The notes under the pieces were generated by a model. The model worked only from the letters and a program-made list of their open reading frames with translations, did no database searches and had not been told where the DNA came from. A stretch of DNA of 14,675 nucleotides from Acidobacteriota bacterium (lineage in GTDB: Bacteria > Acidobacteriota > Aminicenantia > Aminicenantales > Aminicenantaceae). Both the position numbers and the translations under genes were made by a program. The stretch is taken from positions 1 to 14,675 of the forward strand of contig JAHIPL010000147.1 in NCBI GenBank assembly GCA_018894615.1, written 5' to 3'. Numbering within the stretch: position 1 is the first letter of the stretch; each line of letters starts with the position of its first letter. Of the stretch, positions 1 to 14,675 are shown in pieces.

Positions 1-570
1 ATGCTTCCCCGTTCGACGGACCGACGCAATATCAGAGAACGGAACCAAGGCCGGACATCAGGACGGAGCCAGGAAATCCAGAGGCTCATCGGCCGGGCGC
101 TGCGGACCGTTGTCGACATGAATCTGCTGGGAGAGAGAACCATCATCATCGACTGCGACGTCATTCAAGCTGATGGAGGAACACGGACGGCCTCCATCAA
201 CGGAGCCTGCATCGCTCTGGCCCTTGCGCTGCAGCAAATGATGAACAAAGGGATCATCGACACCATGCCTCTCACCAATCTGATCGCCGCCGTCAGTGTG
301 GGAATCGTGGATGGGCGCCCCCTTCTCGATCTTGACTACAGTGAAGATTCCCAGGCCGAAACCGACATGAACGTGGTCATGACCGACACCGGGCGATTCA
401 TCGAAATTCAGGCTTCGGCCGAAAAAAGCCCCCTTTCCAAAGAAAAATTCAATGAACTCCTGGCCCTGTCAGAGGAGGGGCTGGAAAAAATCATAGAATA
501 CGAAAAAAGTGTCCTGAAAAACGAAAGCATGCTCTTCATGGCCTATGGGAACAACAGGGGGAGCGAATGA
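1..570 (+). CDS. rph: Ribonuclease PH, C-terminal ~189 aa. The 5' end lies outside the window; the M at position 1 is an internal Met.
   Basis: The translation aligns closely with RNase PH family sequence: LPRST..RxxxExxxGRTxEIQRLIxRxLRxVVD, [26 protein letters not shown], AAVSVGIV, [19 protein letters not shown]. The ORF runs from the window edge to TGA at 568-570. Confidence 0.85.
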
Positions 571-1508
571 ACCATATTCTTGTGTCGGGAGGCGCCGGAT
601 TTCTCGGACATCATCTCTGCGGGGTCCTTCTGAAGAACGGATCGGATGTCATCTGTGTCGATAATTTTATTTCGGGACGGAAGGACAATATCCGTGATTT
701 TTTCTGCCACCCCTATTTTGAATTGATTCGCCACGACATCATCTCCCCTCTTTTTGTGGAAGTTAAAAGAATCTATCACCTCGCCTGCCCGGCTTCCCCC
801 ATCCATTATCAGGTCAACGCCATCAAAACCATCAAAACCAATGTCCTGGGAACCATCCACATGCTGGGACTCGCCAAAAGAACCAACGCCCGCATTCTGC
901 TGGCCTCCACTTCCGAAATTTACGGCACGCCTGAAGTGCATCCGCAAAGCGAATCATACCTCGGCAACGTAAATCCCATCGGCCTTCGAAGCTGCTACGA
1001 TGAGGGAAAACGGGTTGCGGAAACACTGATGATGGACTACCACCGGCAGAATAACACCGATATTCGCATTGTCAGGATCTTCAACACATACGGCCCCGGA
1101 ATGGCAGTCGAGGACGGACGCGTCGTGAGCAATTTTATCGTCCAGGCTCTCAAGGGGCATCCCCTCACCATCTACGGCGATGGAACCCAAACCCGTTCCT
1201 TCTGCTTCGTTTCCGATATGATCCGCGGTCTGATCGCTATGATGGATACGGAAGATTTCATCGGACCCGTCAACCTCGGCAATCCTGAAGAGTGCTCCAT
1301 CCTTGAGCTGGCCGAAACGGTTATCCGCATGACCGGAAGTCGATCGAAACTGATCTTCCATCCGCTCCCTGAGGATGATCCCATCCGCCGCTGTCCCGAC
1401 ATCTCTCTGGCCCGGGAAAAGCTGAACTGGGCGCCGTCAATTCCGTTGGAAGAAGGGCTAAAACGGACCATCGACTACTTCCGGAAACAAATCGGCCTGG
1501 GAGGCTGA
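567..1508 (+). CDS. UDP-glucuronate decarboxylase / UDP-xylose synthase (NAD-dependent SDR epimerase-dehydratase family).
   Basis: The 313-aa product has an N-terminal Rossmann motif ([12 protein letters not shown]) and the catalytic YxxxK (CYDEGKR). It is collinear with the UXS family along its length: VDNFxxGRKxN, [12 protein letters not shown], NPIxTxKTNVxGT, [10 protein letters not shown], HPQxExYxGxVNPIGxRxCYDEGKR, [17 protein letters not shown], QTRSFCxVSD. Its ATG at 567 overlaps the rph stop in the sequence ATGA, which suggests translational coupling. Confidence 0.85.
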
Positions 1509-1609
1509 ATCCTCAATCATTCATCAGCAGCCCGCCCGACAACCAAATGCCACCCAAGAAAATTTCATTTTTTTGGACAAACAGAAAAATGATGCCGTCA
1601 TGTAAATCC

Positions 1610-1638
1610 TTGAATTTTCCCTGATTTAGGGTTACCAT
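1610..1638 (+). promoter_or_regulatory. Candidate sigma70-type promoter for the flotillin/aminotransferase transcription unit: TTGAAT, 17 bp, TACCAT.
   Basis: This is the only reasonable -35/-10 pair with 17-bp spacing in the 211-bp AT-rich gap between UXS and flotillin. The -10 element matches the consensus at only 4 of 6 positions. Found by eye; weak. Confidence 0.2.
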
Positions 1639-1719
1639 TAACAAACCATCTCAGAGAAGGGCACAAAAAAGGATCGAATCATAAATTAATTTAAACCAGC
1701 ATGTCCCAAGGAGGTTACG

Positions 1720-3126
1720 ATGTCTCTGGTCACCCTCTTTATTGTTTTCGGTATCATAGCCGGCGTAATAACCCTTTTTATCCTGTTCATCGCCAAACAG
1801 TACAGAAAAGTCGGCCCCAACGAAGTCCTGATCATTTCGGGGGGAAGAAAGAAAAGCGTCTCCCTTCCGGACGGGACCAAGCAGAAAATAGGGTTCCGCT
1901 TCCGTCTCGGAGGAGGAACATTTGTGTGGCCGTTCATCGAGACCGTCGATGTGCTTCCGCACGACATCATCAACATCGACATCAAAACGCCCGAGGTCAT
2001 CACTAAAAACGGCATTCACATTCTGGCCGAAGCCACGGCGCAGGTTAAAGTCGGATCGAGCGCCGACTCCATTATTCTCGCCGCCGAGCAGTTCCTCGGA
2101 GGCGGCAGGGATGGGATCCGCGGCGTCGCCGGCAATATCCTCGACGGCAAGGTCCGGGCCGTTCTCGGTACGCTGACCGTGGAGGAGATTTATACCGGAC
2201 GCCAGGAATTCGCCGACATGGTCATCGGGGTCATCGAAAAAGATTTTTCGAAGATGGGATTGACGCTTTTGTCATTCGCTCTTAAGGAAATCAGCGATAC
2301 GTCGGGATATCTGGAATCGCTGGGAAAACCACAGATCGCCGCCGCTAAGAGGGACGCCCAAATCGCAGAAGCTGAAACGGAAAAGGAAGCCATCATCAAA
2401 ACCTCCCAGGCCCGCAAGGAATCAGAAGTCGCCCGCCTCCAGTCCGAAGCTCAGATCGCCAAAGCCCAGTGGGAAAACGAAGGCAAGAAGGCTCAGTCAC
2501 AGGTCGAAGTGAACAGACAGAAAGCGCAGGCCGATTTTGCCTATGAACTGGAGCGCATCCGCCTCTCTAAAGACATTAAAAAACAACAGGCCCAGGTGAG
2601 CCAGATCGAAAAGGAAGAAGCCATCAAGCTCGAGGAACTGGAAATCTCCCGGAAACAGAAGGAGCTGGAATCCCATGTGATCAAACCGGCGGAAGCCAGA
2701 AAATTCCAGATCCAAGCGGAAGCCGACGCGGAGGGCTACCGGATCGAAGCGGAAGCCAGAGGAAAATCGGAAGCCCTCAAGATGGAAGCTGTGGCCGAGG
2801 CGGAAAAAATCCGGCAGAAAGGATTGGCCGAATCCGAAACCATGCTCCTGAAGGCCGGCGCGTGGGATAAATACAACGAGGCCGCCATCATGGAGCTTTA
2901 TCTGTCCATTCTTCCTGAGTTGGCCAGGGCCGTATCCGAACCCCTCAGCAAGGTGGATAAAATTGTCCTCATCGGCGGCGAGAAAGGAACCGGCGCCACC
3001 AAACTCACTTCCCAGGTCGCCGAGATTCTGGCGCAGATGCCGGATGTCGTCGAGTCCCTGACGGGGGTGGATCTGAAAAAGTATTTCAAGAACAAACTCA
3101 ATCCCGAAGAGAAAAAAGACTCCTGA
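1720..3126 (+). CDS. Flotillin-family SPFH/band-7 membrane scaffold protein (468 aa).
   Basis: A strong RBS AAGGAGG lies at 1708-1714, 5 nt before the ATG. There is an N-terminal TM helix ([23 protein letters not shown]), an SPFH core ([13 protein letters not shown]...VDVLPHDI...), then a long Ala/Glu/Gln/Lys coiled-coil ([12 protein letters not shown]..., EA-repeats) and a C-terminal region typical of bacterial flotillins. Confidence 0.85.
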
Positions 3127-3146
3127 TCTCCCTCAGAGAAAAACCA

Positions 3147-5489
3147 ATGATGGTATCGAATAAAGCCAATCAAATCGGGGAATCCCCAACCTTCAAGGTC
3201 ACAGCAAAAGCCAAAGCCATGAAGGCCGAAGGCATCGATGTTATCGATCTGAGCGTCGGTGAACCGGATTTCCCTACCCCGGAGAATATCAAGGAGGCGG
3301 GAATCAAAGCCATTCGGGATAATTTCACGAAATACACGCCCATCGGCGGTATTCCCGCTCTGAAGAAGGCTGTAGCCGGCCGGTTGAAGGAAGACTGCGG
3401 TCTGGACTACAAACCCAGTGAGATCATCATCTCTTCCGGCGCCAAAAGCTCCCTTTATCATCTCATTCAGGCCCTCATCAATCCCGGAGATGAAGTCATC
3501 ATCCCGTCTCCCTATTGGGTCACCTATCCGCACTCCGTCAATCTGGCCGAAGGAAAACCGGTGATCGTCCAGACCAAGGAAGAAAACGGATTTCTTCTGA
3601 CGCCCGAACAGCTCAAAGCCTCCATCACCCCCTCCACCAAGGCCCTTCTTCTCAACAACCCCTCCAACCCGACCGGCGCCGCATACACCCGGCAGCAATT
3701 GGAGGCCCTGGCGGAAATCATCCTGGATGAGGACATCACCGTCATCGCGGATGAAATATACGAAAAGCTGGTTTATGACGATTTTAAGTTTGCGAGCTTT
3801 GCCTCTCTCGGTGAAGAGATCAAGAAAAAAACAGCCGTCATCAACGGCGTGTCCAAGGCCTATGCCATGACGGGATGGAGGATCGGCTACACGGCGGCTC
3901 CGGAAGAAATCATCAACGCCATGGACCGCATTCAGGGCCACACGACATCCAATGCCAACACCATCGCCCAGATGGCCAGCCTGGAAGCGCTGAACGGGCC
4001 CCAGTATGAAATATCTCGCATGGTGGCCGAATTTCAGCGGCGCCGGAATTACATGCAGATGCGGCTTCAGTCCATCCCCGACGTTTCCTGCTACAAGTCC
4101 CAGGGTGCGTTTTACCTCTTCCCCAATTTCTCTGCCTACTACAACAAGGAATTCAATGGACATCCCATTCGGAACTCCTACGGCCTGGCCTATTTCCTGC
4201 TCATGGAAGCCAACGTGGCCATTGTTTCGGGAGAGGCTTTCGGAAACGACAACTATCTCCGTTTCTCCTATGCCAACTCCATGGAAAATCTGGAAAAGGG
4301 GATAGACAGGATCGCGGCCTCCCTTTCCCGGCTCAAAACGGCCAGGAAAGTCAAACGGATCGCCCTCAACAATGCCGTCACCCGGGTAACCGGTTCCGTC
4401 CCGGTGGAATCCACGCTCTCCCTTCAGATGCGGGATGCCCTTGTCGCGGAGATGGAATCGTCCCTTTCCTACGCAAACTATTTCGAGTGGAATGCCAATA
4501 TAAACGGAGTCATTATCCAGCTCCGGACAAACGTCCCCCATCTCAATGACTTCTGGGTTGAAAACTGGTACCCGGCCCAGCTGGAAGCCGATCTGGAGCC
4601 CCACGGCATCATTTACGCCGTCGACGGCATTCCGGGAAGAGAGCCCCGGGTTTTTTACAGCCGGGAGTCGCAGACGGGGATTCTCGTCAATACGGACAAT
4701 TACGGACCGCTCCGCAGCCTCGCCATCGGTCTTGTTTCCGATATTTCATCCCGGCTTTTTCAAGTGAACACGGTCAGAGGCATGTCGGGCGATATCGACG
4801 GTTTGGGATTCATCCTGATCGGGCCCAAGGGATCCAAAAAGACAGAGCTGTTTTTTACACTGCTGGAAAAAGAGGCGATCCGGCTGCACGCCAATGATGT
4901 GGTGTTCGTCCGTTTTTCAGGGAACGTGCCGATGGCCGATTCCGCGGAGCGCAAACTCTTTGTGCCCACACAGGCCGTGGCTGCGTATTCACCCCTGGCG
5001 CCCCTTTTTGACGGATGCAAATGTGAAAATGTCGTTCTTCGTAAAGAAGAGTGCCGGAACGAGACATGTCTGGCGACGGATGACTGCCGCCTGGACCGCG
5101 GTTCGTCCTTTTGCTATGACGCCTCCAAAAAAGCCTACGCCATGCTGGATCCGTACTGGCTGGACGGCCCGGCCAAACACATTAAAAGAACAACGCTCAG
5201 CCGGATTTTCCTTCTTCGGAACGACAGGGTGTCCCCGCCTCTTGTGAAAGCGGAAACGGAAGACGCTCTTCGTATCCTGGAAACAGGCGAAAGCCTCGGC
5301 GCCCGAATAGAAATTTCAGATTCGGCACCGGCCGTTTTTTTTAATCCCCATCTCCTCGATCGTTCATCGGACAACATGGACGGACAGCGGCAGTTCTACC
5401 GCCGGCTTCTGAACAGCACTTCCTGTTACCTGTTCAACAGCGGCGCGGCCTCCGCCGAAGATCTTTTCCAAATCATCAGCGGGAAGTGA
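3147..5489 (+). CDS. Fusion protein (780 aa): class-I aspartate aminotransferase (PLP-dependent, subgroup Ib) joined to a C-terminal ~385-aa HprK/PEPCK-superfamily P-loop kinase-like domain with a Cys-rich insert.
   Basis: Residues 1-397 are a complete AspAT: GEPDFPTP, NPSNPTGAAY, the PLP-lysine motif SKAYAMTGWRIGY, and YLRFSYANSMENL near the usual C-terminus. The reading frame continues without a stop into a second domain, nt 4338-5489. This domain contains GLGFILIGPKGSKKTELFFTLLEKEAIRLHANDVV (nt 4821-4844 encode GPKGSKKT), which resembles the HPr kinase/phosphorylase Walker-A region (G.G.LI.G.SG.GKSE..LELI.RGH.L.ADD.V). A 6-Cys cluster, CxC-x9-C-x4-C-x5-C-x8-C, lies at nt 5016-5114. Confidence 0.75.
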   Translation: MMVSNKANQIGESPTFKVTAKAKAMKAEGIDVIDLSVGEPDFPTPENIKEAGIKAIRDNFTKYTPIGGIPALKKAVAGRLKEDCGLDYKPSEIIISSGAKSSLYHLIQALINPGDEVIIPSPYWVTYPHSVNLAEGKPVIVQTKEENGFLLTPEQLKASITPSTKALLLNNPSNPTGAAYTRQQLEALAEIILDEDITVIADEIYEKLVYDDFKFASFASLGEEIKKKTAVINGVSKAYAMTGWRIGYTAAPEEIINAMDRIQGHTTSNANTIAQMASLEALNGPQYEISRMVAEFQRRRNYMQMRLQSIPDVSCYKSQGAFYLFPNFSAYYNKEFNGHPIRNSYGLAYFLLMEANVAIVSGEAFGNDNYLRFSYANSMENLEKGIDRIAASLSRLKTARKVKRIALNNAVTRVTGSVPVESTLSLQMRDALVAEMESSLSYANYFEWNANINGVIIQLRTNVPHLNDFWVENWYPAQLEADLEPHGIIYAVDGIPGREPRVFYSRESQTGILVNTDNYGPLRSLAIGLVSDISSRLFQVNTVRGMSGDIDGLGFILIGPKGSKKTELFFTLLEKEAIRLHANDVVFVRFSGNVPMADSAERKLFVPTQAVAAYSPLAPLFDGCKCENVVLRKEECRNETCLATDDCRLDRGSSFCYDASKKAYAMLDPYWLDGPAKHIKRTTLSRIFLLRNDRVSPPLVKAETEDALRILETGESLGARIEISDSAPAVFFNPHLLDRSSDNMDGQRQFYRRLLNSTSCYLFNSGAASAEDLFQIISGK

Positions 5490-5656
5490 TCTTTTTTAAA
5501 CGATGAATGATTCAACGATTTACAATGAAGATGCCTATAATAAATTCGCCGATGAGTTCCACCGGGTCATTCACGGACCCAATATTCGCAAAGTCGACCT
5601 GAAATGGCTCGAGCCTAGAGCCAAATCAGCCGGAATTCGAACCAATTTCGGCTCTT

Positions 5657-6967
5657 ATGGATGGCGATCGGCCATCTCCAGCCGCATCGCCCCAAAGACC
5701 GTCTATCTCGGCAGTTCCAAGGTCCGGCTTCCCCATCCGGCAGCAGGTTCTGGCCATTCCGGAACACAACCTGAATGTCGCCCTCGGCACGGATTACATG
5801 GGGGAAGATAAAAAGGGGTTTCTCCGCCAGGCCATGTGGACGGCGGACAGACTGGGCATGCTCGGGCTTCACGCCGGCACCAAAATCGTCACCGTGCGGG
5901 ATTCCGCCGACAAACTCAAAACCTACGGCGTTTTTATGTTCGGATTGACCGCCACCGGCAAGTCCACCTGGTCCTGCCATCAGCTCGGACTGGATCACAA
6001 AAAAGGGGAAAAAACATTTGTGACACAGGACGACATCGTTTTTCTTCAGAATGACGGTTCCGCCCTTGGGTCCGAGAATAATTTTTTCGTCAAAACGGAT
6101 GTGGAGAAGGAATACCAGGAAGCCATGTACAACGCTCTGATCGACAGGAGCGCCTATTACGAAAACGTCATGATCAAAGCCGACGGAAACGTGGATTTTC
6201 TGGACGAAAGCCTGACCGCCAACGGACGGTCCGTTCTGCAGCGTAAAAAACTGATCGTTGAACTCGGCGGGAAAAAAATCCCCATCTACACAAAATCCAT
6301 CGACCTTCCCTCTCTGGACGAGCTGGACGGCCTGATTTTTGCCTTTATCACGCGGCGAAACACCATGATGAGCTTCGCCCAGGAGCTCTCCCCCGAACAG
6401 GCCGTCCTGGCTTACCTGTGGGGAGAAAGCACCCACAGTTTCGCCAGCCAGCCCGCCAAGGCCGGGGAGTCCGTCAGGATCGTGGGGACCGACCCCTTTA
6501 TCATCGGGTCCCGCGCATCCAAGGTCAACCGTTTCTACGAAATCATCATGTCCCTCGTCAGCCGCTATCCCGGTAAAGTGAAATTCATGCAGTACAACAC
6601 CGGAGGCATGGGCGAGATCATCGAGACGAACGAAGCCGGCGGAACGTTGAACAAACAGCTCATCCGCAAGGTCAAACGGGTTCCCATTCAGCTCATGGCC
6701 CAAATTCAGAGGGGAGACCTTCGGGGAAGCAACACCTATGAAAAGAGCCTCCTGGGGACGAAGGAGATCGTTAAGGCCGAAGGACGGTCTCTGGACGAGT
6801 GGAATATTCGTCAGTTTTACAGCCGGGACAGGATCGATTTGTACATCAGGGAACTCGTCGAGGGACGACGGGCCTTCACGGAAGGCGGCCCGGAGGAGGA
6901 ACTCCCTTCGATCGAGTGGGAGACCAAAAACCGGCCGCGGCGCGGCGGTTTCACCCGTCTCAGGTAG
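5657..6967 (+). CDS. PEP carboxykinase (ATP)-like P-loop protein lacking most of the canonical N-terminal domain. The true start or frame in 5490-5810 is uncertain and the gene may be frameshifted.
   Basis: The product is collinear with the PckA C-terminal/nucleotide-binding core. Matches include GTDYMGEDKKG (PckA GGTWYGGEMKKG), LHAG (active-site His region), kinase-1a FGLTATGKST (PckA FGLSGTGKTTLS; nt 5942-5968), DDIVFL (PckA DDEHGW), TANGRS (PckA TENTRVS) and YNTGGMG (PckA NTGWNG adenine motif). Only about 45 aa precede the KK motif, versus about 200 aa in canonical PckA. The first ~20 codons after ATG 5657 are Pro/Ser-rich with no good RBS, and a 102-aa ORF in another frame (5503-5811) overlaps. 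Confidence 0.65.
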   Translation: MDGDRPSPAASPQRPSISAVPRSGFPIRQQVLAIPEHNLNVALGTDYMGEDKKGFLRQAMWTADRLGMLGLHAGTKIVTVRDSADKLKTYGVFMFGLTATGKSTWSCHQLGLDHKKGEKTFVTQDDIVFLQNDGSALGSENNFFVKTDVEKEYQEAMYNALIDRSAYYENVMIKADGNVDFLDESLTANGRSVLQRKKLIVELGGKKIPIYTKSIDLPSLDELDGLIFAFITRRNTMMSFAQELSPEQAVLAYLWGESTHSFASQPAKAGESVRIVGTDPFIIGSRASKVNRFYEIIMSLVSRYPGKVKFMQYNTGGMGEIIETNEAGGTLNKQLIRKVKRVPIQLMAQIQRGDLRGSNTYEKSLLGTKEIVKAEGRSLDEWNIRQFYSRDRIDLYIRELVEGRRAFTEGGPEEELPSIEWETKNRPRRGGFTRLR

Positions 6968-7547
6968 CCGCCCCTTTCAATTCCTTTGAGGCCAACCGCC
7001 GTTCGATGTCTTCCGCCATCAGATGAAGCAGAATCAGATGAATTTCCTGAATCCTGGCCGTGTCCGGGCTCGGAACAGCCAGGAGAACATCGACCGCTCC
7101 CCTTAACCGGCCACCGCCTTCGCCCGTCAGGGCAAGGGTATAAAGTCCTTTTTCACGAGCGGCTTGAAGCCCGCGAATCACATTGTCCGAACGGCCGCTG
7201 GTCGTGAGGCCGACAGCCACATCTCCGTTCCTTGCCAGGGCTCTAATCTGGCGGCTGAAAATGTCGGAAAAATCCCGATCATTGGAGATGGATGTGAGGA
7301 CCGAAGTGTCCGTGGACAGGGCCAGAGCGGGTAACGGTCTTCGGTCGACGCGGAATTGATTGACGATTTCCGCGGCAAAATGCTGGGACTGAGCGGCGCT
7401 GCCTCCATTTCCAAAAATATAAAGGGTGCTCCCCTGGTCCATTCGCCGGGAAATCTCCTCTAGGGCATCGGACAGAGCCCGTTCGTCCTCCCGCAGAAAA
7501 GCCCGGAAAACCGTATTCAGATTTTCAATGATGGATTCATACTTCAT
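6960..7547 (-). CDS. gmhA: D-sedoheptulose-7-phosphate isomerase (phosphoheptose isomerase, SIS domain).
   Basis: Near-collinear with GmhA: GNGGSAAxxQHFAAE, SNDxxFxDIFSRQ, GDVxxGxxTSGxSxNVI, AREKG, LTGxxGG, RIQEIH. ATG 7547 with the upstream RBS AAGGAA is preferred over the GTG at 7562 that the ORF track uses. The 3' end overlaps the PEPCK-like gene convergently by 8 bp. Confidence 0.85.
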   Translation of the reverse strand: MKYESIIENLNTVFRAFLREDERALSDALEEISRRMDQGSTLYIFGNGGSAAQSQHFAAEIVNQFRVDRRPLPALALSTDTSVLTSISNDRDFSDIFSRQIRALARNGDVAVGLTTSGRSDNVIRGLQAAREKGLYTLALTGEGGGRLRGAVDVLLAVPSPDTARIQEIHLILLHLMAEDIERRLASKELKGAAT

Positions 7548-8310
7548 GATCAGTTCCTTCACGGCGGCATTCCGTATTCAGACTTAAATCGTCCCTATTC
7601 ATCGATGATTCCAGAATATCCACTCCCTCCTGAATGACGGCCCGGGTTTTACTCATCAAGCCGTCCATCGACTCGACAATGATGCCGTTCAGTGAAATGG
7701 CCGGATGAAATTTCACTCGAACGACACCCCTTCTGATCCAGAAGCTCCCCTTGGGCATCAAATCAAAGGAGCCCGTCATGGAGATGGGGAGAATAGAGAC
7801 ACCGCTGTTTATCGCCAGAAAAAATCCGCCCCGCCGGAAGGGTCCCATTTTCCCATCGAGGCTTCGCGTGCCCTCCGGAAAAATCAAAAAGGAATAATTC
7901 CGGATTTTCATCAGCTCGGTGGCGCGTTCGATGCTCTTTTTCCCGGTGTTGATCCCCTTTCTGTCCACAGAAACAAATCCGGCAAAACGCATGGCCGGCC
8001 CGATGATCGGAATCCGGCTGACGGGCTTTTTCATGATAACCCGGACAACGTGCGGGATGACCTGGAAAACAAGCGGGCCGTCCATAAAACTGAGATGGTT
8101 GCACATGAAAACATACTTTTTCTTTTTATCCACCCATTCCTTCCCCGAAACGTCCATCCGGATTCCGACAATTTTGAAGAGAATCCAGAGCGCCCCTCTG
8201 GCCACAACAAACAACGGCGTACGAAGCCTCAGAAGAAAACAGACCAGGAGAAATGGGATAAGAAGAAGGATAAACAGAAAACAGACAGGGACAAGCAGGA
8301 GTGTTCTCAT
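7537..8310 (-). CDS. 1-acyl-sn-glycerol-3-phosphate acyltransferase family protein (PlsC-like lysophospholipid acyltransferase) with an N-terminal membrane anchor.
   Basis: The acyltransferase HxxxxD motif (CNHLSFMDG) and the FPEGTRS motif are both present. The N-terminus is hydrophobic. It overlaps gmhA by 11 bp on the same strand, implying an operon. Confidence 0.8.
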   Translation of the reverse strand: MRTLLLVPVCFLFILLLIPFLLVCFLLRLRTPLFVVARGALWILFKIVGIRMDVSGKEWVDKKKKYVFMCNHLSFMDGPLVFQVIPHVVRVIMKKPVSRIPIIGPAMRFAGFVSVDRKGINTGKKSIERATELMKIRNYSFLIFPEGTRSLDGKMGPFRRGGFFLAINSGVSILPISMTGSFDLMPKGSFWIRRGVVRVKFHPAISLNGIIVESMDGLMSKTRAVIQEGVDILESSMNRDDLSLNTECRREGTDHEV

Positions 8311-8323
8311 GGCAGCCGCCCGA

Positions 8324-10072
8324 TTATATCACAGGGCCGGGATGCTTGTCTTTCACCCTCCTGACCTGCTCGAGAAGCCCTTTTATCTCTTCCGTGGGAA
8401 AAAGGGCGAAATCCCTGGTCAAAAGTTCCAGGGCCCGGTCATAATCCTGAAGAATGATATAAAACTTCGCCGCATGGAGCAGAATGAGATGGTTTTCTGG
8501 AAAGAGGCTGAGAAGACGATCGATGATGTTCCGGCCTTCTTCCGGCCTGTCCGTCAGGGCCAGATAGGAGGCATAAGTCACATAAAAATGCTGGGACATA
8601 TTGGGACCGGTCCGAAGGAGTTCATCAAAATAGCGTTTTGCCTCATCCGGACGGCCGTTAAAGGTGTAAAAAGCCGCCAGTTCTTCATGTATCCGCGTTT
8701 TGAAACGGGTATAAAGGAAATGATCGGACCTGGAGAGAATGCTGTTGAATATCTCCAGGCTCTTCTCTTCGTTTTCACTGAGGGAAAACTGGGCGATGTT
8801 GAAACGGGCCAGAATATTCTCTCTGTCGTATTTTTTGATTCCCGTCCAGAATTCCTTTTCGCTGCTTCCAAACGCTCTGTTCTTCGGATACAGCTCCATC
8901 CCATAGAGGGCGAGAAGGCCGATCAGGACCAGAATGGAAACGGCCGGTCGCTTTCCTCCCTGCCGAAAAAGAGACGCCATGCCGCCGATAAAAAACACAG
9001 AGGGAAGGTAGAGAAATCTCCAGGCCAGAAAGGAGACAGTGGCCTCTGAGAAAATGACCAGCACGGAGGGCAGAAGAGAAAGAAGGAAGCCTGTCAGAAG
9101 AAGCGCAGGAGTGAGCCATTTTTTTTGATTTCGCCGGAACGCCGCAAGCATCACAACACCGGATACGACAGCAAGACCGCCGAGAAGCAAAAATTCAGTC
9201 CGTCCGAAGATTCTGTCCGCATCGATGGTGAATGGCAGGTTGAAGGGAAAAACCAAACGATACACATAATATCCGATGGATGCGAACAAATCTCCGAAGG
9301 GACGGCCTGAAAGCAAAAAACCCGATGAGGAGAGGGACAAAGATCTCAATCCGAACCAGGCGGCAAAAGCGATCAGGAAGGGAGACATTTCACGGACAAG
9401 AATTTTCAGTCGGCGGTTTCGGGAAAAAAATATCATCAAAAAGACGGCGGGCAAAAAAAGGGCCGTTTCCTTTGACAGGAGGGAAAAAAAATAGAACAGG
9501 CCGGACAGCCGGAGACTGTGGGAGCGGTCGGTTTTCAGGTAGCGCAGAAGCAGAAGACAGGAGAAGGCAATAAACAGGAAGGAAAGAAGATCGGTTCTCC
9601 CCGAAATCCAGGCGACATTTTCAAAATGCAGCGGGAAAAAGGAAAAAAGAAGCGCGCCGAAAAAGGAGGGGAACGGCCCCACCCCCAAGAGGGAAAGAAA
9701 ATAGAACAGGAGAGAGACATTGAGAATGTGAAGACAGATGTTCGTCAGGTGGAAAGCGGCCGGATTTTTCCCCCAGACGGAGAAATCCAGCCAGTAGGAG
9801 AGGGATGTCAGCGGACGGTAGAACTGGCTCACCCGCTCCAGCCGCCGGCTGTTTTCATCCTTGCCGAGAGATCCGCCGAAGGGCGATGTCAAAAATTTTG
9901 ATAAAAATTGCGGATCATGGAGTGCGGGATTCTCCGTGATGAGAAGCACATCGTCCCAGAGAAAATCCCCGGACATGGATGGAAGAAAGAGGGCCAGATT
10001 GACCGTGACCAGAATCAGGATGAAGACAAGGTTCTGTCTGGTTGAGGGGCTCATGATGTCGATCTTCATCAT
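8324..10072 (-). CDS. Polytopic GT-C-fold glycosyltransferase of the PMT/TMTC (COG1807-like, DUF1736-type) family with a C-terminal TPR domain (582 aa).
   Basis: About 11 predicted TM segments occupy the first ~400 aa. An early DD motif (FLWDDVLLITENP) and the TMTC-like loop motif PLHFENVAWISGRTDLLSFLF are present. The C-terminal ~180 aa is TPR-like helical repeats (YFDELL..., ALELLTRDFAL...). It follows the pilA terminator directly. Confidence 0.7.
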   Translation of the reverse strand: MMKIDIMSPSTRQNLVFILILVTVNLALFLPSMSGDFLWDDVLLITENPALHDPQFLSKFLTSPFGGSLGKDENSRRLERVSQFYRPLTSLSYWLDFSVWGKNPAAFHLTNICLHILNVSLLFYFLSLLGVGPFPSFFGALLFSFFPLHFENVAWISGRTDLLSFLFIAFSCLLLLRYLKTDRSHSLRLSGLFYFFSLLSKETALFLPAVFLMIFFSRNRRLKILVREMSPFLIAFAAWFGLRSLSLSSSGFLLSGRPFGDLFASIGYYVYRLVFPFNLPFTIDADRIFGRTEFLLLGGLAVVSGVVMLAAFRRNQKKWLTPALLLTGFLLSLLPSVLVIFSEATVSFLAWRFLYLPSVFFIGGMASLFRQGGKRPAVSILVLIGLLALYGMELYPKNRAFGSSEKEFWTGIKKYDRENILARFNIAQFSLSENEEKSLEIFNSILSRSDHFLYTRFKTRIHEELAAFYTFNGRPDEAKRYFDELLRTGPNMSQHFYVTYASYLALTDRPEEGRNIIDRLLSLFPENHLILLHAAKFYIILQDYDRALELLTRDFALFPTEEIKGLLEQVRRVKDKHPGPVI

Positions 10073-10111
10073 ACTGAAAAGAAGGAATCATCGCAATGCC
10101 GCCTCTTATGC

Positions 10112-10145
10112 AAAAAAAAAGGCGGCACGGGAAAACCGTGCCGCC
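10112..10145 (-). terminator. Rho-independent terminator downstream of pilA, minus strand.
   Basis: On the minus strand a perfect 10-bp GC-rich stem GGCGGCACGG / CCGTGCCGCC (10145-10136 and 10130-10121) has a 5-nt loop and is followed by T9 (10120-10112). It lies 32 bp after the pilA stop. Confidence 0.7.
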
Positions 10146-10176
10146 GGTTGATGCTTATTCAGATTGATGCTGAATA

Positions 10177-10713
10177 TCAGCTTCCGGATCCGCCGAGCCT
10201 TGTCTGCGGTCCGCGAATCCAGCTTCCGTTCCACATAACCAGGTCATAGTCGAAGCTGGCCATGCTGCTCGTTGTGAACATACCCGTACCGGGAGTGGTG
10301 ACATAATCACCGGATTCCTGCGTGTTGTCACGGCCGAAGGAGGCCACGACAAAATCCTGGTTTGAGGATCCGGCGATACCGTAATTTCCGTTGCAGTTAG
10401 TCTGCCCCCAGATGGAGAACGCATTGCCCCATTGGTCATTGACGGGTAAAACCGTGATGTAAAAAGGCGCCATGGTCGTGTAAAAGGCGCTTCCCGCCGT
10501 GTAGGTCCCGTTTTGGTTGTAGACCACACCATTGTCCGTCATATAATCCACCATGACACTTGAAATGGTGCTGACATCCTTCATGGTCCCTTTCTGTTTC
10601 GCCTTCTGCATGGCCGTGATGGCATTGGGGATGAGGAGAGCGGCCAAAATCCCGATAATAGCCACGACGATCAGAAGTTCGATCAACGTAAAACCTTTCG
10701 CTTTTTTGTTCAT
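10177..10713 (-). CDS. pilA: Type IVa major pilin precursor (178 aa) with a class III prepilin leader.
   Basis: MNKKAKG|FTLIELLIVVAIIGILAA shows the PilD-site hallmarks: Gly-1, Phe+1, Glu+5. The RBS GGAGG (plus-strand CCTCC at 10719-10723) sits 5 nt upstream of ATG 10713. The longer ORF-track start at 10797 would overlap the sigma54 promoter and is rejected. Confidence 0.85.
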   Translation of the reverse strand: MNKKAKGFTLIELLIVVAIIGILAALLIPNAITAMQKAKQKGTMKDVSTISSVMVDYMTDNGVVYNQNGTYTAGSAFYTTMAPFYITVLPVNDQWGNAFSIWGQTNCNGNYGIAGSSNQDFVVASFGRDNTQESGDYVTTPGTGMFTTSSMASFDYDLVMWNGSWIRGPQTRLGGSGS

Positions 10714-10760
10714 AAAAACCTCCATTTTTGATCTTTTCAAAATATTAAAATTAATTATAG

Positions 10761-10776
10761 TGCAATATGCATGCCA
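10761..10776 (-). promoter_or_regulatory. Sigma54 (RpoN) -24/-12 promoter of pilA.
   Basis: The minus strand reads TGGCATGCATATTGCA, a near-consensus TGGCAC-N5-TTGCW with GG-N10-GC spacing. The predicted TSS is about 10749, leaving a ~36-nt leader that contains the GGAGG RBS. Confidence 0.7.
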
Positions 10777-10846
10777 TTTTCCGGAATTTTTATCCATCAG
10801 ATAACAAACAAATTAAAAACGGATGAGTATCAAAACGAGGCCGGAA

Positions 10847-10884
10847 TGACACATATTGTCACCCATCGTGACAATAATTGTCAC
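10847..10884 (-). promoter_or_regulatory. Candidate PilR (NtrC-family) enhancer: two tandem palindromes TGACA-N5-TGTCA.
   Basis: The sequence is TGACAcatatTGTCAcccatcgTGACAataatTGTCAC, i.e. two identical inverted repeats whose centres are 21 bp (two helical turns) apart. They lie 70-120 bp upstream of the sigma54 promoter, and the spacer in between is AT-rich and probably bent. The TGTC half-sites agree with the PilR recognition element described in Pseudomonas. Confidence 0.5.
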
Positions 10885-10912
10885 TTTTCTGTGATGTAAT
10901 GTCCTCCGTTCC

Positions 10913-12277
10913 TCAGTCCTTCAGATCGAATTTTTCGATGAGATAGCGGAGGGATCGGTAGTTGAGCCCGAGAATCCGGGCGGATTCCTTGAGGTTTCCT
11001 CCCGTTTGACGCAGGGCTTCGGAGAGATATTTCCGTGACAGGTCATCCAGAGCGGCATTGAGGTTGAATCCATCCCGGATGGAAAGGGGGGCGGCTGTTT
11101 CGGTGGAGGATTCGAGCAGTTCCGGGGGAAGGCTGTCCCTCGTGATGGTTTCACGGTCTTCTATGGCGACGATCCGTTCCATGGTGTTCTCCAGTTCACG
11201 GATGTTTCCCGGCCAGGGATAGCGATCGAGGATGTTCATGACTTCCGGACTGATTCGCTTCATCCGGCGTTTCATTTTCTCGCTGTACTTCCGCAGAAAA
11301 TAATCGACAAGGAGGGGAATATCCCCATTCCGTTCTCTCAGCGGAGGGATGTCGAGGGAGATCACATGCAGTCGGTAGTACAGATCTTCACGAAATTCCT
11401 TCTCCGCAATTTTGTCCTTCAGATTTTTGTTGGTGGCGGAGATGATGCGAACATCGACGGGAATCTCCCGGATGCCGCCCAGCTGCCGAATGGTCCTTTC
11501 CTGGAGCGCCCGCAGAAACTTGACCTGAATCACGGAAGACATTTCACTGATTTCATCAAGGAAGAGAGTCCCCTTTTCGGCGACCTCAAACATCCCTTTC
11601 TTCAGCACCACCGCTCCGGTGAAAGCCCCTTTCACGTGGCCGAACAGTTCACTTTCCAGAAGATTCTCCGGAAGCGCCCCGCAGTTCAGGGAAATGAACG
11701 GTTGATCCCGTCTGTCGGACAGATAATGAATGGCGCGGGCGGCCATCTCCTTTCCCGTTCCGCTTTCACCCGTGATAAGAACTGTTGAATCCGTGGCGGC
11801 GATTTTTTCGATGAGGTCAAAAACGGCTTGGATCTTTTGGCTTTTGCCCACCATGTTATGAAACTCATACTTCTGCCGCAGTTCCTTTTTAAGGCGCACG
11901 TTTTCGCTCTGCAGCCGTCTTTTTTCCAATCCCTGCCTGACAATGATTTTTAGTTCATCTATGTCAAAAGGCTTCACGACATAATCGAGTGCACCGATTT
12001 TCATGGCTTCCACAGCCTGTGCGATGGTGCCGTAAGCCGTCATGAGTATCACCGGCACTTCGGGCTTTGAGGAACTGACAGCCTGCAGAACATCCATTCC
12101 TCCCATTTTGGGAAGCTTGATGTCGGACAGGACAAGATCATAATCTCCGTTTTCGATGAGTTCGAGGGCGCGCTCGGCGTTTATAGCCGTCCCCACTTCA
12201 AGGCCTTCCTTCCTGAATACCATGGAGAGAAGATCGAGGATGCCCTTCTCGTCATCTATGATCAGTATCTTTTCCAT
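10913..12277 (-). CDS. pilR: Sigma54-dependent two-component response regulator (NtrC family).
   Basis: Three domains are visible: a receiver ([10 protein letters not shown]), an AAA+ sigma54-activation domain (GESGTGKE Walker A, GAFTGA motif), and a C-terminal Fis-type HTH. RBS AGGAGA lies 4 nt before the ATG. The gene sits between a sensor kinase gene and pilA with its binding sites and sigma54 promoter. Confidence 0.85.
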
Positions 12278-12289
12278 TGTTCTCCTCTG

Positions 12290-13573
12290 TCAGCGGTAGA
12301 GGCCGTTCTCTCTCTGGGCGGGAAAGGTGATGAGGATTTCAGTCCCGACATCCTTCTCCGAAAGCAGCGATATGGTCCCTCTATACTCATCCACAATTCG
12401 TTTCACAACGGAAAGACCGATCCCCTGCCCGCTTTCAAATCCGGAATAAAAGGGCTCAAACACCATTTTCCGTCTTTCTTCCGACATGCCGATGCCCGTA
12501 TCAATAAACTGGAGATGGGTCATCCGCCTTTTCCCCTTCTTCAGGTTGATGGTGAGCGTTCCTCCATTCGGCATGGCCTTGGCCGCGTTTTTTATGAGGT
12601 TCCAGAAAAGCTGTTTGAACTGATTGGAACTGCCGTAAAAGATTAAATCCGCTTCCCTGAAATTTCCCGCCAGCTCCACGGTGTTCGGCAGATCCCCGCT
12701 GCTCTGGAGGATGAACAGGATTTCCTTCAGGACATCGGAAAGAAGGAAGGAGCTGACCACAATTTTACCCGGTGAGGAGAGAGACAAAAAATGATCAAAA
12801 GACTGGGAAATCCGGCGGGACTCGGAAACGACAATATCCATTAGCTGTTTTTTTTCGTCCGTCAGCTCGATTTCCCGGCTCAGCACCTGAATGGAACCGG
12901 ATATGGCGGCCAAAGGATTTCTGATTTCGTGCGCCAGGTGGGCGGCCATGTCTCCGGCAAGCGCGAGCTGTTTCTTTATCTCCAGTTCCCTGCGGGTCCG
13001 GTCCAGTTCAATCCTGGTTTTTCTCAGATTCCTCGTCAGATAATTGGAGAGCAGGGCGACGAGGAAAAAGGCACTCCAGGCAATAAAAATACTGTTGAGG
13101 AATACTCCGGTTTCGATCCTTTCCTCAGGATTCCCCCCGAAATAGGGAATGACGCCGAAGAAGAGGAGATCCACAAGAAGACCGAAAAAAATGGACGATA
13201 AAGCCGCTGTCAGATAAGCCGCTTTTCCGGACAAAAGAATGCCGGCGGCGACGATTTCAAAAATGTACAAAAAATAAAACGTGCCCTGAAGCCCGCCGGA
13301 AATGTAGACCAGAACGGTGATGATGAAGAGATCGATCAGAATCTGAAGATAGAGCTGCACCACGTAATGCTTCCATATGGACTGCAGCAGGAGATACACA
13401 AGGGACAACGCAAAAATCCCGAAGATAACAAAATAATAGGTATTGATTTCAAGATAGGTGGACGTGCCGAATTGAATGCTGATGGCAGCGATGAGAAGGG
13501 CCATGGCCACCGCCGCCCGGATGACAATGACCTGAAGAAGGGTTCTTCTGGTGACATTTTCATTTTTTATCAT
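12290..13573 (-). CDS. pilS: Sensor histidine kinase with ~6 N-terminal TM helices, a HisKA domain and a HATPase domain.
   Basis: H-box AHLAHEIRNPLAAISGSIQVL, N-box LFWNLIKNAAKAM, G-boxes DTGIGM and GQGIGLSV are all present, and the N-terminal 180 aa are hydrophobic. It ends 12 nt upstream of pilR. Confidence 0.8.
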   Translation of the reverse strand: MIKNENVTRRTLLQVIVIRAAVAMALLIAAISIQFGTSTYLEINTYYFVIFGIFALSLVYLLLQSIWKHYVVQLYLQILIDLFIITVLVYISGGLQGTFYFLYIFEIVAAGILLSGKAAYLTAALSSIFFGLLVDLLFFGVIPYFGGNPEERIETGVFLNSIFIAWSAFFLVALLSNYLTRNLRKTRIELDRTRRELEIKKQLALAGDMAAHLAHEIRNPLAAISGSIQVLSREIELTDEKKQLMDIVVSESRRISQSFDHFLSLSSPGKIVVSSFLLSDVLKEILFILQSSGDLPNTVELAGNFREADLIFYGSSNQFKQLFWNLIKNAAKAMPNGGTLTINLKKGKRRMTHLQFIDTGIGMSEERRKMVFEPFYSGFESGQGIGLSVVKRIVDEYRGTISLLSEKDVGTEILITFPAQRENGLYR

Positions 13574-13620
13574 CAGGCCAATCGTTTTCCGCCGGCGGAC
13601 ACGCTTTCGAAACGTGAGGC

Positions 13621-14675
13621 TCAGCCCATCTGATTCATCAAATCAAAAATGGGCAGGTACATGGAGATCACCATGACTCCGACCATTCCGCCGACAAAAA
13701 TAAGGAGAATGGGCTCAAGAATGGACAGCATTGATGCGACGGAGGATTCCACCTCGTCATCATAAAAACCGGCCATTTTGGAGAGCATGGTATCCAGGGT
13801 TCCCGTTGCTTCACCGACTCCGATCATCTGGATCATCATAAAAGGAAACCGCCCCGACTCCTTGAAGGCATCCGTCAGGCTGGTTCCCTCCGAAACCATG
13901 GAGCGGGCCTTCATGATGTTCTTTTCAACAAGAATGTTTCCGGCTGTGGAAGACGTTATTTTCAGGCTTTCCAGCATGGGTACGCCGCCGGAGAGAAGCG
14001 TACTCAAGGTCCGCGTCACGCGGGACAGCCCCACTTTTTCAATCAGGCTGCCGAACAGGGGGATTTTCAGCAAGAGGGGATCGATCACCCGACGTCCCCG
14101 GTCCGTTTTTTTGGCATAGCGGTAAAACGCGATGAGGCCGACGAGCCCGATCACGATGAACAGGATGTAGTTCTGAACAAACGTACTCATCCCCACAATC
14201 ATTCGGGTCATTCCCGGAAGTGTGGCCCCAAGCTCCAGGAATATATTCGCAAAAATCGGAATGACCTTCCACATCATAAAAATCATGACAATGACGGAAA
14301 AACCCAGAATGGCGGTCGGATAAATCATGGCCTGGCGGACCTGTGCTCTCAGCTTGACAACGTTTTCCAGGTAATCCGCCAGTCTCTTCAACATGACATC
14401 CAGCGAGCCGCTCTGTTCCCCCGAAGCGATCAGATTGCAGTAGAGGTCGTCAAAAACTTTGGGAAATTTTCTTTTGGCCTGGTTCAAAGTCGAACCTGCC
14501 TCCACATCGCCCCGGATTTCCGTTATGACCCGTTTAAAATACTTGTTTTTGGTCTGTTCGGCCAAGATCGTCAATCCCTGAATCAACGGCAGTTCCGCAT
14601 CGATCAGAACGGACAACTGCCGGCTGTAGATGGCCAGTTCCTTCAGGGCGACTTTTTTGCTTTCAAACACAGAGA
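13621..14675 (-). CDS. pilC: Type IV pilus assembly platform protein PilC (GspF family). The N-terminal ~60 aa lie beyond the window edge.
   Basis: There are two GspF/T2SF repeats: ELAIYSRQLSVLIDAELPLIQGL and ...ARSMVSEGTSLTDAF..., plus three TM regions. The M at 14670 is internal, because the first GspF repeat normally starts near residue 70. Confidence 0.85.
   Translation of the reverse strand, partial: SVFESKKVALKELAIYSRQLSVLIDAELPLIQGLTILAEQTKNKYFKRVITEIRGDVEAGSTLNQAKRKFPKVFDDLYCNLIASGEQSGSLDVMLKRLADYLENVVKLRAQVRQAMIYPTAILGFSVIVMIFMMWKVIPIFANIFLELGATLPGMTRMIVGMSTFVQNYILFIVIGLVGLIAFYRYAKKTDRGRRVIDPLLLKIPLFGSLIEKVGLSRVTRTLSTLLSGGVPMLESLKITSSTAGNILVEKNIMKARSMVSEGTSLTDAFKESGRFPFMMIQMIGVGEATGTLDTMLSKMAGFYDDEVESSVASMLSILEPILLIFVGGMVGVMVISMYLPIFDLMNQMG

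Follow-up and report, generated by a model that had tools for sequence, protein, structure and literature searches.

The membrane protein encoded directly behind pilA in this Aminicenantes sequence may be a TfpW-like pilin O-glycosyltransferase, a reading that rests on likeness of architecture and position and to which we give about an even chance; its link to the pilin is supported, not proven. Our window, the whole stretch of DNA analysed, is 14,675 nucleotides long and holds a type IVa pilus cluster of pilR, pilS and pilC (10913..14670), ended by a cassette of pilA and the glycosyltransferase gene, called GT-C here. The features that the argument draws on are as follows.

6960-7562, minus strand: GmhA (Pfam)
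7537-8310, minus strand: PlsC-like acyltransferase, 13 nt past the GT-C stop
8324..10072, minus strand: GT-C/TPR membrane glycosyltransferase gene, 582 aa, stop codon included (from the ORF list)
8345..8860, minus strand: C-terminal periplasmic TPR domain, aa ~405-576, about 4-5 helical hairpins (Pfam, PDB TPR matches, model helices 405-576)
8873..10072, minus strand: membrane GT-C domain, aa 1-400, 11 TM helices (helix map of the predicted structure model)
10112..10145, minus strand: intrinsic terminator between pilA and the GT-C gene, GGCGGCACGG-TTTTC-CCGTGCCGCC followed by T9, with a 10-bp stem of which 9 pairs are G-C
10177..10713, minus strand: pilA, a 178-aa prepilin with a G/FTLIE cleavage motif (Pfam, homologue alignment)
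10761..10776, minus strand: sigma-54-type promoter TGGCAT-N5-TTGCA upstream of pilA (pattern search)
10847..10884, minus strand: two tandem 16-nt palindromes TGACA-N6-TGTCA, 22 nt apart, ~75-110 nt upstream of the sigma-54 promoter
10913-12277, minus strand: pilR (Pfam)
12290-13573, minus strand: pilS (Pfam)
13621-14670, minus strand: pilC, cut by the window end (Pfam)

Rfam and tRNA scans of the window gave no matches.

Full-length homologues number more than 200, with identities of 41-77%, which shows that GT-C is a real gene and rules out a chance ORF; its product is ~99.8-100% identical to a catalogued protein (P0001), and the gene call on a near-identical contig (L001) is the same. The preliminary description had proposed a polytopic membrane protein with a GT-C-type DD motif and a TPR domain, and this is borne out by the structure model, by Pfam TPR matches across aa ~460-570 (TPR_14 at 2.6e-10, TPR_19, TPR_2) and by the motif positions. 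The transmembrane core of the model has the fold of the ArnT/PMT/STT3-type superfamily, and the odd number of TM helices means that the TPR domain and the DD loop share one side of the membrane. Residues D40 and D41 (nt 9950-9955), within a WDD motif at aa 39-41 (nt 9950-9958), stand directly after TM1 in the first extracytoplasmic loop and are invariant in the 39 GT-C orthologues and paralogues across which invariance was scored; the other conserved periplasmic residues of the domain are R86 P87, R159/D161, K201 E202, Y269-x6-P276-F277 and R352/Y355, and PLHFENVAWISGRTDLL occupies aa 147-163 (nt 9584-9634). The model and these positions support an enzyme of GT-C fold whose DD site is periplasmic and whose C-terminus forms a TPR domain. 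The fold by itself is silent on the acceptor, because the TPR/GT-C superfamily is very large, with 5,105 representatives at E<=1e-30 and 87,317 at E<=1e-3, and none of the three more distant members sampled (P0148, P0144, P0153) has a pilin neighbour.

The candidate acceptor is encoded on the same strand, with GT-C directly 3' of it. The pilA start at 10713 (MNKKAKG/FTLIELL) agrees with homologues and with the L001 gene call, the N_methyl match reaches 1.2e-9, and the mature protein has 171 aa, a single Cys and a Gly-rich tail with Ser at its end. PilA had been described as Ser/Thr/Gly-rich in its C-terminal half; the strings quoted for this are present, but the Ser/Thr enrichment is modest (22%, versus 16% in the N-terminal half). 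A Ser or Thr after the Gly-rich tail ends 35 of the 36 PilA1-type pilins. The structure model of PilA is poor (pLDDT 65) and too weak for mapping acceptor sites; the Ser/Thr-rich segments 135-152 and 171-178 are among its low-confidence parts and are probably flexible.

Part of the evidence for a pilin link is gene order. A pilin gene lies immediately upstream of GT-C in 54 of 85 Aminicenantes loci with enough upstream sequence to be informative, all from one phylum, so that shared ancestry explains part of the conservation. The adjacency has been kept despite GT-C identities of just 41-55% and downstream genes that vary from clade to clade. The expectation that pilA and GT-C stay together in relatives thus holds for most loci and not for all: about one third of the orthologues with readable upstream sequence are not beside a pilin, and the members of one nested clade have glycoside hydrolases, uvrBC or other unrelated genes around them, with no conserved partner genes found among these neighbours. 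Conversely, five loci (L103-L107) keep the neighbourhood pilB..pilR-pilA1-pilA2-plsC-gmhA, followed by PEPCK, without GT-C, which indicates that GT-C is a variable insert placed right behind the pilin genes; these comparisons support its behaving as a variable pilin-accessory insert. In the relatives, pilB and pilT lie further upstream of the pil cluster.

In 31 of 31 loci with two pilin genes, an equivalent of the window's perfect-stem terminator follows pilA1 and none lies between pilA2 and GT-C, where the gaps are mostly 78-230 nt, and pilA2 and GT-C therefore probably form one unit. Such a terminator also follows the pilin gene in 14 of 23 one-pilin loci. Having two pilins does not strictly mean having two GT-Cs, as several one-pilin loci also carry a second one. 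About 50 related loci carry the same sigma-54 element ahead of their first pilin gene, and it is never found directly upstream of pilA2 or GT-C; in the window, the tandem palindromes at 10847..10884 are candidate PilR enhancer sites. The gene immediately upstream of pilA is pilR, encoding a sigma-54 activator. The pilA terminator is strong, and the only candidate for a promoter of GT-C's own is a 9/12 sigma-70 match overlapping its start codon. Since sigma-54/PilR transcription, in our inference, must read through this terminator, or else start at a weak promoter of GT-C's own, expression of GT-C would be held far below that of pilA.

Based on these data, we propose that GT-C is an inner-membrane pilin accessory enzyme whose catalytic site, formed by D40-D41 in loop 1, R159/D161, K201/E202 and R352, would face the periplasm. 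It would take a single sugar from a donor that is presumably linked to polyprenyl phosphate. A GT2 synthase encoded at another place in the genome would make this donor, which would then be flipped to the periplasmic side, in line with three-component systems. The periplasmic TPR domain would recruit the acceptor, which we infer to be the membrane-anchored major pilin PilA, and PilA would be O-glycosylated on exposed Ser/Thr before the type IVa pilus is assembled; the sugar may be attached in the flexible TTPGTGMFTTSS loop or at the conserved Ser/Thr of the C-terminus. The absence from the window of a gene that would make the donor had been pointed out before and is confirmed: neither the window nor the ~10 kb that follow it on a contig of 99.6% identity encodes a GT2 or polyprenyl-phosphate glycosyltransferase, or a flippase, the stretch beyond the window holding only lipid A genes, ComEC and metabolic genes. 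Candidate GT2 polyprenyl-phosphate sugar synthases near the locus occur only in two relatives (L018 and L020).

Other acceptors are less probable. GT-C could be a broad-specificity periplasmic protein O-glycosyltransferase, resembling PMT, TMTC or general O-glycosylation enzymes, with many envelope substrates of which the pilin is at most one, its place next to pilA being historical. The best structural match of the GT-C model, protein O-mannosyltransferase Pmt4/Pmt2, is in keeping with this, as are the TPR, a generic protein-binding module, the persistence in other contexts of orthologues that have moved away from pilA, and the many TPR/GT-C paralogues of these genomes, with three within 22 kb in one relative (L018). 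However, the wealth of paralogues, whose TPR domains are distinct, speaks for a division of acceptors among specific enzymes, and neither an insertion exactly behind the pilin nor the terminator-free link to pilA2 in 31 loci is expected of a housekeeping glycosylase, so we consider a generalist enzyme unlikely. Another kind of substrate was considered as well: plsC and gmhA are probably co-transcribed with GT-C, and an ArnT/GtrC-like GT-C working with the PlsC-like acyltransferase and with GmhA, a heptose-synthesis protein, could modify lipid A, LPS core or exopolysaccharide in the periplasm. We considered GmhA and PlsC as partners through a heptose or lipid link and rejected them, because the pair follows pilins in genomes that have no GT-C and is missing beside GT-C in clade B; plsC and gmhA are thus old neighbours of the pil cluster, not specific to a GT-C module. 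TPR domains are moreover characteristic of protein-directed GT-Cs such as TMTC and TfpW, and a role on glycans or lipids is, in our view, improbable.

Finally, GT-C might not be an enzyme at all but a pilus accessory or assembly factor, a TPR scaffold of the kind suggested for TfpY-type proteins that has retained a GT-C-like membrane domain. Some pilin accessory proteins (TfpY) do promote assembly without modifying the pilin, and TPR proteins such as PilF act in pilus biogenesis, GT-C having a weak structural match to 2ho1. The invariance of the metal- and phosphate-binding GT-C residues (DD, RxD, KE, R352) in orthologues and paralogues alike is hard to explain without catalysis and makes this reading very improbable. 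A pilin-directed glycosyltransferase remains our preferred interpretation. It can be extended, speculatively and with a low probability of holding in full, to a bacterial enzyme functionally equivalent to TMTC, whose donor would be a polyprenyl-phosphate monosaccharide with an unusual sugar and whose acceptor for O-glycosylation would be a folded, membrane-anchored pilin. In the same scenario, the convergent second GT-C and the PAP2-TPR protein found in sister clades would make up a periplasmic island of several enzymes for pilin modification. A heptose derivative is a candidate for the sugar because two relatives (L018, L025) have a GDP-heptose-type operon, methyltransferases and an AglJ-like polyprenyl-phosphate sugar synthase beside paired GT-C genes.

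Pilin glycosylation alters pilus surface chemistry and, in Pseudomonas, protects against pilus-specific phages. If the same cassette logic of pilA, terminator and GT-C/TPR gene holds in Aminicenantes, an abundant uncultured sediment lineage, this strategy of defence or surface tuning would be ancient and widespread. A pilin-glycosylating role would also provide a clear acceptor for one branch of a very large bacterial TPR/GT-C superfamily (thousands of sequence clusters). The practical value is limited, the lineage having neither a culture nor a known sugar donor.

Among known enzymes, those of TMTC/PMT type were the first to be named as relatives. The eukaryotic TMTC1-4 (GT105, cadherin O-mannosyltransferases) have 11 TM helices, a C-terminal TPR, motifs M1 to M7 (DD, SHKSYRP, RxD, KE(T/Q)xxT, DW, PxxP, ERxxY) and, in all members, DUF1736 (PF08409) in the TM7-TM8 loop at E<1e-19. 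GT-C shares the 11 TM helices and the non-cytoplasmic C-terminal TPR, as well as M1, M3 and the K-E-T of M4, but has M2 only as F-Y-R-P and M7 only as W-R-F-L-Y, and its TPR array is much shorter. The PLHFEN...GRTD motif cited in the preliminary description corresponds to the RxD region (M3) and not to DUF1736, which has no match in GT-C even at E<=1 and is not among the 25 families most frequently matched by 39 members. With this domain and motifs M5 (DW) and M6 (PxxP) absent, TMTC membership is not supported. Likeness to the PMT family (GT39; yeast Pmt1/2/4 and actinobacterial Pmt) is similarly partial: PMT_2 is matched just above its cutoff (28.2 versus 26.1 bits) and, when E<=1 is allowed, finds 19 of 39 family members, with 2.5e-9 as the best value, but neither the MIR beta-trefoil nor PMT_4TMC is matched, loop 4 has only 44 residues, and a TPR domain stands where PMTs have a 4-TM module.

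The gene of TfpO follows pilA directly, and the enzyme acts on the C-terminal Ser of the pilin. TfpO/PilO and PglL, of the Wzy_C family, likewise perform pilin O-glycosylation, and a terminal Ser or Thr is shared by most PilA1-type pilins here; however, TfpO and PglL transfer preassembled Und-PP-linked glycans, and GT-C has no Wzy_C domain, its sole match of this type being a sub-threshold Wzy_C_2 (17.4 versus 28.5 bits) inside the TPR region. In one relative (L097), a pilin gene and two Wzy_C (TfpO/PglL-type) genes have a GT-C of 39% identity downstream of them, an independent case of association with a pilin in which true Wzy_C genes accompany GT-C and do not replace it. The general mechanism that we assume for GT-C is that of three-component systems such as GtrA/GtrB/GtrC and ArnC/ArnEF/ArnT, in which a sugar is first attached to polyprenyl phosphate by a GT2 and then moved by a flippase, after which a GT-C completes the transfer on the periplasmic side. 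The window holds only the last component, and the targets of these systems are glycans or lipid A instead of proteins; their GT-Cs have no TPR.

The closest counterpart is TfpW, the arabinofuranosyltransferase that acts on the pilin in Pseudomonas aeruginosa group IV strains (Pa5196/PA7). This 646-aa protein has 11 TM helices, carries a DDx motif in loop 1 and a TPR domain in the periplasm, and was modelled best on ArnT; it is encoded immediately downstream of pilA and is needed for glycosylation of the pilin. It is the sole experimentally characterised pilin-linked member of the TPR/GT-C superfamily found by our literature search, which returned no other TMTC-like or PMT_2/TPR enzyme linked to pilins. 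GT-C is shorter (582 aa) and comes from a different phylum, and it has Y269-x6-P276-F277, with P276 invariant, in place of the full YX6PFX7P motif of TfpW, the last Pro not being at +8. No D-Araf pathway genes (DprE1/DprE2, PRPP transferase) were found among the annotated genes of the window or its relatives, and no TfpX-like gene in the window or related loci. By its published description, TfpW nevertheless shares with GT-C the cytoplasmic N-terminus, the 11 TM helices, the DDx in periplasmic loop 1, the large periplasmic C-terminal TPR, the ArnT-like GT-C fold and the Y-x6-P-F motif in periplasmic loop 4. Both genes stand right behind pilA with a terminator between, a layout kept in relatives of GT-C, and Rho-independent terminators after the pilin gene are common in P. 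aeruginosa pilin-accessory cassettes. Bacterial TMTC-like proteins had been called essentially uncharacterised and a pilin role new; this claim of novelty is overstated, since TfpW is a characterised protein of the same architecture, position and terminator, and the arrangement of pilA, terminator and GT-C is already known from Pseudomonas.

The minus strand of the window holds the 3' end of a type IVa pilus cluster, and ORF, domain and terminator mapping confirmed the preliminary description's observation that a GT-C/TPR membrane glycosyltransferase gene lies right behind pilA and a terminator. The features are as follows.

13621-14670 (-): pilC, cut by the window end
12290-13573 (-): pilS
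10913-12277 (-): pilR
10847-10884 (-): two tandem 16-nt palindromes, TGACA-N6-TGTCA, 22 nt apart, just upstream of the sigma-54-type promoter
10776-10761 (-): sigma-54-type promoter, TGGCAT-N5-TTGCA, upstream of pilA
10177-10713 (-): pilA, 178-aa prepilin with cleavage motif MNKKAKG/FTLIELL (N_methyl 1.2e-9)
10145-10112 (-): strong intrinsic terminator 3' of pilA, 10-bp stem with 9 G-C pairs, T9 run
8324-10072 (-): GT-C ORF, 582 aa, beginning 105 nt past the pilA stop
7537-8310 (-): PlsC-like acyltransferase
6960-7562 (-): gmhA

Homologues support the pilA start at 10713, and it is also the start called on L001, a near-identical contig; each of the nearest relatives is a metagenome-assembled genome (MAG), labelled either Aminicenantes or Acidobacteriota. 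The sigma-54 promoter is conserved at about 50 related loci, once per locus and always 5' of the first pilin gene, and the tandem palindromes look like PilR enhancer sites, for which they are candidates.

We gathered 100 loci by genome and metagenome scans and mapped the window proteins onto them. Upstream sequence of 650 nt or more was available at 85 of them, and 54 of these carry a pilin gene immediately 5' of GT-C on the same strand; the pilin gene stands further upstream at L043 (by 1.4 kb) and at L097 (by 3.4 kb), the latter with two Wzy_C (TfpO/PglL-type) genes between. The gene order is pilA-GTC-plsC-gmhA-|PEPCK in the window's clade and pilA1-pilA2-GTC in a larger clade, and synteny breakpoints between the clades fall 3' of GT-C, never between pilin and GT-C. 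All 31 two-pilin loci have a perfect terminator (11-12-bp stem) 3' of pilA1 and none between pilA2 and GT-C; of the 23 one-pilin loci, 14 resemble the window in having the terminator between pilA and GT-C.

In the larger clade GT-C is followed by a second, convergent GT-C/TPR gene (about 690 aa, 25% identity; L006:7650-9716 (-)), often with a TPR-bearing PAP2_3 phosphatase-family gene behind it (L006:9817-11088 (+)), so that the pilin genes are succeeded by a run of three membrane enzymes with TPRs. Most of these loci share this layout (L003-L012, L018, L025 and others). Another TPR/GT-C (PMT_2) paralogue lies just 5' of pilB at two loci (L018:1-389; L020:362-2026 (+)), so that GT-C/TPR genes occur on both flanks of the pilus cluster. 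L097:985-6704 (+), from a distant relative with a 39%-identical GT-C, has in this order a sigma-54 promoter, pilin, Wzy_C+TPR (491 aa), Wzy_C (668 aa) and GT-C, and 3 kb beyond them an additional GT-C; a single pilin gene thus has enzymes of both the O-antigen-ligase and the GT-C type behind it.

A reciprocal test started from pilins that share 60-62% identity with the window's PilA (loci L103-L107). These share the window's neighbourhood, pilB-T-C-S-R-pilA1-pilA2-plsC-gmhA-|PEPCK-aminotransferase, and have no GT-C at the pilin site (e.g. L103:8001-10840), plsC-gmhA lying directly behind pilA1-pilA2. GT-C therefore behaves as a variable accessory gene inserted exactly 3' of the pilin gene(s). 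The acyltransferase and GmhA genes are thus the constant last genes of the pilus-cluster strand, long-standing neighbours whose presence at GT-C-free loci makes them uninformative about GT-C.

Beyond this strand, the window has a disrupted PEPCK gene (about 5503-6967 (+)), which falls into two ORFs, 5503-5811 and 5657-6967, that are not in frame with each other. Near the breakpoint (5730-5741), L001 (about 99.4-99.6% identical) has some 255-266 extra bases and an intact 615-aa PEPCK. The NCBI MAG contig L110 (GCA_018897505.1) aligns there without gaps and has no gene called, so the deletion is common to an independent assembly. At 3147-5489 (+), a class I/II aminotransferase carries a fused C-terminal half, about 380 aa long and without a Pfam match, the whole protein being 780 aa; relatives keep the long form (783-789 aa), but in L106 and L107 the protein is 405 aa. 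About 6 kb past the window's left end, the 99.6%-identical L110 carries a ComEC-type competence channel gene (L110:5065-7428 (+); DUF4131, Competence, Lactamase_B) adjoining LpxK and a lipid A acyltransferase and not far from the pilus cluster, which raises the possibility of DNA uptake via the window's pili.

The pilin's C-terminal half, earlier described as Ser/Thr/Gly-rich, is indeed enriched in Ser/Thr, but only mildly (22% versus 16% in the N-terminal half). Its structure model is poor (pLDDT 65), with the lowest confidence in the Ser/Thr/Gly-rich stretches 135-152 and 171-178, which are probably flexible. In the alignment, a Gly-rich tail with a terminal Ser or Thr is found in 35 of 36 PilA1-type pilins and is not a feature of PilA2-type pilins, a suggestive hint at an acceptor role. 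The mature window pilin has a single Cys, and therefore no disulphide-bonded C-terminal loop, and weak GspG/T2SSG-type matches.

The TMTC/PMT-type assignment held for a TMTC-like architecture but not for family membership. Measured against the published motif set M1-M7 (PMC7801869), the protein has M1 (DD), M3 (RxD) and M4 (KE-T), partial M2 and M7 (FYRP; WRFLY), and neither M5 (DW) nor M6 (PxxP). It has no match to the DUF1736 loop, which matches strongly in every TMTC (PMC7801869), and no PMT-type MIR domain. It is therefore a GT-C/TPR enzyme outside both families as defined, despite its TMTC-like architecture. A profile search revealed a very large superfamily, with 87,317 cluster representatives at E<=1e-3, part of them via the TPR region, and 5,105 that pass E<=1e-30; the orthologues form a small group, in which about 15 representatives score above 350 bits.

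As the preliminary description stated, the window contains no sugar-donor gene: neither a polyprenyl-phosphate sugar synthase nor a flippase was found in it or in the next 10 kb of the 99.6%-identical NCBI contig. The nearby GT2 that it suggested seeking has candidates in two relatives only, a 230-aa GT2 adjoining an SDR gene in L020 and a 410-aa GT2 behind a GDP-heptose-type operon in L018; their best NCBIfam matches (AglJ, Dol-P-hexose transferase, ArnC, PpgS) all fall under curated cutoffs. The L018 operon (14156-21511 (+)), beside paired GT-C genes, encodes an SDR dehydratase/epimerase, HddC-like nucleotidyltransferase, HddA-like heptose-7-P kinase, GmhA-like isomerase, GmhB phosphatase, transaldolase, two methyltransferases and the GT2 (top match AglJ/Dol-P-hexose transferase). 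Part of it recurs at L025:9246-11695; it could be a polyprenyl-P-heptose donor pathway, and was seen in this sub-clade only.

The pilin claim is limited by the other side of the synteny check: pilins adjoin GT-C at the 54 loci, but not in some basal clades or in one nested clade, which has about 15-18 orthologues at 44-49% identity. The genes that surround GT-C there have no relation to it and vary from locus to locus (glycoside hydrolases, uvrBC, thymidylate kinase). No pilin linkage was seen in three superfamily members of greater distance, and all synteny evidence comes from one phylum. The main alternatives, a broad-spectrum protein O-glycosyltransferase and an enzyme that modifies glycans or lipids, both seem to us rather unlikely, and about equally so. 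We favour a candidate pilin O-glycosylation module that includes GT-C because of the conserved, transcriptionally coupled gene order, the cassette-like presence and absence, and the close experimental precedent; we infer it throughout, as the best available explanation, and put its chances at about even.

That precedent is TfpW, described in a preprint as a 646-aa enzyme whose N-terminus is cytoplasmic and whose 11 TM helices precede a TPR domain on the periplasmic side, at the C-terminus. It has DDx in loop 1 and YX6PFX7P in loop 4 and is best modelled on ArnT; its gene lies immediately 3' of pilA and it is needed for D-Araf pilin glycosylation (10.1101/2020.04.19.049825). Pilin-accessory cassettes commonly have a Rho-independent terminator 3' of the pilin gene, thought to attenuate accessory expression (PMC11841053). 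By description, the window enzyme resembles TfpW in position, terminator, topology, DD motif, TPR domain and fold, and its loop-4 motif matches in part (Y269-x6-P276-F277); its size and phylum are different, and it is without an accompanying arabinose pathway or TfpX-like gene. It also fits mechanistically into the three-component periplasmic scheme of GT2 synthase, flippase and GT-C (PMC11127046), of which GT-C is the sole component here. The pilin role proposed earlier as new for a bacterial TMTC-like enzyme was anticipated by TfpW in architecture, position and role (10.1101/2020.04.19.049825). The window enzyme, from an uncultured phylum, is best filed, likened to TfpW by description, as a candidate of a known kind, pilin accessory GT-C/TPR glycosyltransferase, rather than as a new class.
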